The notes below the pieces were generated by a model. It ran no database searches, was not told the origin of the DNA, and was given only the letters and a program-made list of their open reading frames with translations. A stretch of 64,000 bases of DNA, from positions 1 through 64,000 of the IMG/VR virus record IMGVR_UViG_3300035502_000313; one strand, given 5' to 3'. How positions within the stretch are numbered: position 1 is the stretch's first letter; each line of letters begins with the position of its first letter. Both the position numbers and the translations under genes were made by a program. Below are positions 1-64,000 of this stretch, in pieces. The DNA is from a virus. Taxonomy: Duplodnaviria > Caudoviricetes.

Positions 1-1
1 T

Positions 2-127
2 CGTAAAATTTGGGTTTCTGCTGCAGCATGGTCTTCTAGTGTTCATAAGGAATCTGTTGAATATTCACAGGCTGTTGGTGAGTCTGCTGCAGAACAGTTC
101 TATACAAATATGGAAGCTATATACTAA
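2..127 (+). CDS. 3' end of a probable virion head protein (partial)
   Basis: Open frame RKIWVSAAAW...HKESVEY...GESAAEQFYTNMEAIY* ending TAA 125-127, upstream of the head-protein paralog array. Confidence 0.6.
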   Translation, partial: RKIWVSAAAWSSSVHKESVEYSQAVGESAAEQFYTNMEAIY

Positions 128-147
128 ACGAAAGGAGATAAATTAAT

Positions 148-1350
148 ATGGGTATTTATACTAATTATACAGGTTATGACTATAGTACCAGATATACAGA
201 TGTTGAACCTTTTGTAGGTGAAAGCTTTAACTATCATGAACTAGGTATTATTGCTGCATCAGAAATTGCAACTAATCATAATGCATTTATGAAGAGTATT
301 GCTCTTTCTGAACTTGCTGCTGTTGAACAGACTGGTTCAACAGACGTTCTATATGAGTCAGTTGATATTAAGGGATTCTTTGATAAGATTAAGAATTTCT
401 TTAGTAAAGTTATTGAAAAAATTCATAAGATTTTTCATACATTTATTGCTAAGATGTCTTCTTGGTTTGGTAATAATGAAAAGTTTGTTAAAACTTATCA
501 AAAAGAAGTTACTGACAATTGGGGTAAGGTAAAGTCTGATTGGACATATAAGGGATATAATTATCATAATGCTTTACATACAAAGACTACTTCTTCTTCT
601 TTAAAGCTTGACGTAACTGCTGGTTCTAATATAATTAAGCAAATTCTTTCTGATAATACAGCTGATGCTCTTAAAAACTTAGTTACTACTACTGCTGTTA
701 GAGATAATGGTCAGAATAATGATATTACACAAGATTTAGCTGGTTTAAAAGAAAAACTAGATGCTGTTAGAGGTGGTGTTCGTGCTGAGATGATCACTAA
801 AATTGAAAGCGGTAAAATGCCTACATCATTTACAATTGATACAAGCCCAGCTAAAACTCTTGAAGCAAATGAATTTACTGAGAGTCTTTATAAAGCATTT
901 AGAGGTGGCGAAGATAAGAAAGTAGAAATGGATACTAAAGCTATAGAACAATGCTACAATTCTATAACAGATATGATGACTTATATTAAAGATTTTAAAA
1001 CATCCAAGAAAAATATAGAAGAATCCGAAAAAGATATTACTGGTGGAATTTCTAAGCTTATAAAAAATATTAATGCTGCTGAAGATGCAGTAATTAAAAA
1101 AGATGAAAAAGGTCATGAACTCGTTGTTCAGGCTGCTTCTATATATAGCGATATTTGGAGCGATATCTCTAGATTTGAGACTGAGGCATTTTCTGCACTT
1201 CTTCAGGCTAATAAGGAAGCATGTGCTCAGGCTAAAGAGATCGCTGTTAAGGTTATCGGATTATCTAAGAAGATGAGAACCGAATCTTATGATTATTCAA
1301 CATCTTCTTATGATGGATTTGATTTTATCAGCTCTGTAAAACTTATTTAA
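148..1350 (+). CDS. Virion internal head protein, paralog 1
   Basis: AAAGGA RBS; motif VLYE-SVDIKGFFDKIKNFFSKVIEKI shared with next two ORFs, typical of jumbo-phage inner-head paralogs. Confidence 0.65.
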   Translation: MGIYTNYTGYDYSTRYTDVEPFVGESFNYHELGIIAASEIATNHNAFMKSIALSELAAVEQTGSTDVLYESVDIKGFFDKIKNFFSKVIEKIHKIFHTFIAKMSSWFGNNEKFVKTYQKEVTDNWGKVKSDWTYKGYNYHNALHTKTTSSSLKLDVTAGSNIIKQILSDNTADALKNLVTTTAVRDNGQNNDITQDLAGLKEKLDAVRGGVRAEMITKIESGKMPTSFTIDTSPAKTLEANEFTESLYKAFRGGEDKKVEMDTKAIEQCYNSITDMMTYIKDFKTSKKNIEESEKDITGGISKLIKNINAAEDAVIKKDEKGHELVVQAASIYSDIWSDISRFETEAFSALLQANKEACAQAKEIAVKVIGLSKKMRTESYDYSTSSYDGFDFISSVKLI

Positions 1351-1391
1351 TTAAATAAAATCAGATGTTCTGATTATATCAGATATAAATC

Positions 1392-1427
1392 AGAGCCAGA
1401 ATACCTTAAATGGTATTCTGGCTTTTT
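1392..1427 (+). terminator. Intrinsic terminator
   Basis: AGAGCCAGAATACC-TTAAAT-GGTATTCTGGCTTT hairpin followed by T tract. Confidence 0.8.
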
Positions 1428-1449
1428 ATTTTAAAGGAGGTATTAAGAT

Positions 1450-2646
1450 ATGTCTTTATTTTCTTTAGATAATATTCTCCTAAATGAATCAAACTCTATC
1501 GATATTGATGATATTGGTTATATGGATACTGAACTTAATAATCAATCTTTTGTTCAGGAAGGATATGACTTTATATTAGAAATGGGTAGAGACTATATGG
1601 ATGCTGAAAAGACATTCTATACAAACGTACTAGGTTCATATGGCGATGATAATATTATTACAGAATCATTCAGTGACTTTTTTGGTAAGATTAAAAGCAT
1701 TATTCGTAAATTCATTGAATGGATAAAGAAAGTCTTTAAAGAATTTGTTTTAAAACTAAACTCTCTTGTTTCTAGTGAGAAGTATATTAAGAAGCATCAT
1801 AATCTTCTTAATAAGTTTGAATCTAGAGATGAGTTTGATTTTACTGGATATAAATTTACTCATGTAGAAGATAGTTCTGTTCCCGCTGCTAATGCATTGG
1901 AAGTATTTAGTTCGGATAACGATGGTAAAGGATACTTGTCCACTTCAAATTGGTATGAGTTAAATAAAAATAATTTATCAGACACTGATACTAATGGTAG
2001 ACAAGATCAAACTAATAAATTGAATGCGAAACTTGATACTAGATTAGAAGATTTGAATGATGGTCTTGAAGATTTTTATGACACATTCAGAGGAAAAGTT
2101 ATCAATAAATCAAAGATTGGTTCTTCTGATTTTGCTGAAGAATTATTTAAATTCTTCAGAAATGATGAATCAACTACTTCTAATATTACAATTGATTCTA
2201 CTTATATTGCTGATGCTTATATTCGTTTTGATAAATATAAAGATACTATAGAAGCTATTAAAAAGAATCAGAAAGAAATCATTAAGAATTATGAAGAGCT
2301 GGAAAAATATCTAGATAAGATGATTAAGCTTAATACAGCTGATGCTAAAAATGCAAAATTATCTATATCTGACGATAGTTCAAATTCTTATGTTTCTACA
2401 CAAATTAAAGCTCTTGGTGGAGTTAATGATTTAAAAAATAAAAAGGTTTATGACACATCTACTTTTGATAAAATGAATAGCTATCTTAAAGCACAATCTT
2501 CTAAAGTACATCAGATGTGTTCTATTCATACTCAAGCATTTACTGCTAAACTTGAAGCTGCTAAAGATCAATTAAAGCAAGATAAGAAGATCATTTATAA
2601 AGCTTTACAGCAGATCATTAAACGTTCTAATAAATCTGACTATTGA
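1450..2646 (+). CDS. Virion internal head protein, paralog 2
   Basis: AGGAGG RBS; IITE-SFSDFFGKIKSIIRKFIEWIKKVF motif. Confidence 0.65.
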   Translation: MSLFSLDNILLNESNSIDIDDIGYMDTELNNQSFVQEGYDFILEMGRDYMDAEKTFYTNVLGSYGDDNIITESFSDFFGKIKSIIRKFIEWIKKVFKEFVLKLNSLVSSEKYIKKHHNLLNKFESRDEFDFTGYKFTHVEDSSVPAANALEVFSSDNDGKGYLSTSNWYELNKNNLSDTDTNGRQDQTNKLNAKLDTRLEDLNDGLEDFYDTFRGKVINKSKIGSSDFAEELFKFFRNDESTTSNITIDSTYIADAYIRFDKYKDTIEAIKKNQKEIIKNYEELEKYLDKMIKLNTADAKNAKLSISDDSSNSYVSTQIKALGGVNDLKNKKVYDTSTFDKMNSYLKAQSSKVHQMCSIHTQAFTAKLEAAKDQLKQDKKIIYKALQQIIKRSNKSDY

Positions 2647-2664
2647 TGGAGGTGAATTAAAATT

Positions 2665-4260
2665 ATGAGTGAACTTAGTTTTGATACTATTTTAACTGAA
2701 ACTGAATCTTCAATTGATAGACAATGGAGAGATATGGAATTTTGTTATGCTGTGATGGAACAACATCGTGAAATGGAACAATTTGTGAATGAATGCCTCA
2801 TCAAAGCAAGCGGTAATAAAAAAGCTATTAATGAAATGTATATAGTTATTAATGAATCAGGAATTACTGATAAGATTAAAAACTTCTTTACAAAAATTAA
2901 GAACTTCTTTAAAAAGATATTTGATAAAGCTATAGCTTCTTTTAATGGTTTTGTATCAGAAGGTAAAAAATATTGCGAAAAGTATGCCTATATTATTACT
3001 AAATGTAAATGGCAATGTGGTGATATATCTGATGTTAAGGATCATTTTACAGGTATTGCAAGAATTGATGATGTTATAAAAAATTCTGAAACAGCAATAT
3101 ATGCTTCAAATACTAAATATCTACAAGGTTCTGATGTTCCTTTGGATAGTAGTCATTATATAAATCTTGATACTTTCAATTCTGCTGATACTATAGAAAG
3201 GGCTGAGATTCCTGCTGAAGATAAAATTGATGATATAAAAACAGAAGCCTTCAATAAATTTATTTCTGATCCTAATAGTTATTGGAATACTGTTGAAAAT
3301 TTCAAAAATAGTACAATAGCTGATTCTAATGGAATAGTAGATGTTAATGCTACATTCAAAGCTTGGTTTGATGGGTCTGAAGATACAACATCATGGTCTT
3401 CAGATGAGGTTGAAAAGAACTTTCAGACCATTATTAACTGTGTATATGCTGGCGAGTCATATGTTAATAAGCTCAATAAAATTTCTAACACAGTTAGTAA
3501 CAAAATGGAAGAAGTACAGAAAAATATGGAAGACTATTATAAAGCTCAGAAAGACAAAATAGCTAATGCCATAAGCGGTAAAGCCGGAGATAATGCCGCT
3601 GCTTCAAATGGTGTAACAGCTAAATGGGCTGACCTTATCAAAGGTAAACAACAAGATGGAAATGGTAAATATACAGTCTCCATTAATGGTCATAATTATA
3701 CAGGTAACGAGAGTGAAATTAAATCAGCTGCTGCATCTAATGGCGTAAAAATAGAAAGTACTTTCCTGTTTGAAGATGGTATGAAAATTGGTAGCAGTAA
3801 TGATAGTTCGTCTGATAAAGATAATGCTAGAAGCGATCTTAACGGTAGAGGTGTAAATCAAGTTAAAAATGCTGGAGAGCAAAATGAAAAATTATCAAAA
3901 GCTCAAGCTACTAGCATGAAAATTCAGAATGTAAATAACACAGACATGTCTAGTAAAACAGATGAAAAGGAAAAATCTTCATTAGAAGAGAAAGCAAATA
4001 AGATTTTAGAAATTGATATTAGAAATAAACAGACTAGAATAAATGCGGATATTAACATTTCATCATCTATTGCTAGGGCTGTTCTTAATTCATTTACTGG
4101 TGATAGAGGTATTTTTAACGATTTCTATAATATTATTAAAGCACATGTACAATGGTATTTATCAAATCCTGGTTCAGAGAAGAAATCTGAAAATGTGTCT
4201 ACGTCAATCAGAAATCTTAATCTTAATGCTGGAGATTCTGTTAAACATACAACAAAATAA
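2665..4260 (+). CDS. Virion internal head protein, paralog 3
   Basis: GGAGG RBS; VINE-SGITDKIKNFFTKIKNFFKKIF motif. Confidence 0.65.
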   Translation: MSELSFDTILTETESSIDRQWRDMEFCYAVMEQHREMEQFVNECLIKASGNKKAINEMYIVINESGITDKIKNFFTKIKNFFKKIFDKAIASFNGFVSEGKKYCEKYAYIITKCKWQCGDISDVKDHFTGIARIDDVIKNSETAIYASNTKYLQGSDVPLDSSHYINLDTFNSADTIERAEIPAEDKIDDIKTEAFNKFISDPNSYWNTVENFKNSTIADSNGIVDVNATFKAWFDGSEDTTSWSSDEVEKNFQTIINCVYAGESYVNKLNKISNTVSNKMEEVQKNMEDYYKAQKDKIANAISGKAGDNAAASNGVTAKWADLIKGKQQDGNGKYTVSINGHNYTGNESEIKSAAASNGVKIESTFLFEDGMKIGSSNDSSSDKDNARSDLNGRGVNQVKNAGEQNEKLSKAQATSMKIQNVNNTDMSSKTDEKEKSSLEEKANKILEIDIRNKQTRINADINISSSIARAVLNSFTGDRGIFNDFYNIIKAHVQWYLSNPGSEKKSENVSTSIRNLNLNAGDSVKHTTK

Positions 4261-4280
4261 TTATATGTCAAATAAAATTA

Positions 4281-4306
4281 CCAGAGTACTCATATGAGTA
4301 CTCTGG
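4281..4306. terminator. Bidirectional terminator between convergent genes
   Basis: Perfect palindrome CCAGAGTACTCATATGAGTACTCTGG. Confidence 0.8.
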
Positions 4307-4309
4307 GTT

Positions 4310-5521
4310 TTATATCTTTGTAGCTTTTTTGAATTGTAATACTGTACTCATTATGAATGAACCATCTTGTTTTATAAATAACTGTTTAACATGTTGTAAT
4401 ATATATCTTCCAGCATATTCTTCATGTAATGGATCATTTATAATATACTGTTTGTTAAGAGTAAATAATGATGCATCTAAATCATTCTTTACTATAGTAA
4501 TTGTTACATTAGCAGATTCTACACTATATGCTATCGGATTGATTGTGTTTTGATCATTATTAGATATATTCATTATTTGATTTATAGTAGATGTATTCTT
4601 AGCTTGGTTATCTTCTATATCTTGTTGGAATACATCACCCTTGGAGTTGATTACTGTTACTTTGTTTACTAGCTTATTAGATACATGATTCTTAGAATAT
4701 TCTACTTTAGATACATCAATTCCTACAGTGTATTTACCTGCTCTTAAATCTACATATGCTCCAGCTTCTTCAGATACATTTACATCAATTTCTTTAATAT
4801 CAATTACTATTGTATAAATATACTGATTACGAGCACGTATTGCGTTACCTGACGATGATACTAAATACGTAGTATCAAAATCTATAAAGAATCTATACGG
4901 AGAATCATAAAACGTTCCTAGATTGTCATTGAGATATCTTATATAGTTTGAGATAGAGTCTATTGGAGGAATAATAACTTGATCAAACTTTGTATCATAA
5001 CTAATAGGTTCTAATAACATATTTCCTAAATAGTTAGTAGATTGTAATATTAGAGAGTTCATGCTAGCATTATGATATACACCATTTATAGTCTGTCTAT
5101 TGTTATTAACAGCATCTTGTTGTATAAGGAATAAAGTAACTTCTTTATATTGTCTATTACCAGTCTTAGAATCTATTCCATCTGGATTATCAATATTTTC
5201 TGTTTTAGATAAGTCTTCATTAAGAATATATATGAATCTATCATTAAAATACTTCTCAGTAATATTATCACTCTGATTAGTAGCATCATATTTATATATA
5301 CCTAATGTAACTAGATTATCATCAGAATGCTTAATCATATCATCAAGGATATTCTTTTCAATAGAACCAAACAAAGTTATTACTGGCATATTTAGATTAT
5401 CAAAATCCTTATCAATAAGAATATATTGTAATTGATCAGAATCTATCTCAACTTCTACATTAGTAGAATCTATGTACTTTAACATAATCTTATAATTATA
5501 TTGTTCACCACTTTTAGCCAT
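4310..5521 (-). CDS. Putative tail/baseplate hub-like structural protein
   Basis: 403 aa, beta-rich; late promoter and AGGAGG upstream; function by resemblance only. Confidence 0.4.
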   Translation of the reverse strand: MAKSGEQYNYKIMLKYIDSTNVEVEIDSDQLQYILIDKDFDNLNMPVITLFGSIEKNILDDMIKHSDDNLVTLGIYKYDATNQSDNITEKYFNDRFIYILNEDLSKTENIDNPDGIDSKTGNRQYKEVTLFLIQQDAVNNNRQTINGVYHNASMNSLILQSTNYLGNMLLEPISYDTKFDQVIIPPIDSISNYIRYLNDNLGTFYDSPYRFFIDFDTTYLVSSSGNAIRARNQYIYTIVIDIKEIDVNVSEEAGAYVDLRAGKYTVGIDVSKVEYSKNHVSNKLVNKVTVINSKGDVFQQDIEDNQAKNTSTINQIMNISNNDQNTINPIAYSVESANVTITIVKNDLDASLFTLNKQYIINDPLHEEYAGRYILQHVKQLFIKQDGSFIMSTVLQFKKATKI

Positions 5522-5599
5522 AAGAATCTCCCTCCTTTATAAAAAAGTTATAATACAAAAAATAAACTTGGGTAGCATGTCCGCTACCCAAGCTATGAC

Positions 5600-6589
5600 T
5601 TAGATGTATTGTCCTACAAATGTCATATCTACTTCTAAGAGAAATAAGTAATTAAACAAATTCTCTTCATCAATATTAAACTTACTGTCTAATGTGTTAG
5701 CAAGTACATTAATGTCAATTGGCTTATAGATTTTCCAATTGTTAAGAAGAGATTCATATGAGTTATTATATGACCTTGCGGCTGTCATTAAGTCACACAT
5801 ACAAAGTCTCTTATAAATATCCGGTTCATTCTTAAACATTACTGGTGAATTATAGTTATTCAGAATCTGATTCGTTATAATCTTATTTCTGACAATTCCA
5901 ATTGTCGACTTGAAATTGTTTAACATTTCCATTCCCAATTCAGGACACTTGTGATATGCCATTATTACTGGTAGTAATGCTGGACTTAAATCGGATGTTA
6001 CTACGCTAGTATTTCTAGAGTATATAGTACTGATCACATTATTATATGATATAAACTTTGTACTCGTACTAGGACGTAGCAAGAATGAGTTTTGGACTAA
6101 TGCCGGAATCTGATAACTATAAATATCATTTGATATAATAAACGAAGCGTGTTTATTAGGAATAGTTTCAGTCTGCAATAGCCCCATTATAACAGCAGAG
6201 CTATTATAAGGTTTATCTACATAATAGACCAGAGGAAAGTATGGTACAATCTTCTGGACTATTTTAAATAGATTATCATTATTGTTGTTTAATTGTGAGA
6301 CTATAGTACTATTGTTATTAGTTCCATTCACAATATAAACTCTTGTGTTTACACCACGTTTATAGAAGTAGTGTCTATAATGAGAAGCTAGGTTCAATAT
6401 ATTAATAGACAATACTTTTACATCGTTACTAAGCAATGTTTCTGTCAATACATGTTTATATACAGATTGAATATCTATATAGATGTCAACAGGCGTCTGA
6501 TATAATACATTACTAGATGGTGTGTTCATAATGAATTGATCTAAAATATTATACTTTACGAACTTGGAGAACAATAATGCTTTATTCAT
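5600..6589 (-). CDS. Hypothetical protein, possibly degenerate PIN/5'-nuclease fold
   Basis: VDIYIDIQS and IISNDIY segments resemble FEN/PIN strands; start reassigned to MNKALL behind GGAG. Confidence 0.35.
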   Translation of the reverse strand: MNKALLFSKFVKYNILDQFIMNTPSSNVLYQTPVDIYIDIQSVYKHVLTETLLSNDVKVLSINILNLASHYRHYFYKRGVNTRVYIVNGTNNNSTIVSQLNNNNDNLFKIVQKIVPYFPLVYYVDKPYNSSAVIMGLLQTETIPNKHASFIISNDIYSYQIPALVQNSFLLRPSTSTKFISYNNVISTIYSRNTSVVTSDLSPALLPVIMAYHKCPELGMEMLNNFKSTIGIVRNKIITNQILNNYNSPVMFKNEPDIYKRLCMCDLMTAARSYNNSYESLLNNWKIYKPIDINVLANTLDSKFNIDEENLFNYLFLLEVDMTFVGQYI

Positions 6590-6944
6590 CCTTATCATCT
6601 CCACTAAGTACAATACTCTTTAACTTTGAAATACACTTATCACATATATTTACATCCAAGCTTATAAGTGGATGATGTGTAATAGTATCTTCAAATTCAT
6701 ATTTCATATCACCATTACAAATTCTACATTTAGTAGTAAATGTCTGGTGAAAAGGAATAGAATATGGAAACTGATTATGAATGCATACTTCAAATAGACA
6801 TCTTCCTAATTCTGTGTCTCTAAACATACATTCAGTATTATCACATTTCACACTATCTATTCCATCGTTAGCATCATAATTAGGAACAGCATCATTATAC
6901 TGTTTATTACTAGTATTATCAAATATACCTTTCATAATACTCAC
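6582..6944 (-). CDS. Cys-rich putative Zn-binding protein
   Basis: CDNTEC, CLFEVC, CRIC, CDKC motifs. Confidence 0.55.
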   Translation of the reverse strand: MSIMKGIFDNTSNKQYNDAVPNYDANDGIDSVKCDNTECMFRDTELGRCLFEVCIHNQFPYSIPFHQTFTTKCRICNGDMKYEFEDTITHHPLISLDVNICDKCISKLKSIVLSGDDKDE

Positions 6945-7330
6945 TCTCCTAAAAATGACTTAGGATCAAAGTAATCATCCTCGAGTGTCCCTACACTCTC
7001 ATCGAACATTTCATCATCTTTTCCTAATACACTATTAAGAGACTTTCTAAAATCTTCTCTTCCGTTGAGAATTTCCAAAGCTTCTCTTGTATTAGCATAT
7101 CCAAGACTAAGAAGAATCTTAGTTAATTCAGATGGTCCTTCTTCAGTCATAAAGGTGTATCCTTTTGCTGCCTGTTCTGAACCATCAGCAGCATTTCTCC
7201 ATTTACGGATTTCAAGATAACTCTTATCTGAGTCACCCCACTGAACTTTTCTAAAAGCTCCAAACTGATTTGCCTTCTCTTCAAAGACGTGATTGATTCC
7301 GTCAATGATAGTATATTTATATGCTTCCAT
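6941..7330 (-). CDS. PC4/YdbC-like ssDNA-binding protein
   Basis: KVQWG...YLEIRKW...KGYTF signature; ATG 7330 behind AGGAGGA. Confidence 0.7.
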   Translation of the reverse strand: MEAYKYTIIDGINHVFEEKANQFGAFRKVQWGDSDKSYLEIRKWRNAADGSEQAAKGYTFMTEEGPSELTKILLSLGYANTREALEILNGREDFRKSLNSVLGKDDEMFDESVGTLEDDYFDPKSFLGE

Positions 7331-7409
7331 TTTATTTTCCTCCTTAGATATAAAAAAGACACATGCGGGAAGAACCCACATGTGTCTAGAATCAGACTAT
7401 ATACAGCTC

Positions 7410-8273
7410 TTAGTTAAACTGTACACCATACTTATTTCTGATCTGATTCTTTCTCTGTTTATTGATCTTCTCAATCTTGAGAAGAGAATCTGTGTTCGTG
7501 ATGTTATTAGCCTTAGGCACAATAGCATACTCGAACTTACCGTTGTCTTCAGGGATTGCACAAGTACTATTAAGTACTTTTTCTGCATCCAGGAATACTG
7601 AAGCAACGATATTCGTGAAGGTTCTACCTCCAGCGAATCCAGCACCAGTCTGGGTTGTAAGAGTATAATTCTCACCCTTTACCCACTTGTGCTTCTTATT
7701 GTTCTGGCTGAAGAACAACAGGTTTGTAAGAAGTTCTTTTGCTTCCTTAGTAATCTTTGCATACTTAGAAGCATCATAAGAACTGATAGTCTGCTGCTTT
7801 ACCATCATCATTAAATTTGCTGCAACAGAGTTCTTTGTTTCAGCATCTTCAGGATTTACTGAAGATGTTATTGCTCTGATAAGCTTGTCATCAGAGTCAA
7901 GAGCATTAATCTGCTCGTCTGTCATATATCTAAATGATACAATGAACAGATATCCTCTCTGAGTATCAAATGTGAACTTCACATTGAATACGTCATAAAA
8001 GATATCCTTAAAAAGTCCGAATACCTGATTCTGGAGTTCAGACACCTGAATCATATCGGTCTGTGAGTAGGGAATTTTTGAGAAGAGAATCAGATCTTCC
8101 TTAGGAAGTGAAATCTGTTTCAGTTCCAGCTTCTCATCCTCTGTATCGTCACCAATAACATCTTGGAAATTATGGTGACCGATAATTGCCTCGTTCATAG
8201 CGAGGGCAGCTGCAAGTTCCGGACAATTATCCGGAGTTACTATACCTTTTGTGTTCTTAACGTTGTTTGCCAT
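7410..8273 (-). CDS. Hypothetical early protein
   Basis: 287 aa; AGGAGG RBS; early promoter ~8340-8352 with 5' hairpin. Confidence 0.6.
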   Translation of the reverse strand: MANNVKNTKGIVTPDNCPELAAALAMNEAIIGHHNFQDVIGDDTEDEKLELKQISLPKEDLILFSKIPYSQTDMIQVSELQNQVFGLFKDIFYDVFNVKFTFDTQRGYLFIVSFRYMTDEQINALDSDDKLIRAITSSVNPEDAETKNSVAANLMMMVKQQTISSYDASKYAKITKEAKELLTNLLFFSQNNKKHKWVKGENYTLTTQTGAGFAGGRTFTNIVASVFLDAEKVLNSTCAIPEDNGKFEYAIVPKANNITNTDSLLKIEKINKQRKNQIRNKYGVQFN

Positions 8274-8364
8274 TTTAATGACCTCCTGTAAAATTAATTT
8301 ATATTTTATGATAACAGAAATCCTATCTGTTTATCGCATTAATAATATATAAGCATCGTTATTT

Positions 8365-9171
8365 TTACTTAAGCATAAACTCGACGACATCCATATGGTC
8401 TTGTAAATTCTGATGTGTTAAAATAGATTCTTTCACAGTATCAATTACATATAGAATGATATAATACTTATCATTCATATAAATAAAGAAATGCTTCATA
8501 TTAACGTTATTCAAATTAACACTATCATCTAGTTCGTACGGGTCATAGGTTAATATCGGAATATTAAGCAATTCTTCAACATCATTGATAACAGAATCTG
8601 GGATTTTAGCTTCGTTTCTAACTACTGCATCCATATCAAGAATATCAGAATATTGATTACCATCAATGACAAGATTATTGTCATTGATATATCTAAAGTA
8701 CAATTCCCATATAAAATCGATATCATCTTTTTGGGATATCTGAAAATCTGGGGTATTAAGTTGTATTATATAGTTAATCAGTTTATCAAAAACAGATTTT
8801 CTCACAAACTTATATATCACCATGTTTATCATAATAGTCATATTATAAGGATATGAAACAGTCTGATTATTGAGAAAACTAACTGCAATTTTACTATCTA
8901 GCCATATACTACTATCTTTATATTCTTTTGAATCTTTGAACTCTTCTTTAGCTCTAAAGTTACAAATGACCCAATTTTCATAATCAGAGAGTAGTGTATA
9001 ATCTTTTTCAAGTTCTTCTTTTGTAATTGTCTCCAATTCAAAAGTTTCTTCATCCATGAATTGTCCACTGTTTTCTTCTATTTTTATAAGAGTGACAATT
9101 CTGTATTCATCTTCTGATATGAAAGTATAAAATCTCATACCAATCTCCAATTTTGTATTATTGAATTTCAT
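8365..9171 (-). CDS. Hypothetical protein
   Basis: 268 aa ORF translationally coupled to dcd. Confidence 0.6.
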   Translation of the reverse strand: MKFNNTKLEIGMRFYTFISEDEYRIVTLIKIEENSGQFMDEETFELETITKEELEKDYTLLSDYENWVICNFRAKEEFKDSKEYKDSSIWLDSKIAVSFLNNQTVSYPYNMTIMINMVIYKFVRKSVFDKLINYIIQLNTPDFQISQKDDIDFIWELYFRYINDNNLVIDGNQYSDILDMDAVVRNEAKIPDSVINDVEELLNIPILTYDPYELDDSVNLNNVNMKHFFIYMNDKYYIILYVIDTVKESILTHQNLQDHMDVVEFMLK

Positions 9172-9731
9172 CTTATTTCACCTTTACTATAATGATACCC
9201 TTTTATACTTCTAGTATCAACACTAGATCTAGAAACAGTTGGGTCTTTCTGTTCTTGATATCTACCGTTATACAGATAATCTACTTTACCGTCAGGCTTC
9301 TCAAAATAAATCTGTGCTATAGGATAATCTGCATAAACACGAACTGGTTGTACAACAGTAATTTCAAGAGTATAAGTTCCACGGAAACCTATATCTCCAA
9401 ATCCTGCTGTAAGATGTACTTGCATTCCTAATCTACCTATAGAGCTTCTTCCATCAATAGCAGATATGAATTTATCAGAAGAAACTGTTTCTGTAGTAGA
9501 ACCGATATACAATGTATTAGGTAAGAGAACTAATCCTTCTCTTGGAATAATGATTTCTCTATAATCATTATTCTGCGTTTTCAAATCTAATATTGCATTG
9601 TTATTGTACACCTTCAATTTATTTGATAGATGTACATTATAAGAATTTGGATTAAGGCATTTGATATCAAATGGTTCAATACCAATGTTGCCTTTTTTAA
9701 TTTGTCTCATGATTTCATTTCCTGTAAGCAT
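9168..9731 (-). CDS. dcd: dCTP deaminase
   Basis: NPNSYNVHL, GRSSIGRLG, AGFGDIGFRGTYTLEI, YNGRYQ motifs. Confidence 0.93.
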   Translation of the reverse strand: MLTGNEIMRQIKKGNIGIEPFDIKCLNPNSYNVHLSNKLKVYNNNAILDLKTQNNDYREIIIPREGLVLLPNTLYIGSTTETVSSDKFISAIDGRSSIGRLGMQVHLTAGFGDIGFRGTYTLEITVVQPVRVYADYPIAQIYFEKPDGKVDYLYNGRYQEQKDPTVSRSSVDTRSIKGYHYSKGEIR

Positions 9732-9856
9732 AATATCATCCTCCTTAATGCGTACAATTATATTATATACATGTTTAAGATCCTTTGATTTTGTAAAAAA
9801 TAAAAAAAAGAAAACGTGCTAGGCAAAAGCACGTTTTCTTTTATGATTGGTTTCTA

Positions 9857-10354
9857 TTAAGCCCATTCATTATTATCTAATTCTAAACCCCATTTATTTT
9901 TATTATCTGCTTCTGGCTCCTGCTGTTCACACTCATAGGTGAGAGAACAAAACTCACCCATAGAGTTTCTCCAGCAAAAACCATTATGAAGACAGTCTTC
10001 ATACCAACAGCTATTTTCAGTTATTGATGAAAATAATTTCATAGCTGTTGACATCCATGTTCTGATGTCATATAAATCCATGAAATTTGAAAAGGTATAT
10101 TCCCTTGTTTCTTTTTCATCATCACGTCCTCTTGTGAGGACTATCTTTGACGAATCTGTGAAGTTTGCTAACACAGTTCTAAGAGATTGAATCTCTTCAA
10201 CCGTAACTTTTCTTTTCCTTGCTGTTTCAGCAAGGACGAAATTGAAGACTGACTCTACAAAGTACTCTTTGCAAAATCTTTTTGCAGAACTCGGATTGAG
10301 AACTGCGTCGAAATCATAATTGTTAGCGATGTTATTGTTATTCATTTCAGTCAT
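9857..10354 (-). CDS. Hypothetical early accessory protein
   Basis: 165 aa; AAGGAGG RBS; own early promoter, long structured leader and terminator (9805-9843). Confidence 0.7.
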   Translation of the reverse strand: MTEMNNNNIANNYDFDAVLNPSSAKRFCKEYFVESVFNFVLAETARKRKVTVEEIQSLRTVLANFTDSSKIVLTRGRDDEKETREYTFSNFMDLYDIRTWMSTAMKLFSSITENSCWYEDCLHNGFCWRNSMGEFCSLTYECEQQEPEADNKNKWGLELDNNEWA

Positions 10355-10552
10355 AATAATATGACCTCCTTAAGTAAATTTAGCAGGATCATAGATCTCT
10401 GCCAGGTTAAGTGGATGTTCGGATGACTCAACATAAGTTGAGTATGCTATAAAGTTTTTTGCCTGCATTAAAACTTTGGCAGGGTTCGATAGGGGTCTTT
10501 ATCACCAAATGATAATTACCCGCTAAAGTATTACCATTTCTTTCCTATCTAC
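10355..10552 (-). promoter_or_regulatory. ~200-nt structured 5' leader with conserved GATAGG...AAAGA..CCTATC element and H-type pseudoknot
   Basis: Paired arms and pseudoknot read directly; early promoter at 10553-10570. Confidence 0.55.
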
Positions 10553-10632
10553 TAGTATTATATATATATAAATATTTTTACTTTTACAAAATTATACCAG
10601 AGAGGAATAACATCCTCTCTGGCTATTATCTT

Positions 10633-13600
10633 TTATATCATATTAGTTATAGCTTTAGATGCATATTTTAATGTATTTGCTGTAATTTTTGTAGAGTTAT
10701 CAGAGAATGGAGTACTATTATAATAGTCTGAGAAGTTGAATCCTTTTTCTGCTTTCATTACATAATCTAGATTAGATTTAAATACATTTAGACATGTAGC
10801 TCTAGTATCTATTAACTCTTTATATTGATCATTATTTAAACGTTTCTTAAGTTTCTTCTCAATACAATCATTAATATACCATAGCTTAGCTAGTTCGTAT
10901 TTCATTCCTTCTACATTACTAGAATTTCTATATACTTCTAATAACTGTACAGAATCAGCAATCTCATCTCCAAATGCTAAAGAACCTATACGAGATTTAT
11001 AAATAATTAAGTTACCTTCCTTATCAAACTCTATAGGAAATCTCTTTACTTCATTTAGAATAGCTATTGGTTCATGATATAATTCAGTACTCTCATTAGT
11101 TGATAGTATTCTATTAATTTTTTTCTCGTCTGCTAGATATACAGGTATCATATCTATAAGACTTCTTTTATATGCAGATAATTTTTTACCTGGCTTTACA
11201 TCTCTTTTTTGTTTTCTTGTATAGGAAGTTAACATTGAAGTTCCTTTTATTATGCAAGGTTCATTTTGTATATAGTCTACTGGTAAGTTGAGTACTTGTG
11301 TTCCTTCAAAGATACCAATATGACCTCTGTATTGTGAAGTATTTAGTTTATTTTTAAACCATTGTAAGAAATCTATTACAACTTCAGTTATATATTCGCT
11401 ATCAAAATCCTTCATACCATGTAAATTATCAGGAATGGTATTCTTTATAAAGTCAATTCTTTCAGCAAAATATTCAATTAATATATCTGGTATTTTACCA
11501 CCATTGAATTTATCTCCGTCAGGATAATGCCATTTACTATCAGGATTATGTATATTCAAGCAAACAATTGTTATATTATCTCCTGATACACAAATAGAAT
11601 TGTTGTATTTCTTACTATACTCATCTATAAGTGTAGTCTTTCCAGCACCAGAATGTCCTGTTATGAATAGTATATTATGATCACTATTAGGAGCTAGTAA
11701 TTCTATATTCAATTTTATATCATCTTTATTAACTAGAACAGATTCTTTCATATAACCTTTGAAATCTTTTAGAAGATTCCAATCATCTATATAAAATTTT
11801 CCTTTTATCCATTTAACGTTTCTAGTTGCTACTGTTTTCATTATGTCAAAGAAGTTCTTTTGATTATCAATACCATATTTTATAGTACGCATTTCTCTTC
11901 TAAATTCTGTTTTAAATACACCGTTATTCTTTATTATAACAGGACATTTTGATATCTTTGTGGTGTTTTGTTTGTTCGCACAATGAGCTATTTGTACACC
12001 TTCTATTACAAATCTTTTATTCTTATGAGAATTAGCATATTTAAATATATATTCGAATAGACCGTTGAATTCTTTTACACACATATCCCCATCTGATACA
12101 ATATTCTCAAATGTTATTTCTTCTAAATTATTGAGAGATGTAAATATACCAGACAATCCACCTTTAGAACTTATATACGAATCAATTACTTCACATTTAG
12201 TAGTATCCCAATTATTTACTTTAGCTCTTTGAAGTCGGTCTAATTCTACATATTCAGCATCATATGATTCACATATTTCTTTAGCAATAGTACTTTTTCC
12301 AGAACCAGATAATCCAGTAATCCACATAAGATTAGATTCGCCAGATTCCCAAAGCTCTATATTATAAAAAGAATCATTATATTCATGTGACTTTAAATCA
12401 GATACAGCTTCTTCAATACTAATGAATCCTTTCTTGAGAATTGACTTCATTTTATTTTCAACTCTTTTACCATTATACTTTGTAGCAATATCATTGAATA
12501 CTTCTATAATCTTATTAGGAACAGATTTTGCTGATGTATATAGTTGTCCTGGGTCTGGAATTTCTATATCTCCTACTAAATTAATACCGCCACTTTTAAG
12601 TACTGTATCTACAAATGTAGAACATACTTGATTGTATTCATTCTTGCTTACTTTATGGTCTATATGTAATATCTTATTGAAGAAGATTCTTAAATCAAAA
12701 GTAGTTTTGTTGTTCTTAAAATCTTCTACTTTTTCTTTTAACTTGTCTACTATATTATTAGGAGCAAAGAAAGCCATTACAGATATTATATTGTCTTTGA
12801 AAGATGATAGATTTTCTCTTACAAACCCAAAGTTTTCTCCTCTCATGTTATAACTATATACTTCTCCTAAAGTTGGATCAAATGATATACTAGCATGAGA
12901 ATAAGTACTTCCTGTAAAGAATTTTATACCTTGAGAAACTAATGGAGTTTTTCCTTGTGTAAATATTAATAACACAGGTTTATGTGTTGCACTAGTAGCT
13001 TGTTCTTCTACAATATCTTCATCTGATATAATATCATCAAGATTGATAAATATATCTCTTGGGATAGTTTCATCTAATATCTTTGATACTCGTTCAGATG
13101 CTTTTAATCTATTCTTTCTGTTGAATGGGATTTCTGGGTTCCATCCTAAATCAAGAATGGATTGTTTTCTAGCGAGTATTTTTTCTTCATCTCCAGACGA
13201 TTTAATATCATCAAAGTCAGAATATAACATGTCCAAAGTATCTATCCAATCCTTTCTATAGTCTTCAAATATATGGTCTAAACACATATCTTTATAAGAA
13301 TCAAACCATGTTGCTACTTTGACATTTGTTATAAGACCATCATTATCAGCATCTTTACAATAGAAATTATGATTACCATGTACACCTATATCAATTAATT
13401 CTGTAGGAGTGAAGTATGGTGTATCGTTAAATCTTCTATGTTGATTTGCTTTTATAGATTCGGATTCATTAATAGCTTGCATGTTATTGTATACTTGATT
13501 TACAAATTCTAACTTTGTAGTTATTAGATTCTCGCCATCTGAAGAATGTATAGTGTCTTGTTTTTCTACATTTATACATTTTAATGCTTTTGCCTTTAAA

Positions 13601-14289
13601 TCATTATATCTTTCTATATTAGACATGCCATAGATTTCTCTACATTTATCATCGGATTTCTTTCTATGATCATGAGATTGAGAATTAAAATCATGAAATG
13701 CTTTTTCAAGATTCTTTAAGTAATCTTCATGATTTAATCCTTTAATAGAACCTACTATATTAATATTGGTATCTATTTCATATTGGTCTGCAGCTTTATC
13801 TTTACTTACATCTTCAAATGTTCCTGCACCCCTTACTCTATAATAATTACCATCTGTAAAATCAGTATCTGAGTTTACCTCTACAGGTATACTTGAGTCT
13901 TCCTTTACTGGTGTAGTGATGTCATTGTCATCGTCTGGAATTTCATACTCATCGAAATCTCCAGAAGTAATAGAATCAGATATTTCGTCATCTTCAATAG
14001 ATTCATCATCGAATTCATATGATGTCATATCTTCTTCATTATCATCACCATATTTAGCATCTATATTACTCATCAGTTCAATTTTTAGAGATTCATAATG
14101 CTCTTGATTAGTCATGTTCCAAATTTCAATTGAACGATCATCACTTAGTCTTTGTTGTCTTGGAGTTAATTGAGATACAAACAATTCATATTGTCTTTCA
14201 AGTTCTTCCAAATCATCGGTGTCTTTTATGATAATATAATTAGTATCTCTCATAAACTTATTAGCAAGGACATTCTTATAAGTTTCCAT
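10633..14289 (-). CDS. Large virion protein carrying a permuted NlpC/P60 (YiiX-like) domain and two P-loop kinase-like domains
   Basis: YSHASISFD...CSTFV; ITGLSGSGKST...VIEGVQ; ITGHSGAGKTT...IFEGTQ; late promoter 14318-14330. Confidence 0.7.
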   Translation of the reverse strand: METYKNVLANKFMRDTNYIIIKDTDDLEELERQYELFVSQLTPRQQRLSDDRSIEIWNMTNQEHYESLKIELMSNIDAKYGDDNEEDMTSYEFDDESIEDDEISDSITSGDFDEYEIPDDDNDITTPVKEDSSIPVEVNSDTDFTDGNYYRVRGAGTFEDVSKDKAADQYEIDTNINIVGSIKGLNHEDYLKNLEKAFHDFNSQSHDHRKKSDDKCREIYGMSNIERYNDLKAKALKCINVEKQDTIHSSDGENLITTKLEFVNQVYNNMQAINESESIKANQHRRFNDTPYFTPTELIDIGVHGNHNFYCKDADNDGLITNVKVATWFDSYKDMCLDHIFEDYRKDWIDTLDMLYSDFDDIKSSGDEEKILARKQSILDLGWNPEIPFNRKNRLKASERVSKILDETIPRDIFINLDDIISDEDIVEEQATSATHKPVLLIFTQGKTPLVSQGIKFFTGSTYSHASISFDPTLGEVYSYNMRGENFGFVRENLSSFKDNIISVMAFFAPNNIVDKLKEKVEDFKNNKTTFDLRIFFNKILHIDHKVSKNEYNQVCSTFVDTVLKSGGINLVGDIEIPDPGQLYTSAKSVPNKIIEVFNDIATKYNGKRVENKMKSILKKGFISIEEAVSDLKSHEYNDSFYNIELWESGESNLMWITGLSGSGKSTIAKEICESYDAEYVELDRLQRAKVNNWDTTKCEVIDSYISSKGGLSGIFTSLNNLEEITFENIVSDGDMCVKEFNGLFEYIFKYANSHKNKRFVIEGVQIAHCANKQNTTKISKCPVIIKNNGVFKTEFRREMRTIKYGIDNQKNFFDIMKTVATRNVKWIKGKFYIDDWNLLKDFKGYMKESVLVNKDDIKLNIELLAPNSDHNILFITGHSGAGKTTLIDEYSKKYNNSICVSGDNITIVCLNIHNPDSKWHYPDGDKFNGGKIPDILIEYFAERIDFIKNTIPDNLHGMKDFDSEYITEVVIDFLQWFKNKLNTSQYRGHIGIFEGTQVLNLPVDYIQNEPCIIKGTSMLTSYTRKQKRDVKPGKKLSAYKRSLIDMIPVYLADEKKINRILSTNESTELYHEPIAILNEVKRFPIEFDKEGNLIIYKSRIGSLAFGDEIADSVQLLEVYRNSSNVEGMKYELAKLWYINDCIEKKLKKRLNNDQYKELIDTRATCLNVFKSNLDYVMKAEKGFNFSDYYNSTPFSDNSTKITANTLKYASKAITNMI

Positions 14290-14339
14290 ATAGATAATCT
14301 CCTTTCATTAGATAATATTATTAATAAGTTCAAAAGACG

Positions 14340-14550
14340 GTTTTGAACCCACACCAGTTAAGGTATGGGTTCAGAACAAGGTGAAATTTTCAAATCAAAA
14401 ATTAAGATTTAAAATAATAAAAAATAATGAGATAGAAAAAGAGAAGGATAGTTCTAAATCTTAAAAAGTAAAACAATTCACAACCACCAAGGAGTTTATC
14501 TACTTTCAAGTAAGTATTTACATAGTTTAGATATACTATCCTATCTCTTT
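14340..14550 (-). ncRNA. Candidate late small RNA B
   Basis: Late promoter 14549-14561, no ORF, long-range stem, terminator hairpin 14341-14376. Confidence 0.45.
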
Positions 14551-14578
14551 ACTATATAGTTATCATGTTTATAAAAAT

Positions 14579-14682
14579 AAAAAGAAAGGCTCCGGTACTC
14601 TGGGGGTGAGAGTACCGGATTTATAATACATCATGAAGAATTAATAAAACCACAAAGACTCATATTATTACATGAATCCTTT
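14579..14682 (-). ncRNA. Candidate late small RNA A
   Basis: Late promoter 14681-14693, 5' hairpin, terminator TCCGGTACTC/GAGTACCGGA. Confidence 0.45.
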
Positions 14683-14691
14683 ACTATATAG

Positions 14692-15852
14692 TTATGTATT
14701 TAATTCTAAATTTAATACAATACCAAATAAACTTAGAGTAATAGTTAATGCTTCTTTAATAGCTTCAGCATATTTTCTAATTTCATATTGAGCATGATTA
14801 TCAGTTCTAAGTTTTAAGAATGATACAAGATTGTATAAACTGAATGTCATATATAATCTACCACAATTTACATTAGAAGGAAGATATGCTCTAGCTTCTT
14901 CTTTCTTTAATCCGGCATCAGTAAGTTGAGTATATACAGATAGTAGTTCATTTGCTAATTCAAATAAATCTACTTCTTTCTTTTGTCCAAATAACGTAAT
15001 ATTGTATTTAGTACTATCATCGTAATCAGGTACAGGAATAGTAAATGTAGCATTCTTAGCATTTACATATCTCTGAGATTCTTGAGTAATTGCATTTCTA
15101 TGTCTTACCAATTGATGTGTTGCTGTTCTAGACATATTCTTAAATACAATTGTTACAGGAATGATATTAAAAAATACTTCTGGAGAAATATCACAGTCAT
15201 CAATTAAGTCTTGAATGTAATCCGTATCAATGCCAATATCTACTTTCTTAATTGGTTTAGTTCTATCAGTAGTTTGAATATTGACGGTCTTATCAAGAAT
15301 AAGAGTATCATATTGGATTCCTGTAGACGGTTCTAGAAGTTTATCATACTTACTACTTTCATTCTTGAATGTTTCTATATCAATAAATGTAGGTTTTGTT
15401 ATATACAATACAAATTTATTTCCGTATAATTCACCAACAGTATTTGACACGATAAGAGAATGAATAGTTCTTGTAATAGGATTGTTTTCGTAATCATTCT
15501 CTGTTGTATTGGTAAAGAAGAACTTATATGCTCTTATATTACCATTGACAATTAATACGTATGTATCATCTTCTTTATGAACAGTATAAAATTCAAGATA
15601 TCTTGAATATTCATATGTAATAACATCGGTAATATAACTAGGATCGGTTATATTAGATATCTTAAGAGCCATTCTTCCATGTTCTAGAATAGATTCATGT
15701 CCAGCGTTAACTCTTTTTTCAATATACTTTTTCTTTTCTAGATATCCTATACTTTTAGTATTATCATAACAACAGGTACATGCTTCATAGATATTAGCAA
15801 CATGATTGTTCTTATAGATAACTTCTCCATTGAGATTTTCAAAGTATTTCAT
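14692..15852 (-). CDS. thyX: Flavin-dependent thymidylate synthase ThyX (elongated)
   Basis: GHESILEH, SRTATHQLVRHR..TQESQRY, ARAYLP, LRTDNHAQYEIR. Confidence 0.92.
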   Translation of the reverse strand: MKYFENLNGEVIYKNNHVANIYEACTCCYDNTKSIGYLEKKKYIEKRVNAGHESILEHGRMALKISNITDPSYITDVITYEYSRYLEFYTVHKEDDTYVLIVNGNIRAYKFFFTNTTENDYENNPITRTIHSLIVSNTVGELYGNKFVLYITKPTFIDIETFKNESSKYDKLLEPSTGIQYDTLILDKTVNIQTTDRTKPIKKVDIGIDTDYIQDLIDDCDISPEVFFNIIPVTIVFKNMSRTATHQLVRHRNAITQESQRYVNAKNATFTIPVPDYDDSTKYNITLFGQKKEVDLFELANELLSVYTQLTDAGLKKEEARAYLPSNVNCGRLYMTFSLYNLVSFLKLRTDNHAQYEIRKYAEAIKEALTITLSLFGIVLNLELNT

Positions 15853-16706
15853 TTATTATCCTCCTTGACTCTCTGCTCAATAATATTTGCTAATTCTTTA
15901 CTTATCTCATCAGTTGTCTTTCTTCTATCACCATCATATATATTGATATGATAGAACTTGATATTTGATAAGTTATAGATAGCATTATTAAATTCATTTG
16001 ATATAGATATAGAGTTTACTATATCATGTATATTATCATTAATACTGTGTTGAAGTTCTAAATTATTATCAAAGTCTTTCTTATACTGTACTGTTTCTGA
16101 TTTGTCTATTTGTAATTCTATACCAGGATTGTTATTGTTTAAGATTACTATATTTAGTTTAGATGGTTTAGATGATCCAATAGATTCTTTGATAACTTTA
16201 TTCAGATATGTAGTTACAAACTTGAATAGTTGTATTATAATACTATCATCCTTATATTCTACTTCTGGAAACATCTTTTCTGCTAGATATTTCTTGAATC
16301 TATAATAGTCCATGAATTGATATAAGAATGTAGATAATGGTCCTCTATCTGCTAGTACTATATTATTAGAATTACGTGATTTATCTATAAAAGAACTCTT
16401 CATATCTTTTAGAAATTCTTTTATAAGTCTATCTGTATATTCTTCAACTATAGTATCTGAATCTAGATATTCTTTAGCTTCTATAATATCATTATCCTCA
16501 ATGATATCATCTCTGTCTTCTTTAATTCTATATATAAAAGAATTAGCTAAACTAGATATAGGTTTTGATGGATAGCTTAGATAATCAGATATATCTCCTA
16601 TTCCATTTTCTGCTAATTGAGTTTCATAATCACTATCCACAAAGCTTTTCATTAGAGTTGTCTTTCCTACATTATCAGCACCTTCTAAATAGAATGTATA
16701 AGTCAT
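15849..16706 (-). CDS. Thymidylate/dNMP kinase-like protein
   Basis: YLEGADNVGKTT P-loop and DRGPLSTFLYQ motif; coupled to thyX. Confidence 0.75.
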   Translation of the reverse strand: MTYTFYLEGADNVGKTTLMKSFVDSDYETQLAENGIGDISDYLSYPSKPISSLANSFIYRIKEDRDDIIEDNDIIEAKEYLDSDTIVEEYTDRLIKEFLKDMKSSFIDKSRNSNNIVLADRGPLSTFLYQFMDYYRFKKYLAEKMFPEVEYKDDSIIIQLFKFVTTYLNKVIKESIGSSKPSKLNIVILNNNNPGIELQIDKSETVQYKKDFDNNLELQHSINDNIHDIVNSISISNEFNNAIYNLSNIKFYHINIYDGDRRKTTDEISKELANIIEQRVKEDNK

Positions 16707-16959
16707 AACAATATTCCTCCTTTGAATATCAATATTTTATTAAAAAGTTTTCTTTGTTTTGAAATACTAGAAATCTAATTGTAAAATTTTACAAATTTAC
16801 AATTTTGCGAACCTATTAATAAAACATCCTCGCCAAAAGACGAATGACTAAACTGCAAACGCTTCAAACCACTAACCTACGGTTAGTGTTCTTATTATTT
16901 ATATTATTTAAAAAAAAATTATTATTATTATTAAAATTATTAAAAAGGAGATTACGAAA

Positions 16960-17331
16960 ATGAATGGATTCAGTAAGTATGATGGGAATGGGAATGTAAT
17001 ATATTCACAGGGAGTTGGAAGTTTAGGAGAGGTAGTGCACCATTTTTATTCCTACGACAATTTTGGAAGAAGAATATCATACAAAAAGCAAGATTCTGTC
17101 AATTTATTTGAAGAGAAGACTGCATATAATGATGATGGTAGTAAGATTATTAGATCATATGATATACCATCTTACACATTCTATAAGAGATTATATAATA
17201 GAAATGGTAGAATGATTGAAGAGACTATTATAGATCATAATGGTAATATAGTACATAAAGTCTATGATCCATATAATGATAAGTATAATGTATATAGAAC
17301 AAGAGAACCTTTCTGTATTTCAATTACATAA
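16960..17331 (+). CDS. Hypothetical protein with YD/RHS-like beta repeats
   Basis: KYDGNGN, YDNFGRRI, YNDDGS, YNRNGRMI repeats; AGGAG RBS. Confidence 0.6.
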   Translation: MNGFSKYDGNGNVIYSQGVGSLGEVVHHFYSYDNFGRRISYKKQDSVNLFEEKTAYNDDGSKIIRSYDIPSYTFYKRLYNRNGRMIEETIIDHNGNIVHKVYDPYNDKYNVYRTREPFCISIT

Positions 17332-17365
17332 AAAATAAGGGGCTGAGAAATCAACCCCTTGAATT

Positions 17366-18928
17366 TTATTTCTGAATGTATCTAACTTCATTATCAGACT
17401 TTTCTACATATATATTATCTGTAATGAGATCAGTATCTTTATAGTCTGACTTATTCGAAACATATAAGACAGTAGTATTAAGCTTTTTAAACTCTTCCGT
17501 AATATACTTAATACAATGTATAGAAGTTTCCTCGTCTAATGCACTTGTTACCTCATCTAATGCAATAAGAGTATTTGGATTTCTTCTTGCATATGTAATT
17601 ACTCTTGCTAAATTTATACGCTGACGTTGTCCTGTCGATAAAGATTCACCTTTTTCTCCAATAAAATCCCTAGCAATATCAATATCTATATTAACTTGTA
17701 AATTATCGAGAATGTCTTTTACTTCATCTTCAGTAACAGTATCATCACCAAGTGAAATATTTTCTAGTATTGTATCATTAAACATTTCACTTTCCGCAAA
17801 CATGTAAATGCAATCTATAGGTTCAACACATCCATTTGTTACTTCTACAGTTTTAGTAAGTATCTTTATAAATGTAGATTTACCAAAACCACTTGTACCA
17901 GTTATACAATAACGATGTCCCTTTTTGATAACTATATTGTCAATCTTGAATGTTACTTTTGATTCATCTGAATATTTAAATTCTACTCCATCTATTCTGA
18001 AATCTTCAATATTCTTTTTTCTTTGATTATCCTCTTGAAGATTTCCAAGTAATTCAAGATTAGCTTTCCTTTCAGAATACAAATCAAGAAAACTCATGGT
18101 ATTACTTACTATATTAGACAATACATAATCTGTCATTGTTATATATAATACTGTACTTATATCATTCCAACAAAGGAATGAATTTACTACAGTCGGAATC
18201 CACTGTAGTAATCCGAATGCAGAATATGATAATGCTCTCTTTTTCAAATTAAGCATATCATAATAAGTATTTTTTTGCATATCTCTTTGCCTTTCAATAC
18301 TCCATTTTTCTTTATTGAAGTATTTTACAGTCTTACTATTATAGATACAATCTGTAGTAGTGCTTCTCATTTTAGCATTTGCTTTTGCAGAAATTTTGTT
18401 GCTCTTCATATTTGCAGCTATACAATTAGCAACTATCATTGCAATAACATATACTATATCTATAATAACAGGCAAAATTCCAGCTGTTTTATATTCTTTA
18501 ACACAGATAACCATTGCAGGCATGATAAAAGGAAGAGTTGCTATAACAGTATTTATCATATCTTTATCGCAGTTCGAAATGGTATTTATTGAATTCGCTA
18601 TACCACCAGTTCCTATGTTAGTAATTGAACTGACTTTAGAATACGTTAAACGTTCAATCCATTTCATATAGTTCTTATTAAGCATCTTTAAATTCGATAC
18701 TTTTGTGATGAGGTTATTTGCTATAAATAATAAGCCCCATATAATATCTGCCTTAAGTAAAGCATTAAAGAATTGCTCTTTTGTAATATCATTAATGCTG
18801 CTGAAAACAGAATTCATCTCTGATATTTTTGAGCCTAGTTCATAGTTAAGTATTGCAATGACAATTAGTATTATCGGCATAGGAACTGCCATTACAAATT
18901 CAACTATTTTTTTACACGTCCTTTTCAA
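17366..18928 (-). CDS. ABC exporter-type half transporter (TMD+NBD), degenerate NBD
   Basis: Several N-terminal TM helices; GTSGFGKST, LSTGQRQRINLAR, LDEVTSALD; TTG start with GGAGG. Confidence 0.88.
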   Translation of the reverse strand: MKRTCKKIVEFVMAVPMPIILIVIAILNYELGSKISEMNSVFSSINDITKEQFFNALLKADIIWGLLFIANNLITKVSNLKMLNKNYMKWIERLTYSKVSSITNIGTGGIANSINTISNCDKDMINTVIATLPFIMPAMVICVKEYKTAGILPVIIDIVYVIAMIVANCIAANMKSNKISAKANAKMRSTTTDCIYNSKTVKYFNKEKWSIERQRDMQKNTYYDMLNLKKRALSYSAFGLLQWIPTVVNSFLCWNDISTVLYITMTDYVLSNIVSNTMSFLDLYSERKANLELLGNLQEDNQRKKNIEDFRIDGVEFKYSDESKVTFKIDNIVIKKGHRYCITGTSGFGKSTFIKILTKTVEVTNGCVEPIDCIYMFAESEMFNDTILENISLGDDTVTEDEVKDILDNLQVNIDIDIARDFIGEKGESLSTGQRQRINLARVITYARRNPNTLIALDEVTSALDEETSIHCIKYITEEFKKLNTTVLYVSNKSDYKDTDLITDNIYVEKSDNEVRYIQK

Positions 18929-19053
18929 TTAGATCACCTCCAAATATTTATGTGATATGTAGACGAAAAAGACAAATTAACTACAATATCGATATAATAA
19001 TATATAATCTTTTTAAAATTTACATAGATATAACATATAGATAATCAATAAAT

Positions 19054-19138
19054 GCGGGTATGGTGAAATAGGCAGACACGCAAGATTTAGGTTCTTGTAC
19101 CGTGAGGTGTGCAGGTTCAATTCCTGTTACCCGCACCA
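19054..19138 (+). tRNA. tRNA-Leu(TAG)
   Basis: Cloverleaf with long variable arm, CAAGA-TTTAGGT-TCTTG, encoded CCA; late promoter at 19032. Confidence 0.95.
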
Positions 19139-19427
19139 ACATCTTCAAAAACGATGTGACAGTATTCATTTTTTTTGATATATGCTTTTTGTGTAATTTT
19201 TGGGCTATTTTAAAAAGGTTTGTATATTTATATGTATGTGAATACGTTCCTAAGTATTGAAGGTCACTAAATCGTATATATGTATATTGATACTATAGCT
19301 AGCTCATAGCATCATAAAGTATATACAAAAATCCTATATAAGTTACACGTTCTTATATAGGTATTTAGAGTGAGAAAATGTTATAATATTCCATCCTTTA
19401 TATTATTTCATTTTCTCACATTATTAT

Positions 19428-19792
19428 GCCGCTGTGGTGGAATAGGCAGACACAAGGGACTTTGAAATAATTCTAAATAAGATATAAATATCTTAGATTC
19501 TAATAGAGAGTTTGGGTAACTATTAGGGCTATACTATGTATAGTAGGCAAGAGCAGCTTGGTAGGAATACCTTGGCTGAATGTGGACTAAACGGTGAAAC
19601 CTCCCCCAATGGTAATACCGTGCCAAATAAAAGATAATTCTTTTATGTGCGTAGAGAATATACATCCACCATCCAGAACGGATGAAGATTGATTCCAGAC
19701 TACAAACTTATTATAAGGTAACGAAAGTTATAGTAGTAAGAAAATCCCTCGTTAGTGATAACGTACCGGTTCAAGTCCGGTCAGCGGCACCA
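19428..19792 (+). tRNA. tRNA-Leu(TAA) interrupted by a group I intron
   Basis: Exon 1 19428-19462 (GCCGCTG...AGGGACTT), exon 2 19741-19792 (AAAATCCCT...CAGCGGCACCA); spliced loop CTTAAAA. Confidence 0.92.
19463..19740 (+). ncRNA. Group I intron (trnL-UAA/IC3-like), no ORF
   Basis: P AAACGGTGAAAC, Q AATACCGTGCCAAA, R GTAGAGAATA, S AAGATTGATTCC, IGS GAGTTT pairing GGACTT with U.G, terminal G. Confidence 0.88.
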
Positions 19793-19906
19793 CCATGAAA
19801 GTTTTCTCCAAAATTAAATTTTTATGGACATCCTTAAACTTTAACTACAGAACCGCAAATTCTGTAATCTCCAATTTTTTATTATTTCATTCTTTATTAT
19901 CTTAAG

Positions 19907-19943
19907 CCCTACAGGAACATAGAGTCCTGTAGGGTACTTCTTT
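19907..19943 (+). terminator. Terminator of tRNA operon
   Basis: CCCTACAGGA-N8-TCCTGTAGGG then T-rich tract. Confidence 0.75.
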
Positions 19944-19963
19944 TGTAAAATTTATATTTAATG

Positions 19964-19980
19964 AATATATATTATATTAG
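19964..19980 (+). promoter_or_regulatory. Early (virion RNAP) promoter
   Basis: AATATATATTATATTAG; near-identical at 25680, 43283, 44600 (+) and 10553, 63778 (-); resembles AR9/phiKZ early motif. Confidence 0.75.
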
Positions 19981-19984
19981 TAGA

Positions 19985-20044
19985 ATAGGATAGAGTAAAA
20001 CTCTTATAAAGATTCAACGTCCTATCGGAGGTATATTATGTTTA
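19985..20044 (+). repeat. 60-bp early-leader repeat, copy 1
   Basis: Identical to reverse complement of 63716-63775. Confidence 0.95.
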
Positions 20045-20358
20045 GAGAAGCTTATAACGAGTACAAAGAATGTGCAAAAGAAGAAACTAGAAAAAGGGAA
20101 AAGATTATTCATGATTCAGAAACCGAAATAAAAGCAATTCACTCAAGTTATGAAGAAAAAATGAAGCAAATTGAAAGAGATCATAAAAAACGAATAGCAG
20201 AAATGGAAATAGAACATGAAGAAAAAATGAAAAAGATCGATTCTATCAATAGTTCAATCAAGGCAGAACTTGAAAGAGCAAAAGCTAGTCATGATTTTTC
20301 CAAGGTTTTAGAAATCATGACAAAACAACTCAACATGATTAAAAATGGAGAAATATGA
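20038..20358 (+). CDS. Early coiled-coil hypothetical protein
   Basis: 106 aa E/K-rich; GGAGG RBS; bidirectional terminator 20360-20392. Confidence 0.7.
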   Translation: MFREAYNEYKECAKEETRKREKIIHDSETEIKAIHSSYEEKMKQIERDHKKRIAEMEIEHEEKMKKIDSINSSIKAELERAKASHDFSKVLEIMTKQLNMIKNGEI

Positions 20359-20391
20359 AATAAAGGCGGGAAATTAATCCCGCCTTTATTT

Positions 20392-23300
20392 TTACTTAAA
20401 ATCATGTCTTATTGTGTATTCTTGTTTAATTCCCATTATATCTTTTATTTGTCTGTCTAGTTCTACTAATCCTTTACCGGCAAGTGTATACTGTAATGGA
20501 GCACAACACATACGTTTATCAAAAGATACCATAGAAGCAATAGCATCAATAGGTTCATCTGGTCTATATGAAGAAGTAGGTTCTTGTCCTGCAGGAACAA
20601 CCTCTTTAGCTACACCCTTTTGAGCACCTAAGAAAATTAACTTATCACCAACAGAGAAGTCATCTTTATAAGATACATAGAATTCAATTAATACACCATC
20701 TTCTATATTCTTTAGTTTACCGTCTTGTGGAAGTTTCTGAGCAGTATATTGTTTAGCAAGATTGTCATTATATTTAGAAATCTGTTTTGCTTTAGCATTC
20801 TTTTTTCTTTCATACTCGGTAACAATCTTCTTTAGAGATGGTGACATATCTTCTAAATCACATGTACGATATATAGATATCTCTTCTACTATGCCTGTAT
20901 TATTTGATTTAATAGGAATACGTCCTAATGAAGTAACTGTATCTTCATCATCAACAAGATTCTTTAGAAGAACGTTTACATCATTATCTTCAAATGTATT
21001 CTGTATAATAAGTAATGGATCACCTTCTTGTACAGAATCTCCAACACTTACCATATTAAATACGTTAGTATTCTTAGATAATGTAACAGGTACTTCCATA
21101 ATTACATTAGATGACAATGCATCTGAAATATAACTAGAAACAATACAAGAATCTTCAAATCCCTTATCAGATGTAATGATAGCTATCTTAGCTAATGTAC
21201 CCTGATTATAAGTGGCACTATCGTCATATCCACAATTTACTGTATATGACATAGGATCATAAGCAATTAACTGACCTTTCTTAACTTTAGTGCCAAGATT
21301 CTTTGCTGGAGATAACTTAATAGATGTATAGAAACCACCATCAGAGTTCTTATATACTTTATTATTAAGGTCTACAAAATCAACACTACCATCATCATAC
21401 TGTACTACTATATGATCATCATCTCTTTCAATTATTCTTCCATCTTTCTTAGCATTAAATGAGAAATAGTCTGGAGTAAATGTAGATAAAGCATCATCCA
21501 TACCATTTGTAATAAGCAATGGGTCACCACCAGCAACTCTCATATCATGCTTTGTTCTCTGTACATACGACATTGCAAGACGGAATGGGTCATCATGAGT
21601 TGTACACATTGGAGTCAAGTTCTCTGCTGTAGTCATTGTATTAACATCATTCATATTCTTTTTTGTATTAGAATTATCAGAGATATATCCACGTTTACCA
21701 CTGATATTAGAGTTCGTTGTAACAACACGGCTAACGCCAACAGTACCAGCAAAACCTGTAGACATTCCAATTATGTTTGTCATAGATTCATCATAAGTAC
21801 GTTTTTCAAGAGAATAAGAACGATCACTATTAAGACCAGACAATCCTTTAAATGATACAGTATTATTTGCTTCAGCATACCATAAGTCATTAATTGTGGA
21901 TGCATCTGATGCTGTACTATCTGCCATAATAGCATCTAGAATAGCAGATTGTTTTATTGTCATTGTAGCCTTACCAGTTTTCTTAAGCTTTGTTCTATAA
22001 TCAGCATAAGATCTAGAAAGTTCTTTGTATGCATAACCAGCAATGATTTCATTAGTTCTAAATCTATTACCAGAGATATCTGTATGTTTATTAAACTTTG
22101 TATCAGATAATAGATTGGATGCATATATTAAACCATCACAGAATTCATCTGGTAAATCATATACTTTACATACACGTTTAGTTATTGGATCAAACAACAA
22201 GTCATAGAAGTTGTCTAAACCATCAGCTTTGATTCTACCACCAAAATGGTCTAACATTTCAGTCCACATTGTTTTTGTATTAATCTCTTTAATAGAGTAA
22301 TCTTCTGTATTACATTCTTTAAGACCATTCATAAACATAGATGAATTGTAATCAATCTTATACGTAATAAATCCATCCTTAAACTTAATTATATCATATT
22401 GTGTTAAATCAAGTTTTGTAGGACGTTTATCAGTAATCTCATAAGATATTCCTGCTTTATTGATAGTCTTAATAAGTCCTTCACAATAAGAGCATATTAC
22501 AATTACAGGAATCTTTGTATTAAGAATAGAAGCTTGAGAATAAGCATACTTTACAGAAGGTTTAGCTTCATCGAATAAAGTAGCAAACTCTGTATCTTCA
22601 CATAACTTCTCAGCAATGATAGCTGTACATAATTTAGAACCATCACTATATATAATATTACTTCCATCATATCCTATAGGAAGTCCTTTAGACATGTCTA
22701 TTTTATCAGGATATTGTTCTCTTATCTTATCCTGATCAAAATAGAATGTAGTATTCTTATATTTAATATATGAGAAATTCTTTCCTAAATCAGCATAGTC
22801 TATAGGAATTTCATACTTAAGAGCAGTAATTGCATTATTACCTGTCATATAAGTAATAGATTTTCCAGTATATTTAGATATAGCTTTTACTATCTTACCA
22901 GCAATTACATTAGACTTTCCTAAAGCACTACCAAATGTATAGAAGAATATCTTATTATAGTTTGTAGTAATCTGAGCTGTATCAAACTCTGTCTTAATGA
23001 TAGGAAGATTCATAAGCTGTGCATTGATAGTTTTATCATTACCTTTGATTCTCATAAAACGATTATTCTTTAACTTAGGAATATCAAACTTAAGTTGGAA
23101 TCTAGTACCACTAATATCTTCACACTGTACAGTCCATGTTTCTTTTAAATCTTCTGATGTTGTAGTGTCTTCTACATCAACACTTCTGATACCTACTGGA
23201 ACTGTTCTTGTAGAGAAGAAGTCAAGAATAGCCATAATGTCTTCATCTACATCATATTCTTCATTAAAGTTTATATACTGTAGATTATCCCATTGATCAT

Positions 23301-25602
23301 TATTAATACTATTGATATTAGCAGATGATACTGGTAACGGTTCATTCTTATCATCACTAGAATTTTCAAGCATCTCTTTTACAGATTTACCCTTGACTTG
23401 TTTCTTCTTAAGATCATCACTAAGAGAATTAATTCTTGCTTTACGAGTTGCAGATGCTTTAATCTCTGTAGATTCTTCATCAGATATATCTTTAATAAGA
23501 TTAGCTACATAATCATCATTATCAAGCTTATCTAATGCTTCATCTGTAGAAGTAGATGTTGCTGCAGCATCTTTAATTTTTTCAACAAGTTCTTCCTTCT
23601 TCTTATCTGTGATCTCTTTAGATACTTCTTTTTCAGTCTTAGGATTGTTATTTTTATCATTAACTGTTACTTTCTTATTAGTAGTAGTTTTAGGCTTGGG
23701 TTTCTCTGCAGTCTTACTAGCTTTAGGAGTATCTTCCTCATCATCAGGATTATTCTTAGCTAGTAAACCAGCCTTTCCTAAAGCACTATATAATTCAACT
23801 TTCTGAGACTTTTCAATCTTATCTACAATATCTGTAACAATTGCATCAGGAGTATCTTGAATCATTTCATCATCTGTAGGTACAATTCTATTAAAGATAT
23901 TATTAATATTAGATATGAATTTCTGAAGCTGATTCTTCTTAAAGGTAGAGAAATTAATCTTGAAATATGAATTAGAACCAAAGAAAAATACATCACAATC
24001 TCCGAATATTTTCTTTAGTTGTTCAAAATTATTTCTCTTAACTAGACGTATTATGAGGCTTACAGGATTCAATGATTTTGTATAATCAAATACATTTACA
24101 TTTTCTTGGTAGTAATCTAATACTGGAATAAAAATTGTTTTAACGTCATATGCTTTGTCTAGTTCTTTATTATTAAGAAAACGACGTAATGTCTCTGTAT
24201 ATATTCTAAGACCTTGTTCACCCATCTTATTATTATTTTCGATAAACAATCTGTTATAATAAGATATATCAAAGAATAGGTTTAATCCTTTATACATAGA
24301 TACATTTACTTTTGTATATTTAATAGTGGGACACTGAGACTTAACAACTTTATATACATCGAACAAATCTTTCTGAGTTTTGATTCTTTCGTTATACATA
24401 TATTTTCTAAGTCTATTGTCTACAGCATCTTCAGTAAATATCTCATCACCAAAGAAGAACGCTCTATCATCAAATCTAAATCCTTCAGAAGTAGAAGTTT
24501 CTGGAACTATTGCTTTAGAATCTTCTTCTTTCTTTGCTTCCATATTAACATATACTACAGGATAAGGATATTTCTCAGTTTTCTTACCAATAAAATGTAA
24601 AGCAAGTGCTCTATCAAAGAAATTTCCATCTTGAATTAAAGAAGTCTTTATTCTCTTGATCAATACTTTATCTCTATTAATAGAATATACTGGAACAACT
24701 CTTACTTTAAGTTGATTATTTAACATCCAGTCTCTATATGAGTAAATTAGAAATTTTGTGATTTCTTCTTTCTCATCCTCGTCATCAAAATAATCATCAT
24801 CAAGATATACTCCGAATTCATTACCACTAACAAAGTCTTTATAACCAACACCAAATCCAGCAAGATTATCGTTAGCATCATAACACTTTACTAAGTAATT
24901 AGCATTCTTAAACATATCGGATACATTCTTATAATCTCTCATATCCTTAACAAGTTTTTGACATTCTTTAGATTCCTTCTTTATATCATCTTTTCTAAAG
25001 TAAGCAAATCTATAATCTGTCATTAACTCTATAGGAATTCTACCAGAAGTATTTACAGAAGCTTCTTTGAAAGATCTATAATACTTAGAGAATTTATTAT
25101 TCTCACCAACTTCAATATCAGTAATTTCAAACTCTTTTAGTTTCTTCATGATATTTTTAGCAAGGGTCTTTTCATCTTCTTTAGGGCAATGATTGAACAT
25201 TTTGATTGCTTGTCTTACATGTTCTTCATCATTAATAGGATATGATCTTGTTCTAGGAATACCAAAATCACTATCAGATAATGATTTTCTATCCTTAGAA
25301 GATAACTTAGCTTCATTGGTAAAAGCTTTAACAGTTTCATCTTCATACTGTACAAACTCTTGTATTTCACCAGTATCTGCTTTAATAATAGCATTAATAG
25401 ATTTATCAATATAATATGATTTAAACCAGTTACGATTTATAATCATATTACTATTAATCATATCTATAGAAGATGATATGTCTGGAGTTAATAGATATAT
25501 AAGACTCCCATGCTTATTATCATCTTGATTTAAAGGTACAAATAATTTATTAGATCCTTTATACATCCTTAAATTTTTCATATCTTTAATGTGTATAGCC
25601 AT
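20392..25602 (-). CDS. Virion RNA polymerase beta subunit (large part) with N-terminal accessory domains
   Basis: DDPFRLAMSYVQ, GFEDSCIVS, VGDKLIFLGAQKGV, PIDAIASMVSFDKRM match RNAP beta motifs; late promoter 25628-25640. Confidence 0.85.
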   Translation of the reverse strand: MAIHIKDMKNLRMYKGSNKLFVPLNQDDNKHGSLIYLLTPDISSSIDMINSNMIINRNWFKSYYIDKSINAIIKADTGEIQEFVQYEDETVKAFTNEAKLSSKDRKSLSDSDFGIPRTRSYPINDEEHVRQAIKMFNHCPKEDEKTLAKNIMKKLKEFEITDIEVGENNKFSKYYRSFKEASVNTSGRIPIELMTDYRFAYFRKDDIKKESKECQKLVKDMRDYKNVSDMFKNANYLVKCYDANDNLAGFGVGYKDFVSGNEFGVYLDDDYFDDEDEKEEITKFLIYSYRDWMLNNQLKVRVVPVYSINRDKVLIKRIKTSLIQDGNFFDRALALHFIGKKTEKYPYPVVYVNMEAKKEEDSKAIVPETSTSEGFRFDDRAFFFGDEIFTEDAVDNRLRKYMYNERIKTQKDLFDVYKVVKSQCPTIKYTKVNVSMYKGLNLFFDISYYNRLFIENNNKMGEQGLRIYTETLRRFLNNKELDKAYDVKTIFIPVLDYYQENVNVFDYTKSLNPVSLIIRLVKRNNFEQLKKIFGDCDVFFFGSNSYFKINFSTFKKNQLQKFISNINNIFNRIVPTDDEMIQDTPDAIVTDIVDKIEKSQKVELYSALGKAGLLAKNNPDDEEDTPKASKTAEKPKPKTTTNKKVTVNDKNNNPKTEKEVSKEITDKKKEELVEKIKDAAATSTSTDEALDKLDNDDYVANLIKDISDEESTEIKASATRKARINSLSDDLKKKQVKGKSVKEMLENSSDDKNEPLPVSSANINSINNDQWDNLQYINFNEEYDVDEDIMAILDFFSTRTVPVGIRSVDVEDTTTSEDLKETWTVQCEDISGTRFQLKFDIPKLKNNRFMRIKGNDKTINAQLMNLPIIKTEFDTAQITTNYNKIFFYTFGSALGKSNVIAGKIVKAISKYTGKSITYMTGNNAITALKYEIPIDYADLGKNFSYIKYKNTTFYFDQDKIREQYPDKIDMSKGLPIGYDGSNIIYSDGSKLCTAIIAEKLCEDTEFATLFDEAKPSVKYAYSQASILNTKIPVIVICSYCEGLIKTINKAGISYEITDKRPTKLDLTQYDIIKFKDGFITYKIDYNSSMFMNGLKECNTEDYSIKEINTKTMWTEMLDHFGGRIKADGLDNFYDLLFDPITKRVCKVYDLPDEFCDGLIYASNLLSDTKFNKHTDISGNRFRTNEIIAGYAYKELSRSYADYRTKLKKTGKATMTIKQSAILDAIMADSTASDASTINDLWYAEANNTVSFKGLSGLNSDRSYSLEKRTYDESMTNIIGMSTGFAGTVGVSRVVTTNSNISGKRGYISDNSNTKKNMNDVNTMTTAENLTPMCTTHDDPFRLAMSYVQRTKHDMRVAGGDPLLITNGMDDALSTFTPDYFSFNAKKDGRIIERDDDHIVVQYDDGSVDFVDLNNKVYKNSDGGFYTSIKLSPAKNLGTKVKKGQLIAYDPMSYTVNCGYDDSATYNQGTLAKIAIITSDKGFEDSCIVSSYISDALSSNVIMEVPVTLSKNTNVFNMVSVGDSVQEGDPLLIIQNTFEDNDVNVLLKNLVDDEDTVTSLGRIPIKSNNTGIVEEISIYRTCDLEDMSPSLKKIVTEYERKKNAKAKQISKYNDNLAKQYTAQKLPQDGKLKNIEDGVLIEFYVSYKDDFSVGDKLIFLGAQKGVAKEVVPAGQEPTSSYRPDEPIDAIASMVSFDKRMCCAPLQYTLAGKGLVELDRQIKDIMGIKQEYTIRHDFK

Positions 25603-25784
25603 ATTAATATACTCCTTTCATGTGATTTTATAAGAATGTTTTTGACATCCATTTAAAATGTAATTATACAATAACATGTTTATATATTATATTAGTGATA
25701 GTCAGAGAGGCTATCCTAGAGTAATAACGGTTATTACTCTAGAACACAATTCAGACAGAAGACGTACTTGAGGAGGTACACACA

Positions 25785-26351
25785 ATGACAAACTATGACA
25801 ACATATTCAACCCTAATTTTATCGATGCTTCTAGCATCGATGTCTCTGTAGAAGAGACAACATCTAAGGAAACTGCAATCAATATGGAAGTTTCCGAGGA
25901 TACTAATATAGTAAAGAAAAGGAGAAAAGAAAAAGCATTTTCAGTATTTAAAGATGTTATTATCTTTTTATTAATAATAACATCTTTGATGTTCGCCATT
26001 AAATGGTGGACTACTAGCAGTGAAGCTAACTCAGTAATAACTGAGAATTTGGTTGCAAGGCATTATGCAACTAAGTCGGCATTTTTGGGGTATGAATTTA
26101 CCCCAGAATTAAAAGAAGCCATAGAGAAGAAGGAGATAGATCTCTATGGTATTAACGTCGCTTCTCCTTCTGGGGGGAGTGACAGATACTTCATTGAAAC
26201 AAATGAGGCTGTGCCAGGAACAGCCTCAAAATTAAAGATTACAAAGGCTGAGTACATCTACTATTCAGAGGAGTATATTGAAGAGTACTTTGCCCCTGGA
26301 TATACTCCGTCGCTTGATGGATATTGGTTAGTCACAATAGACTTAGCCTAA
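25785..26351 (+). CDS. Early single-pass membrane protein
   Basis: Basic patch followed by TM VIIFLLIITSLMFAI; early promoter 25680-25695, hairpin leader, terminator 26377-26412. Confidence 0.7.
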   Translation: MTNYDNIFNPNFIDASSIDVSVEETTSKETAINMEVSEDTNIVKKRRKEKAFSVFKDVIIFLLIITSLMFAIKWWTTSSEANSVITENLVARHYATKSAFLGYEFTPELKEAIEKKEIDLYGINVASPSGGSDRYFIETNEAVPGTASKLKITKAEYIYYSEEYIEEYFAPGYTPSLDGYWLVTIDLA

Positions 26352-26411
26352 AACCTATCGGAATAGATGTGAGATTAACGGGGGTGCTTGATTGGCACCC
26401 CCGTTATTTTT

Positions 26412-29057
26412 TTATTTATAAGACCAAATTATATTACCTACTGTTACAACATCGTTTTCATTTTTTAGTAAGATTACATCACATTCATTCATTGGAATTT
26501 CAGAATTATGACTAATCAGAACACACTGAGATGACTTTACTAATGACATAAGTTGTGTAAGGATATTAATAAACTCACGTCTATTTTCAGAATCAAACGG
26601 AGCATCAATCTCATCACCAACAATTATATTCAGTTTAGTAGATGTCTGACTAAGGAGTGATATTGAAATAATCATGGATATCAATGCTATCTGAGCAGAT
26701 GACATACTAGTAATATCATCGTGATTTATACCACCATTTACAGCAACAGGAATTCTAAATTCAGATTCTGTAATTACTAATGGTAACAAAGCAAAAGTAC
26801 CATTAAAGAGTTTACTAAGAATATTATTAGCACTCTCCATAATCTTATTAAGATATATATTTACAAATAGTAACTGTATACCTGTTGTAGGAGAACAGTA
26901 ATATTTCAATGTTTCTATCTTAGAATAAGCCATATTATATTCTTCATATTCTCTATTGTATTCAGTACTAAGAGTAATCTTATATCTGATTTGTTCAGCT
27001 CTCTTTCTTAACGGTTCTAATTGTGTTTTTAGCTCAGAGATATTAACTGTAAGCTTTTCTATATCTGAATTGAGTTTCTCTATCTTATCTATACTAGATT
27101 TGTCTTTATCTATTTCTTCATCAAGTATTCTAAGGGATTCTTCACACTCATTCAAATCAACTCTAAGATTGTATATATTAGTAAGATTATTAAACAGATT
27201 AGTCATATCATTAAATCTCTTTGTTTCTTCTAAGATTTGGTCATTGATTCTATTGATTTCTTTTGTATCTTCATCAATTTGAATATTGAGTTTGTCTATA
27301 CTGGATGTAATCATATTAATCAAATCTCTTTGACTAGATAATGAACGGAACTTACTATCTATCTCTATTAAGTCACTCTCTAAAGATTTGTATTCAGTTA
27401 AGTCATTAGAATAATCTATAAGATTATTTAATATAGAAAGTATCTCACCAAGTCTAGATTTAAGAGTCAATACACACTCATCATAACTGTCAAGTCCTAA
27501 ATTAAGCTTTCTCAATATTATACGATTAGCATTGTATAATGTGATGAGTTGTTTATTCTTATCTATATTATCAAGAATACTTTCAAGTTCAGACTTTCTA
27601 TTATAAAGCATAGTAACTGAATTCTTACTGTTCTTTCTTTTTTCTGCAAATTCATCAAGAATAGCTTTAGCATGTAATGCATCTGCAATAAAAGGACAAG
27701 TATCATCTTTACATCCAGAAGGTCTTTGATTAAGAATATCTAATTTATATTCATGAACTTCCATAGAGTTTCTAAATGATACTATATCTTCTATATCATT
27801 ATCTATCTGATTCATTTCATTCATACTAGAAAGATATAAAGAATTAACTTCACTCTCTGGGATAATAGAAGATATATGAACAACAATCTCAGACATAGAG
27901 TTTATTATATCATAAGCTATTAAGAATTCGTCATGAGTAATTGTTTTAAGGTCAACTATTCCACCCCAACGATCTTCTATTTCATGTTTACTACTACTAA
28001 GTCTCGCCTTTATATTCTCCATCTCTACAATAGAAACTCCAGAATTAACAGACTGTAACTTAGCAGTTTCATCCTCTAATCTAGATGCTTCTTTCTCTCT
28101 AGATTGAATCAATGTTTCTATCTTACTATTAAGAGACTTTATACTATATTCTATATTAATCATATCGCTATTAAGCTTATCTAATATCTCTTGAGTAATC
28201 AATATAGTAGTAAGCTTTGGATTAGAAGAATAGAATGAATTTAACTTTTTAGAACACTCATTCTTCTTAGAATTATATTCATTTCTTCTATCAGTGAATG
28301 ATTGAATACGAGTACCTATCTGATTATCTGGGTCTATAGAAAGTAGCATACCCTTCTCTTTATTGATTACTTCAGAATACTGTTCAATCAATTCTTCAGC
28401 TTCAGATATCTTTGACTCGATAGATTTAAGCTCTTCTTCTAATTGAGTTATATTACCAACACTATCAATCTTAGATGTAATATTTGTCATAAGAGATTTA
28501 TAATGTGAAGCTCTCTTAGAAAGATTCTTATACATTGTATTATATACATCAGTAGAAGAAAGTATATTATTTACAAAACGTTTTCTATCAGCAGGTTTTA
28601 AATCTGCGATACCACGCTTTGTACTAGACAACTGAGTAAGAGCAATATAATTAGAATCAAGTTCAAGTTCTTCCCCAACCATTTCTTTACAACTAGTTAT
28701 ATTACCAGATGAATTAAGGTCAACTACATTCCCATCTGGAAATATCTTATAGAAATAACCTTTAGAAGTTCTAGTATTGCTTTTGTATTCATGAATATAT
28801 TTAATAGAATAAGTGATACCTGTAATTTCATCATAGTATTCAATCTCTTTACAAGCATTCTTTCCTACAATAAAAGATGTGTTATCATCGGGTAATGGTT
28901 TTAAAGAACTTTCTATAGTACTCTTACCAGAACCATTATCACCTTTAATTAAAACTATTCTATTTCTACATTTAGTGAAATCTATTTCAATTTCGTAAAG
29001 TCCAAGACCATTATATATACCACCATAATTTACAAGCTTTAAACGTTTTAATAGCAT
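26412..29057 (-). CDS. sbcC: SbcC/Rad50-like SMC ATPase
   Basis: GDNGSGKST, long coiled coils, CKDDTCPF hook, MSSAQ signature, DEID Walker B, LISH. Confidence 0.9.
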   Translation of the reverse strand: MLLKRLKLVNYGGIYNGLGLYEIEIDFTKCRNRIVLIKGDNGSGKSTIESSLKPLPDDNTSFIVGKNACKEIEYYDEITGITYSIKYIHEYKSNTRTSKGYFYKIFPDGNVVDLNSSGNITSCKEMVGEELELDSNYIALTQLSSTKRGIADLKPADRKRFVNNILSSTDVYNTMYKNLSKRASHYKSLMTNITSKIDSVGNITQLEEELKSIESKISEAEELIEQYSEVINKEKGMLLSIDPDNQIGTRIQSFTDRRNEYNSKKNECSKKLNSFYSSNPKLTTILITQEILDKLNSDMINIEYSIKSLNSKIETLIQSREKEASRLEDETAKLQSVNSGVSIVEMENIKARLSSSKHEIEDRWGGIVDLKTITHDEFLIAYDIINSMSEIVVHISSIIPESEVNSLYLSSMNEMNQIDNDIEDIVSFRNSMEVHEYKLDILNQRPSGCKDDTCPFIADALHAKAILDEFAEKRKNSKNSVTMLYNRKSELESILDNIDKNKQLITLYNANRIILRKLNLGLDSYDECVLTLKSRLGEILSILNNLIDYSNDLTEYKSLESDLIEIDSKFRSLSSQRDLINMITSSIDKLNIQIDEDTKEINRINDQILEETKRFNDMTNLFNNLTNIYNLRVDLNECEESLRILDEEIDKDKSSIDKIEKLNSDIEKLTVNISELKTQLEPLRKRAEQIRYKITLSTEYNREYEEYNMAYSKIETLKYYCSPTTGIQLLFVNIYLNKIMESANNILSKLFNGTFALLPLVITESEFRIPVAVNGGINHDDITSMSSAQIALISMIISISLLSQTSTKLNIIVGDEIDAPFDSENRREFINILTQLMSLVKSSQCVLISHNSEIPMNECDVILLKNENDVVTVGNIIWSYK

Positions 29058-29201
29058 CGTAATTCCTCCTCATTGCGTACGCTGATGTTTATATATAAGT
29101 TTTGACACATATAATTTTTGAGTAAAAGAAGGATCGTAGAGTTGTACCTCTACGATCAATCCCTATATAGATACATTTAGTATAAAAAAGAAGAGAGATA
29201 T

Positions 29202-29278
29202 TGGTAGGGCTGGCGAGGATTGAACTCGCAACCTTCCCCTTATAAGGAGGATGCTCTAACCAGTTGAGCTACAACCCC
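29202..29278 (-). tRNA. tRNA-Ile(TAT)
   Basis: GGGGTTG...TCCTC-CTTATAA-GGGGA...CAGCCCTACCA. Confidence 0.9.
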
Positions 29279-29283
29279 ATATA

Positions 29284-29360
29284 TGGTCGGGATGACAGGA
29301 CTTGAACCTGCGGCATCTTGCTCCCAAAGCAAGCACTCTACCAAACTGAGCTACATCCCG
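29284..29360 (-). tRNA. tRNA-Pro(TGG)
   Basis: CGGGATG...CTTGC-TTTGGGA-GCAAG...CATCCCGACCA. Confidence 0.95.
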
Positions 29361-29368
29361 AAAGATAA

Positions 29369-29497
29369 AAGAGTATTATTGGTACTATTAAATACTAACA
29401 GCTTACTGTTCATGATCAATAAAATATTAGTAACCGTATAGACTATCCATGCAATAGTCACGTGCACTCTTTACGTATAGAAACCAAGAATACTCTT
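29369..29497 (-). ncRNA. Candidate ~130-nt multibranch structured RNA
   Basis: Closing stem AAGAGTATT/AATACTCTT with three internal hairpins; inside tRNA transcript. Confidence 0.4.
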
Positions 29498-29673
29498 ATG
29501 GTGCTCAATTCAGGTAGTTACCCTTCATTGAACATTTCGAGAGAGAATAGGTCAGTTCTATTCTCTCTCATAATAAAAAAGTAGGAGGTCGTTAGCTTCA
29601 CACCAATTCTGAAACTAACAAAAGTGTCAACAGCAGGGTTAATGCCTGTGACTTTTATATAAAAACTCTAATA

Positions 29674-30045
29674 TCAAAGTCTTGTGCAGATTTCTTCGAT
29701 ATGAGAATTTGTCTTAGATACATTTCTTTCAGTTCTTGCAAGAGCAGCGGTTGTATCTTCAATCAACTTTGTAGCTTCTTTTAGAACTAGTTTCTGACAC
29801 GCTCTAATATATTTATAATAAGAACGTTCCATCTTACCTTCAGCAATACGAGTTGCTTCAACTTTGTTATCAGCATCTCCATCTTTAAGTACTGCTTTGC
29901 CTTCGAAAATTACAGTTTCAGTAAAGAACTTAGAATGGTTATCTCGATCTCTACCCTTAAAACTGTCAGAGTTAATCTTTGCAAAAACACGGATACTTCT
30001 GTCTTCAGTAACTACTGTCTTGTTTTCTTCAAGAACTTTAATCAT
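29674..30045 (-). CDS. Hypothetical protein
   Basis: 123 aa, AAGGAA RBS, lies within tRNA cluster. Confidence 0.65.
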   Translation of the reverse strand: MIKVLEENKTVVTEDRSIRVFAKINSDSFKGRDRDNHSKFFTETVIFEGKAVLKDGDADNKVEATRIAEGKMERSYYKYIRACQKLVLKEATKLIEDTTAALARTERNVSKTNSHIEEICTRL

Positions 30046-30081
30046 TGTTTTTCTTTCCTTTCATAATGTATATTTTTGAGA

Positions 30082-30157
30082 TGGTGAGACATAAGGGATT
30101 TGAACCCTTGACTCTCACATTAAAAGTGTGATACTCTACCAACTGAGTTAATGTCTC
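30082..30157 (-). tRNA. tRNA-Lys(TTT)
   Basis: GAGACAT...TCACA-CTTTTAA-TGTGA...ATGTCTCACCA; late promoter 30168-30180. Confidence 0.95.
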
Positions 30158-30253
30158 TCATTAATAGATTACTTATATGTTTGTGTGTTAATAAAAAACA
30201 AATGATATTTAGCACTGGAACATAATCCCAGTGCTTATATCATTCTATAAAAA

Positions 30254-30673
30254 TCAGCCGTCTAAGTCATCATCATCGTTTGGTCTATCACCTCTAGGAA
30301 CGTCCTCTTGCGTTTGACTTGATGCTGCATCCTTATCTGAATTTAATATATTGTTGTATATTTGTTTAATATCTACACTGAACCTATCTTTTAGAACCAC
30401 ACATAATGCTTCATAAAGTCCGGTAGATGACAAACCAAGGAATATTAGCAAAATAACTTTAGCAATAATTGATTCGTCTTCAAACGTTCCAGGAATTAAG
30501 AATCCTAGTATAACAGCAATAATAGCATTTATGTAAGGAATGTATTTATTGGGTAATCTTTTAATCGATCCTTTCAAAAACATTCCTACTATAAGACATC
30601 CTAATATTACTATAATACCATTTCCTAAGAATAGATCTGATATATCAGTTAAAATATCATCCAAGTAAATCAT
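30254..30673 (-). CDS. Phage holin
   Basis: Three TM segments, PNKYIPYI and GLSSTGLYE motifs of Firmicutes phage holins; late promoter. Confidence 0.75.
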   Translation of the reverse strand: MIYLDDILTDISDLFLGNGIIVILGCLIVGMFLKGSIKRLPNKYIPYINAIIAVILGFLIPGTFEDESIIAKVILLIFLGLSSTGLYEALCVVLKDRFSVDIKQIYNNILNSDKDAASSQTQEDVPRGDRPNDDDDLDG

Positions 30674-30729
30674 CTCCTTTACATAAATGTTTAAAAAATA
30701 AGGGGAGGTTTTAACACCTCCCCATCTAG

Positions 30730-31134
30730 TTAGAACGGAATATCTTCCTCTAACAAGTCAGTACTATCTTCTTTTTCTTCTTCAATCTGTTGTCTTATAT
30801 TTGTGAATGGGTTCAAATCACTATTAGATGAACTGAGAATCTTATCAGATATAATAGACAATCTATAATTGCTATGTGTAACAGCTTCCAATGCTTCTAT
30901 AACAAAATTTATATCTACGGGATAGACATAATATCCTGCATTACCATTAGGAAGAACAAATAACTGCTTACAACAATTCTTACAATAAGCAGAAATTCTA
31001 TAATGCTCTTCATTCAAATAATTTGGATAGCCATCTTTGTCGAGGGTATAGTCAAAAACCATACCCTCGATAAGATTAATTTCTCCTCCACAAAATGGAC
31101 AACAACCATTTGCTTCTCTGAAAAGTTCTGACAT
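30730..31134 (-). CDS. Zn-ribbon protein
   Basis: CPFCG and CKNC; acidic tail EEDIPF resembling SSB C-termini. Confidence 0.6.
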   Translation of the reverse strand: MSELFREANGCCPFCGGEINLIEGMVFDYTLDKDGYPNYLNEEHYRISAYCKNCCKQLFVLPNGNAGYYVYPVDINFVIEALEAVTHSNYRLSIISDKILSSSNSDLNPFTNIRQQIEEEKEDSTDLLEEDIPF

Positions 31135-31146
31135 ATAATCATCTCC

Positions 31147-31383
31147 TTATTCAGTTTCATATTTGATTTTTCTGATATCACCAGCAACAACAATTCTGGC
31201 ATCAGAATATCTTCTCGAATAAGATTCAGGATCATTAGTCATATGAGTAAACTTTTTATAGTTACCTGACACTAAAACCTTTCCGAGTGATGGATTTCTG
31301 TCTCCGTTTTTAGCAGCGAGCTCCTTAATCTTGTTAAGGTGCTCATTCGAAAACATGAAATATCTTGTATACAGATCTGCCAT
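31147..31383 (-). CDS. Small hypothetical protein
   Basis: 78 aa; GGGAGG RBS. Confidence 0.65.
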   Translation of the reverse strand: MADLYTRYFMFSNEHLNKIKELAAKNGDRNPSLGKVLVSGNYKKFTHMTNDPESYSRRYSDARIVVAGDIRKIKYETE

Positions 31384-31412
31384 AAAATTACCTCCCTTTA
31401 GAAAATCTGTAT

Positions 31413-33134
31413 TTATTTGATTTCTGGATCATTACCTACTGTATAAGGAAGTAAGTTGTTTACCTTATTCAGAATACTATCGATAAACTCTTTTCCTTCA
31501 GCAGTACCAAGAACTTCTTCTTTTGTTTTGAATATAGATGAGATACTATATATCTTTCTATACTCATCAATTACTTTGTCTTGTTCTTCTCTCCAATTAC
31601 AAGGTTCCTGATAATCACCAAGATACATTCCATCATTAAGATCTACATACGGACATATAAGACCTGTCATACCAGGATCACCTGCAGGAGAAGTATCACA
31701 ATCCACTTTACCAATATGACTTACATTAGCAAGTCTATATTTTACAGGGACTGCACTTGCTTTATTCTCTCCAATTCCAGATACACCTTTGAAAGTATAT
31801 TTAAGAACAGAGAAAGTATCATCATCATTAACTCCATTCTTATACGATACAAGATTACTTCTCTTAAGCGAATCAAGAATGAATTCATGAGGAATACACA
31901 ATGCTTTATATAACTTTTCAACAGTTAAACTGTTTCTTGAGTTAGTAGCACTGATCAGATTTCTTGTAAGTTTAGCTGCATAGAAACCAGCAATATATGA
32001 TGAGATTCTAAGTTTCTTATATGTCATATCATAGTTGTCTTTATTCCATAAAGCATCAAACTCATACATTTCCCATCTGAGTACATCAAGTAATGTTCTT
32101 TTCTCATCATCAGGAAGTTTAAGTCCTTCTTTCATGATAAGTGAATAGTTCTTAGATACAGAGTCAAGCATAGCAAGACCCTTATCAACAGACTTATTCT
32201 TAAAGTCACTACCAAGCATCATTAACCAATAGTCCTTTGGATATATCTTTTCTATATCAGTACATTTCTTTGGACTATTCATAAGAACAGCATATATGAA
32301 TGACTGAGTAACTGGACTATTGTCCCAAACCATAAATGGTACAGAAATGTATACATTGTCTTTTACAAATGTAACAAACTGTTCATTAGGATGATAAGGC
32401 TTATCTGTTGTCAGATATATCTCAGCAAGATTGAGATAGTTCATAGCACCAACAAGACCATAATTTGCAAGGAAATACTTACAAAGAGGTATGTTATTTC
32501 CAAACAAATCTGTTGTGTAATTAATACACTGAACTGTTATAAAGTCAAGAGATCCATCATCATTATAAACTACTTGATTGATTTTGGATTTCTTTTCATA
32601 TACAACATGTTTCTGGAACTCTTGTCTAAAAGATACACAACGTACTTTCTTCTTAGACTGAGAGTTATTGTAAGTTGATGCATCTGCAATCTGATATAAT
32701 GTGCTATAAATAGTACCACTTATTCTAAAGTAATACTTATTGATGACCTTAGGAATATCAATATATACAGATGCATTCATTGGTGAACCATTTACTTCAA
32801 GATGATAATTGACTTCAAGAAGAATGATATCACTATCTTTGAGATTAATATAATCATGAATATTATATTCTATTCTCTTGTTTCTTCTATTAGCATCAGA
32901 TTCTAAATCATAAACGATTTTACTTACTTCTCTATAATCATCAATAACTCTAAAGTAATTGACTCCTATAAATACTTGTTCAGCATTCTCATTAATGTTT
33001 GTAGGAGATGCTACAGACATGATAATCTTTTTAATATCTTCAATGATATCATACTCACTTCTTACAAAAAGATTATCATTAAATTGTTTACGGTGACTTT
33101 CTGAATATTTAGCTAGTGTCTCTCTAATACCCAT
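31413..33134 (-). CDS. Non-virion RNA polymerase beta subunit, N-terminal part
   Basis: YFRISG, LKYTFKGVSGIG, SHIGKVDCDTSPAGDPGMTGLI match beta N-half motifs. Confidence 0.85.
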   Translation of the reverse strand: MGIRETLAKYSESHRKQFNDNLFVRSEYDIIEDIKKIIMSVASPTNINENAEQVFIGVNYFRVIDDYREVSKIVYDLESDANRRNKRIEYNIHDYINLKDSDIILLEVNYHLEVNGSPMNASVYIDIPKVINKYYFRISGTIYSTLYQIADASTYNNSQSKKKVRCVSFRQEFQKHVVYEKKSKINQVVYNDDGSLDFITVQCINYTTDLFGNNIPLCKYFLANYGLVGAMNYLNLAEIYLTTDKPYHPNEQFVTFVKDNVYISVPFMVWDNSPVTQSFIYAVLMNSPKKCTDIEKIYPKDYWLMMLGSDFKNKSVDKGLAMLDSVSKNYSLIMKEGLKLPDDEKRTLLDVLRWEMYEFDALWNKDNYDMTYKKLRISSYIAGFYAAKLTRNLISATNSRNSLTVEKLYKALCIPHEFILDSLKRSNLVSYKNGVNDDDTFSVLKYTFKGVSGIGENKASAVPVKYRLANVSHIGKVDCDTSPAGDPGMTGLICPYVDLNDGMYLGDYQEPCNWREEQDKVIDEYRKIYSISSIFKTKEEVLGTAEGKEFIDSILNKVNNLLPYTVGNDPEIK

Positions 33135-33138
33135 AATA

Positions 33139-33849
33139 TCAACCTCCTAACTTTATTGGTCCCTTTGCAGATATAGCGTCATTGATATAATTTACGTAAG
33201 CATCATCATTGACACCATCACCTATCCAAGGGAACACAAGAGTTTTACCAATTGGATTTGCTACATCAGGAGTCATATCCTGAATGACAAGAGTAACTCT
33301 TACATCAGTATTAGACAGAATAGATTCTGCTTTGCCTGCTGTAATACTCTTTCCGTTAAATTTACGTTTATCATTATTGAAATCAGAACCAAAACGTTCT
33401 GCATAATTATTGATATTACACTGCTTAGCAGCTATAGCTGACTTTACAGCAAACATCAATGCAGTATCTTGGGACTGATCCATATGAGGAATAAACACAT
33501 CATCATTAGAAATAAGATGATTATACTCATCCTCATAAAGTTTTTCTTTAGCCTGAAGAATATCTTGGAATGATTCAGCATCACCAAAATATGCAAGGTG
33601 ACAATCTGAATATATCTGAGCATCTTCTTCTGTAAAAGGAATAATTAAATTATAACCAATAGAATCAAAATATGCTCCTGGTTTAATATAATTACCATTG
33701 GGTGACTGAAGATATATTGGTAAGATATATCCCATATAATGAACTGCTAAAGTTCCATTATAATACTGAATATATTCTGTTGTTAGTTCATCGAGATTTA
33801 TTACATTATAAATCTTTCCATTAACGAAAGCTTTATTTAGTGCCTTCAT
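33139..33849 (-). CDS. Hypothetical protein in nvRNAP operon
   Basis: ~236 aa; GAGGAG RBS before ATG 33849. Confidence 0.65.
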   Translation of the reverse strand: MKALNKAFVNGKIYNVINLDELTTEYIQYYNGTLAVHYMGYILPIYLQSPNGNYIKPGAYFDSIGYNLIIPFTEEDAQIYSDCHLAYFGDAESFQDILQAKEKLYEDEYNHLISNDDVFIPHMDQSQDTALMFAVKSAIAAKQCNINNYAERFGSDFNNDKRKFNGKSITAGKAESILSNTDVRVTLVIQDMTPDVANPIGKTLVFPWIGDGVNDDAYVNYINDAISAKGPIKLGG

Positions 33850-33930
33850 TTTAATCACTCCTCTTTTTTATTAAAAATAAACACCTGCTGACAATCAGCC
33901 AGCAGGTGCCTATAGATTAGGGAATATCTA

Positions 33931-34671
33931 TTATGAATTCAGGTCATTGCAACCTTTAGCGATTGCCTTCATTTCTTCCCCAAACTGTACTGACATTTTC
34001 TTGATGTCCTTAACAACTTCTACCGAAGCGATAGCTACTGTCTTGAGACGGCTATCATATTCTTCTGCAGAAATATTTTCGTACTTACCAATGTAATCGG
34101 TAATTACGAGTTCCTGTACTTCATCAGCAGATGCATTTACATCAAGCCAATGATACAGAGTTTCGAATACCTGAATTGTCATTACGTAAATCATCTCTTC
34201 AGATGAGATACTGTAATTATGAGCTGTCAGCATCTCTGCGATGAACAACTCCCAATACTTCATGTTCTTAGATTCGTCTACGAAATCTGTGTAGTTAACG
34301 ATATGTGATTTATCGATACCACTGATTTCACTTGAATCAAACGTTACGTTGAAGAAGTAGTTCTCTCCTTCAGCATCGTAATCACTGATAGCTGCAGCGA
34401 TTACTTCTCCAGATTCTTTCTGGAATACAAGTGCACTCTTTGCTTTGCACTTGAAGAAACTGCTACTGAGAATAGAAGCAATTGTCTTAAAGACATTGCC
34501 GAATACATCAGTAGATGAATTGAAATGAGTTACAGGATTAGGATTAAGCATAAGCTCAACCTTGTATGTCTCGCCTGTAATCTTGTCTTTGAAAGTAGGA
34601 GCTGCTGATTCTACAGCTGCCTTGAAAGACTGCGGTAATGATGAATTTCTTAAATTTGTGATGTTTGCCAT
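33931..34671 (-). CDS. Hypothetical early protein
   Basis: 246 aa; AGGAGG RBS; own terminator 33882-33910. Confidence 0.65.
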   Translation of the reverse strand: MANITNLRNSSLPQSFKAAVESAAPTFKDKITGETYKVELMLNPNPVTHFNSSTDVFGNVFKTIASILSSSFFKCKAKSALVFQKESGEVIAAAISDYDAEGENYFFNVTFDSSEISGIDKSHIVNYTDFVDESKNMKYWELFIAEMLTAHNYSISSEEMIYVMTIQVFETLYHWLDVNASADEVQELVITDYIGKYENISAEEYDSRLKTVAIASVEVVKDIKKMSVQFGEEMKAIAKGCNDLNS

Positions 34672-34782
34672 TTTGAATGACCTCCTATTTAATAATGTTT
34701 ATATTCATAGAATCAGGACAAGTCCATCTTCTAATCGTATTTATTATATACATTTATCTTTAAGTTTAAGACTTGTTAATTT

Positions 34783-37116
34783 TTAAACTTCTCTAAGGTA
34801 TGACACCTCATTAAGTTTGAACTCATCCAAAGTTATAATCTTTATTTTATGACTTGGATTTGTGTTGTTATATTCCATTGCTTTGGATACTTTTGTAGAT
34901 GAGAATCCATTGAACGGAATAATCAAGATATCTGTTGACTTTGTAACAGAACCTTCTGAACAATCATGACCTTCTGCTGTCAATCTCATTTCAAGTTCTT
35001 TGTCTCTTACACCACTGAATCTAATAACTTTACCTACAGTAATAGCAGTATCGTTATTACCTTTACTCATAATTACATTAGGCATATTATAGATATATAC
35101 TAAATCTTTTTGAAAGAACTTTCTTTCATTAAGAATCGTAGATGATGTCTTAGGACCAATTCCCTTTCCACTATTATTGAGCTTGAAGAACAGAGCTGTA
35201 TCAGACTCTGTGATGATTTCGTTAAGTGTAACTGATTTGAGAATGGCTTTCCATTTAGCTACACCAATATCAGAAAATCCAAGAGCTCCAAGAATATTAA
35301 AATCTGGTGCTTTTGAATTATAGAGGTATTCTATAGAGTCGATAAGATTCTTAGCATTAGTAGGACCAAGAATAGATGCTCTTTCCTCTGTAAGTGTCAT
35401 AAGGTCAGAGAAAGATTGAATCTTAAGGGTCTTTAAAGCTTCTTCAGAGAATCCCTTAAATCCAAGTTTCTTTACCATATTAACAAGTCTAGCGATTGTT
35501 CTTCCAGGGCAAGCTATATTAGAGCAACAAACACTCTTACTTGTCTGAGATAATGTTAGAGGAGTTCCACATTCTGGACAATTCTGAATAAATTGAATTG
35601 GTGGAAGTGGATTATACATATTTTCTTCAACATTAGCTTTATGCACATATGCCATTACATCATTAGTAAATTCAATCTCTAGAATATCATTAGGTCTGAG
35701 ATTTAATTCCATGAATCTTGCATATGAATGACCAGAGCTTTTTGTATTAATCATACCATAAAACTCCACTGGATCATAGTGAATCATCGGTGTAATATCA
35801 CCAGTGGCTCCTACAGTATAACTAATTCCTCTACAACGAGTAAGCTTCTTCTTTGTCTGAAACTTAATTGCTATAGAATATTCATTGATAGAATTACTTC
35901 TACCAAGAGTCTTTCTAATCTGAGGATTAAGATAAGATACTACTACACCATCATACATAAATGGCATAACTTCTCTCATATTCTGAGCTTCGTCAACAAA
36001 CTTCTTTACTTGAAATAGAACCTCATTATAGTTTCCTCTGATTACCACATGACGACAGATCTCACCAGTTGAATAATACTTATTCATAAAAGCAAGTTCT
36101 TCGTCTCTTGTCATATTATCATGACTTGTCTGAAGTGGAACAAGTGTAATATACTTAGCATACTTTGCTGCTTCAGAATTACCAAGAATTCCGATTATAG
36201 CATTTCTAGCATTTGCATAAGTCTTACCACATTCAATACTCAATTCTCTAAGAGCATTATAAGAAATTACAGCTTCGAATTTCATACCAAAAGGAGTAAT
36301 ATCATATCCCTTAGCATGAGTAAAGGTATATCCTTGTAATATAGGAGTTAAGTCAGATGCTTTGTCAGTTTGAGTTTCTCCTCTAGTTCTTGCAGTCAAA
36401 ACTCTATCAGTAACTTCAGCTTCAATAGAAACTCCATCATACTTGAGTTCGAGAACAAGTTCAATATAGTTAGGATTTACAATTCCTTCTTGAACATGTT
36501 TTCTAAGAAAGTCTCTTTCAAAGATTCTTACATTAGAGTCATCATATACTCCAACGTTAATTGCTTCTTGATCGAGAACAAACTTTGCCTTGTGGAGAGT
36601 ACCAACAAGTTGAGGATATTTATGATTAGTATTTCTCAATCTCTTGGAAACTACTTTAATTCCTCCATTGTCGATAATAGACTTGCCATAATAAACCTTC
36701 TCAGAAAGACAATCTTTAAACAAGAAGTTATTCGTATCTACATAAGGCTGAAATACAAATAACTGTTCTTTCTCATCTTCACCTTCTACATATTGAGTAT
36801 TAGATTGAGATACATTAAGGTTATCGAAGTGAACAGGTTCAGCTCCAACTTGAAAGTTTGGATTATATCTCTTATACTTCTCCAGAAGTAAATCATATAC
36901 CCCATCCTCAAGAACAAGTATACTTCTATCTGTATTGTTATAGATGATATTAGAAATATGAAGAATATCATCAATTACGTTTTCCTCTACTTTTGTCAGA
37001 GGTTCTTTATTGATAAGATTTAATACCATATAATTGATATTAGCAATTGCATCCTGCGTTAAACAGGATGCATCACCTTTCAATAAATTTTCGACGATAG
37101 TATGTGTAGGTGTCAT
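34783..37116 (-). CDS. ligA: NAD-dependent DNA ligase
   Basis: YDLLL, ELKYDG, TRG, NARNA, DGVVV, IAIKF, CPECG Zn finger, HhH, BRCT. Confidence 0.93.
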   Translation of the reverse strand: MTPTHTIVENLLKGDASCLTQDAIANINYMVLNLINKEPLTKVEENVIDDILHISNIIYNNTDRSILVLEDGVYDLLLEKYKRYNPNFQVGAEPVHFDNLNVSQSNTQYVEGEDEKEQLFVFQPYVDTNNFLFKDCLSEKVYYGKSIIDNGGIKVVSKRLRNTNHKYPQLVGTLHKAKFVLDQEAINVGVYDDSNVRIFERDFLRKHVQEGIVNPNYIELVLELKYDGVSIEAEVTDRVLTARTRGETQTDKASDLTPILQGYTFTHAKGYDITPFGMKFEAVISYNALRELSIECGKTYANARNAIIGILGNSEAAKYAKYITLVPLQTSHDNMTRDEELAFMNKYYSTGEICRHVVIRGNYNEVLFQVKKFVDEAQNMREVMPFMYDGVVVSYLNPQIRKTLGRSNSINEYSIAIKFQTKKKLTRCRGISYTVGATGDITPMIHYDPVEFYGMINTKSSGHSYARFMELNLRPNDILEIEFTNDVMAYVHKANVEENMYNPLPPIQFIQNCPECGTPLTLSQTSKSVCCSNIACPGRTIARLVNMVKKLGFKGFSEEALKTLKIQSFSDLMTLTEERASILGPTNAKNLIDSIEYLYNSKAPDFNILGALGFSDIGVAKWKAILKSVTLNEIITESDTALFFKLNNSGKGIGPKTSSTILNERKFFQKDLVYIYNMPNVIMSKGNNDTAITVGKVIRFSGVRDKELEMRLTAEGHDCSEGSVTKSTDILIIPFNGFSSTKVSKAMEYNNTNPSHKIKIITLDEFKLNEVSYLREV

Positions 37117-37121
37117 ACTTA

Positions 37122-39359
37122 TCAATCTCCTTTTATAAATAATTTATCATGGTTCTGACCAGCTTCAGTAAACAAAGCTTTATAATTATTATTATCATTT
37201 GCATATACAAATAACTTAGCTTCGTTTCTTCCACCAGGTACGAACAACATATCCTTATTCCAATCAAAGAAATGGAACAGCATTGAATCATCTGCATTAT
37301 GTCCGATTTCTTTATATTTAATTGGAATCTTCTTGAATTCGAATTTATGTCCCATACACTTGATAATTGTATTGAGCATCTCTGCACTACGAGACTTACA
37401 ATCTTCATCAAGTTCGACATTAAATTCATAACTTTCGAGCATCTGTCCAGCACATCTTCTTCCTTGAGGTGATGTACTGTATACCATAAGATTCTTTATC
37501 TGGATTTCTGCTCCCATAAGGAAGAACAGAGAATCTTCCATTTCACCAAATCTTATAGGTGTATTAGAATGAACTCTAATAAACATCTTAGCTGCTTTTG
37601 ATTTAGAGTTAAGACATCTAACGTTAGTAGCAGACATAGCAGTAGCAGAATGTTTTTCTTCAGCATTCTGTTTCATTCTATAGATATACTGTCTTGCTAC
37701 AATAGAAGGTTTCTTACTCTGAACAAATCTAATCTGTCCTCTAGAACCCTTAATAGGAACATCAATGAATACCGGTTTAATCCATGGGAATTCATTATAC
37801 AGTTCTATCAAAGTATCAAGAGTAATAGATTCTGAGATAGGTTCAAGTGGTAGATATAAACCATCACTGTGTTCTGTAATCCAATCTGTAATAGTAAAGA
37901 TTACTTCATCATCATTAATGCAACTTTCAATTTCATCAATGAAGAATTTAGCCCAATCATCAGAAAGTATACCGAGAAACTTATGAATTAACTCAGTACA
38001 CATTTCTACATCTGTTGGAACTGAAAGGATAAACTTAGTGATATTGTTTGATATAAAGTTTAATGACAGTTCGAACAACTGACCTGGATTCAGACGGTTT
38101 ACACAAGTAGCCTGATTCCAAATAATATCAATTGTATCGTCTGTACCAGATACTCTAGGCATAAGATTATCTGGAATAACTTTTGATATAACTCCCTTAC
38201 CACCATATCTGGAAGTTACTTTATCACCAACTTCAAGTGGTGCTTTACGATATACAGTAAGCTCTATAACAATATTAGAGAATATATTATCTTTGAAGTA
38301 TTGTTTACCACTGATAACTTTCTCACAAGTTGTATAAAGCTGACTAAGTTCGTAACTCTTTTTGTACATAGAGTTATCGATAAAATCTCTCAAGAGTTCT
38401 ACAACTTCAGAACAGAATCTCTTATAGTCTCTATCATAATATGCTAGTTGACCTTCATAAATTCCATTAGCAGAAGTAGCGATATCTTTATTACAATAAA
38501 CATTGATATCGATTATACGTCCTTTAGTCTTGAAAGTTGTATCATTAATCATAGGGACTTTCAATCTTTCTGCGGACTGAGTAAAGAAGATTTCATCGTT
38601 TCTTTCCGTTCTGGTACCGCATATTATTCCATTCTTGATTTCTTCACCAATATCTGGAATAATCTTATATACAGTATCATCACCATAAAGATTAAGCGGA
38701 ATATCATTGTCATTTATGAGAATGGTAATCTTCTTAATCTCTGGTCTTGATAATGCTATTGCTGCTGACTCAGCAATTTCAATTGCGTCTTCTGTTGTAT
38801 TGGAATCTGAAATGTATGCTGCATTAAGATTCCTACCAGTCATATAGTTGTCAGCTATATCAAAAGACATTGATTTCTTAACAGTCTGGTTTTCAGTTAT
38901 AACGCTTCCTACTGAAAGACTATCAAGATAAGTGTTATTATACAGAAATCCATAAGACTCTGTATTATGACAATAAGACACTCTCTCAATTACATCGAGA
39001 TTGTTATTGTCGTCTGTAACAAAAAGAAAGTAATGGTGTCCTGGTAAGTTAGAGAATTTTTCAATCTTACCTACTACTCTCCATTGTCTGTCACTTTTGA
39101 CAAACGCAGAACTACGTTGTCCAAAAAGATTTTCATATCCTGTGCTTATATAAGGAACCTCAGGATTTTCAAGGCATACCTTCTGTTGGTATTGACTTGA
39201 GAACATGTTTTTTCTTGATGCGGAATTAGTACACTCGAACGGCATGTTAAGACCAATACCGAGTATCTTTTCCATGTTGCCATCATTATACTTTTCTGAC
39301 GCTGCTATGATATGTTTATCAATATCAGGATCGTCATATAATTTTGTATAAACCTGCAT
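37122..39359 (-). CDS. Non-virion RNA polymerase beta subunit, C-terminal part
   Basis: SRKNMFSSQYQQ, TTEDAIEI, GDKVTSRYGGKGVIS, NRLNPGQ, RFGEMED. Confidence 0.9.
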   Translation of the reverse strand: MQVYTKLYDDPDIDKHIIAASEKYNDGNMEKILGIGLNMPFECTNSASRKNMFSSQYQQKVCLENPEVPYISTGYENLFGQRSSAFVKSDRQWRVVGKIEKFSNLPGHHYFLFVTDDNNNLDVIERVSYCHNTESYGFLYNNTYLDSLSVGSVITENQTVKKSMSFDIADNYMTGRNLNAAYISDSNTTEDAIEIAESAAIALSRPEIKKITILINDNDIPLNLYGDDTVYKIIPDIGEEIKNGIICGTRTERNDEIFFTQSAERLKVPMINDTTFKTKGRIIDINVYCNKDIATSANGIYEGQLAYYDRDYKRFCSEVVELLRDFIDNSMYKKSYELSQLYTTCEKVISGKQYFKDNIFSNIVIELTVYRKAPLEVGDKVTSRYGGKGVISKVIPDNLMPRVSGTDDTIDIIWNQATCVNRLNPGQLFELSLNFISNNITKFILSVPTDVEMCTELIHKFLGILSDDWAKFFIDEIESCINDDEVIFTITDWITEHSDGLYLPLEPISESITLDTLIELYNEFPWIKPVFIDVPIKGSRGQIRFVQSKKPSIVARQYIYRMKQNAEEKHSATAMSATNVRCLNSKSKAAKMFIRVHSNTPIRFGEMEDSLFFLMGAEIQIKNLMVYSTSPQGRRCAGQMLESYEFNVELDEDCKSRSAEMLNTIIKCMGHKFEFKKIPIKYKEIGHNADDSMLFHFFDWNKDMLFVPGGRNEAKLFVYANDNNNYKALFTEAGQNHDKLFIKGD

Positions 39360-39463
39360 TTTTATTTACCTCCTATACTTATAATATGAGATTGTATGAA
39401 GATGATCGCTCATCTTCATACACATATATAATATACACTCATATTTTATTTTCACATAAATCG

Positions 39464-40747
39464 TTATGAAATAGTATTCATTCTTCTTACTCTATCTACA
39501 ATAGAACTAGTTGCAGAACTACGCTGTATTTTAGAAATCTGTTCCATCTGAGAAAGTTCAGCATATAAATACTTATAGCATTCTTCAATAAAGATATTGA
39601 GGAATTCTTCATCACTAAACAATTTATCCTTAAACTGTTTCTGAGAGAACTTTTTATCATCTCTATCAGCAAGATATAAATAAGCACCTGCACCTTTAAC
39701 TCTACCAGCATTCTTAAGCATCATATACAATGAAAGGTCAGCATCGAATCCAGTAGCATAGTTAAATATCAAATCTACAGCAGAACTCATACCACTCATA
39801 CCTGCTCTTGATTTAACATTCGATACAATAACATGAATACCATCAATACCGAATTCCTTATCAGATGTCAGTTTATCACCATCATCTAATCTGAATACCA
39901 TGTTAGCAAGATATAAAGGTGTTACACCACCAGGAAGTGTCTCATCCTGTTTAAGGAATGCTGTTTGAGATTTAGAATGTTTAAATGCATTAATCTCAAC
40001 TTTCTGAGTTATATGGTTAACTGCAAGAATAATGATATTAGCTTCTTTAATAAGCTGATTACATCTTCTAAATAACTGAGCTAACTGTTTAGCAGTAGCA
40101 GTTGTAGACATCTGACCACTAAGTTGTTCCTCTTCAGAAAGTTTAGCAGAAGTAAGAAGAGGAATAGAATCTATAATATATACAGTAGGTTGGAATTTTG
40201 TAATCGGTTTTCCAGAGCTATCTATCAATCCTGTATCGTAACGGAATTTTTCTTCATTAGCAACCTTTACATCATGAATAGCCTTAATCTGAAGATATAC
40301 AGATTCGATTGTTATACCTGCATTTCTTACCTTAACTCTTGAACGAAAATCTTCTTTAGAAAAACCAGTAAGAACACAGCCACGGTCTTCCATCATACCA
40401 CCTTCAAGTAAGTCGATAAACATAATACCATGTTCAAATGGTCTTATGATATTAGCTCCAATCTGATAAGTTATTGTAGATTTACCACAACCGGAACGAC
40501 CGATAAACATATTAAGTGTACCATCAAGAATTCCAATAGAATCATAAGAAGCTACATTACCATCCTTTAATTTTACATTTACTCTATGTCCGTTCTTATA
40601 ATCCAGTGGAAGAAAACCTGTAGGATACTGAATATCATTTTCAGCTCTTCTACTAACAGATGAGTCCTTTGTTTTTAATAACACTTCGTCGATTTCAGAC
40701 ATTAAGTTATTGTCTTCATTAATTTCAATTGAATTGTTTTTAGCCAT
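39464..40747 (-). CDS. RecA/UvsX-like recombinase
   Basis: PTGFLPLD, GRSGCGKST, IIDSIP, VNHI, PGG, KSRAG. Confidence 0.85.
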   Translation of the reverse strand: MAKNNSIEINEDNNLMSEIDEVLLKTKDSSVSRRAENDIQYPTGFLPLDYKNGHRVNVKLKDGNVASYDSIGILDGTLNMFIGRSGCGKSTITYQIGANIIRPFEHGIMFIDLLEGGMMEDRGCVLTGFSKEDFRSRVKVRNAGITIESVYLQIKAIHDVKVANEEKFRYDTGLIDSSGKPITKFQPTVYIIDSIPLLTSAKLSEEEQLSGQMSTTATAKQLAQLFRRCNQLIKEANIIILAVNHITQKVEINAFKHSKSQTAFLKQDETLPGGVTPLYLANMVFRLDDGDKLTSDKEFGIDGIHVIVSNVKSRAGMSGMSSAVDLIFNYATGFDADLSLYMMLKNAGRVKGAGAYLYLADRDDKKFSQKQFKDKLFSDEEFLNIFIEECYKYLYAELSQMEQISKIQRSSATSSIVDRVRRMNTIS

Positions 40748-40814
40748 ACTAAAACCTCCTAACGTACCCACTGAGGTACGATTATTTTATTAAATAGTTT
40801 TTGATAGAGTAAAT

Positions 40815-40888
40815 ATTAACCACCACAACAATAAAGTTGTGGTGGTTTTGATAATATTTATAAATGGTGTGTGAAACCCTTTTATATT
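40815..40888 (-). ncRNA. Candidate late small RNA C
   Basis: Late promoter 40887-40899, no ORF, terminator AACCACCACAAC/GTTGTGGTGGTT. Confidence 0.4.
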
Positions 40889-40903
40889 ATTTATATGTTA
40901 TCG

Positions 40904-42202
40904 TTAAAATCCCTTCATATCATCTTCAGAATAGGATTTTCTTTCTTCAGTTTTATGTGCAGTAAAGCTTTTCTTCTTTTCATATCCTCCAGTAACGTTA
41001 GTTGTATTAACATTACTATTTGAAATAGGAGATGAAGAGAATGGATTCTTTCTCTTACCACGCTTAATAACTACTTCATCATCTTCAGAATCTTCCTCTG
41101 TATCAAACTGAGCAAAGAAATCATCATTAACTTTACTCTTTGCTCTTTTATCTGTAACAGAAGATGTATCCATATCAGAAATAGAATCAAAAAAATCATC
41201 CTTTTTAGAAGTAGCTGTCTTAGTATTCTGATATTTGTTATAGATGTCTAAGAGTTCTTCTTTAGGAAGATTCATACCAGATGCAATGATTCTTACATAT
41301 TCTGGATCAGCAGCATTATACTGTCTGTGAATAAAGAACTCATCTACAGTATTATTTCCACAAAGCTTCTTCTTAATAGTAGTGAAGTTTGTATCAATAA
41401 TAGCTAGCTTGTCATCAGAGATATTCATAAATACACCAATCTTTGTAGCCGATGGTTCAAAATCAAGAGATGTATTATAATCAATAGCATCAGAAATAAG
41501 CTGTTCAAACTGAGCAGGATTCTTTAGTTTTCTATCAATAAGTACTTCAGTTACAAACATCATACCTGGATTAGTAATAAGTTTATAATGGTCTGTATCA
41601 TCGATATTCTGCTCAGAGTCAATAATATCCTGTGCACTAATAACCTTGAATGCTGTAGAAATATCATCATTAGCCATCTTCTCAGCAGTAAATGTATTAT
41701 TAGTCTTTTCAAGATACTTCTTGTTAGAAACTGTTCTTACAACAAAATTACCACCATTGAGATCCTTGAAATACTCAATAGTATTCTGCAATCCTCTAGT
41801 GTCAGATTCAAATCCAGAAATCAATGTAATAATCACAGGAATTTCTAACTGAGATTCAATGAACTTTGCAAGAACAACAGAAGCACCACTACCTGAAGCA
41901 CCCTCAGTTGTAGCCATAATATTTACATACTGGTACTCATCACCAATCATAGCAAGAATTTCATTTGGATTTTTCTTTAAGTAATTAACCATTAGCTTTT
42001 TAGCATAACTTCTTACTTTACCGCATCCAGCATCCTGATCTTCTGATATGATAATAGCACCATTACGATATTCTTCTGGAATATCCTTTACTGTAGAATT
42101 TACAACACAACAGTGTTCTTTCTGAAGAGTTCCTTCTTCAATACAATGAATCATTGCTTTTGTCGCACCCTGACCACAACCAAAAGTAAAGAAATTATTC
42201 AT
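40904..42202 (-). CDS. Tubulin/FtsZ-family PhuZ/TubZ-like GTPase
   Basis: FGCGQGA, VVNST, AGCGK, EGASGSG signature, IDDTD; acidic disordered tail. Confidence 0.85.
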   Translation of the reverse strand: MNNFFTFGCGQGATKAMIHCIEEGTLQKEHCCVVNSTVKDIPEEYRNGAIIISEDQDAGCGKVRSYAKKLMVNYLKKNPNEILAMIGDEYQYVNIMATTEGASGSGASVVLAKFIESQLEIPVIITLISGFESDTRGLQNTIEYFKDLNGGNFVVRTVSNKKYLEKTNNTFTAEKMANDDISTAFKVISAQDIIDSEQNIDDTDHYKLITNPGMMFVTEVLIDRKLKNPAQFEQLISDAIDYNTSLDFEPSATKIGVFMNISDDKLAIIDTNFTTIKKKLCGNNTVDEFFIHRQYNAADPEYVRIIASGMNLPKEELLDIYNKYQNTKTATSKKDDFFDSISDMDTSSVTDKRAKSKVNDDFFAQFDTEEDSEDDEVVIKRGKRKNPFSSSPISNSNVNTTNVTGGYEKKKSFTAHKTEERKSYSEDDMKGF

Positions 42203-42208
42203 ATTATT

Positions 42209-42352
42209 TTACTCCTTTTCTTTCTTATCTTCAGATTCCTTTTTATCAGAATCTTCGATATTCTTCTTTTCACTTTCATTAATAGGTGAGAATCCGAACT
42301 GTCCTGCAGGATAGCCCTGTTCATTAATCACACCATACTTAGAATCAGTCAT
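42209..42352 (-). CDS. 47-aa small protein upstream of tubulin (not in ORF track)
   Basis: MTDSKYGVINEQGYPAGQFGFSPINESEKK...KEKE*; AGGAGG RBS; late promoter 42376-42388. Confidence 0.65.
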   Translation of the reverse strand: MTDSKYGVINEQGYPAGQFGFSPINESEKKNIEDSDKKESEDKKEKE

Positions 42353-42401
42353 CCTAAAGACCTCCTTTCAATTAATTATATATTAGTTATTAGTGCAGTG
42401 A

Positions 42402-42495
42402 ATATCCACATACAGAATTAACTGTATGTGGATTATAAGTATATAGAGGAAGTGAAAAGTACCAATCAGAAATTAGGATATATAATTGCCACTTT
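42402..42495 (-). ncRNA. Candidate late small RNA D
   Basis: Late promoter 42494-42506, no ORF, terminator TCCACATACAG/CTGTATGTGGA. Confidence 0.45.
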
Positions 42496-42505
42496 ACATA
42501 TATGT

Positions 42506-43225
42506 TTACTTTTCTATTCTTTTCTTTTTCATAGATAGAGTATATGGAGTCATATAATCTTCTTCTAGTAAGTTGGACATAATACCAGAACCAATTAAAT
42601 ATACATCCACTGTATTTCTAGCAGTCTGAGAAGACTTACTACTTTCTAAATCTTTTAATGATACTTGACCAGTTGTATTAATCTGATTATACATTTTATT
42701 TTTAGCTTCCATATCATCAGCTTTAGCTCTTGTAAACTCTTTTATAGTACAATCCATATTCTGTAATACAAGTGTTTCTAATTCACGGTCAGATTCAACA
42801 CCCTTTGAATTACCAACAATCGCACCAGTCTTAGGATTACGTACATTAATATCTGTATTATAACCAGACTTCTTAGTTATAATCTGTTTAAGCTTTTTCA
42901 GATTAAGATATCCTACCATAGCTTCATTATTTGAAGTTACTGGAACACCATCTGAATTTGTATAAATACTTGGTAGATTAACTTTTTCTAATACTGGTAC
43001 ATTAATGGACTTAAGTGCCTTTATACACTTATCTGGATTAAGTTCTCTTTCAAATGCAGTAGTCTGTAGTCTAAATGGAAGTCTTCTTTTACAGAATTCC
43101 ATAAACTGTTGATCAGACATCTTAGCAAACATTTCTTTATAAAAATTTGAATTAGCCTTAGTTGGATCTATAGCATCAAAAAATTTATATATTAATGCCT
43201 CTGCTTTTTTACGCTGTGCTGTCAT
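42506..43225 (-). CDS. Virion RNA polymerase beta subunit, small C-terminal part
   Basis: MVGYLNLKKLKQ, RNPKTGA, ESDRELETL correspond to beta C-terminal GY.YM.KL..RS..TQQP..GEME region; late promoter 43254-43266. Confidence 0.75.
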   Translation of the reverse strand: MTAQRKKAEALIYKFFDAIDPTKANSNFYKEMFAKMSDQQFMEFCKRRLPFRLQTTAFERELNPDKCIKALKSINVPVLEKVNLPSIYTNSDGVPVTSNNEAMVGYLNLKKLKQIITKKSGYNTDINVRNPKTGAIVGNSKGVESDRELETLVLQNMDCTIKEFTRAKADDMEAKNKMYNQINTTGQVSLKDLESSKSSQTARNTVDVYLIGSGIMSNLLEEDYMTPYTLSMKKKRIEK

Positions 43226-43351
43226 AAAACTATGTTCCTCCTTACATATTATATTATAAAGATGTTAAACTCAAGTGTTTGTAATATATATTATATTAGT
43301 AATAGGATACAGAAATCTGTTATAAAGACCACGTCCTATTGGAGGTATATT

Positions 43352-43621
43352 ATGACTACACTTACAAAAGAACAGCTTATTGAAGAGCTCAAGGATATTA
43401 AGAATTCAGATATGCTTGAGTTCGTAGATGAAACAAAGGAGGTCAAAGCTCTCACATGGAATGGCGAGAGCTTTTTCGACCAGATTTCCAGAAGGATTTT
43501 CCTTCTGGAATCCGTATATGGAATTACCAGGGAGGAGCTCAATCAGATTTTCAAATTTGAAAATCTGAGAAGATTTCTCCCTGCCGAGGCAAGGGGTAGA
43601 AAACTCGTTCTCGGATATTAA
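43352..43621 (+). CDS. Early hypothetical protein (89 aa)
   Basis: ATG 43352 behind GGAGG inside conserved early leader; terminator 43624-43663. Confidence 0.7.
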   Translation: MTTLTKEQLIEELKDIKNSDMLEFVDETKEVKALTWNGESFFDQISRRIFLLESVYGITREELNQIFKFENLRRFLPAEARGRKLVLGY

Positions 43622-43662
43622 TAAAAAGAACAAGACTGTCGGGAGACAGGCTTTTCTTTTTT

Positions 43663-43675
43663 TAACATCACTATA
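43663..43675 (+). promoter_or_regulatory. Late (non-virion RNAP) promoter AAC[A/T]-N6-TAA
   Basis: AACATCACTATAA; more than 20 intergenic matches (e.g. 19032, 48135, 60098 on +; 14318, 25628, 30168, 40787, 43254, 63081 on -); resembles AR9 AACA-N6-TA. Confidence 0.8.
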
Positions 43676-43705
43676 ATAATATATTCTTTAAGGAGGTATA
43701 TAACG

Positions 43706-44539
43706 ATGAATAATCAAGTTATTGGAAGTATTATTCTTGAAGCTGCATCTAATCCAATTGATTTGAATGTTATTGCTGAAAATAATGGTAAAGTTGAAGC
43801 TACAGGTATTATTCAGGATGCTGATGTAGAAAACAGAAATGGACGTATCTATGAAGAGAAAGATTTAAAGCCTGAGGTTTATTCAGATAGAATTCAGAAA
43901 GAACTTATTCCTACTGGTAATATGAGAGGACATGATGGTCACCCATCTTCTTCTGAACTTTCTGTACAGTCTGTTATTGATCCTAAGTTATGCTCTGTTC
44001 AATTCACTAAGATTTGGATGGAAGGTAAAGATATCCATGCTAACTTTAAGGGTACTAACAATGACCTAGGAAGAGCTTTTAATGCTGATCTTCTTGAGGG
44101 TTGCAAACCATCTTTCTCTTTAAGAGCTTTAGGTTCTGTAGATAGAGAAAGAAATGGTAAGTGCTATGTAAGAAATATCAGAATCATTACATGGGATAGA
44201 GTTATTTTCCCTTCTCATAAGAGAGCATATACAACTGGTTTTGTATCACCTAAGAACGAGGGTGCTATTACTGAATCAGCACAAATGTATAATACTCAAG
44301 CTATTAATGAGAACGGTATTCTTATTCCTATTGTGAATAAACAGGTAGTAGACTATATAAAGACTGAGTCTGCTAATGTAAAGAGTATTGTAAATACATT
44401 CGATACATTATATGAATCTGCTATTATTTGTAATGGTGGTAAGAATGTTCAACTTCAGACAACTGATGGTGATAGAATCCTTATAAATCTTGAACAGTAT
44501 ATTCAGGATGAGATTATGAATTATTGTTATAATAACTAA
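43706..44539 (+). CDS. Prohead core protease (T4 gp21/phiKZ gp175 type)
   Basis: GIIQDADVENRNGRIY, GHDGHP, FSLRALG, ITWDRVIFPSH. Confidence 0.9.
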   Translation: MNNQVIGSIILEAASNPIDLNVIAENNGKVEATGIIQDADVENRNGRIYEEKDLKPEVYSDRIQKELIPTGNMRGHDGHPSSSELSVQSVIDPKLCSVQFTKIWMEGKDIHANFKGTNNDLGRAFNADLLEGCKPSFSLRALGSVDRERNGKCYVRNIRIITWDRVIFPSHKRAYTTGFVSPKNEGAITESAQMYNTQAINENGILIPIVNKQVVDYIKTESANVKSIVNTFDTLYESAIICNGGKNVQLQTTDGDRILINLEQYIQDEIMNYCYNN

Positions 44540-44614
44540 CCTATTCCAAGATAGCATTTAGCTATCTTGGATTTTCTATGTTATCCTTATTTGCAAAAGT
44601 TATATATAATATTA

Positions 44615-44953
44615 GTGAGTAGAAGATAAATTATAAGATTTATCCTTAGAAAAGCTACTTTTAGTCTGGATGCTGGAATCTTTTATAGAGTAGGCAGTAG
44701 GTAGAGCAAGATTACTGAGAAATCATTGTACTGTAAAAGTATTTTTGCACGTTTTCCAGTAGAACAGGCAATTGTAGAGTAACGCAATTCTGGAAATGGT
44801 TATTTATGTGCAATTCCCTATATATAATAATGGGAATGTGCATTTTTTACCAATATAAAAAAAGTTCCAGATTTGCGTTGCTGGGACTGGACTTATGATT
44901 TTGATATTCCATTTTGAAAAAGAAAGACTGTCGTGAGATAGGCTTTCTTTTTT
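44615..44953 (+). ncRNA. Candidate ~340-nt structured early ncRNA
   Basis: Early promoter 44600-44615, no RBS-led ORF, nested long-range stems, terminator 44918-44953. Confidence 0.6.
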
Positions 44954-45001
44954 GTCTTATTAGAGCAACTTTTTAATAAATGAAAGGAGATGATACCTAA
45001 C

Positions 45002-46198
45002 ATGGCTAATGGAAACAATAACATGAATATTACAGAAGTTATTGATAAAGAGATTTTACCGATTGTTTCTAATACTCTTTCTAAATCTTTGAGTAAATAC
45101 AAATCTTTAATGAGTAAGTTTATGAACACTAGGTCAACATCTCTCTATGATACTTTCCCTGCCACACGTTGTACATACGGACAACAGGATGCTGATGAAT
45201 TGTATGCTGTATTTGGTAAGTCTGAAAAAGAACTTCAGGAAATTATAAATAAGACATACTATTCTCAAATTCCAAACTTCAATCCAAGAACTGCTAAGAA
45301 TCCAGTAACAGTTCTATCTATCTGTATTATTAAGTATTTCTTAAGTAAGAATGATAAAAAGAATCTTGATGTAGCTATTATTTATATGTCATTTACTGGT
45401 GGATTCTATCCATCTATTCACTATGGTTCTTATCCTTCTGCTGTACCTGCAGATTATAGATGGGTATGTGACTATGTAGTAAATAATGAATTGTCTAATA
45501 AGTTTGACCTTAAGAAAACTGGTTCTGTTATTGGAACTGTTCAATCTATTGGTGCTACTTGGGTAGATGCATATAAAGATAGATTAAAAGGAAAAACAGA
45601 TGATGAAGAATATGTCTATGTAATACAACAGTTACATATGCGTATTAAATCATTCATTCAAAACACTGCTGAGATATATTATAAGTGTTATCAGAATAAA
45701 GAGTATCTTACATATGATAGTGATGATATGTCTGAAGATAATTTTAGACTTACTGAAAATGATAGTACAAAAATCGATGCAATTACAAATAGAACCATGA
45801 CTTGGATTACTACACATGATATAGATTATCGTTTATGTAAGATGTGTGCAGACTCTAACGTTAAAACAGAAGAGATTAAATCTATTATAGAATCTATTGT
45901 AAAGAATACTGATAATATAGATACTGTAAGAGAACTTGTATCTCTAATCATTGCTAACTATTTCAAAGCTAGTAAGAATAAAGACGTTAGAGATATAGAG
46001 TTTATTTCTTTCTCTATTAAAGCTAAACCTAATACAAAAGATAAGGATGTATTACGACAGAATCAAATCGTTGATACATTCTTATGTGAGAATAGTATTG
46101 CTTATAATAGACGTAAAAGTCGTGAAGCTACTAAGAATAGCTATAATAGAGCTGTTTTAACATATTTCGTATTAATCATAAACCAATCAAATAAATAA
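45002..46198 (+). CDS. Late hypothetical (probable virion/assembly) protein
   Basis: ~398 aa; late promoter ~44966; AAAGGAG RBS. Confidence 0.6.
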   Translation: MANGNNNMNITEVIDKEILPIVSNTLSKSLSKYKSLMSKFMNTRSTSLYDTFPATRCTYGQQDADELYAVFGKSEKELQEIINKTYYSQIPNFNPRTAKNPVTVLSICIIKYFLSKNDKKNLDVAIIYMSFTGGFYPSIHYGSYPSAVPADYRWVCDYVVNNELSNKFDLKKTGSVIGTVQSIGATWVDAYKDRLKGKTDDEEYVYVIQQLHMRIKSFIQNTAEIYYKCYQNKEYLTYDSDDMSEDNFRLTENDSTKIDAITNRTMTWITTHDIDYRLCKMCADSNVKTEEIKSIIESIVKNTDNIDTVRELVSLIIANYFKASKNKDVRDIEFISFSIKAKPNTKDKDVLRQNQIVDTFLCENSIAYNRRKSREATKNSYNRAVLTYFVLIINQSNK

Positions 46199-46217
46199 TA
46201 TAAAGGAGGTTCTTAAA

Positions 46218-47003
46218 ATGAACGAATGGAACAATTTACTTTTTCTGAATGAAGCCGATGATGAAGAAGAGAAAAAGTCTAAAGACGATGATAAGAAAGA
46301 AGAAGATAAAAAAGAATCGGAAAAGAAAGATGACGAAAAAGATTCTGATGATGAATATAACGATCTTATGGGTGATGATGATGAGTATAATGACCTTATG
46401 GGAGACGACGATGATGTATCAGATGATAGTGAAGATTCTGATGAAGGAGACTATAACACTTTATTAGTTGTACAGACAGATTCAGACTCTGATTCTGATG
46501 GTGGATTATATGAGAAAGCTGCTAAAGCTGCATATGCTTTTGTTGTTATCTCTAATAATATGAAGCATGTACATTTGAATGTATGTGGAGAAAAGTTTGA
46601 AGAGGTTCATAGATTATGTGATGAGTTATATAATCATTTTGCTTATACCGCAGACACATATTATGAACTTGCTGCTGAATCTCCTCTTATTACTCTTGAT
46701 AATCCTACAAGAGCTAAAGAACATTGTGAAGATATTTCTGTTGAGATGGAAAGAGAATATAACTTTAGACAAGCTCTTGAAGTTATCACAAGTAATATAG
46801 ATCTAGGAATCAAGTATCTAAGTGATTTAAGAGATGCTTCTGATACTAGAAAAGATATCCAATCCAAAGTCGATGAAGAAATAGGTTATCTTAACAAGCA
46901 GTCTAGATACTTTATTCGTAAAAGACTTTGTGGATATGATTCAGAAACAGTTAAGGATAAGGTTGAACTTGAATCTTATGATTATTATAACGATATACTG
47001 TAA
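46218..47003 (+). CDS. Dps/ferritin-like protein with acidic N-terminal extension
   Basis: KHVHLNVCGEKFEEVHRLCDELY...ADTYYE resembles Dps HWNV.G..F..LH..FEE.Y...D..AE. Confidence 0.7.
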   Translation: MNEWNNLLFLNEADDEEEKKSKDDDKKEEDKKESEKKDDEKDSDDEYNDLMGDDDEYNDLMGDDDDVSDDSEDSDEGDYNTLLVVQTDSDSDSDGGLYEKAAKAAYAFVVISNNMKHVHLNVCGEKFEEVHRLCDELYNHFAYTADTYYELAAESPLITLDNPTRAKEHCEDISVEMEREYNFRQALEVITSNIDLGIKYLSDLRDASDTRKDIQSKVDEEIGYLNKQSRYFIRKRLCGYDSETVKDKVELESYDYYNDIL

Positions 47004-47026
47004 AATAATAAAAGCCCCTGAGGAGA

Positions 47027-47317
47027 TTAATCCTCAGGGGTGTTATCTATAACAAGTGATTTTAATCTTCTTTTTACTTCTTCGATACAACTTCCAATAG
47101 AATCTGCATCGTCTTTCAATGATATTTCAAATTCAACGTTTACGGAATCACTTGAAAATGATAATGAAGTTATCTGGTTTAATGTAAGCCCATACTCTTT
47201 ATTAACAACAGTAGTTATCACATCATCAATCTCAATTGTCAAATCAAGCACTTTCTTCAAATGTGATATCTTAGAAATATCTAATGCAATAACTACTTTT
47301 ATATATTCCTTATTCAA
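47027..47317 (-). CDS. Hypothetical protein
   Basis: 96 aa, coupled to upstream gene. Confidence 0.55.
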   Translation of the reverse strand: MNKEYIKVVIALDISKISHLKKVLDLTIEIDDVITTVVNKEYGLTLNQITSLSFSSDSVNVEFEISLKDDADSIGSCIEEVKRRLKSLVIDNTPED

Positions 47318-47840
47318 GTCCAGTCCACTTAGGGCAAGGAGAACTTACCTTAAGTCCTTCATGTGCAGGAATAGTTGTTTCATTTTTTTCATAACGAGCA
47401 GAGCCATCTTCATTTACACCAGTCTTCATTGGGAACTTCTTCTGTGTTTCAGGGATTTCCTTAAGCTGAATTGAAATATCAGACTTCTCAGTAGCACCGA
47501 GATTAATCTTTCTTCCAGTTCTAAGTGCACAGTTAAAGAAATCTTTAGACAGATTTACCATAGTAGATGCATCGGATTTCTTAACTTCATAATTGTTAAC
47601 AATTGCAGCAGCTTCAACTTTCGGCATCTTAGTTGTTGAAGAAATAATTCCTGCAACCATCTCTCTATAGTCCGATGCAGGACAATGTGTTTCATGAGAA
47701 GAATAATCTCTAACGATAAAATCTCTATCGTTTAACATAGCTCTCATAACAGCTTCTTCGTCACGTCTTGATGCAGATTTCTGTTTCAGATTATCCTTGA
47801 TATCCTGAATCAGTTCCTGAACATTTGTATTGTTTTCCAT
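47310..47840 (-). CDS. HU/IHF-like DNA-binding protein (extended)
   Basis: ALRTGRKINLG...IQLKEIPE...TIPAHEGLKVS resembles HU beta arm; AGGAGG RBS. Confidence 0.55.
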   Translation of the reverse strand: MENNTNVQELIQDIKDNLKQKSASRRDEEAVMRAMLNDRDFIVRDYSSHETHCPASDYREMVAGIISSTTKMPKVEAAAIVNNYEVKKSDASTMVNLSKDFFNCALRTGRKINLGATEKSDISIQLKEIPETQKKFPMKTGVNEDGSARYEKNETTIPAHEGLKVSSPCPKWTGLE

Positions 47841-47879
47841 TGTAAATTCCTCCTAAAAGATAAAATTTTATATGTTAAA

Positions 47880-48047
47880 TCATTTATTCTTGGGATTGAT
47901 ATTTTCCCAATGAAAAATGAATAACTTGTCATTTGAATTGTTTTTACCATTTTCTTTAATGTAATTTTGTATATCCTCGTCTGACATACTAGAAAGTTTA
48001 TCTATAAAGTCTTGCTTAACATCTTCGTTTATTTTAGATTTAGCCAT
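47880..48047 (-). CDS. 55-aa small protein (not in ORF track)
   Basis: MAKSKINEDVKQDFIDKLSSMSDEDIQNYIKENGKNNSNDKLFIFHWENINPKNK*; GGAGG RBS; late promoter 48086-48098. Confidence 0.65.
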   Translation of the reverse strand: MAKSKINEDVKQDFIDKLSSMSDEDIQNYIKENGKNNSNDKLFIFHWENINPKNK

Positions 48048-48164
48048 TTATAACTACCTCCAGCTAACGTATTAGGTTATCTCATTTATATTTATGTTTC
48101 TGGTGTAGTAAAAAACATACGTATTACGTTTTTTAACATTAGTATAAAAGGAGGCTTGGTATGT

Positions 48165-48941
48165 ATGATTACAGAAAATTCTATGATGAGTATACAGCCT
48201 AATGAAGTTGACGTTGTTAAGATACCTAAAGACATTCCAGTTATGGATATTGATGAGTATGATTTGCTCGATGATAAGGATAGAGAAAGATATATAACTG
48301 ATTTAGAAAGACATGTTAGATCTTCTTATGAATACAAAGCAATGGTTCAATATCTAAGAGAATATATGAATATGAACTCTTGTGCTTTTATTCCAGAAGT
48401 TACAAATGAGACAAGTAGAAAGATCAGAATTGAATTACATCATTCTCCATTCACATTAAGAGATATATGTGTTACTATTGTTAACAAGAGATCTAGAAAT
48501 AACGAACCTCTTACAATAGAATCTGTAGCATATGAAGTAATGTTTGTACATTACTCTTTAATGGTTGGATTGATTCCTTTATCTGAAACAGTACATCAGT
48601 TAGTACATTCTCAATATATATTCGTTCCTACAGATAAGGTATACGGATATTATAAGAATTTTGTAAAAGCTTATTATGATTATATGGATCCTGAATTATT
48701 AGATAGACTTGATGAACTTGAAAAGCTTACTAAAGAAGGTACATATAATGATTCATATAAAGAAGTTCTTGAGAAGAAGTATATTACTGTAAATATGGAA
48801 GGTAATAATCAGTTTGAACAACTTCATGATTTACAGAAAATACTAAAAGAAAAAATGAGTGAGTTAAGAGGAGATGCTAAAGAAACTCCTAATAAAGATT
48901 TCACTAATTCTCCATTACTACACCCACAAAATATTCAATAA
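48165..48941 (+). CDS. Late protein with HNH-like fold
   Basis: CAF...IELHHSP...LIPLSETVHQLVH pattern; late promoter 48135. Confidence 0.5.
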   Translation: MITENSMMSIQPNEVDVVKIPKDIPVMDIDEYDLLDDKDRERYITDLERHVRSSYEYKAMVQYLREYMNMNSCAFIPEVTNETSRKIRIELHHSPFTLRDICVTIVNKRSRNNEPLTIESVAYEVMFVHYSLMVGLIPLSETVHQLVHSQYIFVPTDKVYGYYKNFVKAYYDYMDPELLDRLDELEKLTKEGTYNDSYKEVLEKKYITVNMEGNNQFEQLHDLQKILKEKMSELRGDAKETPNKDFTNSPLLHPQNIQ

Positions 48942-49057
48942 AAGAGAGAGTCTCCTAGCAGCAAAATACTGCTAGGAGAGTTCAAGTACATATCAATCAT
49001 ATACCTAATGAAAGGAGACATATATGACCAGATAGTCGGACAATAACTATCTGGTAT

Positions 49058-49133
49058 TGGTTGGGATAGTTGGATTCGAACCAACGGAATTATAGAGTCA
49101 AAGTCTACTGTCTTACCACTTGACGATATCCCA
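49058..49133 (-). tRNA. tRNA-Gln(TTG)
   Basis: TGGGATA...GTAGA-CTTTGAC-TCTAT...TATCCCAACCA; late promoter 49142-49154. Confidence 0.93.
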
Positions 49134-49200
49134 ATATCGTATTACTTTAAAGTTAGTATTATTATAAAAAATAACGGGCGACTATACACCCGTTATTTCT

Positions 49201-49608
49201 TTAACCATTCATACTAGATAAAGTAAGTCTTGTTACTTCACCAATACGAATATTACCGTCTTCAGTATCATAGAAATATCCGTTAATTTTTATAACTGGA
49301 TTATCTATTTTACAACAAGTCAATGCATCTATGAATTCTATTTCTAGTGCATTATGACCATTATCGTTCTTTATATATCTTACTATCTTTGCTATTATCT
49401 TATCATCGATATCAGCATATTCAGATTTATGAATACTATCCTTCTTTCTAGATTCATATATAGGATATATTCCATTATTTACCTTTTTAAGATTATTAAA
49501 TATCTCATTATGCATTTCGTTGAAATTTGTAATAATCTTACCATTTAGCAGGTATTGCATATTATCTGGATTTACAAAGAACGGAACAATTTTTGTTGCT
49601 TCTTTCAT
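49201..49608 (-). CDS. Hypothetical protein
   Basis: Start MKEATK behind AGGAG. Confidence 0.55.
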   Translation of the reverse strand: MKEATKIVPFFVNPDNMQYLLNGKIITNFNEMHNEIFNNLKKVNNGIYPIYESRKKDSIHKSEYADIDDKIIAKIVRYIKNDNGHNALEIEFIDALTCCKIDNPVIKINGYFYDTEDGNIRIGEVTRLTLSSMNG

Positions 49609-49984
49609 TATACTTATACTCCTTCTTTTTGTATTTCTTAACATAGTCTTCAAACAATGACAGATATCTTGTTTGTCGTTTACCCTTTACATTTACTAGG
49701 TTGTTACTATTCTTTATATAGAAATAAACGACATCTATATCATTGTTCTTATCCACTTTATATAGCAGTCTAACTTGGATTCTATTACTCTGTGATTTAT
49801 AGACATAAAAGTCATTATCCACAATATCATGAATAATAGTGCCATCACCAAATAAATTGGTGATGGCAATATTCTGTTCTTTATAATATGAATAACGATC
49901 TTCTAGTTTAGTAATACAATCATTGACTGCTTTTCGAGTACTAGGATTTAGTTTCCTATACTCTTTACATTCATCAATCATCAT
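49562..49984 (-). CDS. RelE/ParE-fold-like protein
   Basis: Helical N-terminus then FYVYK...QVRLLYKVD...VVYFYIK strand pattern; coupled to gyrA. Confidence 0.45.
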   Translation of the reverse strand: MMIDECKEYRKLNPSTRKAVNDCITKLEDRYSYYKEQNIAITNLFGDGTIIHDIVDNDFYVYKSQSNRIQVRLLYKVDKNNDIDVVYFYIKNSNNLVNVKGKRQTRYLSLFEDYVKKYKKKEYKYNERSNKNCSVLCKSR

Positions 49985-49985
49985 A

Positions 49986-52364
49986 TTAATTGCCTTTCTT
50001 GTATACTCTTACCACTTCTCCTCCCTTAATCATCTTAGTTCCAGTACTAATACTCGTTCCTGAAGGAATACTAGATACTGGTACTTCAATTATTTCTCCA
50101 GTAGGTGCAAGTGTCACGATAAGAGTGTCTGTCGGATTTACACCATAAATAGATGTAATATTGTCTGTCTTACCTAACTTGATTACATTGCTTCCAGCTT
50201 TACTACGTCCTTTCTGAACACAATCTGGAATAATCTTATTAATGTAACCATTCTTTGTAACAACGACAATGTCTTTGAATGATTTTGAGATTACTGACAT
50301 TCCTTCAACCTGAGTTGTCTTAGAAGACATTGAGATACATCCTCTAGAGTTTCTCTTAAGAATCGGAATATCATTAATATCAATACGTAATGCTTTCTTG
50401 TTTCCATATACAACAATCTCAGCATTATTGTTAAACAAAAGGATATCAATTATTCTATCATCACCATCAAGTTTACAGTATACAATACCGCTTGCAGGTA
50501 CAGATAGAAAATCGGTTGTAGTCATTCTCTTAACAAATCCATCCTTTGTAAGAGTTACAATAAATCCCTTGTTATATTGCTCCATAATTGGTTGATAAAT
50601 AACAGTAGTGATATTACTATTAATATACTTATTAATAAGTCTAATATCTATACCATTAGAGTTTTTATCAGCAAATGGAATCTTGTTAATTGGAATATCA
50701 AATACTTTACCAAACTCATCGAATAATAAAAGGTCTTTACTGTTATCACCATTAATAACAAACTTGACATTATCATTCTTAGGCTTAATGATATTATCAT
50801 CAATACCAATTTTCTTAATGAAGTTATTTTCTGTAAGAACAATCTTAAACATTCCAGCAGCAACTCCATTAACTTCTGATTCTGAAATCAGTTTACATTT
50901 TCTCGGTTCACCAAACTTAGCTTTAATATCTGTAAGTTCATCAATGATAATCTGTTCTATAGCACCATCTGTAAGAACAATATCACTACATTCTTTTACA
51001 TCTTTCTTAAGCTTTGCTTGTTCCTGTTTAAAGCCATTGTAATAACCCATTGATAACTTCTTCAATTCACAATTGATAAAGAACTTAGCTTGAATATCAG
51101 TAAGTTTACATTTCTTAATCAATGTTTCAATCAAAGCATTATCATCAATAGTCTTAGCCTTTTTGATGATATTAATAATATCTTCTGAGATACCTTTCTC
51201 CATAGCCATAACATACATCTCTACAACGTGTAGTCGAGTCATTAGCTTCTGAAGTCTATGCTCATAATATCTAAGCTTTGTCAACTTTCTAAAGTCAATC
51301 CATGCTTGTAGATATCCTCTATAAGATAATCTCTTTGCAGGATTATCTTTATCATTAATATCGAGTACTTTTAGATTTACTCTGGCTGTCTGCATCATAT
51401 TGGTATTTCTATATATCTCATTTCTGATATAGTTTGGATCTGTACCTGGCTTTAATACAATAACATATCTCATATTGTTAAGGTCAGACTGTTCCTCCAT
51501 ATCTACAATACCAATAATCTTGTTGGTTTTAATCATATCTTCGAGCTTATTGATAACAGTCTCAAGGAAAGTAAGATTAGGACAAGATTTAATTACAAGT
51601 GTCATACAATCTTTATACTTCTTCTCTACTCCCTTATAAGGTTCTATATCAATAACACCTCTTACCTTATAATTACCGAACCCTTTACTATTAATCTCAG
51701 ACCATTTAGTATCAACAATTTCACATGCTTGACAATGATCCGGAATTAATGTAAATCTAGCTTTAGGATTCTTTATAAGAGCTATTGTAACATCAATAAC
51801 TTCATTAATGTTATGACTAGGTACATCTACCTTATCACCAACACTAATACCTGTACACCCATTAATTAAAAGAAGTGGTACTTTACAAGGTAGAAAACTT
51901 GGTTCTTTTCTTGAGTTATCGTAATTAGGTTCCCAATCGACAATCTCTTTAGAAGATACCAGCTCATCGATGATACATTCTTGAGCAAATTTACTGAGTC
52001 TAACTTCAGTATATCTTGCTGCTGCAGGTACATTCTGATAAGTATTACCAAAATTTCCCTGCCCTTTAAACAATGGTACCTTTGTCTGATACCAGTTTAC
52101 TAATGTGTACAATGCACCTTGGATACTAGAATCACCATGAGGATGATAATGACCCATTGTGCTACCAATAATATCTGCTGATTTCCTATTTCTATCATCA
52201 GCCTTAGATATGAATTTAGCAGTATAAAGAATTCTTCTCTGTACTGGTTTCAATCCATCTCTAAATTCAGGTGTTGTTCTATGTCTTTCAACATACAACG
52301 CATATTCTTTGTAATCTTTCACGTACTGTTCGGATGCCTTTACAGACACTATGTTTTCTGGCAT
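49986..52364 (-). CDS. gyrA: DNA gyrase/type IIA topoisomerase subunit A
   Basis: RDGLKPVQRRILY, YHPHGDSSI, GQGNFG, AAARYTE catalytic Tyr, C-terminal beta-pinwheel repeats. Confidence 0.93.
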   Translation of the reverse strand: MPENIVSVKASEQYVKDYKEYALYVERHRTTPEFRDGLKPVQRRILYTAKFISKADDRNRKSADIIGSTMGHYHPHGDSSIQGALYTLVNWYQTKVPLFKGQGNFGNTYQNVPAAARYTEVRLSKFAQECIIDELVSSKEIVDWEPNYDNSRKEPSFLPCKVPLLLINGCTGISVGDKVDVPSHNINEVIDVTIALIKNPKARFTLIPDHCQACEIVDTKWSEINSKGFGNYKVRGVIDIEPYKGVEKKYKDCMTLVIKSCPNLTFLETVINKLEDMIKTNKIIGIVDMEEQSDLNNMRYVIVLKPGTDPNYIRNEIYRNTNMMQTARVNLKVLDINDKDNPAKRLSYRGYLQAWIDFRKLTKLRYYEHRLQKLMTRLHVVEMYVMAMEKGISEDIINIIKKAKTIDDNALIETLIKKCKLTDIQAKFFINCELKKLSMGYYNGFKQEQAKLKKDVKECSDIVLTDGAIEQIIIDELTDIKAKFGEPRKCKLISESEVNGVAAGMFKIVLTENNFIKKIGIDDNIIKPKNDNVKFVINGDNSKDLLLFDEFGKVFDIPINKIPFADKNSNGIDIRLINKYINSNITTVIYQPIMEQYNKGFIVTLTKDGFVKRMTTTDFLSVPASGIVYCKLDGDDRIIDILLFNNNAEIVVYGNKKALRIDINDIPILKRNSRGCISMSSKTTQVEGMSVISKSFKDIVVVTKNGYINKIIPDCVQKGRSKAGSNVIKLGKTDNITSIYGVNPTDTLIVTLAPTGEIIEVPVSSIPSGTSISTGTKMIKGGEVVRVYKKGN

Positions 52365-52496
52365 AATAATACCTCCAAAATTTTATTTTACTAAGCTGTT
52401 AGTATAACTGCTTATTCTTAATAATAATATATAGACATATCAAAATTTCCTCTCTACGAGACTTAGCCCGTAGAGAGGTAAACATGATTATCGATC

Positions 52497-53009
52497 TTAT
52501 TCAGTAACTTCGACTTCTTCAGTAGCTGCCTCTGTTTCTTCTTCTGCCTTATCAAGCATAGCCTTCTCAACATCATCATAGTTGTTCTGAACTGACTTAC
52601 CCTTAACAATGCAGAATGAAGAAATATATGTAATTTCTCCAGACTCATAGTCCTTCTTACAACGAATGCTCATAACATGTCCATCAGTGAACTTGCTAGC
52701 AAGAGATTCCTGAACAGATACTGTAAAAGTATTATCGTTATTGAACTTGTCAATAGAACCAAATACAGCTGTACCCTTAAGCTGACTGTTATCAAACAGT
52801 TCTGACTTTAGCATGTATACAGGAACTGAAACCTTATCAAAGGAAATTGAACAAAGAAGATTATAAAGGGAATCAAGACCTGATGCATAAAAATCAGAAT
52901 CTGCAATGCTAACCTTAATCTTTGTGTACTTAGGCTTAACAGGCTTTCTGTTATTCTTGTTGAACTTTGTCTTAGAACCGTCGTTACTCTTGTTATTGAA
53001 CTTACTCAT
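52497..53009 (-). CDS. Hypothetical protein (basic N-terminus, acidic tail)
   Basis: 170 aa; AAGGAG RBS; late promoter 53072-53084. Confidence 0.6.
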   Translation of the reverse strand: MSKFNNKSNDGSKTKFNKNNRKPVKPKYTKIKVSIADSDFYASGLDSLYNLLCSISFDKVSVPVYMLKSELFDNSQLKGTAVFGSIDKFNNDNTFTVSVQESLASKFTDGHVMSIRCKKDYESGEITYISSFCIVKGKSVQNNYDDVEKAMLDKAEEETEAATEEVEVTE

Positions 53010-53144
53010 GATATTACTCCTTTAAATATAAAAATATTAGATTTATTGGACTGTTCAGATTCCATAAACCTTTACATATAAGTTAGCCTTGTTGTAAAAA
53101 ATAACGGGTTGTCAAGCAACCCGTTGCGATGTTTAATTCCTATG

Positions 53145-55442
53145 TTAATCCTTGAGAAGAAGATCTTTATTAGAATTGATATATCTCATCTCATCAAGTT
53201 CTCTATCAATAGATTCGATATCGTATCTAACAAGTGTTCTATCTCCATCGGGTCTTAACGTAGACAAGCCAAGCATATCAGGATTCATTTCACCAAGACC
53301 TTTAAATCTGGTAAGCTTTGGTGGTTTGAATTCTTCGAAAGTATTCATAATAGTATATAGAGATACTAGTACATCATTTAGATAATACTCATGTTTAGAA
53401 GCATCGATATACTTCATTACACCAGCACATTCTGATATAAGCATACTATTTATAAATGCTTTATGATATTTCTCATTTGCAATACCATCAAGAATGATTG
53501 TATCTGCAGACTTATCTATCTTAAGGAATCTATATTTCTTTTGAAGTGTTGTTTTAAACTTAGCAAACGGAAGTTTTCTATTCACCAAGATATCTTCAAG
53601 TAGATATGGATCAATTGCATGATTTGCTGATATCTTCTGAATCTCAGTTACATAATCACTATTATTATATAACAACTTTGTAACTTCACTTGTTGTAAGT
53701 TTTGTTCCCTTATCAGATTTGATTACAAAGTTCTTACAGAATTCTTTCTGTACATACTTAATGAAATCCAGATTAGTTCCAAAGTATTTATATCCCTTTC
53801 CTTGTGGAATAGCATACAATGGTGGTAATGCTGCATACAATCTACCAGCTTCTACCAATGGAGCACAATACATCATAAAGAATCTCAACCAAAGAGTTCT
53901 GATATGAGCACCATCAGGATCTGCATCTGCCATGATAATTACTTTATCTACTTTACATTTAGCAAGATTGAAGCTTTTACCATAACCGGCATCCATAATA
54001 TGAAGAACACCTGATAGTTCTTCATTCTTTAAAACTTCCGCTTTTGACTTCTCGAATACATTTGGAATCTTACCTCTCGATGGGAAAATACCCTGATGTG
54101 ATTGATCCCTAACGTTTCTAGCAGCACCGAAAGCAGAGTCACCCTCAACAATTATGAGTTCGGTTCCGTGTCGACTATTTGGCTTCAAATACTTCTGAGG
54201 AAGCCCAGATAACGACGACGCTTCGAACATCGCAGACAGTTTAACTTTGTCTTTATCTTGTTTACATCTCAATTCTATTACTTCTTTAAAATACTTACAC
54301 AGTTTTTGAAGTTCTGCAGAATGAGTTTTAGACCATTCAGTTAAACCAGCAATAATTGTCTGAGAGACAAATGGTTTCATATCATCATTTGATAATATCT
54401 CTTTTGCTTGTCCATTATATAATGCTGTAAGATGGAATGTGTTTACTGCAAGTTTCAATCCTTGACGAATATCATTACTTGTACAAGTAAGCTTTGTCTT
54501 TGACTTAGAATTAGAAAGATATATCTTATTCATATAGTCTCTGAAATACTTAGTAATTCCATCTATAGCACCATCAACATGCTTACCACCATCGGTAGGA
54601 CAAGTATTATTAAGAGAGATAATTTGCTCGTCAGACCCAGTATCATAAGTAAATGCTACTTCCATCTTACGAGTACCATCATCATTTGTGATTACTATAG
54701 GTTCGATGAATGGTGTCTGAGTCATATTGATAAGATGAGCAATAATACCATCCCTATTATCAATAGATTCAATATGCTGTTTACCACCAGCATCAATACC
54801 AGTAAATTCTACATGAGTTCCAATAGGTGTAGATGGAACAATCAATGCTATTAAATCATATACATCTTTCCATGTTGATGTTACTGGACCTATTACAGTT
54901 TCATTAGGAATAAATGAAATAACTGTACCTTGTTTATCACCACACTTAATATCTACTTCACCTTTCTTCCAAAGATGACCTTCGATAAACTCAGCATGTT
55001 TAGCTTTTCCTAATACATAACTATCTACAGTAAATTTACTTGATAGTGCATTAGTAGTAGAACCACCACAACCATTCTTACCAGCAGAATACTTATAAGG
55101 TTCTTTAACATAGTTTGAAGAAGTATGACTAGTACCAAATATAATACCAATCTTACCGTGTGGAATACCTCTTCCGTTATCACTAACGATTACTTGATGA
55201 GTTCTTTCATCATATGTGATATATACATCCGGTGAAAATGCATTACCTTTTAAAATCTCATCAATTGAGTTCTGAAAAATTTCTCTAACCATTGTCAAGA
55301 AGGCAGCATTTTCATATACTTTACCGATATAAACGTCTGGTGTCTGACGTACTTGCTCTACAAAATCTGAGATTTGTTTTATTTCATCACCATAGTTTTT
55401 AACTCTATCCTCTAATGTAGAAGATGAATTAGTTTTCTTCAT
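53145..55442 (-). CDS. gyrB: DNA gyrase/type IIA topoisomerase subunit B
   Basis: EIFQNSIDE, DNGRGIP, GKNGCG, VEGDSA, PSRGK, DADPDGAHI, RFKGLGEMN. Confidence 0.93.
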   Translation of the reverse strand: MKKTNSSSTLEDRVKNYGDEIKQISDFVEQVRQTPDVYIGKVYENAAFLTMVREIFQNSIDEILKGNAFSPDVYITYDERTHQVIVSDNGRGIPHGKIGIIFGTSHTSSNYVKEPYKYSAGKNGCGGSTTNALSSKFTVDSYVLGKAKHAEFIEGHLWKKGEVDIKCGDKQGTVISFIPNETVIGPVTSTWKDVYDLIALIVPSTPIGTHVEFTGIDAGGKQHIESIDNRDGIIAHLINMTQTPFIEPIVITNDDGTRKMEVAFTYDTGSDEQIISLNNTCPTDGGKHVDGAIDGITKYFRDYMNKIYLSNSKSKTKLTCTSNDIRQGLKLAVNTFHLTALYNGQAKEILSNDDMKPFVSQTIIAGLTEWSKTHSAELQKLCKYFKEVIELRCKQDKDKVKLSAMFEASSLSGLPQKYLKPNSRHGTELIIVEGDSAFGAARNVRDQSHQGIFPSRGKIPNVFEKSKAEVLKNEELSGVLHIMDAGYGKSFNLAKCKVDKVIIMADADPDGAHIRTLWLRFFMMYCAPLVEAGRLYAALPPLYAIPQGKGYKYFGTNLDFIKYVQKEFCKNFVIKSDKGTKLTTSEVTKLLYNNSDYVTEIQKISANHAIDPYLLEDILVNRKLPFAKFKTTLQKKYRFLKIDKSADTIILDGIANEKYHKAFINSMLISECAGVMKYIDASKHEYYLNDVLVSLYTIMNTFEEFKPPKLTRFKGLGEMNPDMLGLSTLRPDGDRTLVRYDIESIDRELDEMRYINSNKDLLLKD

Positions 55443-55561
55443 TGTTATTTTACCTCCTTGTATTTGCAAAAAAGAGATATTCTTTTGAATACCTCTTTTC
55501 GTAAATAATGTACACTCTACAAAAGTAGAGTGTACACATTTACTTTTAACTTCTTATGTCA

Positions 55562-56554
55562 TTAGATTGTTACTGTTCCACTAGTAGGTGTTGTAGCAGT
55601 AGGTGCTGCACCACCCATAGCAGGGTTAGGAGTACCCTGAGTAACAGCAGTTCCAGGGAACGGAATACTGTTAAGGTTCGGAGTATTACCTGTAGGAGCT
55701 GCCTGAGGTGCACCACCCTGGGTAAACGGATTTGTGTTAACTCCATTACCCATCATAGTACCACCCATTGGAGTAACAGGGTTGCCATATACACCACCAG
55801 GTGTACCAAAAGCATTACCCATGTTATTAGCAGCCTGAACCATCTGCTGCTGTGCCTGCTGAGCACCCATAGCTGCAGCCTGCTGAAGCATCTGCTGCAT
55901 CTGAGGGTTAACAGCGTTCATACCATTGTTATACATAGCTCCCATGCCGTTTTCATTTACGACATAGTTCGGTACAGCACCAATGGCACCATTGAACATG
56001 TTATTACCCCAAGTGCCATTGTATCCCTGCTGTGCCATCATATTCTGCATCTGGTTGCAGAGATTGCTATAGTTTTTCTGTCCGTTTGCATATGCAACAG
56101 GTAAGAGCTTCTTTACGATACCCCATGCCTGAAGCAGCTGCTTTAACACATCGCCAGGATCTGTGGTGTCCATGACAGCACAGGTCTTAACAAAATTGTC
56201 TGTGCCATCAAGATATGCATTCAGAACTTCTACCGGCTGAACGATAATGTTAAATTCTTCACCGGTATATTTTATTCTTACACGCTCCGTTGTAGGATCT
56301 ACAATCTCGATTGCGAGGTTCTGACCCTCACGAAGATCCCATCCGAACTTGGCTAATTCTTCATCTGATACACAGAAATCGTTCTTTTTCTGTGACTTGA
56401 TGATTGCCATTTCTTCTGGTGTAGATGTGGAAGTTTTTGCTGGAGCTACATTGTTATATGAAACTCCATTATTCTGTGGGAACATTCCTGTTGTTCCTCC
56501 CATGAAAGAATTGTTTGCAGGATTTCCCTGCTGCTGAAAAATAGTATTAAACAT
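55562..56554 (-). CDS. Early protein with Q/N/G/M-rich prion-like low-complexity regions
   Basis: Composition seen directly; GAGGAGG RBS; early promoter ~56612-56625. Confidence 0.8.
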   Translation of the reverse strand: MFNTIFQQQGNPANNSFMGGTTGMFPQNNGVSYNNVAPAKTSTSTPEEMAIIKSQKKNDFCVSDEELAKFGWDLREGQNLAIEIVDPTTERVRIKYTGEEFNIIVQPVEVLNAYLDGTDNFVKTCAVMDTTDPGDVLKQLLQAWGIVKKLLPVAYANGQKNYSNLCNQMQNMMAQQGYNGTWGNNMFNGAIGAVPNYVVNENGMGAMYNNGMNAVNPQMQQMLQQAAAMGAQQAQQQMVQAANNMGNAFGTPGGVYGNPVTPMGGTMMGNGVNTNPFTQGGAPQAAPTGNTPNLNSIPFPGTAVTQGTPNPAMGGAAPTATTPTSGTVTI

Positions 56555-56660
56555 ACATTTTCCTCCTCTTTAAAATTTATTTATTCGATAGAGATTTTAC
56601 TCTCTAATCATCTTAATGATATACAACCATTTACTTTTTTGTTATAGTAGTTGTAAATGA

Positions 56661-57140
56661 TTATAAAAACTTAGTGGCATTTTTATCAACGATTTCGTCA
56701 TCGGCGGTAATACCACGTTTGTCTGTTGTAGGACTAGTCTGACCCATGAAATAAGTTCTATCATCAAATAGGTCAGTCATGTCTTTGAAATAACGTTTTC
56801 TTGTTTCTTCATTAGTCAGTCCCTTAGATACCTTATCCTTGAAGAATTCATCAAGACAATATCTATCAACTGCACAGCCAATAAACGTTATATCTTCATA
56901 TGCGATTGTTATAATACTCATAGGATATAATCTTGAATCTAGTGTTTGAGTATGCACTGTATTCGGCATTACGATGTACAAAACCTCATTACCATCATCC
57001 CATAAGAAGCAACAATCAGCTTCGCTCCAACTATAATTAGTTGTAGGACCCATAACCCTCAAAGGAAGTGATACACCACGTTCTTTTCCTGGAAGGTTAT
57101 GGAGTTCCTTTCTAATTTTTATAACAGTATCTTTTGTCAT
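56661..57140 (-). CDS. Hypothetical protein
   Basis: 159 aa; AGGAGG RBS; late promoter 57162-57174. Confidence 0.65.
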   Translation of the reverse strand: MTKDTVIKIRKELHNLPGKERGVSLPLRVMGPTTNYSWSEADCCFLWDDGNEVLYIVMPNTVHTQTLDSRLYPMSIITIAYEDITFIGCAVDRYCLDEFFKDKVSKGLTNEETRKRYFKDMTDLFDDRTYFMGQTSPTTDKRGITADDEIVDKNATKFL

Positions 57141-57188
57141 AAAATCAACCTCCTTTTTAATTTATAAGAAAGTTGAGTTATTTATGAT

Positions 57189-57731
57189 TTAGATAAATCT
57201 GCTATTAGGGTTACCCCATCTATTGTTGGATTTATACACTAATCTACAGAGATTATCCATAAATGTGAAATCACTGAAGTTAGAGTTTATAAATCCTGTC
57301 AAGAGACTATATGCATTATAATAATAAGCATAAGTTTCATCAATGAAATGCATCGCAGGAATATTATTAAGCTCTTCCTGAATCTTTGCAATTTCAGTCT
57401 GACGATACTGTTCTGCAATTGAATTTACAGAATTCAGTCTCTGTTCTTTCCACTGTTGTACAATAGTATACAGTGGCAAGATATTTGTGATTTTAGTACC
57501 ATAGTAATTGTACAAAGCTGTTACAATTGAATAACTACAAAGGTCTCTAAAATCTGCGTTTGTCTGGATATCAGTAGCACCGATATTACCAAAGTAAAGG
57601 TCTTTTACAACCCTTTCGATATCCTTATTCAAGACATCTGGATGAATTCTTGCTGTCCAATCTGGACCGAGAGATTGTCTCTGGGTTGAGATCCATGACT
57701 TTCTCTCTTTGAATTGATTGTTTCCTGCCAT
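57189..57731 (-). CDS. Hypothetical protein
   Basis: 180 aa; GAGGAG RBS. Confidence 0.65.
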   Translation of the reverse strand: MAGNNQFKERKSWISTQRQSLGPDWTARIHPDVLNKDIERVVKDLYFGNIGATDIQTNADFRDLCSYSIVTALYNYYGTKITNILPLYTIVQQWKEQRLNSVNSIAEQYRQTEIAKIQEELNNIPAMHFIDETYAYYYNAYSLLTGFINSNFSDFTFMDNLCRLVYKSNNRWGNPNSRFI

Positions 57732-57732
57732 T

Positions 57733-58233
57733 TTAGTCTATCTCCTCTCTGAGTAATGTACCACAATAATTTCCGTTGCCTGTAGTAGTTACATTACTTT
57801 TAATTTCTTCTTCATCATTGAATCCTTTAAGATACTGATTAAGAATACTTTCATCAATTGCTTCATCAGGATATGCTTTATTGCATAATACGATGAATCT
57901 ATAAAGGGATACTGCACTCGATGCATCAACCCCTTCAACCATAACTAATGAATTTCTAATGTCAACTGCAAGTTCTGCATCTTCATTAAGATATTCTTTG
58001 ATTCTGGCAAAGCAATTATATCTTCCTGATACAATTATAGCTTCACCAGAGATTTCTACATCATCTTCAGCAAGCTGACTTAAAAGAATTCTTAAGTAGC
58101 TTCTGAAGATTACACAATAAGTTTTTTCTTCCGGATGCTTTTCTCCGGACTTGAGAACACCTTTGTTTTTAATGATGTTCATTTTCTGTTCTTCGGTCAA
58201 GTTATCTGCGACCTGTGTGAATAATTCTGACAT
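57733..58233 (-). CDS. Hypothetical early protein
   Basis: 166 aa; AGGAGG RBS; early promoter ~58285-58298. Confidence 0.65.
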   Translation of the reverse strand: MSELFTQVADNLTEEQKMNIIKNKGVLKSGEKHPEEKTYCVIFRSYLRILLSQLAEDDVEISGEAIIVSGRYNCFARIKEYLNEDAELAVDIRNSLVMVEGVDASSAVSLYRFIVLCNKAYPDEAIDESILNQYLKGFNDEEEIKSNVTTTGNGNYCGTLLREEID

Positions 58234-58310
58234 AGAATTACCTCCTATAAATTATTTTATTCTGATTACTCGTTTGTAATCATCATAATAATATATACCT
58301 AATCACTCTT

Positions 58311-59525
58311 TTACCAATATTTCTTAGGTCTTTTCTTAACGTATATACAATGCTGTCTAAATCTTGTAATTCCAACGTAGTGTAAGTTACGATTTATATT
58401 ACGATTCAGGAATTCTTCAAAGTATATACCTTTATTAAACTCAGAACCTTGACTCATATGTGTTGTAATAGCATATCCGTATTCAAACTTATTGCCTTTA
58501 GAATTATGTGTTTCTAGTATTGCATCTCTTACTTTCTTCTCCGATACCATATAATAGTAATCTACATCAATATCTTGGAAAAAAGAATCTGTTATGTCTG
58601 GTTTGAAACACATCTTAAAAGTCTTGTCTTCTGTATTAAAAGAAGTAGGATCAATTATTGATACACAACTTCCTACAAGACCATTAGTAAGATTAATACC
58701 ACCAGATTCTACATTCCAATTATTCTTTCTACAAACGACACGTTCTCCTAAATTTGGAGTAGCATTCTTAAATCCAAACATGTCTCTTCTAACATGATTA
58801 TTTATAGTGTCTCTTGTAGCATTTTTACCACAGATAACTATATCAGAGTTGGCTATCATATTATCAGTTAATTCATCCTCATATATTACTGAAACATTCT
58901 TAAAGCTTCCATGAGGTATAGGAACTCCCTTAATAAGCATCTGAGAGAATTGAATTATTGTATTATCTCCTGCTTGTCTCATTATCTCTGTAAGCTTATG
59001 AACTTTAGCAGGATTATTAAGATAACCTGATTTTCCTGCAACCGGTGGTAACTGGTCTATATCACCTGCTGCTATAACAGGTATTCCCATACTATCTATA
59101 ACCTCACGCATTTGTTGAGGAACCATACCTGCTTCATCTACTATTATAAGATCTATATCAGGAAGATATGTTTTAGGAATAAATATCATTCTATACTTAG
59201 GTTTATTGAATACTTTATCGTATACTTGCTCACCTTTCTCATTAAGCAATGGTACTTCTTTAAAGTCATATAACCAAGAAAAAATAGTGCGAGCAGTAAG
59301 CATTCCTTTTGTTCTCATATTAATAGCAGCGGAGCCTGTATAAGCCATCGGAGCTATTCTTGTAGGACTGATATTTAATGCACGTACTATCTTATCAATT
59401 AAAAAAGATTTACCAGATCCAGGAGGACCGGAAATCTCAAAAGTTTGTTCGGTACCACGACGCCACCATGTGATGGCGTCATTAAATACCTGCTGTTGTG
59501 AATTATTTAGAGATACGTTTTCCAT
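58311..59525 (-). CDS. Dda/RecD2-like SF1B DNA helicase
   Basis: SGPPGSGKS, AYTGSAA, VDEAGMV, GDIDQLPPV, LTEIMRQ, YAITTHMSQGSEF, YVGITR. Confidence 0.9.
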   Translation of the reverse strand: MENVSLNNSQQQVFNDAITWWRRGTEQTFEISGPPGSGKSFLIDKIVRALNISPTRIAPMAYTGSAAINMRTKGMLTARTIFSWLYDFKEVPLLNEKGEQVYDKVFNKPKYRMIFIPKTYLPDIDLIIVDEAGMVPQQMREVIDSMGIPVIAAGDIDQLPPVAGKSGYLNNPAKVHKLTEIMRQAGDNTIIQFSQMLIKGVPIPHGSFKNVSVIYEDELTDNMIANSDIVICGKNATRDTINNHVRRDMFGFKNATPNLGERVVCRKNNWNVESGGINLTNGLVGSCVSIIDPTSFNTEDKTFKMCFKPDITDSFFQDIDVDYYYMVSEKKVRDAILETHNSKGNKFEYGYAITTHMSQGSEFNKGIYFEEFLNRNINRNLHYVGITRFRQHCIYVKKRPKKYW

Positions 59526-60048
59526 TTTTCTTAGCCTCTTCTTTCTCCTTTTGCTGAATCAATCGTTCTATATTAATCTGTGTATCAATATTTCTAAATA
59601 CACTAGGATCGATAGTATTCATATTCTCCATATTATAGATAAGATTAATCCAACAAACAGATTCGTTTGTAAATGGTTGGGATATAAAATCCCCTGCATT
59701 CGTTCTGCACATAGCGTACAAATAATCTTGATTATTTAAGTACTTTGAAATGAAGAACGACACTATCTCGAAATAGGGGTTCTCTATCTGTCTAATAACA
59801 GCATAACGGTTAAACAGATAATAAGCAATTTTTCTATTTGAAAACGGCTCGTAGTTAATAGAGTATCTATCCGGTACTCCATTCATATTAATTTTAGGAT
59901 AATTGATAGACTTGTTATCGATATGAATCGGCATACCATTCTCTACGAATATACCGTTGCTTATATCGATTTCAAGCATACAGATCAAATCATACTCAAT
60001 CTGATCCATAATATTTTTGATTTCATTTACATCATATCCAATGTCCAT
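59503..60048 (-). CDS. Hypothetical protein
   Basis: 181 aa; AAGGAG RBS. Confidence 0.6.
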   Translation of the reverse strand: MDIGYDVNEIKNIMDQIEYDLICMLEIDISNGIFVENGMPIHIDNKSINYPKINMNGVPDRYSINYEPFSNRKIAYYLFNRYAVIRQIENPYFEIVSFFISKYLNNQDYLYAMCRTNAGDFISQPFTNESVCWINLIYNMENMNTIDPSVFRNIDTQINIERLIQQKEKEEAKKNGKRISK

Positions 60049-60135
60049 TTTTAAAATCTCCTTTAAATTAGAATTTACGTTAGAGCTTACTCATCTCAAC
60101 ACTTTTATAATATATAAATCGAGGGAGGTTTGCAT

Positions 60136-60498
60136 ATGAAAGATTACTCTAACTATAATTTTGTTCATGAGGCTATATTGTATGAGACTGTGAATAAATA
60201 CGAAGAACAGGGTATCAAACATCCTTTCTATATTAAAGCATTAGTACCATTAGAGACAGAATCAGGAAGAACAATAAATATAGATAAATCTAATATCTAT
60301 AACAAAGATCTAAGCTGGTTATCTACATATACTATGACTAGTGAAATAACGATAGACCTATATCTGCCTAAATATCTTATGATGGACTATCCTAGTAAAT
60401 ATATACCGAAAGGAACTAAATTCCTTGTTGCTTTTGTTGGAGGAAACTTAAATAACTGTCAAATCATAGGGAGGTGTTACGATGAGTACGAAGACTAA
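60136..60498 (+). CDS. Putative baseplate/spike OB-fold protein
   Basis: IPKGTKFLVAFVGGNLNNCQIIGR resembles gp5/gpV OB-fold end; late promoter 60098. Confidence 0.45.
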   Translation: MKDYSNYNFVHEAILYETVNKYEEQGIKHPFYIKALVPLETESGRTINIDKSNIYNKDLSWLSTYTMTSEITIDLYLPKYLMMDYPSKYIPKGTKFLVAFVGGNLNNCQIIGRCYDEYED

Positions 60499-60913
60499 TA
60501 CAACGTTTACATTAGACCAATTCGCTGACAGTAAATCATCTAATGATATATCCTATTATTCTATGAGTCTTTTAGAAAAAGATCCTGATAATAATATAGA
60601 ATACGATGTGTTTAACGTAGTGTCTGATTATATAAACGAACTTAAAGCTATGTCTAGTACAGTTGTTTTATCAGAGAATGAGTATTATACATATAGGTTT
60701 AAACCAAAGCTATTAGCTGATTACCTATATGGCAATACAGAATTATACTTTATAATTTTATGGCTTAACGACATGTGGTCTGTAAAAGATTTTGACCTAA
60801 GAGAAATAAAACTCATAAAGAATACAGAGCTTTCTGATGCTTTAAGCAAGATTAACTCTGCTGAGAAAGCATTTATCAAATCATATAATGAAGCAGCTCT
60901 TGCTAGTTATTAA
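60482..60913 (+). CDS. Baseplate wedge protein, T4 gp53/LysM-like
   Basis: KPKLLADYLYGNTELYFIILWLN motif. Confidence 0.7.
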   Translation: MSTKTNTTFTLDQFADSKSSNDISYYSMSLLEKDPDNNIEYDVFNVVSDYINELKAMSSTVVLSENEYYTYRFKPKLLADYLYGNTELYFIILWLNDMWSVKDFDLREIKLIKNTELSDALSKINSAEKAFIKSYNEAALASY

Positions 60914-63048
60914 GCAAAAGCTTTCTTCAAATATGCCATATATGCTGTATGATCAATTTCTGGAACTCGTACAAACAATCCATTTGATGAACAATCTTGT
61001 TCAGGCACATAGGTTTTTGTAGGTTCCACAAATCTATCAGTATCTGGAATCTCACCATTCTTTAACATCATAAAGTGTGAGTACAACATTCCAAAATCCT
61101 TTTCGGTAAACTGATCACCATATTTAATATTATAATCGTGAACAAGTCTTTCCTCTTTACTTCCCGTTGGGTCGTAAATTCTTGTATACTCATCAGAGTA
61201 TCTTGAAATGCAATTAAGTGAATTGATATTTGTACACATAATATTTCCCATCTCTTTTCCTTTTAATGCTCTTAAACGTTTTTCGGGTGACATAGCATTC
61301 ATGTTCGTTAAACCGTTTATGAGTTTTGGATTTGTTCTCCAATATACATCATATATTGGCTTTGTTCCATCAGAATTTAATACTACGGGGTTCTGCACTT
61401 GCGGAACCTCTGTATTATCTTCCAAAATTGGTTTGCGGTCATCATTGTTTGGAAGATCAACAGAATTGTCTACTTCACATTCTTCTACATTCTTATTACT
61501 CAAATCTAACTTGTACAATGGCTCTTTAAGTCCTACATCACAAGTAAGATTGATACTATCAATATTATCATAAGGATGATAGATACCTAATGAATAATTT
61601 AATGGTTTTGTATATGGTTCGAATCTATGCTTTATAAGTTTGATAGATAGATACTTTTCTCCAAGTCTATTAATATATGAAGGAGCTATAACAAATGCAC
61701 CATCCAAATTATTAAGAATAAGCATTGATTCACCCAAATTACTTCTGTCAATACAAGGAAGAAGATTAAGTTTACCTTTATCTCTAGCTTCATCGACTTT
61801 CTTATTAGCTTCTCTATTCAACTGACCTGCTGTGATAATCGGAATATCCATATCAGATGCAATTGATTTCATCTCATTGATAATAGAACCTAATCTAAGT
61901 CTTTCATCAGATGCTCTAAAACTATCAATAGATCTAATTACATTAATATAGTCTATAATATAACAGATAACTTCATATCCATTTTCTTCAAGAGTATCTG
62001 ACAAATCATATAGATAACCTGTATCAATAGAGTTACTTGGTTCGTATTTTATAATAAGGTCTATAGGGTTCTCATCATTAACAATAAGTCCTTTATCTCT
62101 CATCATTTGAATTCCTTCATCAATACCAACTTCATTCATTCTATGACCAGTCACCATTGAGAATAATCTTGTGAATGATTCTCTCTTAGTATTCTCAAGT
62201 GTAAGATAAACTACAGCAGGTTGTTTTGTAGGGTCTTTTGTCTTAAACTTCTTATTATAAAGCTTAATCTGATATGCAAGATTAAGAAGAGTTAATGACT
62301 TACCCTCACCCTGAAGTCCAAAGAAACCATATACACGACCATTTTCAAATCCATTACCAAGAAGATAGTTCATACCTACCATACCAGTTGATAACTTACT
62401 AGATGGATTAGATACATATGAATGTGTATCTCTTGCATAATCTTCAAATATACCATCTCTGAGACATACGAACTCCTGTTCAGAATCATTAACAGTATTA
62501 TTTCTTATATGATTATTACAATCATGAATATATTCTTTCCAACTATCAACGATAGCAGACTTCTCATATGCAGAAGCATTATCAAATGCTGTCTTAATTT
62601 CTGCAAATTTATCTATATAAGATGAAAATGTAGCAGTATCCAACAAACTGGATACCATTGTGTTTACATACTCTACATCTTTATTAGACATCTCTTGAAA
62701 ATTTATATTATATTCTCCAGTATGCGTCGTATCCTTTTGAATAATATAATCCCATACCTTCTTAGAATCTGTAATTCCATATATAATTCTGGCATCCAAT
62801 GCGAATCTTATAAAATCCAATCTTTCGATGTCAGCATCACTTTTATAGTCATTGATATTTATAATATCAAAAAGTTCCTTTATGTTTTTATAACCTTTGA
62901 TCTTTATATTTCTATTAGTAGAAACTAAGTACGAACAAATCATATCAAGAATAATATATGATAATTTCTGATTCAATTCTCGTTTACTATTGTATTTTTT
63001 AGAATTCTTTTCATTCTTCTCATATCTCTGAGCAATACGTACTGCCAT
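60910..63048 (-). CDS. Replicative SF4 (DnaB-like) helicase
   Basis: STGMVGMN, GLQGEGKS, YLTLEN, IIDYINVI, TAGQLNR, LIKHR. Confidence 0.9.
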   Translation of the reverse strand: MAVRIAQRYEKNEKNSKKYNSKRELNQKLSYIILDMICSYLVSTNRNIKIKGYKNIKELFDIININDYKSDADIERLDFIRFALDARIIYGITDSKKVWDYIIQKDTTHTGEYNINFQEMSNKDVEYVNTMVSSLLDTATFSSYIDKFAEIKTAFDNASAYEKSAIVDSWKEYIHDCNNHIRNNTVNDSEQEFVCLRDGIFEDYARDTHSYVSNPSSKLSTGMVGMNYLLGNGFENGRVYGFFGLQGEGKSLTLLNLAYQIKLYNKKFKTKDPTKQPAVVYLTLENTKRESFTRLFSMVTGHRMNEVGIDEGIQMMRDKGLIVNDENPIDLIIKYEPSNSIDTGYLYDLSDTLEENGYEVICYIIDYINVIRSIDSFRASDERLRLGSIINEMKSIASDMDIPIITAGQLNREANKKVDEARDKGKLNLLPCIDRSNLGESMLILNNLDGAFVIAPSYINRLGEKYLSIKLIKHRFEPYTKPLNYSLGIYHPYDNIDSINLTCDVGLKEPLYKLDLSNKNVEECEVDNSVDLPNNDDRKPILEDNTEVPQVQNPVVLNSDGTKPIYDVYWRTNPKLINGLTNMNAMSPEKRLRALKGKEMGNIMCTNINSLNCISRYSDEYTRIYDPTGSKEERLVHDYNIKYGDQFTEKDFGMLYSHFMMLKNGEIPDTDRFVEPTKTYVPEQDCSSNGLFVRVPEIDHTAYMAYLKKAFA

Positions 63049-63221
63049 TTCATATAACCTCCAATGCTAGGTTTTTCTCTTTACATGATTGTTTGGTATG
63101 TGGTAGATTAATAATAAATAACGTTCATCAGCTTACATAATACGTACGAATATAATAAAAAATAATGGGGCTGAACAAACAGCCCCAAAATATATTGAAA
63201 GGATTAACGAATTGGTGTATT

Positions 63222-63722
63222 TTATACATTATTTCTGTAGTAATAGTTTCTATTGAGAAATTTGTATGTGTTAATATCAGTATTAACCATACAGAAATTA
63301 TTCTCAAAATCAACTAAATGGTCTGCTGTCATAAATCCTTTGCTGGCAGCATCTCCGATTACATCATCGATATCTGGATTATCCCTATCTATTACGAGAA
63401 AAACTGGGATTTTATCAAATCCACTCAATCCATCAAACAGTTCAATTATTTCATTGACGTATTGATACATCGTTGAATAAGGAATTCCAGGTTCATTCCA
63501 TCCTCGTATGACTGCAAACTTTTTAACTGCTTTGTAGCATAAGTAATAAATATCTCCTTCGATGATTCCGAGATAGTTTCTCATCTCGTCAGTTAATTCA
63601 GCTTCCATGTCAATGACATCAAAGCTCAACCATGAGTCTGTAACTTGATTAGTTATCTTGTATCTCGTTATTCCATCAAGCACATGTTCTTTCTTAATTT
63701 TGTTATCTTTAAATATAAACAT
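63222..63722 (-). CDS. Early hypothetical protein
   Basis: 166 aa; leader identical to that of 20038. Confidence 0.7.
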   Translation of the reverse strand: MFIFKDNKIKKEHVLDGITRYKITNQVTDSWLSFDVIDMEAELTDEMRNYLGIIEGDIYYLCYKAVKKFAVIRGWNEPGIPYSTMYQYVNEIIELFDGLSGFDKIPVFLVIDRDNPDIDDVIGDAASKGFMTADHLVDFENNFCMVNTDINTYKFLNRNYYYRNNV

Positions 63723-63775
63723 AATATACCTCCGATAGGACGTTGAATCTTTATAAGAGTTTTACTCTATCCTAT
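63716..63775 (-). repeat. 60-bp early-leader repeat, copy 2
   Basis: Exact reverse complement of 19985-20044. Confidence 0.95.
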
Positions 63776-63800
63776 CACTGATATTATATACAAATAATTA

Positions 63801-64000
63801 CTATATTGCTTCTGACAATATCCTCATCAATTCATCTGTAGTTATAAACTCTTCTCCTTTACTTTGATTAACAAAACGAGTGAAGATTTCATATTCAGAC
63901 AGGTTATTATCAAGAAGATAATCATATTGAGCAAATTGGTCATTGTTCTTTTGATTCTCTCTTACAGTTTCCATAAATCCAGAATCTTGTACATCTATTT
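63801..64000 (-). CDS. 3' end of a gene running in from beyond the window (partial)
   Basis: Open frame IDVQDSGF...QYDYLLDNNLSEYEIFTRF...RILSEAI* ending at TAG 63801-63803. Confidence 0.6.
   Translation of the reverse strand, partial: IDVQDSGFMETVRENQKNNDQFAQYDYLLDNNLSEYEIFTRFVNQSKGEEFITTDELMRILSEAI

What the first reader, a model, noticed from the sequence alone, without database searches (positions are those of the whole stretch)
10633..14289. Virion polyprotein with protease-releasable enzyme cargo (peptidase plus two kinases)
Seen: a late 1218-aa protein has three internal modules, each bounded by Glu sites that resemble the putative maturation motif. IVEE|Q (~13003) opens a permuted NlpC/P60 domain (SHASI...CSTFV). 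ISIEE|A (~12410) opens P-loop kinase 1 (GLSGSGKST). YMKE|SV (~11742) opens P-loop kinase 2 (GHSGAGKTT), which is closed by STNE|S and ILNE|V (~11090-11050). Inference: the structural scaffold acts as a loading tag, and the prohead protease frees the enzymes for injection. This would be a swappable effector (anti-defence or host-takeover) delivery system.
Basis: partly seen in the sequence, partly recalled or inferred. Interest (0 to 1): 0.8.

Follow-up and report, generated by a model that had tools for sequence, protein, structure and literature searches.

The report
Jumbo-phage polyprotein with swappable enzyme slot
A 1218-residue protein of an uncultured 212-kb gut or rumen phage is a string of separate domains joined by short linkers that all carry the cut-site pattern of the phage's head-maturation protease, and related phages swap different enzymes into it, so it is probably a vehicle that loads enzymes into the capsid, although no cutting or packaging has been observed.

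Summary

- **Family:** it belongs to a large unnamed family, with 554 clusters at 50% identity.
- **Architecture:** duplicated helical domain, helical core, permuted papain-like (C92/YiiX) Cys-His domain, variable slot, then a conserved C-terminal domain.
- **Slot contents:** relatives carry 0 to 4 or more modules there. These include P-loop kinase-like, GNAT, Zn-ribbon, phosphoesterase and unknown modules. This phage has two P-loop modules.
- **Linkers:** every linker carries hydrophobic-x-Glu. It precedes the C-terminal domain in 149 of 154 contexts, against a background of 13%. In models these sites lie in disordered stretches.
- **Other support:** the phage encodes a T4 gp21-type prohead protease. 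The gene has a conserved late-type promoter. One module type is shared with the virion RNA polymerase beta subunit.

Module swapping and cut-site-like linkers are solid. Packaging, cleavage and injection are inferred only. The papain-like domain is fixed scaffold, not swappable cargo. "Kinase" rests on a Walker A motif and a weak fold match.

First-stage readers of this scan noted the same family in four other genomes, without follow-up. I rate it a new variant of a known kind (T4 internal proteins, SPN3US ejection proteins, polyvalent proteins).

The parts
14319..14330 (-). Late-type (non-virion RNA polymerase) promoter-like motif AACTTATTAATA, 41 nt upstream of the ATG
   Evidence: Read. All 8 orthologous loci have AAC[AT]-N6-TA at -39 to -46, and it is canonical AACA in the more distant ones. 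It matches the AR9 late consensus AACA-N6-TA/G (PMC5312081) and the spacing seen at this phage's protease, MCP and vRNAP beta genes.
14345..14372 (-). Hairpin directly upstream of the promoter, terminator-like end of the preceding ORF-less unit
   Evidence: Sequence. An equivalent hairpin sits at the same place in the orthologous loci.
10633..14289 (-). Whole ORF, 1218 aa (P0001)
14020..14289 (-). N1a: first copy of a duplicated helical domain (aa 1-90)
   Evidence: The two copies match each other by jackhmmer. It is a confident helical domain in the model of the 59%-identical homolog P0122. No known fold.
13810..14019 (-). Acidic disordered linker (aa 91-160) with conserved P-[VIM]-K-E site (PVKE 127-130)
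   Evidence: pLDDT below 50 in the model. The site is conserved among relatives of 50% identity or more.
13540..13809 (-). N1b: second copy of the helical domain (aa 161-250)
13465..13539 (-). Linker (aa 251-275) ending in AINE 272-275
   Evidence: Low pLDDT. [IV]NE is conserved in closer relatives, with other hydrophobic-x-E forms in distant ones. Homolog P0132 carries an inserted module here.
13075..13464 (-). Helical 'core' domain (aa 276-405), conserved across the family
   Evidence: No known fold.
13003..13074 (-). Disordered linker (aa 406-429) ending in IVEE 426-429
   Evidence: A hydrophobic-x-E site in this column in 48/60 diverse homologs, in a low-pLDDT block.
12409..13002 (-). Permuted papain-like (NlpC/P60 superfamily, C92/YiiX-type) domain, aa 430-627, with His465 (SHASI) and Cys556 (CSTFV), ending in ISIEE 623-627
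   Evidence: His and Cys are invariant in 60 homologs. The family profile hits 3kw0 'cysteine peptidase' at E 2.5e-7, aligning both motifs. Foldseek top hits are 3kw0, YiiX 2if6 and TseH 6v98. The end site is present in 151/166 contexts.
11743..12408 (-). Slot module 1: P-loop NTPase, kinase-like (aa 628-849), Walker A at 659-667, ends YMKE 846-849
   Evidence: Pfam hits cover the P-loop region only, and only APS_kinase (21.7 against 21.1 bits) clears its cut-off when the module is scanned alone. Homology with relatives breaks at about 852, where they continue with GNAT or Zn-ribbon modules.
11092..11742 (-). Slot module 2: paralogous P-loop NTPase, kinase-like (aa 850-1066), Walker A at 878-886, ends STNE 1063-1066
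   Evidence: Paralogous to module 1. AF2 model with pLDDT about 80 over the P-loop domain. Best Foldseek matches are adenylate kinase 5 and dephospho-CoA kinases, E 1.5e-3, TM 0.42.
11050..11091 (-). 14-residue spacer (aa 1067-1080) ending in ILNE
   Evidence: Relatives have an equivalent short spacer, commonly STSILNE, between the last module and the C-terminal domain.
10636..11049 (-). Conserved C-terminal domain (aa 1081-1218): short beta hairpin plus three-helix bundle
   Evidence: 71-89% identical in most close relatives where the N-block is 50-76%. Present in most distant relatives. Modelled. Only generic helical-bundle matches.
10597..10622 (-). Intrinsic-terminator-like hairpin after the stop codon
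   Evidence: CCAGAGAGG ... CCTCTCTGG followed by TATAATTTT, read.
43706..44539 (+). T4 gp21-type prohead (head maturation) protease, the proposed processing enzyme
   Evidence: Pfam Peptidase_S77 at E 9.8e-12, above the cut-off. phrog_207 and phrog_3014 'head maturation protease'. Canonical late promoter. Its C-terminal tail carries ITE|S, INE|N and LYE|S.
25033..25410 (-). Passenger module in the large RNA polymerase beta-type subunit (aa 65-190 of the 1736-aa ORF; the 'virion' assignment comes from an earlier scan note), flanked by FTNE|A and SFKE|A and homologous to modules in members of this family
   Evidence: blastp gives 37-45% identity to P0194, P0168 and P0236.

Best explanation
The gene encodes a head-internal cargo polyprotein. 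It is made from a late-class promoter as one 140-kDa chain of independently folded domains.

Domain order: two copies of a helical domain, a helical core, a permuted papain-like Cys-His enzyme, two P-loop kinase-like enzymes, and a C-terminal three-helix domain.

The domains are joined by disordered linkers, and each linker displays hydrophobic-x-Glu followed by a small residue. That is the specificity known for T4 gp21-type prohead proteases, and the phage encodes one.

Inferred steps: the conserved scaffold brings the chain into the assembling prohead. The prohead protease cuts the linkers. The freed enzymes stay in the head and enter the host with the DNA, where they act early, in host takeover or counter-defence. 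This is how T4 Alt and the internal proteins, and the SPN3US ejection proteins, behave.

What is shown: the domain architecture, the conservation and disorder of the linker motif, the presence of the protease gene, the promoter class, and the exchange of modules between relatives. Modules can sit in any linker. The main slot lies between the papain-like and C-terminal domains and holds 0 to 4 or more modules.

What is not shown: packaging, cleavage and ejection.
For: 1. Architecture: relatives share aa 1-627 and about 1070-1218 and differ in between. Base forms have no insert, for example P0122 and P0214.
2. Module types in the slot: P-loop, GNAT, Zn-ribbon, calcineurin-like phosphoesterase and unknown.
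3. Module boundaries coincide with hydrophobic-x-E.
4. Frequencies: 149/154 and 151/166 contexts against a 12.8% background.
5. The only conserved hydrophobic-x-E sites lying in low-pLDDT linkers are the three junction sites. Further conserved sites lie in the N-terminal linkers.
6. A Peptidase_S77 prohead protease is encoded at 43706-44539. T4 gp21 substrates include packaged, ejected proteins whose N-terminal capsid-targeting sequence is cut off, and SPN3US cuts at a gp21-like AXE motif (PMC7411985; PMC10052503).
7. A late-type promoter AAC[AT]-N6-TA is conserved at -40 in the window and in 8 orthologous loci (consensus from PMC5312081).
8. The same passenger module, flanked by the same motif, sits in the RNA polymerase beta-type subunit that an earlier scan note assigns to the virion enzyme. 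That subunit has no papain-like domain, which argues for a trans-acting protease common to head proteins.
9. Modules occur in different linkers in different relatives.
Against: - There is no direct evidence that the protein is in virions or is cut.
- No homolog was detected in the cultured phages searched, including by the family profile in AR9, so no proteomics can be borrowed.
- No sequence or fold link exists between the scaffold domains and known head, scaffold or ejection proteins.
- The neighbours are nucleotide-metabolism genes, and one of them (dCTP deaminase) has the same promoter class, so 'late' does not mean 'structural'.
- The cleavage specificity of this phage's protease is assumed from T4. 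phiKZ-type relatives prefer Ala, Ser or Gly at P3, not Ile or Leu.
- Hydrophobic-x-E is common in this Ile/Asn/Glu/Lys-rich proteome (32 sites in this protein). The Glu next to the C-terminal domain could be part of that fold.
Confidence: 0.5

Rival explanations
1. Self-processing polyprotein. The conserved permuted papain-like Cys-His domain, not the prohead protease, cuts the hydrophobic-x-Glu linkers in cis or trans. The enzymes would then be released in the cytoplasm or in the head, independently of head maturation.
For: The papain-like domain is the one universal, best-conserved element of the family, with invariant His and Cys. It sits directly upstream of the main slot. Some relatives carry two or three tandem copies (P0144, P0163, P0221). 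Embedded peptidases are proposed to autoprocess polyvalent proteins (PMC5512222).
Against: The nearest structures are YiiX-type amidases and a peptidoglycan-hydrolase effector, not protein endopeptidases. The motif (P3 hydrophobic, P1 Glu) is the textbook gp21 pattern. The same motif flanks the same module type in the RNA polymerase beta-type subunit, which lacks this domain. The protease's own tail carries such sites.
Confidence: 0.13
2. Uncut multidomain cytoplasmic enzyme. The protein works intact, for example as a scaffold that tethers accessory nucleotide- or RNA-directed enzymes. The hydrophobic-x-Glu linkers would be conserved for folding or docking reasons, or as recombination joints for module exchange.
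For: The gene lies among thymidylate synthase, a dNMP-kinase-like gene and dCTP deaminase. P-loop modules with an adenylate-kinase-like fold would fit nucleotide metabolism. Partial duplications of linker and module ends in P0100 and P0027 show recombination at linkers. There is no link to virion proteins.
Against: GNAT, Zn-ribbon, phosphoesterase and unknown modules do not fit one metabolic pathway. Only the three-residue pattern is conserved at 25-30% protein identity, not flanking sequence, so DNA homology cannot explain it. A disordered, invariant short motif repeated in every linker is what a protease or other trans-acting reader would select for.
Confidence: 0.25
3. Virion entry enzyme. 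The papain-like domain would be a peptidoglycan endopeptidase that helps DNA cross the wall, and the rest of the protein would be structural. Other modules would be accessory wall- or envelope-directed activities.
For: NlpC/P60 enzymes classically cut after D-Glu in peptidoglycan. TseH, a secreted wall hydrolase, is among the fold matches. NlpC/P60 domains are tail-associated in some jumbo phages (PMC7824862).
Against: The domain is of the permuted YiiX type, which has no demonstrated wall activity. The slot modules (P-loop kinases, GNAT) need cytoplasmic cofactors. An unchecked first-reader note places several lysin modules in the phage's 5000-aa tail protein. This reading is also compatible with the best explanation rather than opposed to it.
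Confidence: 0.1

Closest known systems
T4 internal proteins IPI-III and Alt, with their capsid targeting sequence, processed by gp21
   Same: Proteins are loaded into the prohead through a conserved tag, cut by a gp21-type protease, kept in the head and ejected with the DNA (PMC7411985). From my own knowledge, the T4 motif is (L/I)-x-E and the cargo genes are polymorphic among T-even phages. This phage has a gp21-family protease.
   Different: In T4 each cargo is a separate gene with a 10-20 residue N-terminal tag and a single cut. Here several enzymes are fused in one chain with a large multi-domain scaffold at both ends and a cut-like site in every linker. There is no sequence similarity to the T4 proteins.
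Ejection (E) proteins of SPN3US and phiKZ-type jumbo phages (gp53, gp54, gp47), cut by gp245 or gp175
   Same: Jumbo phages with a T4-like prohead protease. Long propeptides thought to target proteins into the head. Multiple cuts after x-x-Glu, with Ser favoured at P1' (PMC7411985 and PMC10052503).
   Different: The known cuts remove N-terminal propeptides only and use Ala at P3. No released enzyme modules or swappable slot are described. No homology was found.
Polyvalent proteins of phages and conjugative elements (Iyer et al. 2017, PMC5512222)
   Same: Large chains of unrelated enzyme domains (GNAT, kinases, peptidases) proposed to travel with the DNA and act at invasion, possibly after proteolytic release.
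   Different: Those use zincin-like peptidases, protein-kinase-fold kinases and MuF or portal fusions, and usually sit next to virion genes. This family has a permuted papain-like domain, P-loop modules, its own scaffold domains and a uniform prohead-protease-like linker motif. It sits among nucleotide-metabolism genes.
YaeF/YiiX (MEROPS C92) permuted papain-like amidases: B. cereus 3kw0, E. coli YiiX 2if6, poxvirus OPG091/G6R
   Same: His-before-Cys order, aligned SH and CS motifs, and the same fold. Stand-alone copies occur in many phages and giant viruses.
   Different: Here the domain is embedded in a 5- to 10-domain chain. Pfam's own model does not report it. No member of the group has a defined substrate.
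Variable passenger loop of this phage's RNA polymerase beta-type subunit (earlier scan finding e1-5710440, which assigns it to the virion enzyme)
   Same: Variable enzyme modules flanked by hydrophobic-x-Glu. One module type is shared between the two proteins.
   Different: There the carrier is a polymerase subunit with a known job. Here the carrier has no other recognisable function.

Membership tests
Permuted papain-like NlpC/P60 (C92, YaeF/YiiX type) | Catalytic His precedes catalytic Cys in the sequence, both conserved | tested here: met
   SHASI (His465) and CSTFV (Cys556). Both are invariant in 60 homologs of 24-46% identity.
Permuted papain-like NlpC/P60 (C92, YaeF/YiiX type) | Significant sequence-profile match to a family member of known structure | tested here: met
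   The family profile hits 3kw0_A at E 2.5e-7, aligning both motifs.
Permuted papain-like NlpC/P60 (C92, YaeF/YiiX type) | Same fold | tested here: met
   Foldseek on the model of the 59%-identical homolog P0122: 3kw0 at TM 0.60 and E 7e-4, then YiiX 2if6 and TseH 6v98. C92 amidases appear in the viral library.
Permuted papain-like NlpC/P60 (C92, YaeF/YiiX type) | Match to the Pfam family model at its threshold | tested here: inconclusive
   hmmscan of aa 431-640 listed no Peptidase_C92 hit. A single divergent sequence is weaker than the family profile used.
P-loop nucleotide/nucleoside-monophosphate-type kinases | Walker A motif | tested here: met
   GLSGSGKST at 659 and GHSGAGKTT at 878.
P-loop nucleotide/nucleoside-monophosphate-type kinases | Kinase-type fold beyond the P-loop | tested here: inconclusive
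   Best Foldseek matches are adenylate kinase 5 and dephospho-CoA kinases, but at E 1.5e-3 and TM about 0.42. Pfam and PDB sequence hits cover only the P-loop.
P-loop nucleotide/nucleoside-monophosphate-type kinases | Phosphotransfer to a defined acceptor | not testable with these tools
   Needs an enzyme assay.
Substrates of T4 gp21-type prohead proteases (packaged, processed head proteins) | The phage encodes a gp21-family protease | tested here: met
   Peptidase_S77 at E 9.8e-12, above the cut-off. phrog_207.
Substrates of T4 gp21-type prohead proteases (packaged, processed head proteins) | Accessible hydrophobic-x-Glu sites | tested here: met
   Conserved sites in low-pLDDT linkers.
Substrates of T4 gp21-type prohead proteases (packaged, processed head proteins) | Protein present in proheads or virions | not testable with these tools
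   No cultured relative carries the family.
Substrates of T4 gp21-type prohead proteases (packaged, processed head proteins) | Cleavage at those sites observed | not testable with these tools
   Needs N-terminomics or an in vitro protease assay.
Polyvalent proteins (Iyer et al. 2017) | Two to 15 disparate, mostly enzymatic domains in one phage or plasmid polypeptide | tested here: met
   Papain-like domain plus two P-loop modules here. GNAT, phosphoesterase and Zn-ribbon modules in relatives.
Polyvalent proteins (Iyer et al. 2017) | Genomic or fusion link to virion proteins (late structural neighbourhood, MuF or portal fusion) | tested here: inconclusive
   Late-type promoter, but the neighbours are nucleotide-metabolism genes. 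No MuF or portal fusion was seen among the relatives examined.

The most novel reading that the evidence does not exclude
The family is a self-contained polyprotein expression and delivery system in a DNA phage. The permuted papain-like domain would itself be the processing protease that cuts after Glu in every linker. That would be a first protein-endopeptidase role for the YiiX/C92 group. The short conserved linkers would also serve as recombination joints, letting phages shuffle effector cassettes between this protein and the virion RNA polymerase, much as polymorphic toxin systems swap their tips.
Probability: 0.12. Interest if true: 0.85.

Novelty: new variant of a known kind. Interest (0 to 1): 0.66.

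Why it matters
- If the chain is loaded into heads and cut as proposed, these abundant gut and rumen jumbo phages carry a ready-made, evolvable cargo bay. It would have a fixed loading scaffold, a standard protease-cleavable linker, and a slot into which evolution drops different enzymes.
- That would explain how such phages diversify their first-minute weapons against host defences.
- It would give a list of candidate injected effectors, namely the slot modules, several of which have no known fold.
- It would offer a natural design for packaging foreign proteins in large phage capsids.
- It would extend the known role of prohead proteases from trimming propeptides to releasing several enzymes from one precursor.
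- It also puts a name and an architecture on a family of more than 500 sequence clusters that databases now label, at best, 'cysteine peptidase' or 'adenylate kinase'.

Tried and rejected
**Homologs in cultured phages**
- tblastn of the whole protein against 50,697 cultured phage records gave no match.
- The family profile against the AR9 record gave no match.
- Distant members against cultured phages gave only a stand-alone papain-like domain in Fusobacterium phages.

**Scaffold domains**
- Pfam on the five pieces found nothing for the N-terminal 430 aa, the papain-like part or the C-terminal domain.
- Fold searches gave only generic helical bundles for the N-terminal, core and C-terminal domains, so there is no functional lead. 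This does not show that the folds are new.
- jackhmmer found no paralogs of the scaffold domains in the same genome.

**P-loop modules**
- PDB sequence searches with either P-loop module matched P-loops only.

**Module boundaries and promoter**
- An unbiased test using BLAST alignment ends as module boundaries gave only modest enrichment, 46% against 26%, because alignment ends are noisy. I replaced it with domain-anchored counts.
- The promoter-like 16-mer about 270 nt upstream (14545-14560) is neither a canonical early nor a canonical late promoter. The conserved promoter at -41 is the relevant one.

**Protease specificity**
- I tried to read the protease's specificity from the major capsid protein. 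Six orthologs share candidate sites (LEE|A/G, VLE|H), but the real cut site cannot be told from sequence.

**Other**
- The T4 Gp23 Pfam model does not match this phage.
- Cluster look-ups gave no source names.


Full report
**1. The object**

The window is the first 64 kb of a 212,182-bp virus record with direct terminal repeats, about 30% G+C. Its nearest cultured relatives are AR9/PBS1-type and Staphylococcus jumbo phages, at about 31% identity for an RNA polymerase beta subunit.

ORF 10633-14289 (-) encodes 1218 aa.

The neighbours are mostly nucleotide and DNA metabolism genes: a thymidylate synthase, dCTP deaminase, RNA polymerase subunits, SbcC, ligase and topoisomerase. A head maturation protease lies 30 kb away in the same window.

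**2. A large family with a fixed frame and a variable slot**

A word-indexed search found 388 relatives, mostly on contigs of 210-236 kb. Pairwise alignments show one recurring picture.
- Residues 1 to about 627 are shared at 50-76% identity.
- Residues from about 1070 to 1218 are shared at 71-89% in most close relatives.
- The middle differs.

An exhaustive phmmer search with residues 1-627 found 554 cluster representatives at E <= 1e-3.

Mapping the pieces onto them gives the family architecture: two copies of a helical unit, a helical core, the Cys-His domain, then the C-terminal domain.
- Some relatives have nothing in between, for example P0122 (787 aa) and P0214 (485 aa).
- Others carry up to about 850 residues of inserts.

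Pfam recognises GNAT acetyltransferases, P-loop modules, a DNA-ligase-type zinc ribbon and a calcineurin-like phosphoesterase among the inserts. Several inserts match nothing.

Modules are not confined to the main slot.
- Kinase-like modules occur at the N-terminus (P0150, P0225, P0259) or before the Cys-His domain (P0258).
- One unknown module, recognisable by KSAREF and DANYFIVTDGASG, occurs in three different linkers in different phages.

The genome has a single copy of every scaffold domain.

**3. The linkers**

Where relatives stop being alike, the last shared residues read Ile/Leu/Val-x-Glu. After the Cys-His domain they are SIEE, DILE, AIDE, SINE and AINE.

In 60 distant members (24-46% identity) the Cys-His domain ends [IVL]-[KN]-E. 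A variable stretch of 0-70 residues follows, and then hydrophobic-x-E immediately precedes the C-terminal domain.

Counted over distinct contexts, the motif precedes the C-terminal domain in 149 of 154 and closes the Cys-His domain in 151 of 166. A random 5-residue window has it 12.8% of the time.
- P3 is L, I or V.
- P2 is often N, K or E.
- P1' is V or A before the C-terminal domain, and S or A after the Cys-His domain.

Kinase-like modules start right after [SV]-[IVL]-N-E and end in [IL]-G-E or M-K-E. GNAT modules end in hydrophobic-x-E.

The protein itself has 32 hydrophobic-x-E sites, so presence alone proves nothing. However, of the sites conserved in the 60-member alignment, only three fall in stretches that AlphaFold models as disordered. 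They are the equivalents of IVEE-429, ISIEE-627 and ILNE-1080.

Among closer relatives two more conserved sites appear in the N-terminal disordered linkers, PVKE-130 and AINE-275.

The model of P0122 (mean pLDDT 79, pTM 0.35) is beads on a string. Confident domains span 1-87, 162-245, 295-418, 447-636 and 652-787. The linkers between them have pLDDT below 50.

**4. The domains**

*Cys-His domain.* It is a permuted papain-like domain of the YaeF/YiiX (C92) type.
- His and Cys are invariant.
- The family profile hits the B. cereus 'cysteine peptidase' 3kw0 at E 2.5e-7, with both motifs aligned.
- 3kw0, E. coli YiiX and the secreted wall hydrolase TseH are the best fold matches.
- Stand-alone versions are common in phages and giant viruses.
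- Pfam's own model does not report it.

*P-loop modules.* The two modules are paralogs.
- Sequence methods see only the Walker A region.
- A model of module 2 resembles adenylate and dephospho-CoA kinases, but weakly: E 1.5e-3, TM about 0.42.
- 'Kinase-like' is fair. 'Kinase' is not shown, and the substrate is unknown.
- The pairing of such a module with a phosphoesterase in P0139 recalls polynucleotide kinase-phosphatase repair enzymes. This is only a lead, from my own knowledge.

*Other scaffold domains.* The helical N-terminal units, the core and the C-terminal three-helix domain match nothing informative.

**5. What reads the linkers**

The phage encodes a T4 gp21-family prohead protease: Pfam Peptidase_S77 at E 9.8e-12, above the cut-off, and PHROG 'head maturation protease'.

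According to the papers read:
- gp21 cuts the internal proteins and Alt, which carry a short N-terminal capsid targeting sequence, stay in the head and are ejected into the host.
- SPN3US gp245 cuts eight or more head proteins after a gp21-like A-x-E motif.
- The long propeptides of the SPN3US ejection proteins are thought to target them into the prohead (PMC7411985; PMC10052503).

That T4's own motif is (L/I)-x-E is from my own knowledge. The linker motif found here is that pattern.

Two further observations favour a trans-acting head protease over the protein's own Cys-His domain.
- The large RNA polymerase beta-type subunit is taken as the virion enzyme on the strength of an earlier scan note. 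It carries a passenger module flanked by FTNE|A and SFKE|A. This module is 37-45% identical to modules in three members of this family, and the subunit has no papain-like domain.
- The tail of the protease beyond its catalytic domain carries ITE|S, INE|N and LYE|S. This is where T4 and SPN3US proteases cut themselves (self-cleavage in SPN3US).

**6. Timing**

The AR9 consensus sequences are AAATATATATTAT-N6-G for early promoters and AACA-N6-TA/G for late ones (PMC5312081).

In this phage the protease, major capsid protein, vRNAP beta, the 5000-aa protein and virion structural genes carry AACATnnnTATA 35-45 nt before the ATG. Early cassettes carry ATATATAATAnnAGTGAGTA.

The present gene has AACTTATTAATA at 14330-14319, 41 nt before the ATG and just after a hairpin. 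All eight orthologous loci have AAC[AT]-N6-TA at the same place, with canonical AACA in the more distant ones.

The gene therefore belongs to the non-early class. dCTP deaminase does too, so this does not by itself make the protein structural.

**7. Weighing**

The architecture, the exchange of modules and the conserved, disordered, gp21-like linker motif are solid results. Together they make proteolytic release of the domains the most economical reading.

That the protease is the prohead protease, and hence that the protein is packaged, follows from specificity and from the shared module in the polymerase subunit. It is inference.

Points against:
- No cultured relative and no proteomics exist.
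- No link to known head proteins was found.
- The gene sits in a metabolic neighbourhood.
- phiKZ-type proteases prefer small residues at P3.

My odds:
- about 0.5 for the head-cargo polyprotein;
- about 0.13 for self-processing by the papain-like domain;
- about 0.25 for an uncut multidomain enzyme whose linkers are conserved for other reasons.

Partial duplications of linker and module ends in P0100 and P0027 show that recombination happens at the linkers. But only the three-residue pattern survives at 25-30% identity, which points to selection on the peptide, not on DNA homology.

**8.

- The papain-like domain is frame, not cargo.
- The swappable part is the slot, here filled with two P-loop modules, plus occasionally other linkers.
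- The chain probably has seven cut sites, not five.
- STNE is a weak version (Thr at P3) of a site that relatives spell INKE, VKE, FKE or INE.

**9. Relation to what is known and to this scan**

The idea combines three known things:
- capsid-targeted, protease-trimmed ejected proteins (T4, SPN3US, phiKZ);
- polymorphic cargo;
- polyvalent proteins (PMC5512222).

What differs is the fusion of several enzymes into one precursor with a uniform cleavable linker, a dedicated two-ended scaffold, and a module pool shared with the polymerase subunit. In SPN3US, apart from the protease's own self-cleavage, all mapped cuts remove N-terminal propeptides.

First-stage readers of this scan noted the same family in four other genomes (e1-5674169, e1-5674173, e1-5709202, e1-5467133, e1-5467145). 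No follow-up on them was shown. A follow-up on this genome's polymerase subunit reached a parallel conclusion (e1-5710440), and I checked it in part.

Noticed in passing
window 14545-14560 and 14677-14692 (-); also genome 197964 (+): The 16-mer TAACTATATAGTAAAG (AACT-N6-TA, a late-promoter variant) occurs twice upstream of the gene. Each copy is followed by an ORF-less stretch and a hairpin, and the first stretch is closed by a clear terminator at about 14580-14625.
   Followed up: partly
homologs P0100 and P0027: P0100 repeats the tail of the papain-like domain plus the STSILNE spacer in the middle of its slot. P0027 keeps only the first 20 or so residues of a GNAT module before a cut-like site. 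These are footprints of recombination or deletion at the linkers.
   Followed up: partly
homologs P0144, P0163, P0221, P0250, P0246: These proteins carry two or three tandem copies of the papain-like domain and none of the other scaffold domains. This is a different architecture built on the same enzyme.
   Followed up: no
homolog P0139: The slot holds a calcineurin-like phosphoesterase next to a P-loop kinase-like module. The pairing is reminiscent of polynucleotide kinase-phosphatase RNA-repair enzymes.
   Followed up: no
homologs P0132, P0030, P0037, P0102, P0100, P0139: One unknown module of about 90 aa (motifs KSAREF and DANYFIVTDGASG) appears in three different linkers of the scaffold in different phages. 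Modules therefore move between linkers as well as between phages.
   Followed up: partly
window 43706-44539 (+), C-terminal 90 residues: The prohead protease has ITE|S, INE|N and LYE|S sites in the tail beyond its catalytic domain. These are possible self-cleavage sites like those of T4 gp21 and SPN3US gp245.
   Followed up: no
genome 168809-170839 (+) (L012:3809-5839) and L023-L027: The N-terminal 100 residues of the major capsid protein are highly conserved in six related phages. They hold candidate maturation sites: SILEE|A/G at about 37-41 and AVLE|H (AINE|H in the most distant phage) at about 97-100.
   Followed up: partly
L003 (Fusobacterium phage JD-Fnp1, ON464759.1, JDFnp1_82): A 290-aa stand-alone 'cysteine peptidase' related to the papain-like domain sits directly after a gyrase A gene in a cultured 180-kb phage. 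This is the only cultured-phage relative found.
   Followed up: partly
whole genome, upstream regions: Ribosome-binding sites are strong and uniform (AAGGAGG, enriched 15-fold upstream of ORFs). This points to a low-GC Gram-positive-type host.
   Followed up: no

Follow-up and report, generated by a model that had tools for sequence, protein, structure and literature searches.

Giant phages deliver proteins whose action precedes any phage gene expression, by means that are poorly understood. Known routes use either separate internal proteins, as in T4, or, as in N4-type phages, giant single-subunit polymerases to which other domains are fused. The T4 internal proteins and Alt are encoded by separate genes and carry a capsid-targeting sequence, a tag of 10 residues, which is processed by gp21 at (L/I)-x-E. 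In bacteria, lineage-specific insertions in the beta and beta' subunits of RNA polymerase (RNAP) were reportedly described by Lane and Darst in 2010. The polyvalent proteins of phages and conjugative elements described by Iyer et al. (2017, PMC5512222) include an N4-type virion RNAP that carries fused peptidase, ART and lysozyme domains; that account covers the single-subunit N4-type RNAP and leaves jumbo phages and multisubunit RNAPs unmentioned. Among jumbo phages, the virion RNAP beta subunit of 201phi2-1 has an N-terminal propeptide that is removed at TFE-275; gp241, the virion RNAP beta subunit of SPN3US, is not processed, and phiKZ gp178 probably is not (PMC5694885).

Here we describe a gene for an RNAP beta subunit in an uncultured giant phage of the gut (IMG/VR record IMGVR_UViG_3300035502_000313; the window is the whole stretch analysed, positions 1 to 64,000 of that record). 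A conserved N-terminal leader and a second conserved block, modC, are separated in its product by a region, hereafter the bay, which holds a DUF6582 module and a module of GNAT-like fold, with candidate cut sites after E97, E180 and E391 (sites 1 to 3). This phage resembles T4 in having a protease of family S77, a hydrophobic-x-Glu motif and cargo that would be delivered with the DNA; the protease itself begins with a 12-residue leader ending I-L-E↓A (the arrow marks a candidate cut). In T4, however, the cargo comes from separate tagged genes, whereas here it lies inside a loop of an essential enzyme subunit, and a search of the 212-kb genome found no other protein that shares the leader. The likeness to 201phi2-1 is that of a jumbo-phage virion RNAP beta subunit whose N-terminal part is removed after Glu by the prohead protease, a cleavage that is predicted in our case, and the T-F-E motif cut there resembles F-T-E391. 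In contrast to the loop insertion with swappable modules found here, no folded passengers or variable cargo are described for 201phi2-1, and the present motif is T4-like, with a hydrophobic residue at P3, rather than (S/A/G)-x-E. With polyvalent proteins the locus shares an early-acting polymerase joined to shifting effector domains (GNAT, kinases, peptidases), predicted processing and, presumptively, delivery with the DNA; it differs in that the carrier is a multisubunit RNAP beta subunit, an internal loop holds the cargo, and the head protease is predicted to process it in trans. Finally, as with the bacterial RNAP insertions, extra domains occupy surface loops of a large subunit and differ among lineages, but the bacterial ones mostly repeat a single structural module and remain attached, whereas those described here are enzyme-type and DUF modules that vary even among close relatives and are flanked by protease-like sites.

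Results

Identity of the gene

The product (P0001) matches PHROG 3148, 'RNA polymerase beta subunit', over aa 555-1722 with an E of 3.3e-139, the AR9 protein that best matches it is annotated 'virion RNAP subunit', and Thermus RNAP beta matches its core with an E of 3.7e-6. Judged from these matches, it is an ortholog of the AR9 virion RNAP beta subunit, and by this orthology it would be packaged in the virion. The non-virion beta-C subunit is encoded by a separate gene (37122-39359). A non-virion RNAP beta N-terminal subunit gene, which was sought with profiles for comparison of the leader, was not found, and the candidate at 175199-177424 turned out to be beta'-like. An AACA-N6-TA match upstream of the RNAP beta gene was considered as a late promoter and set aside, the motif showing no enrichment across the window (33 vs 28 ± 6), which makes the call weak evidence. 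The features of the locus are collected in Table 1.

Table 1. Features of the RNAP beta gene and of the presumed processing enzyme (window coordinates).
Feature	Position	Strand	Basis
Virion RNAP beta subunit gene (P0001), by orthology	20392..25602	-	ORF, 1736 aa; PHROG 3148 match; AR9 ortholog
AACA-N6-TA late-promoter-like site (25629-25640; weak) and Shine-Dalgarno GAAAGGAG (25612-25619)	25612..25640	-	read from sequence
Conserved leader, aa 1-75, first half of N-terminal alpha/beta domain	25378..25602	-	HMM, alignment, model
Bay entry linker, aa 76-97, ends at candidate cut site 1 (F-T-N-E97↓A)	25312..25377	-	site conservation
DUF6582 module, aa 98-180, ends at candidate cut site 2 (F-K-E180↓A)	25063..25311	-	PF20223, PHROG 16160, ESM Atlas
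GNAT-fold module, aa 181-340	24583..25062	-	AF2 model, Foldseek, VIA
Disordered linker and junction hairpin, aa 341-391, ends at candidate cut site 3 (I-F-T-E391↓D)	24430..24582	-	model, alignment
Conserved block modC, aa 392-600, second half of N-terminal alpha/beta domain	23803..24429	-	HMM, model
Lys/Glu-rich linker, aa 601-760	23323..23802	-	joins N-terminal domain to RNAP beta core
RNAP beta core, aa 761-1736, and stop codon	20392..23322	-	tblastn to jumbo-phage RNAP beta from aa 762
Head maturation protease (Peptidase_S77, T4 gp21 type), presumed processing enzyme	43706..44539	+	PF03420, PHROG

A loop within a folded N-terminal domain

Among 45 close homologs, mean identity is 81% in the RNAP beta core, 74% in the leader, 50% in the GNAT-like module and 29% in aa 341-391. 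The leader HMM recognises most homologs, and that of modC matches all of them, plus AR9 and LPJP1. In AR9, SA1, LPJP1 and P0108 the leader runs straight into modC with nothing between. An AF2 model of a minimal form (pTM 0.77) is confident on both flanks (pLDDT 86-97 for the leader and above 90 for modC) and disordered in the bay (pLDDT 30-50). Foldseek with the leader and modC domain gave no match at an E of 0.001 or below; a wide VIA search gave a best Z of 5.0, to weak P-loop-NTPase-like matches, and such weak structural matches cover both halves of the domain, e.g. residues 6-330. The model, made without contact maps, and these matches with Z of 5 or less show the leader and modC as a single alpha/beta domain of about 300 residues. 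The bay is thus a disordered surface loop within the modelled domain, not a simple N-terminal propeptide, and the leader, since it belongs to a folded domain, is not a disposable one. HMMs of the leader, DUF6582, the GNAT-like module and modC matched no other ORF in the 212-kb genome, and the idea of the leader as a shared capsid-targeting tag was dropped on the leader result.

The DUF6582 and GNAT-like modules

An earlier reading of this DNA, made from the sequence only, had recognised DUF6582 between sites 1 and 2, and profile searches bear this out. Residues 98-180 alone score 31.9 bits against PF20223, which places them in the Pfam family by its curated cut-off of 27.3 (the whole protein, at 27.2 bits, falls just below it), PHROG 16160 matches with an E of 5.8e-9, and the nearest ESM Atlas clusters are DUF6582. 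The domain occurs in more than 1,400 protein clusters and is carried by 99 of 159 homologs, in 97 of the 99 as the first module; tblastn against deposited phage genomes gave one match only, and a word-based search one fragment. To our knowledge the family has no known function; our searches yielded no paper on its structure or function, no solved structural relative by sequence and no Atlas model. Stand-alone DUF6582 genes start with M-(L/I/V)-x-E exactly at the domain start and, because they begin with this same motif, the motif at site 1 may belong to the domain itself and not mark a cut.

For the segment between sites 2 and 3 the sequence-only reading had proposed a GNAT-like pattern, and had named structure prediction as a check. 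The AF2 model of this segment has a mean pLDDT of 78.8, with the first 140 residues mostly above 90, and its top Foldseek matches are all GNAT acetyltransferases (probability 0.9-1.0, E about 1e-3), whose fold is a mixed sheet with helices in the order beta1-alpha1-alpha2-beta2-4-alpha3-beta5. VIA-align against 5us1_A gave the maximum Z, 9.3, slightly above the usual background of 7-8 (rmsd 3.4 Å, 125 residues aligned). Residues 181-390, however, matched no Pfam GNAT family even at an E of up to 10, and hhalign of the module against the true GNAT modules of relatives gave a probability of 0.3%, so that an assignment by sequence was given up. Because the modelled structure matches GNATs and the sequence profiles do not, the resemblance of aa 181-340 is real at the level of fold only. 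The expected acetyl-CoA pyrophosphate loop (Q/R-x-x-G-x-G/A, beta4-alpha3) is absent by eye, using predicted secondary structure, and the loop after module strand 80-87 is the acidic D-D-D-Y-F-D-D-E-D-E-K, which has no Gly. From the model, the module probably does not bind acetyl-CoA and is probably not an active enzyme; with the loop missing, the label of effector enzyme is unproven for it. After the module, aa 342-367 have a pLDDT below 50 and a short hairpin comes next.

Variability of the bay across relatives

The gap between leader and modC ranges from -1 to 1543 aa (median 328) in 159 non-identical homologs, and the bays of relatives hold between zero and about ten other modules, among them DUF6582, true GNATs, NUDIX, an AAA_18 kinase and DUF362. 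The enzyme domains reach 142.5 bits for DUF362, 101.7 bits for NUDIX and 56 bits for GNAT, and one NUDIX gives a Nudt16-like, decapping-type match. A cultured relative with a bay was sought and none was found, Staphylococcus SA1, Listeria LPJP1, Fusobacterium JD-Fnp1 and AR9 all being without; both segments are absent from these four and from about 20 uncultured homologs. DUF6582 alone is missing from the bay of P0040, and the GNAT-like module alone from that of P0051. This comparison of orthologs contradicts a view of the segments as invariant and integral to the polymerase. Because cultured relatives lack both segments and P0040 and P0051 each lack one, the comparison supports the two as dispensable, mobile modules lying outside the polymerase fold.

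The bay module types are also found as stand-alone genes and in other carriers. As the sequence-only reading had supposed in speaking of a common cargo logic, modules in the bays of relatives are homologous to parts of the 1218-aa protein encoded at 10633-14289, and the RNAP beta bay and this protein thus draw on one module pool. Several unrelated effector-type domains that shift among relatives are thus found in one protein family, which is the architecture of polyvalent proteins, the copy in this genome having two modules of putative activity.

Candidate cut sites and the head protease

Translation confirmed the three cut-like motifs that had been noticed, AFTNE↓A, SFKE↓AS and IFTE↓DA, at E97 (codon 25312-25314), E180 (25063-25065) and E391 (24430-24432). 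They fall in an otherwise fast-evolving N-terminal part, and their hydrophobic-x-Glu is conserved in about 45 close homologs. P0001 has 101 Glu. Twelve lie in a hydrophobic-x-E that 85% or more of 47 sequences retain, and these three are among the 12. At site 1 the Glu is invariant and hydrophobic-x-E is present in 96% of the 47 sequences, P3 being Thr here (F-T-N-E) and I, L, V or F in nearly all relatives; the site 2 motif is kept in 98%; and the F-x-E-like junction of site 3, before modC, is found in most of about 100 homologs and is invariant in the 47 close ones. No motif site within the folded modules is conserved in at least 85% of homologs.

Compared with shuffled sequences, [LIVM]-x-E is enriched in bays (1442 vs 1097.6 ± 27.4) and in short bays (86 vs 42.6 ± 5.4), neutral in polymerase bodies (3034 vs 3053 ± 48) and, across homologs, depleted in the linker after modC (414 vs 538.8 ± 18.9), figures whose z-scores overstate independence, since the compared sequences are related. 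Hydrophobic-x-E is a common tripeptide. Even minimal bays of 55-70 aa, free of modules, hold 2-4 L-x-E sites.

The presumed processing enzyme scores 41.6 bits against PF03420, above the cut-off, and matches PHROG 207 and 3014, 'head maturation protease'. Its orthologs retain I-L-E↓A (aa 12) and, immediately past the catalytic domain, I-T-E↓S; orthologs of the major capsid protein retain I-L-x-E↓(A/S/G) (aa 39) and V-L-E↓H (aa 100), directly ahead of their conserved core. The phage therefore encodes an S77 protease together with conserved hydrophobic-x-Glu sites, at exposed junctions of the RNAP beta subunit, like those of capsid protein and protease, site 1 possibly being intrinsic to its domain. 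On balance, these motifs lead us to expect that the head protease cuts after E97, E180 and E391.

Discussion

We read the RNAP beta bay as a hyperplastic loop whose modules would be delivered with the polymerase and probably freed by the S77 head protease, and we put the probability of this reading at roughly 0.55. The RNAP beta subunit would be built into the prohead and then ejected together with the DNA, and the contents of the bay would reach the host at the start of infection; such a transfer is suggested by analogy with the role of the virion RNAP in AR9 and phiKZ-type phages. The T4-type protease would cut hydrophobic-x-Glu before Ala, Ser or Asp, after E97, E180 and E391, freeing both modules as small internal head proteins, and the leader would stay bound non-covalently to the rest of its domain. 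The sequence-only reading had cast the polymerase precursor as a vehicle for co-injected effectors. Swappable modules, an S77 protease, a motif enriched in bays and the precedent of the propeptide removed in 201phi2-1 speak for the vehicle, though not in the form of a plain N-terminal propeptide; for the effectors, true enzyme domains in the bays of relatives agree with the proposal, and the GNAT-like module, with its acetyl-CoA loop missing, does not.

The best surviving alternative, which we consider unlikely, is that the modules are permanent accessory domains of an uncut bay, acting while tethered to the injected polymerase, e.g. on the ends of nascent RNA or on host proteins close to the incoming DNA. 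The virion RNAP beta subunit of SPN3US does go unprocessed (PMC5694885), the leader belongs to a folded domain and so is no disposable propeptide, and the NUDIX modules of relatives, one of them Nudt16-like, could act on RNA 5' ends. Insertions specific to lineages are also common in multisubunit RNAPs, and DUF6582 may itself account for the motif at site 1. Permanent attachment, however, leaves it hard to explain without a protease why the motif is enriched in bays and depleted in the adjacent linker, which must stay intact; the L-x-E sites in bays devoid of modules, and the existence of the same modules as stand-alone genes and in other carriers, also count against it.

Abundant motif sites in minimal bays are equally what would be expected if the bay were an assembly-only propeptide, serving in folding or prohead targeting, chopped by the protease and leaving the head with none of it reaching the host. 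T4 and SPN3US cleave propeptides at several positions and lose most of the pieces from the head, and the GNAT-like module looks catalytically dead. We nevertheless regard this as improbable, because there is little reason for a throw-away peptide to keep intact, high-scoring enzyme domains, as the bays of relatives do, and because the folded modules are free of widely conserved motif sites. A reading of both segments as integral to the structure of the polymerase, with the Glu motifs there by coincidence, is barely credible: they are conserved in about 50 close relatives, but are absent from AR9, SA1, LPJP1, JD-Fnp1 and some 20 uncultured homologs, each is singly lost in one relative, and unrelated domains take their place elsewhere.

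A broader version of the reading with delivered and released modules, which we offer tentatively and at less than even odds, is that a large clade of uncultured AR9-like jumbo phages has a general cargo-cassette system, in which mobile modules, usually led by DUF6582 and delimited by protease sites, would sit in exposed loops of several head-packaged carriers and be released in the capsid for injection. The carriers would be the virion RNAP beta subunit, the 1218-aa protein and an 877-aa protein encoded beside the capsid gene. The 877-aa ORF was also considered as the portal, and rejected for want of a Portal_T4, PHROG or tblastn match.

At a single site the polymerase accommodates very large insertions, a property that could be used to load proteins into capsids. 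If the reading with delivered modules is true, the carrier is an essential subunit of a multisubunit polymerase, equipped with a plug-in loop; if the cassette system is true as well, this subunit carries enzymes for host takeover or anti-defence that total as many as about 1,500 residues, and DUF6582 is the common adaptor or the first cargo. The reading with delivered modules would yield a catalogue of candidate injected effectors for gut phages (NUDIX, GNAT, kinases, DUF362 and DUF6582) and a predicted cleavage code for the head protease, and would place the widespread DUF6582 family in a functional context for the first time.

Two inserted segments in the virion RNA polymerase beta subunit

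The virus record is a complete genome of 212 kb with terminal repeats. Residues 555-1722 of the virion RNA polymerase (RNAP) beta subunit match PHROG 'RNA polymerase beta subunit' families (E 3.3e-139), and the tblastn matches, which cover residue 762 onward only, are the RNAP beta genes of AR9/PBS1 and of Staphylococcus, Listeria, Yersinia and Fusobacterium jumbo phages; the AR9 counterpart is the gene annotated as virion RNAP beta subunit. That ortholog (L001, NC_031039.1 149146-155764) is annotated as six joined pieces with an HNH endonuclease gene interrupting it, unlike the gene described here, which is uninterrupted. An upstream AACA-N6-TA match was not statistically meaningful.

Coordinates of the features discussed (window positions unless marked as genome)
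Feature	Position	Strand	Remark
Virion RNAP beta subunit gene	20392-25602	-	ORF, 1736 aa
N-terminal domain (aa 1-75 + 392-600)	23803-25602	-	best PDB match Z 5.0
Linker (aa 601-760)	23323-23802	-	N-terminal domain to polymerase core
Non-virion beta C-terminal gene	37122-39359		separate gene
Head maturation protease	43706-44539	+	Peptidase_S77 (T4 gp21-type)
1218-aa protein	10633-14289	-	DUF6582-containing inserts in family
Endonuclease-like protein			DUF6582-containing inserts in family
877-aa ORF (L011)	genome 165014-167647	+	outside window; just upstream of capsid gene region
Major capsid protein gene	genome 168809-170839		

The sequence-only reading had claimed three glutamate junctions, which we located at E97, E180 and E391 (sites 1, 2 and 3), between a leader (aa 1-75) and a conserved block, modC (aa 392-600); we call the variable region between these two the bay. 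Its description of the segment between sites 1 and 2 as DUF6582-like was borne out, since residues 98-180 alone score 31.9 bits against Pfam DUF6582 (cut-off 27.3), match PHROG 16160, and fall in the ESM Atlas among DUF6582 clusters of ~80-residue viral and Bacteroidota proteins. The second segment had been called GNAT-like, which holds for the fold and not for the sequence. An AlphaFold2 model built with 46 homologs as input was confident across aa 181-320, its top Foldseek matches were exclusively GNAT acetyltransferases, and VIA-align gave Z up to 9.3 (rmsd 3.4 Å, 125 residues). By sequence, residues 181-390 matched no GNAT family, a profile search against relatives' true GNAT modules was negative, and, when the sequence was read against the secondary structure of the model, an acidic stretch without glycine was found in place of the acetyl-CoA pyrophosphate-binding loop. 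For these reasons we describe aa 181-340 as a GNAT-fold module, probably without acetyltransferase activity.

Contents of the bay among homologs

HMMs for four pieces of the beta subunit were mapped onto 107 homologs found with aa 1-760 as query and onto 80 further loci from an IMG/VR scan. The leader-to-modC region ranged from -1 to 1543 aa (median 328; 159 non-identical proteins). DUF6582 was present in 99 of the 159, directly after the leader in 97, and the GNAT-fold module was limited to the 56 closest relatives, while remoter ones carry NUDIX, true GNAT, AAA_18 kinase and DUF362 domains at the same site. One homolog (P0040) lacks DUF6582 alone and another (P0051) the GNAT-fold module alone. 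The insert is absent in AR9, Staphylococcus phage SA1, Listeria phage LPJP1 and Fusobacterium phage JD-Fnp1, and in AR9 and LPJP1 leader-like sequence is continuous with modC; no bay was found in any cultured phage. Across 45 close relatives, identity to this protein averaged 81% in the core, 74% in the leader, 67% in DUF6582 and in modC, 50% in the GNAT-fold module and 29% in the linker between that module and modC (aa 341-391). Swapped contents, single losses, bay-less cultured phages and this identity profile together identify both segments, on comparative grounds, as passengers and not as invariant, integral parts of the polymerase fold; the passenger observation is thus confirmed.

The largest bay (P0067, 1543 aa; aa 180-1600) holds DUF6582, a P-loop kinase, GNAT, two NUDIX and at least two unassigned modules, and additionally a Cys/His module that by eye appears papain-like.

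Probable position of the bay within the N-terminal domain

A second AlphaFold2 model, covering residues 1-420 of the minimal form encoded at locus L113, had pTM 0.77, with pLDDT 86-97 in the leader, 30-50 in the 65-residue bay and above 90 in modC. Its structural matches were weak (Z at most 5.0), and many cover both halves, for example residues 6-330. This model and these matches, with the leader-modC contiguity in cultured phages, indicate that leader and modC would form one alpha/beta domain with the bay as a loop inside it, so that the picture of a simple N-terminal propeptide gives way to that of an internal loop. No convincing PDB match was found for this domain; the best, to SRP-type GTPases and zeta toxin, suggests a weak P-loop-NTPase-like resemblance. 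The linker that follows is long and rich in Lys, Glu and Asp.

Candidate cut sites and the head protease

Orthologs of the major capsid protein conserve I-L-x-E at aa 39, followed by A, S or G, and V-L-E at aa 100, followed by H, immediately before the conserved core. Those of the protease conserve I-L-E/A at aa 12, I-T-E/S directly after the catalytic domain, and L-Y-E/S in the C-terminal tail; SPN3US gp245 self-cleaves in the corresponding region (PMC5694885). From these conserved, likely sites the cut motif of this lineage is probably hydrophobic-x-Glu, as in T4. The conserved 12-residue protease leader ending in I-L-E/A resembles the T4 capsid-targeting sequence.

In the beta subunit E97, E180 and E391 are invariant or almost so (47 sequences), a F-x-E-like (hydrophobic-x-E) junction ahead of modC is kept in most of ~100 homologs, and module-free bays of 55-70 aa have two to four L-x-E sites each. 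We compared [LIVM]-x-E counts with composition-preserving shuffles, in sequences that are related, so that z-scores are not probabilities. The motif was found 1442 times in all bays (shuffled 1097.6 ± 27.4) and 86 times in short bays (42.6 ± 5.4), 3034 times in polymerase bodies (3053 ± 48), and 414 times in the linker from modC to the core (538.8 ± 18.9). Enrichment where cuts would free cargo and avoidance where they would sever the enzyme is the pattern predicted for a protease site, and argues against the main alternative, that the bay modules are accessory domains which stay uncut and tethered. We consider that alternative the less likely of the two, despite points in its favor. Virion RNAP beta is unprocessed in SPN3US, although it is processed in 201phi2-1 at TFE-275 (PMC5694885), a cut in that phage's own subunit, whereas the sites here are candidates. 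Furthermore, site 1, which has Thr at P3 in this phage, may be intrinsic to DUF6582: the motif lies upstream of 104 of 110 copies of the domain (background 0.17), and because stand-alone DUF6582 genes begin M-(L/I/V)-x-E exactly at the domain, it may be part of the domain itself.

A module pool common to several carriers

The DUF6582-module profile matched 2354 cluster representatives, 1467 of them at E <1e-10, and many are multidomain, in that they repeat DUF6582 in tandem or combine it with GNAT and HAD domains. P0110, P0160, P0222, P0226 and P0249 include one 945-aa protein with four tandem copies, and stand-alone genes of ~100-230 aa. Other matches are relatives of three more proteins of this phage, with DUF6582-containing inserts: the 1218-aa protein, the endonuclease-like protein and the 877-aa protein beside the capsid gene. 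The beta bays of relatives (P0089, P0060, P0067, P0052, P0080 and L124) hold homologs of the kinase (aa 639-801) and aa 412-643 modules of the 1218-aa protein. The same cargo logic had been proposed for that protein and the beta subunit, and these shared modules, with the inserts in further carriers, support it as one module pool common to several carriers.

The 877-aa ORF had no match to PHROG, Portal_T4 or by tblastn. In its relatives P0170, P0172, P0179, P0187 and P0239, inserts of up to ~900 aa, DUF6582 included, enter between an N-terminal (aa ~50-283) and a C-terminal part (aa ~316-872), and this family of head-region proteins may hold a second cargo bay.

Discussion

The carrier treated in the work on polyvalent proteins is the N4-type single-subunit virion RNAP, and jumbo phages are unmentioned there (PMC5512222), whereas here the proposed carrier is a jumbo-phage RNAP beta subunit. 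A comparative paper on jumbo phages speaks merely of a 'unique N-terminal region' in beta DPBB-containing proteins, a 2026 review does not mention cargo on the virion RNAP, and we found no paper mentioning the DUF6582 family. As a whole, the earlier interpretation finds partial support. We judge the best explanation, with a probability of roughly 0.55, to be that a loop of the N-terminal domain of virion RNAP beta forms a cargo bay delimited by protease sites; on excision of the bay, the leader would stay bound to its own domain as a separate chain.

Follow-up and report, generated by a model that had tools for sequence, protein, structure and literature searches.

What is the role of a promoter and a terminator that enclose a stretch of DNA without a gene? 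The question is raised by positions 44600-44953 of an uncultured phage sequence, where the original prediction placed a stand-alone, highly structured non-coding RNA gene of ~340 nt, expressed at the start of infection. That the unit stands alone, is non-coding and has a promoter of early type and a terminator is confirmed by copies of the promoter motif, by a twin of the terminator and by a check for open reading frames (ORFs). The nature of its product is a separate matter, and depends on how the unit is built, where its parts recur, and how it changes among strains.

The unit and its genomic setting

The DNA analysed here (the window) is the first 64,000 bases of a virus record that is 212,182 bp long and has direct terminal repeats; its GC content is 31%. 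Its sequence places the source as an AR9-like jumbo phage, uncultured and derived from animal-gut metagenomes. The assignment is based on a split RNA polymerase (RNAP) subunit, an S77 prohead protease, a conserved phage protein family, the 212-kb length with terminal repeats, and early and late promoter motifs like those of AR9. The neighbours of the unit are a tubulin-like gene and the split RNA-polymerase beta-type subunit (phrog_3233), and the long ORFs of the window are read well by translation table 11. Close relatives are IMG/VR genomes of 214-225 kb and contigs, from animal-gut metagenomes. Between the terminator of the protease gene and the leader of the next gene, which encodes a conserved protein of 398 aa, lie 450 nt. 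The features of the locus are as follows.

43706-44539: S77-type prohead protease (phrog_207, PF03420)
44545..44580 (+): intrinsic terminator of the prohead-protease gene, an 11-bp perfect stem (44545-44571) followed by a T-run, from a terminator scan and an inverted repeat
44603..44616 (+): putative early promoter of the virion-RNAP type, TATATAAT-ATTAGT, with its predicted start at G44617 and presumed early activity
44617..44675 (+): 'family A' 5' leader module, a two-stem hairpin and the start of module 2 (AGTCTGGATGCT)
44676..44770 (+): non-coding 5' body without significant structure or detectable homologue
44778..44882 (+): extended hairpin of ~105 nt, with stems AACGCAA/TTGCGTT, TCTGGAA/TTCCAGA and TGGT/ACCA
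44883..44916 (+): spacer ahead of the cassette terminator, and site of a 68-nt insertion in the variant strain L037
44917..44953 (+): cassette terminator, composed of an A-tract, a stem, a GAGA loop and a T-run
44967..44978 (+): putative late-promoter-like AACT-(6N)-TA of the 398/402-aa gene, outside the unit
44990-46198: conserved 398/402-aa phage protein (phrog_2921), the downstream late gene

The protease terminator at 44545-44580 is identical across all close relatives and forms the upstream boundary of the unit. On the downstream side, the motif at 44967-44978 has one mismatch to the late motif of the genome, AACA-(6N)-TA, and the segment 44954-45001 is unchanged in L037 and 80-88% identical in relatives L001-L008. 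The 398-aa gene appears to have a late-type promoter of its own. Across the whole genome, 40 gene-proximal copies, that of the protease among them, give a late consensus of approximately AACA-WYTWWA-TAAA, situated ~37-48 nt before start codons (examples in the window lie at 43664, 43266(-), 25640(-) and 9775(-)). This late motif matches the AACA-(6N)-TA of AR9, and supports the view that this uncultured gut phage follows a transcription programme with two RNAPs, like that of AR9.

The early promoter of the unit, TATATAATATTAGT at 44603-44616, reproduces exactly a motif that is found 10 times in the window at one mismatch or fewer, against 1.7 occurrences expected, and in ~13 copies genome-wide. 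Excerpts of the AR9 study give an experimentally defined early consensus for that Bacillus jumbo phage of AAATATATATTAT-(6N)-G+1 (PMC5312081). The promoter has the form characteristic of the AR9-type virion RNAP, ATATAT(T/A)AT followed by 6 nt and a G start, as TATATAAT-ATTAGT-G at 44603-44617, and because the motif fits the AR9 early consensus, the start of transcription was placed at G44617. All other copies of the motif upstream of genes are followed by a short leader, a GGAGG-type site and, within ~60-180 nt, an ORF led by a Shine-Dalgarno (SD) sequence.

At the other end of the unit, the terminator at 44924-44946 is the twin of one at 43632-43654, as had been noticed from the sequence, with 0 such pairs expected by chance. 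The 43632 copy closes a cassette for an 89-aa protein just ahead of the late promoter of the protease, and a third copy lies at 144483-144524(-). The claim that no ORF led by a ribosome-binding site lies between promoter and terminator also stood: the longest open frame is 43 aa, no SD precedes any ATG, and the lack of an ORF extends to all four sequence variants (the window, L037 and two contigs, X1 and X2). Stop-codon recoding was considered as an explanation and discarded, since all three stop codons occur in all six frames.

The unit had been said to resemble neither RNase P, tmRNA, 6S nor SRP RNA, and searches with Rfam (at gathering thresholds and at E up to 10), for tRNAs and for tmRNA (ARAGORN) found none of these. 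The best Rfam score in 44400-45100 is 22.8 bits against a threshold of 55, and the sole Rfam matches in the window are tRNAs. The unit belongs to no described RNA family. Tandem repeats of ~34-36 nt, as in a ToxI-like type III antitoxin, were not detected by Tandem Repeats Finder (0 rows at score 30), and direct repeats within the unit are scattered and only 7-18 nt long. A search of the phage genome for antisense targets found no complementarity beyond the shared modules (promoter and terminator copies). An internal late promoter, AACAGGCAATTG at 44763, was also considered and rejected. It fits the minimal AACA-N6-TG and, poorly, the extended late consensus: TG occurs in 3 of the 40 late promoters, the spacer is G-rich, and the minimal motif arises by chance 0.86 times per kb per strand.

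Fold and shared modules

The transcript had been described as ~340 nt of highly structured RNA, with its pairings nested in one global fold. This description was not confirmed. The fold z-score is -4.76 for the plus strand and -4.50 for its reverse complement, and such near-equal values indicate that the signal comes from local palindromic hairpins. Significant structure is limited to three hairpin modules, namely the 5' module, the extended hairpin and the terminator. The segment 44663-44770 has z-scores of -1.5 (plus strand) and -0.25 (minus strand), while 44771-44895 reaches -5.35, and the single extended hairpin accounts for all excess structure of the body.

The individual pairings fared differently. 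The AGTAG/CTACT hairpin at the 5' end is real and covaries among 8 copies, and the TGCA.ATTCCC/GGGAAT.TGCA hairpin is likewise real. The proposed AGTCTGG/CTGGACT helix comprises five Watson-Crick and two G-U pairs, and comparative support for it is absent. The CTGGAA and TTCCAG repeats, from which alternative folds had been suggested, are present as sequence, but the copy at 44753 falls within a segment of 74 nt that L037 has lost. In general, the long-range pairs of the original prediction occur in the minimum free energy structure and have no comparative support.

At the tip of the extended hairpin, an apical hairpin (44806-44843) is followed by six T residues (44844-44849). It resembles an internal intrinsic terminator and probably acts as one. 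The apical loop at 44818-44832, TATATATAATAAT, resembles the early-promoter core TATATAAT; the corresponding loop in the relative G007 is a palindrome, TAATATATATTA.

The 5' end of the predicted transcript carries a leader module that is found elsewhere in this phage and its relatives. The module, family A, has an outer stem GAGTAG/CTACTT, an inner stem GATAAAT/ATTTATC and a conserved CCTT.GAA..G internal loop, and 7 of 8 family-A copies fold in this way, with stems that differ in sequence. The window copy has the core of family-A module 1 (AGAUA...UAUCCUU.GAA..G with a 5' two-stem hairpin). It matches a profile built from four long leaders that stand ahead of unrelated ORFs (nhmmer, E=7e-4), in an alignment that covers model positions 1-57 only and ends at 44675. 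Family-A leaders head unrelated early genes at 64997, 90994 and 110304 of the phage's own genome, and in L004, L001 and L006. The later family-A modules, which are the GGAACA/TGTTCC helix, the SD and the start codon, are missing from the unit, and the window has AGGCA where L004 has AGGAG, with no start codon after it. The 5' body was also considered as a diverged long family-A leader; window TTTCCAGTAGAACAGGCAA resembles the ribosome-binding site of L004, GTTCCAGAACAGGAG, but this is a hint only, given where the profile alignment ends, and the candidate was dropped.

In its long form the family-A leader measures 160-185 nt and precedes four unrelated ORFs.

G000 (own genome) 90994-91162, L055:95-262: long family-A leader
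G000 (own genome) 110304-110488, L056:105-289: long family-A leader
L004:3376-3538: long family-A leader
L001:305-470: long family-A leader

In each, the covarying 5' two-stem module is joined by another hairpin module and by a long-range helix, the invariant GGAACA...TGTTCC, whose end lies just before the SD. The L001 and L004 copies have no Rfam match (the two own-genome copies fell outside that scan), and the long leader looks like a conserved cis-regulatory RNA of this phage group.

The extended hairpin has relatives of its own. A DNA search gave a 58-nt match in G007, and a covariance model (R1) was trained on the window, L037 and G007 copies of the hairpin. The model scored G007 at 82 bits (E 6e-17), a value for one of its own training sequences, although one first found independently by the DNA search, and identified a further homologue in G003 (30 bits, E 2e-4).

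L026:1458-1564 (G007, 186.7 kb): long, nearly perfect hairpin, homologue of the extended hairpin
L064:1495-1571 (G003, 222.0 kb): long, nearly perfect hairpin, homologue of the extended hairpin

Each of the two follows an ORF directly and precedes tRNA genes, and so occupies the position of a terminator. The G007 hairpin has T-runs in both orientations and looks like a bidirectional terminator. By its long GC-tipped hairpin, its T-run and its occurrence at gene ends, the element appears to belong to a family of intrinsic-terminator hairpins.

What remains without detectable relatives is ~95 nt of 5' body (44676-44770) and the 34-nt spacer (44883-44916), in all ~130 nt. Apart from these, the unit is, to judge by such comparisons, built from reusable leader and terminator modules of protein-coding cassettes.

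Slot variability and drift of the body

The unit is located in a hypervariable slot between two late genes, the prohead protease and the 398-aa gene. In relatives L001-L008, L040 and L042-L050 the slot holds one to four small ORFs, which alternate with early-motif promoters and terminators. The interval spans 0.5-2.2 kb in these relatives, the protease is 84-94% identical (86-94% in L040-L050) and the 398-aa gene is 90-95% identical (L001-L008). The body of the unit is missing from all of these slots, and a search of them against Rfam found no group I intron or other ribozyme. The slot of G004 contains a GC-richer stretch of ~280 nt without an ORF (L004:3053-3330), between a 169/182-aa gene and the next cassette, with a z-score of -2.8, a 17-bp terminator hairpin at its end and no Rfam match. 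Thus, ORF-less filler in the slot is not unique to the window.

The 89-aa early cassette (window 43300-43620) differs between the window and L037 by 12-25 changes per 100 nt, against 1-3 per 100 nt for the flanking late genes. Cassettes appear to be exchanged as divergent alleles.

The body is identical in L034-L036 and L058, and in the portion that L039 holds. L038 and L060 have one inserted base in the unit, L038 has one substitution as well, and L037 is a variant. Elsewhere, the body has no blastn match in INPHARED phages, no exact 20-23-mer match in pattern scans of IMG/VR and no counterpart in prokaryote genomes. A scan of JGI metagenomes returned only one chance 20-mer match, on an unrelated contig of 40% GC. 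G007 was the sole match of a gapped hairpin pattern search, and its hairpin was the only homologue found by whole-record searches of nine complete or near-complete relatives and of G002 (52% complete). The 5' body has no relatives by blastn or tblastx. Exact-protein look-ups of the flanking genes returned only identical copies and the single variant L037 (several JGI and Logan samples). On these searches, the body is found only in one cluster of near-identical strains.

Within that cluster, the body has changed substantially. Relative to the window, L037 lacks 44688-44761 (74 nt), which is about a fifth of the body, and carries a 68-nt insertion ahead of the terminator. Variants also differ by indels of 1 and 2 nt. 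The insertion (L037:1543-1610, between window 44916 and 44917) is a nearly perfect nested hairpin, GAGAGAG...CTCTCTC around GTGAAGTC...GACTTCAC.

Substitutions in the body have accumulated at about the rate seen at synonymous sites. Between the window and L037, 8 of the 159 alignable sites of the 3' body are substituted (5.0%), in a test that has low power with one strain pair and this many sites, and that constraint on structure alone could escape. Synonymous divergence of the flanking genes is 5.2% (9/174) for the protease and 7.5% (18/239) for the 398-aa gene, with pN of 0 and 0.1%. The promoter, terminator and downstream leader together show 0 changes in 95 sites, compared with ~6 expected at the synonymous rate (0/14 in the promoter and 0/33 in the cassette terminator). 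Three of the eight body substitutions add pairs to the hairpin, one yields a wobble, two fall in loops and two break a pair; none is compensatory (0/8). Conservation with compensatory changes, as in a functional non-coding RNA, was not found beyond near-identical strains, and the rate is not below neutral in this one strain pair.

Further variants come from assembled contigs. X1, a 236-nt contig from a gut metatranscriptome library, covers 44673-44900 at ~94%; the same run gave no contig on the flanking 43200-44672 or 44901-45400, which is an absence of cover only and carries no weight here. All sequencing runs that contain the unit had small word shares, and the habitat labels of such low-share runs were left out of account. 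X2 is a 151-nt contig that covers 44665-44795 and has a different sequence upstream, and a third contig, X4, joins the leader module to an L004-like continuation. X2 and X4 show alternative junctions at 44665-44674. The window, L037 and X1 all retain the extended hairpin, to which three changes in L037 and one in X1 add pairs. L037 and X1 are not independent of each other, because they have derived states in common.

Interpretation and known systems

Anatomy, module sharing, slot variability and drift at the neutral rate are direct observations. To account for them, the explanation that we consider best, although with modest confidence, is that the unit belongs to a modular system of early cassettes but lacks an ORF: it would be an empty cassette, or the remnant of one, that gives a non-coding RNA, and not a conserved RNA effector. 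Small self-contained early cassettes, each with a promoter, a structured 5' leader, a small ORF and a terminator, sit between late genes and appear to be swapped among strains. The present cassette retains its promoter, its 5' leader hairpin, a terminator-type extended hairpin and the cassette terminator, with no coding cargo. The injected virion RNAP would transcribe the unit early. Some transcripts would probably end at the T-run after the apical hairpin (~44850, ~235 nt), and the remaining ones at 44953 (~337 nt). The product would go untranslated, and the terminators would prevent early transcripts from running on into the late gene downstream. Any function of the RNA body that depends on its sequence would be weak or absent, and the body would be a remnant or filler from cassette turnover.

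The proposal of a novel RNA effector (a decoy, antitoxin mimic or scaffold) is not supported: the body is restricted to near-identical strains, diverges as fast as synonymous sites, tolerates large indels and shows no compensatory changes, and the unit, apart from the ~130 nt without relatives, consists of shared modules and has no ToxI repeats. A decayed gene, the alternative named alongside it, comes close to the favoured empty or remnant cassette, but no trace of a former ORF was found: tblastx of the unit against the whole genome and the slots of relatives returned only the shared leader and terminator. That the cassette is a remnant is something we infer, because the ~130 nt at 44676-44770 and 44883-44916 bear no trace of a former ORF or of a donor. 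Several points count against the remnant reading. Simple excision of a cassette would not leave the ~130 unique nt; the promoter and terminator are intact in both variants seen whole (the window and L037), when a useless promoter could have been lost; and the extended hairpin is maintained in three variants. The X1 contig may also mean that the RNA, or a relative of it, is abundant enough to assemble, although the RNA library possibly contains DNA.

Some of the same points recommend a functional, lineage-specific early non-coding RNA, abundant and of ~235-337 nt, whose hairpin and/or family-A module titrates a host or phage factor. Candidate factors are a nuclease that recognises dsRNA or hairpins, a defence sensor, or a factor that reads the leader module on early mRNAs. 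We regard this as a tenable but unlikely alternative. It would explain why four variants are all ORF-less, why the two that are seen whole show no change in promoter or terminator when ~6 were expected, why the extended hairpin is retained in the window, L037 and X1 with some changes that add pairs, and why a contig over 44673-44900 came from an RNA library; intergenic sRNAs are, moreover, known from jumbo phages (PMC11512511). Its difficulties are that conservation is confined to one strain cluster, that the body drifts at the synonymous rate and has lost a fifth of its length in L037, and that no pair changes are compensatory, while what structure there is belongs to generic modules of leaders and terminators. 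A search for antisense complementarity within the phage genome found none beyond the shared modules, and the library may contain DNA, with contigs that can give neither strand nor ends nor expression level. Rather doubtful is the more specific idea that an early RNA effector evolved from an emptied cassette, as an abundant, untranslated transcript in which the family-A module, common to early mRNAs, and the long, nearly perfect hairpin are joined to act as a decoy or sponge; its target would be a host nuclease that senses RNA or dsRNA, a defence protein, or a leader-reading factor.

Two further readings assign the unit to a protein or to its neighbour. Type I toxin mRNAs are highly structured and common on Firmicutes prophages, and the unit might in the same style be an mRNA for a small hydrophobic peptide of 30 aa (ATG at 44806, beginning MCNSLYIIMGMC), with its start codon buried in the hairpin. 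The ORF exists (44806-44898), its first 14 residues are hydrophobic, and in L037 and X1 this ATG begins open frames of 39 and 21 aa, respectively. This is nevertheless very improbable, given that no SD precedes it in a phage whose genes have strong GGAGG sites, that single-base indels shift the frame after codon 14 to 25 and length and C-terminus differ in each variant, and that every L037 substitution within the ORF changes an amino acid. By our own estimate, an open run of 21-39 codons is nothing unusual, with a probability of 0.04-0.18 per ATG at 31% GC, and no conserved hydrophobic ORF with a ribosome-binding site, as in type I toxins, was found. The unit could otherwise act in cis, either as a long early leader whose tandem attenuators would allow conditional early read-through into the 398-aa gene or, at the DNA level, as a palindrome that serves as a recombination hotspot or protein-binding site. 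It stands immediately ahead of that gene on the same strand, relatives have members of the hairpin family at other loci, and the fold z-score is equal on both strands, so the palindromes are also features of the DNA. A cis role is nonetheless improbable: two terminators intervene, including the standard one of the cassettes, the downstream gene is expressed in relatives that lack the unit, and the 398-aa gene retains its own late-type motif.

An ORF-less member of the early-cassette system, the preferred reading, has a wider significance. The unit is a cautionary case, in which a promoter, a terminator and a strong fold z-score mimic a novel RNA gene, and the apparent signal of that gene consists of reusable regulatory modules around neutrally drifting filler. 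The locus also documents a covarying 5' leader module common to unrelated early genes. Cassette systems of this kind can leave ORF-less cassettes that are presumably transcribed, as raw material for phage sRNAs; were the RNA of the present unit functional, it would illustrate the birth of an sRNA from an early cassette that had lost its cargo.

Phage-encoded, promoter-driven and structured non-coding RNAs include the phi29 pRNA and the T4 species 1 and 2 stable RNAs, at 120-175 nt. The pRNA is conserved across the phi29 family, shows covariation and has a role in the packaging motor. The unit, in contrast, shows no such conservation or covariation across the near-identical strains in which it is found, and has no Rfam match.

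A closer parallel is offered by the sRNAs of the giant phages 201phi2-1 and phiKZ, which have their own RNAPs. In 201phi2-1, 11 sRNAs have been described, 3 of them intergenic, with functions unknown (PMC11512511). Like the unit, the 201phi2-1 and phiKZ sRNAs (intergenic or 5'UTR-derived) are short, with a promoter followed by a terminator and no ORF (PMC11512511). They have no sequence similarity to it; moreover, they were identified by transcript mapping and one is conserved across genera, whereas the unit is known by sequence only and from one strain cluster.

The transcription programme is most readily compared with that of AR9 (Lavysh et al. 2017, PMC5312081). As excerpts of that study describe it, AR9, like the present phage, has an early ATATAT(T/A)AT-6 nt-G motif, a late AACA-(6N)-TA motif, split multisubunit RNAP genes, and early units interspersed among late genes (PMC5312081). 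The same excerpts make no mention of an ORF-less early unit in AR9 (PMC5312081). The phage studied here differs in being an uncultured gut phage known from sequence, in which dependence on the virion RNAP and the timing of expression are presumed.

The nearest analogues of the cassettes themselves are the promoter-early stem-loop (PeSL) elements of T4-type phages, which are mobile regulatory cassettes (Arbiol et al. 2010, PMC2839356; Comeau et al. 2014, PMC4122927). There are clear differences. The promoter is of the AR9 virion-RNAP type here and of the sigma-70 type in PeSL, and the two share no sequence homology; the present system has a two-stem 5' leader module inside the transcript and a cassette without any ORF; and recombination at the motifs is suggested here by comparison of strains. 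The likeness lies in organisation. In both systems, repeated early-promoter, stem-loop and terminator motifs surround small, unrelated, strain-variable ORFs, and in the unit the same repeated flanks are present with the cargo absent. Both occupy hyperplastic regions between conserved genes, where whole cassettes are inserted, lost or replaced at the motifs from one close relative to another. The locus thus documents cassette shuffling analogous to that of PeSL in an uncultured, AR9-like jumbo phage of the gut.
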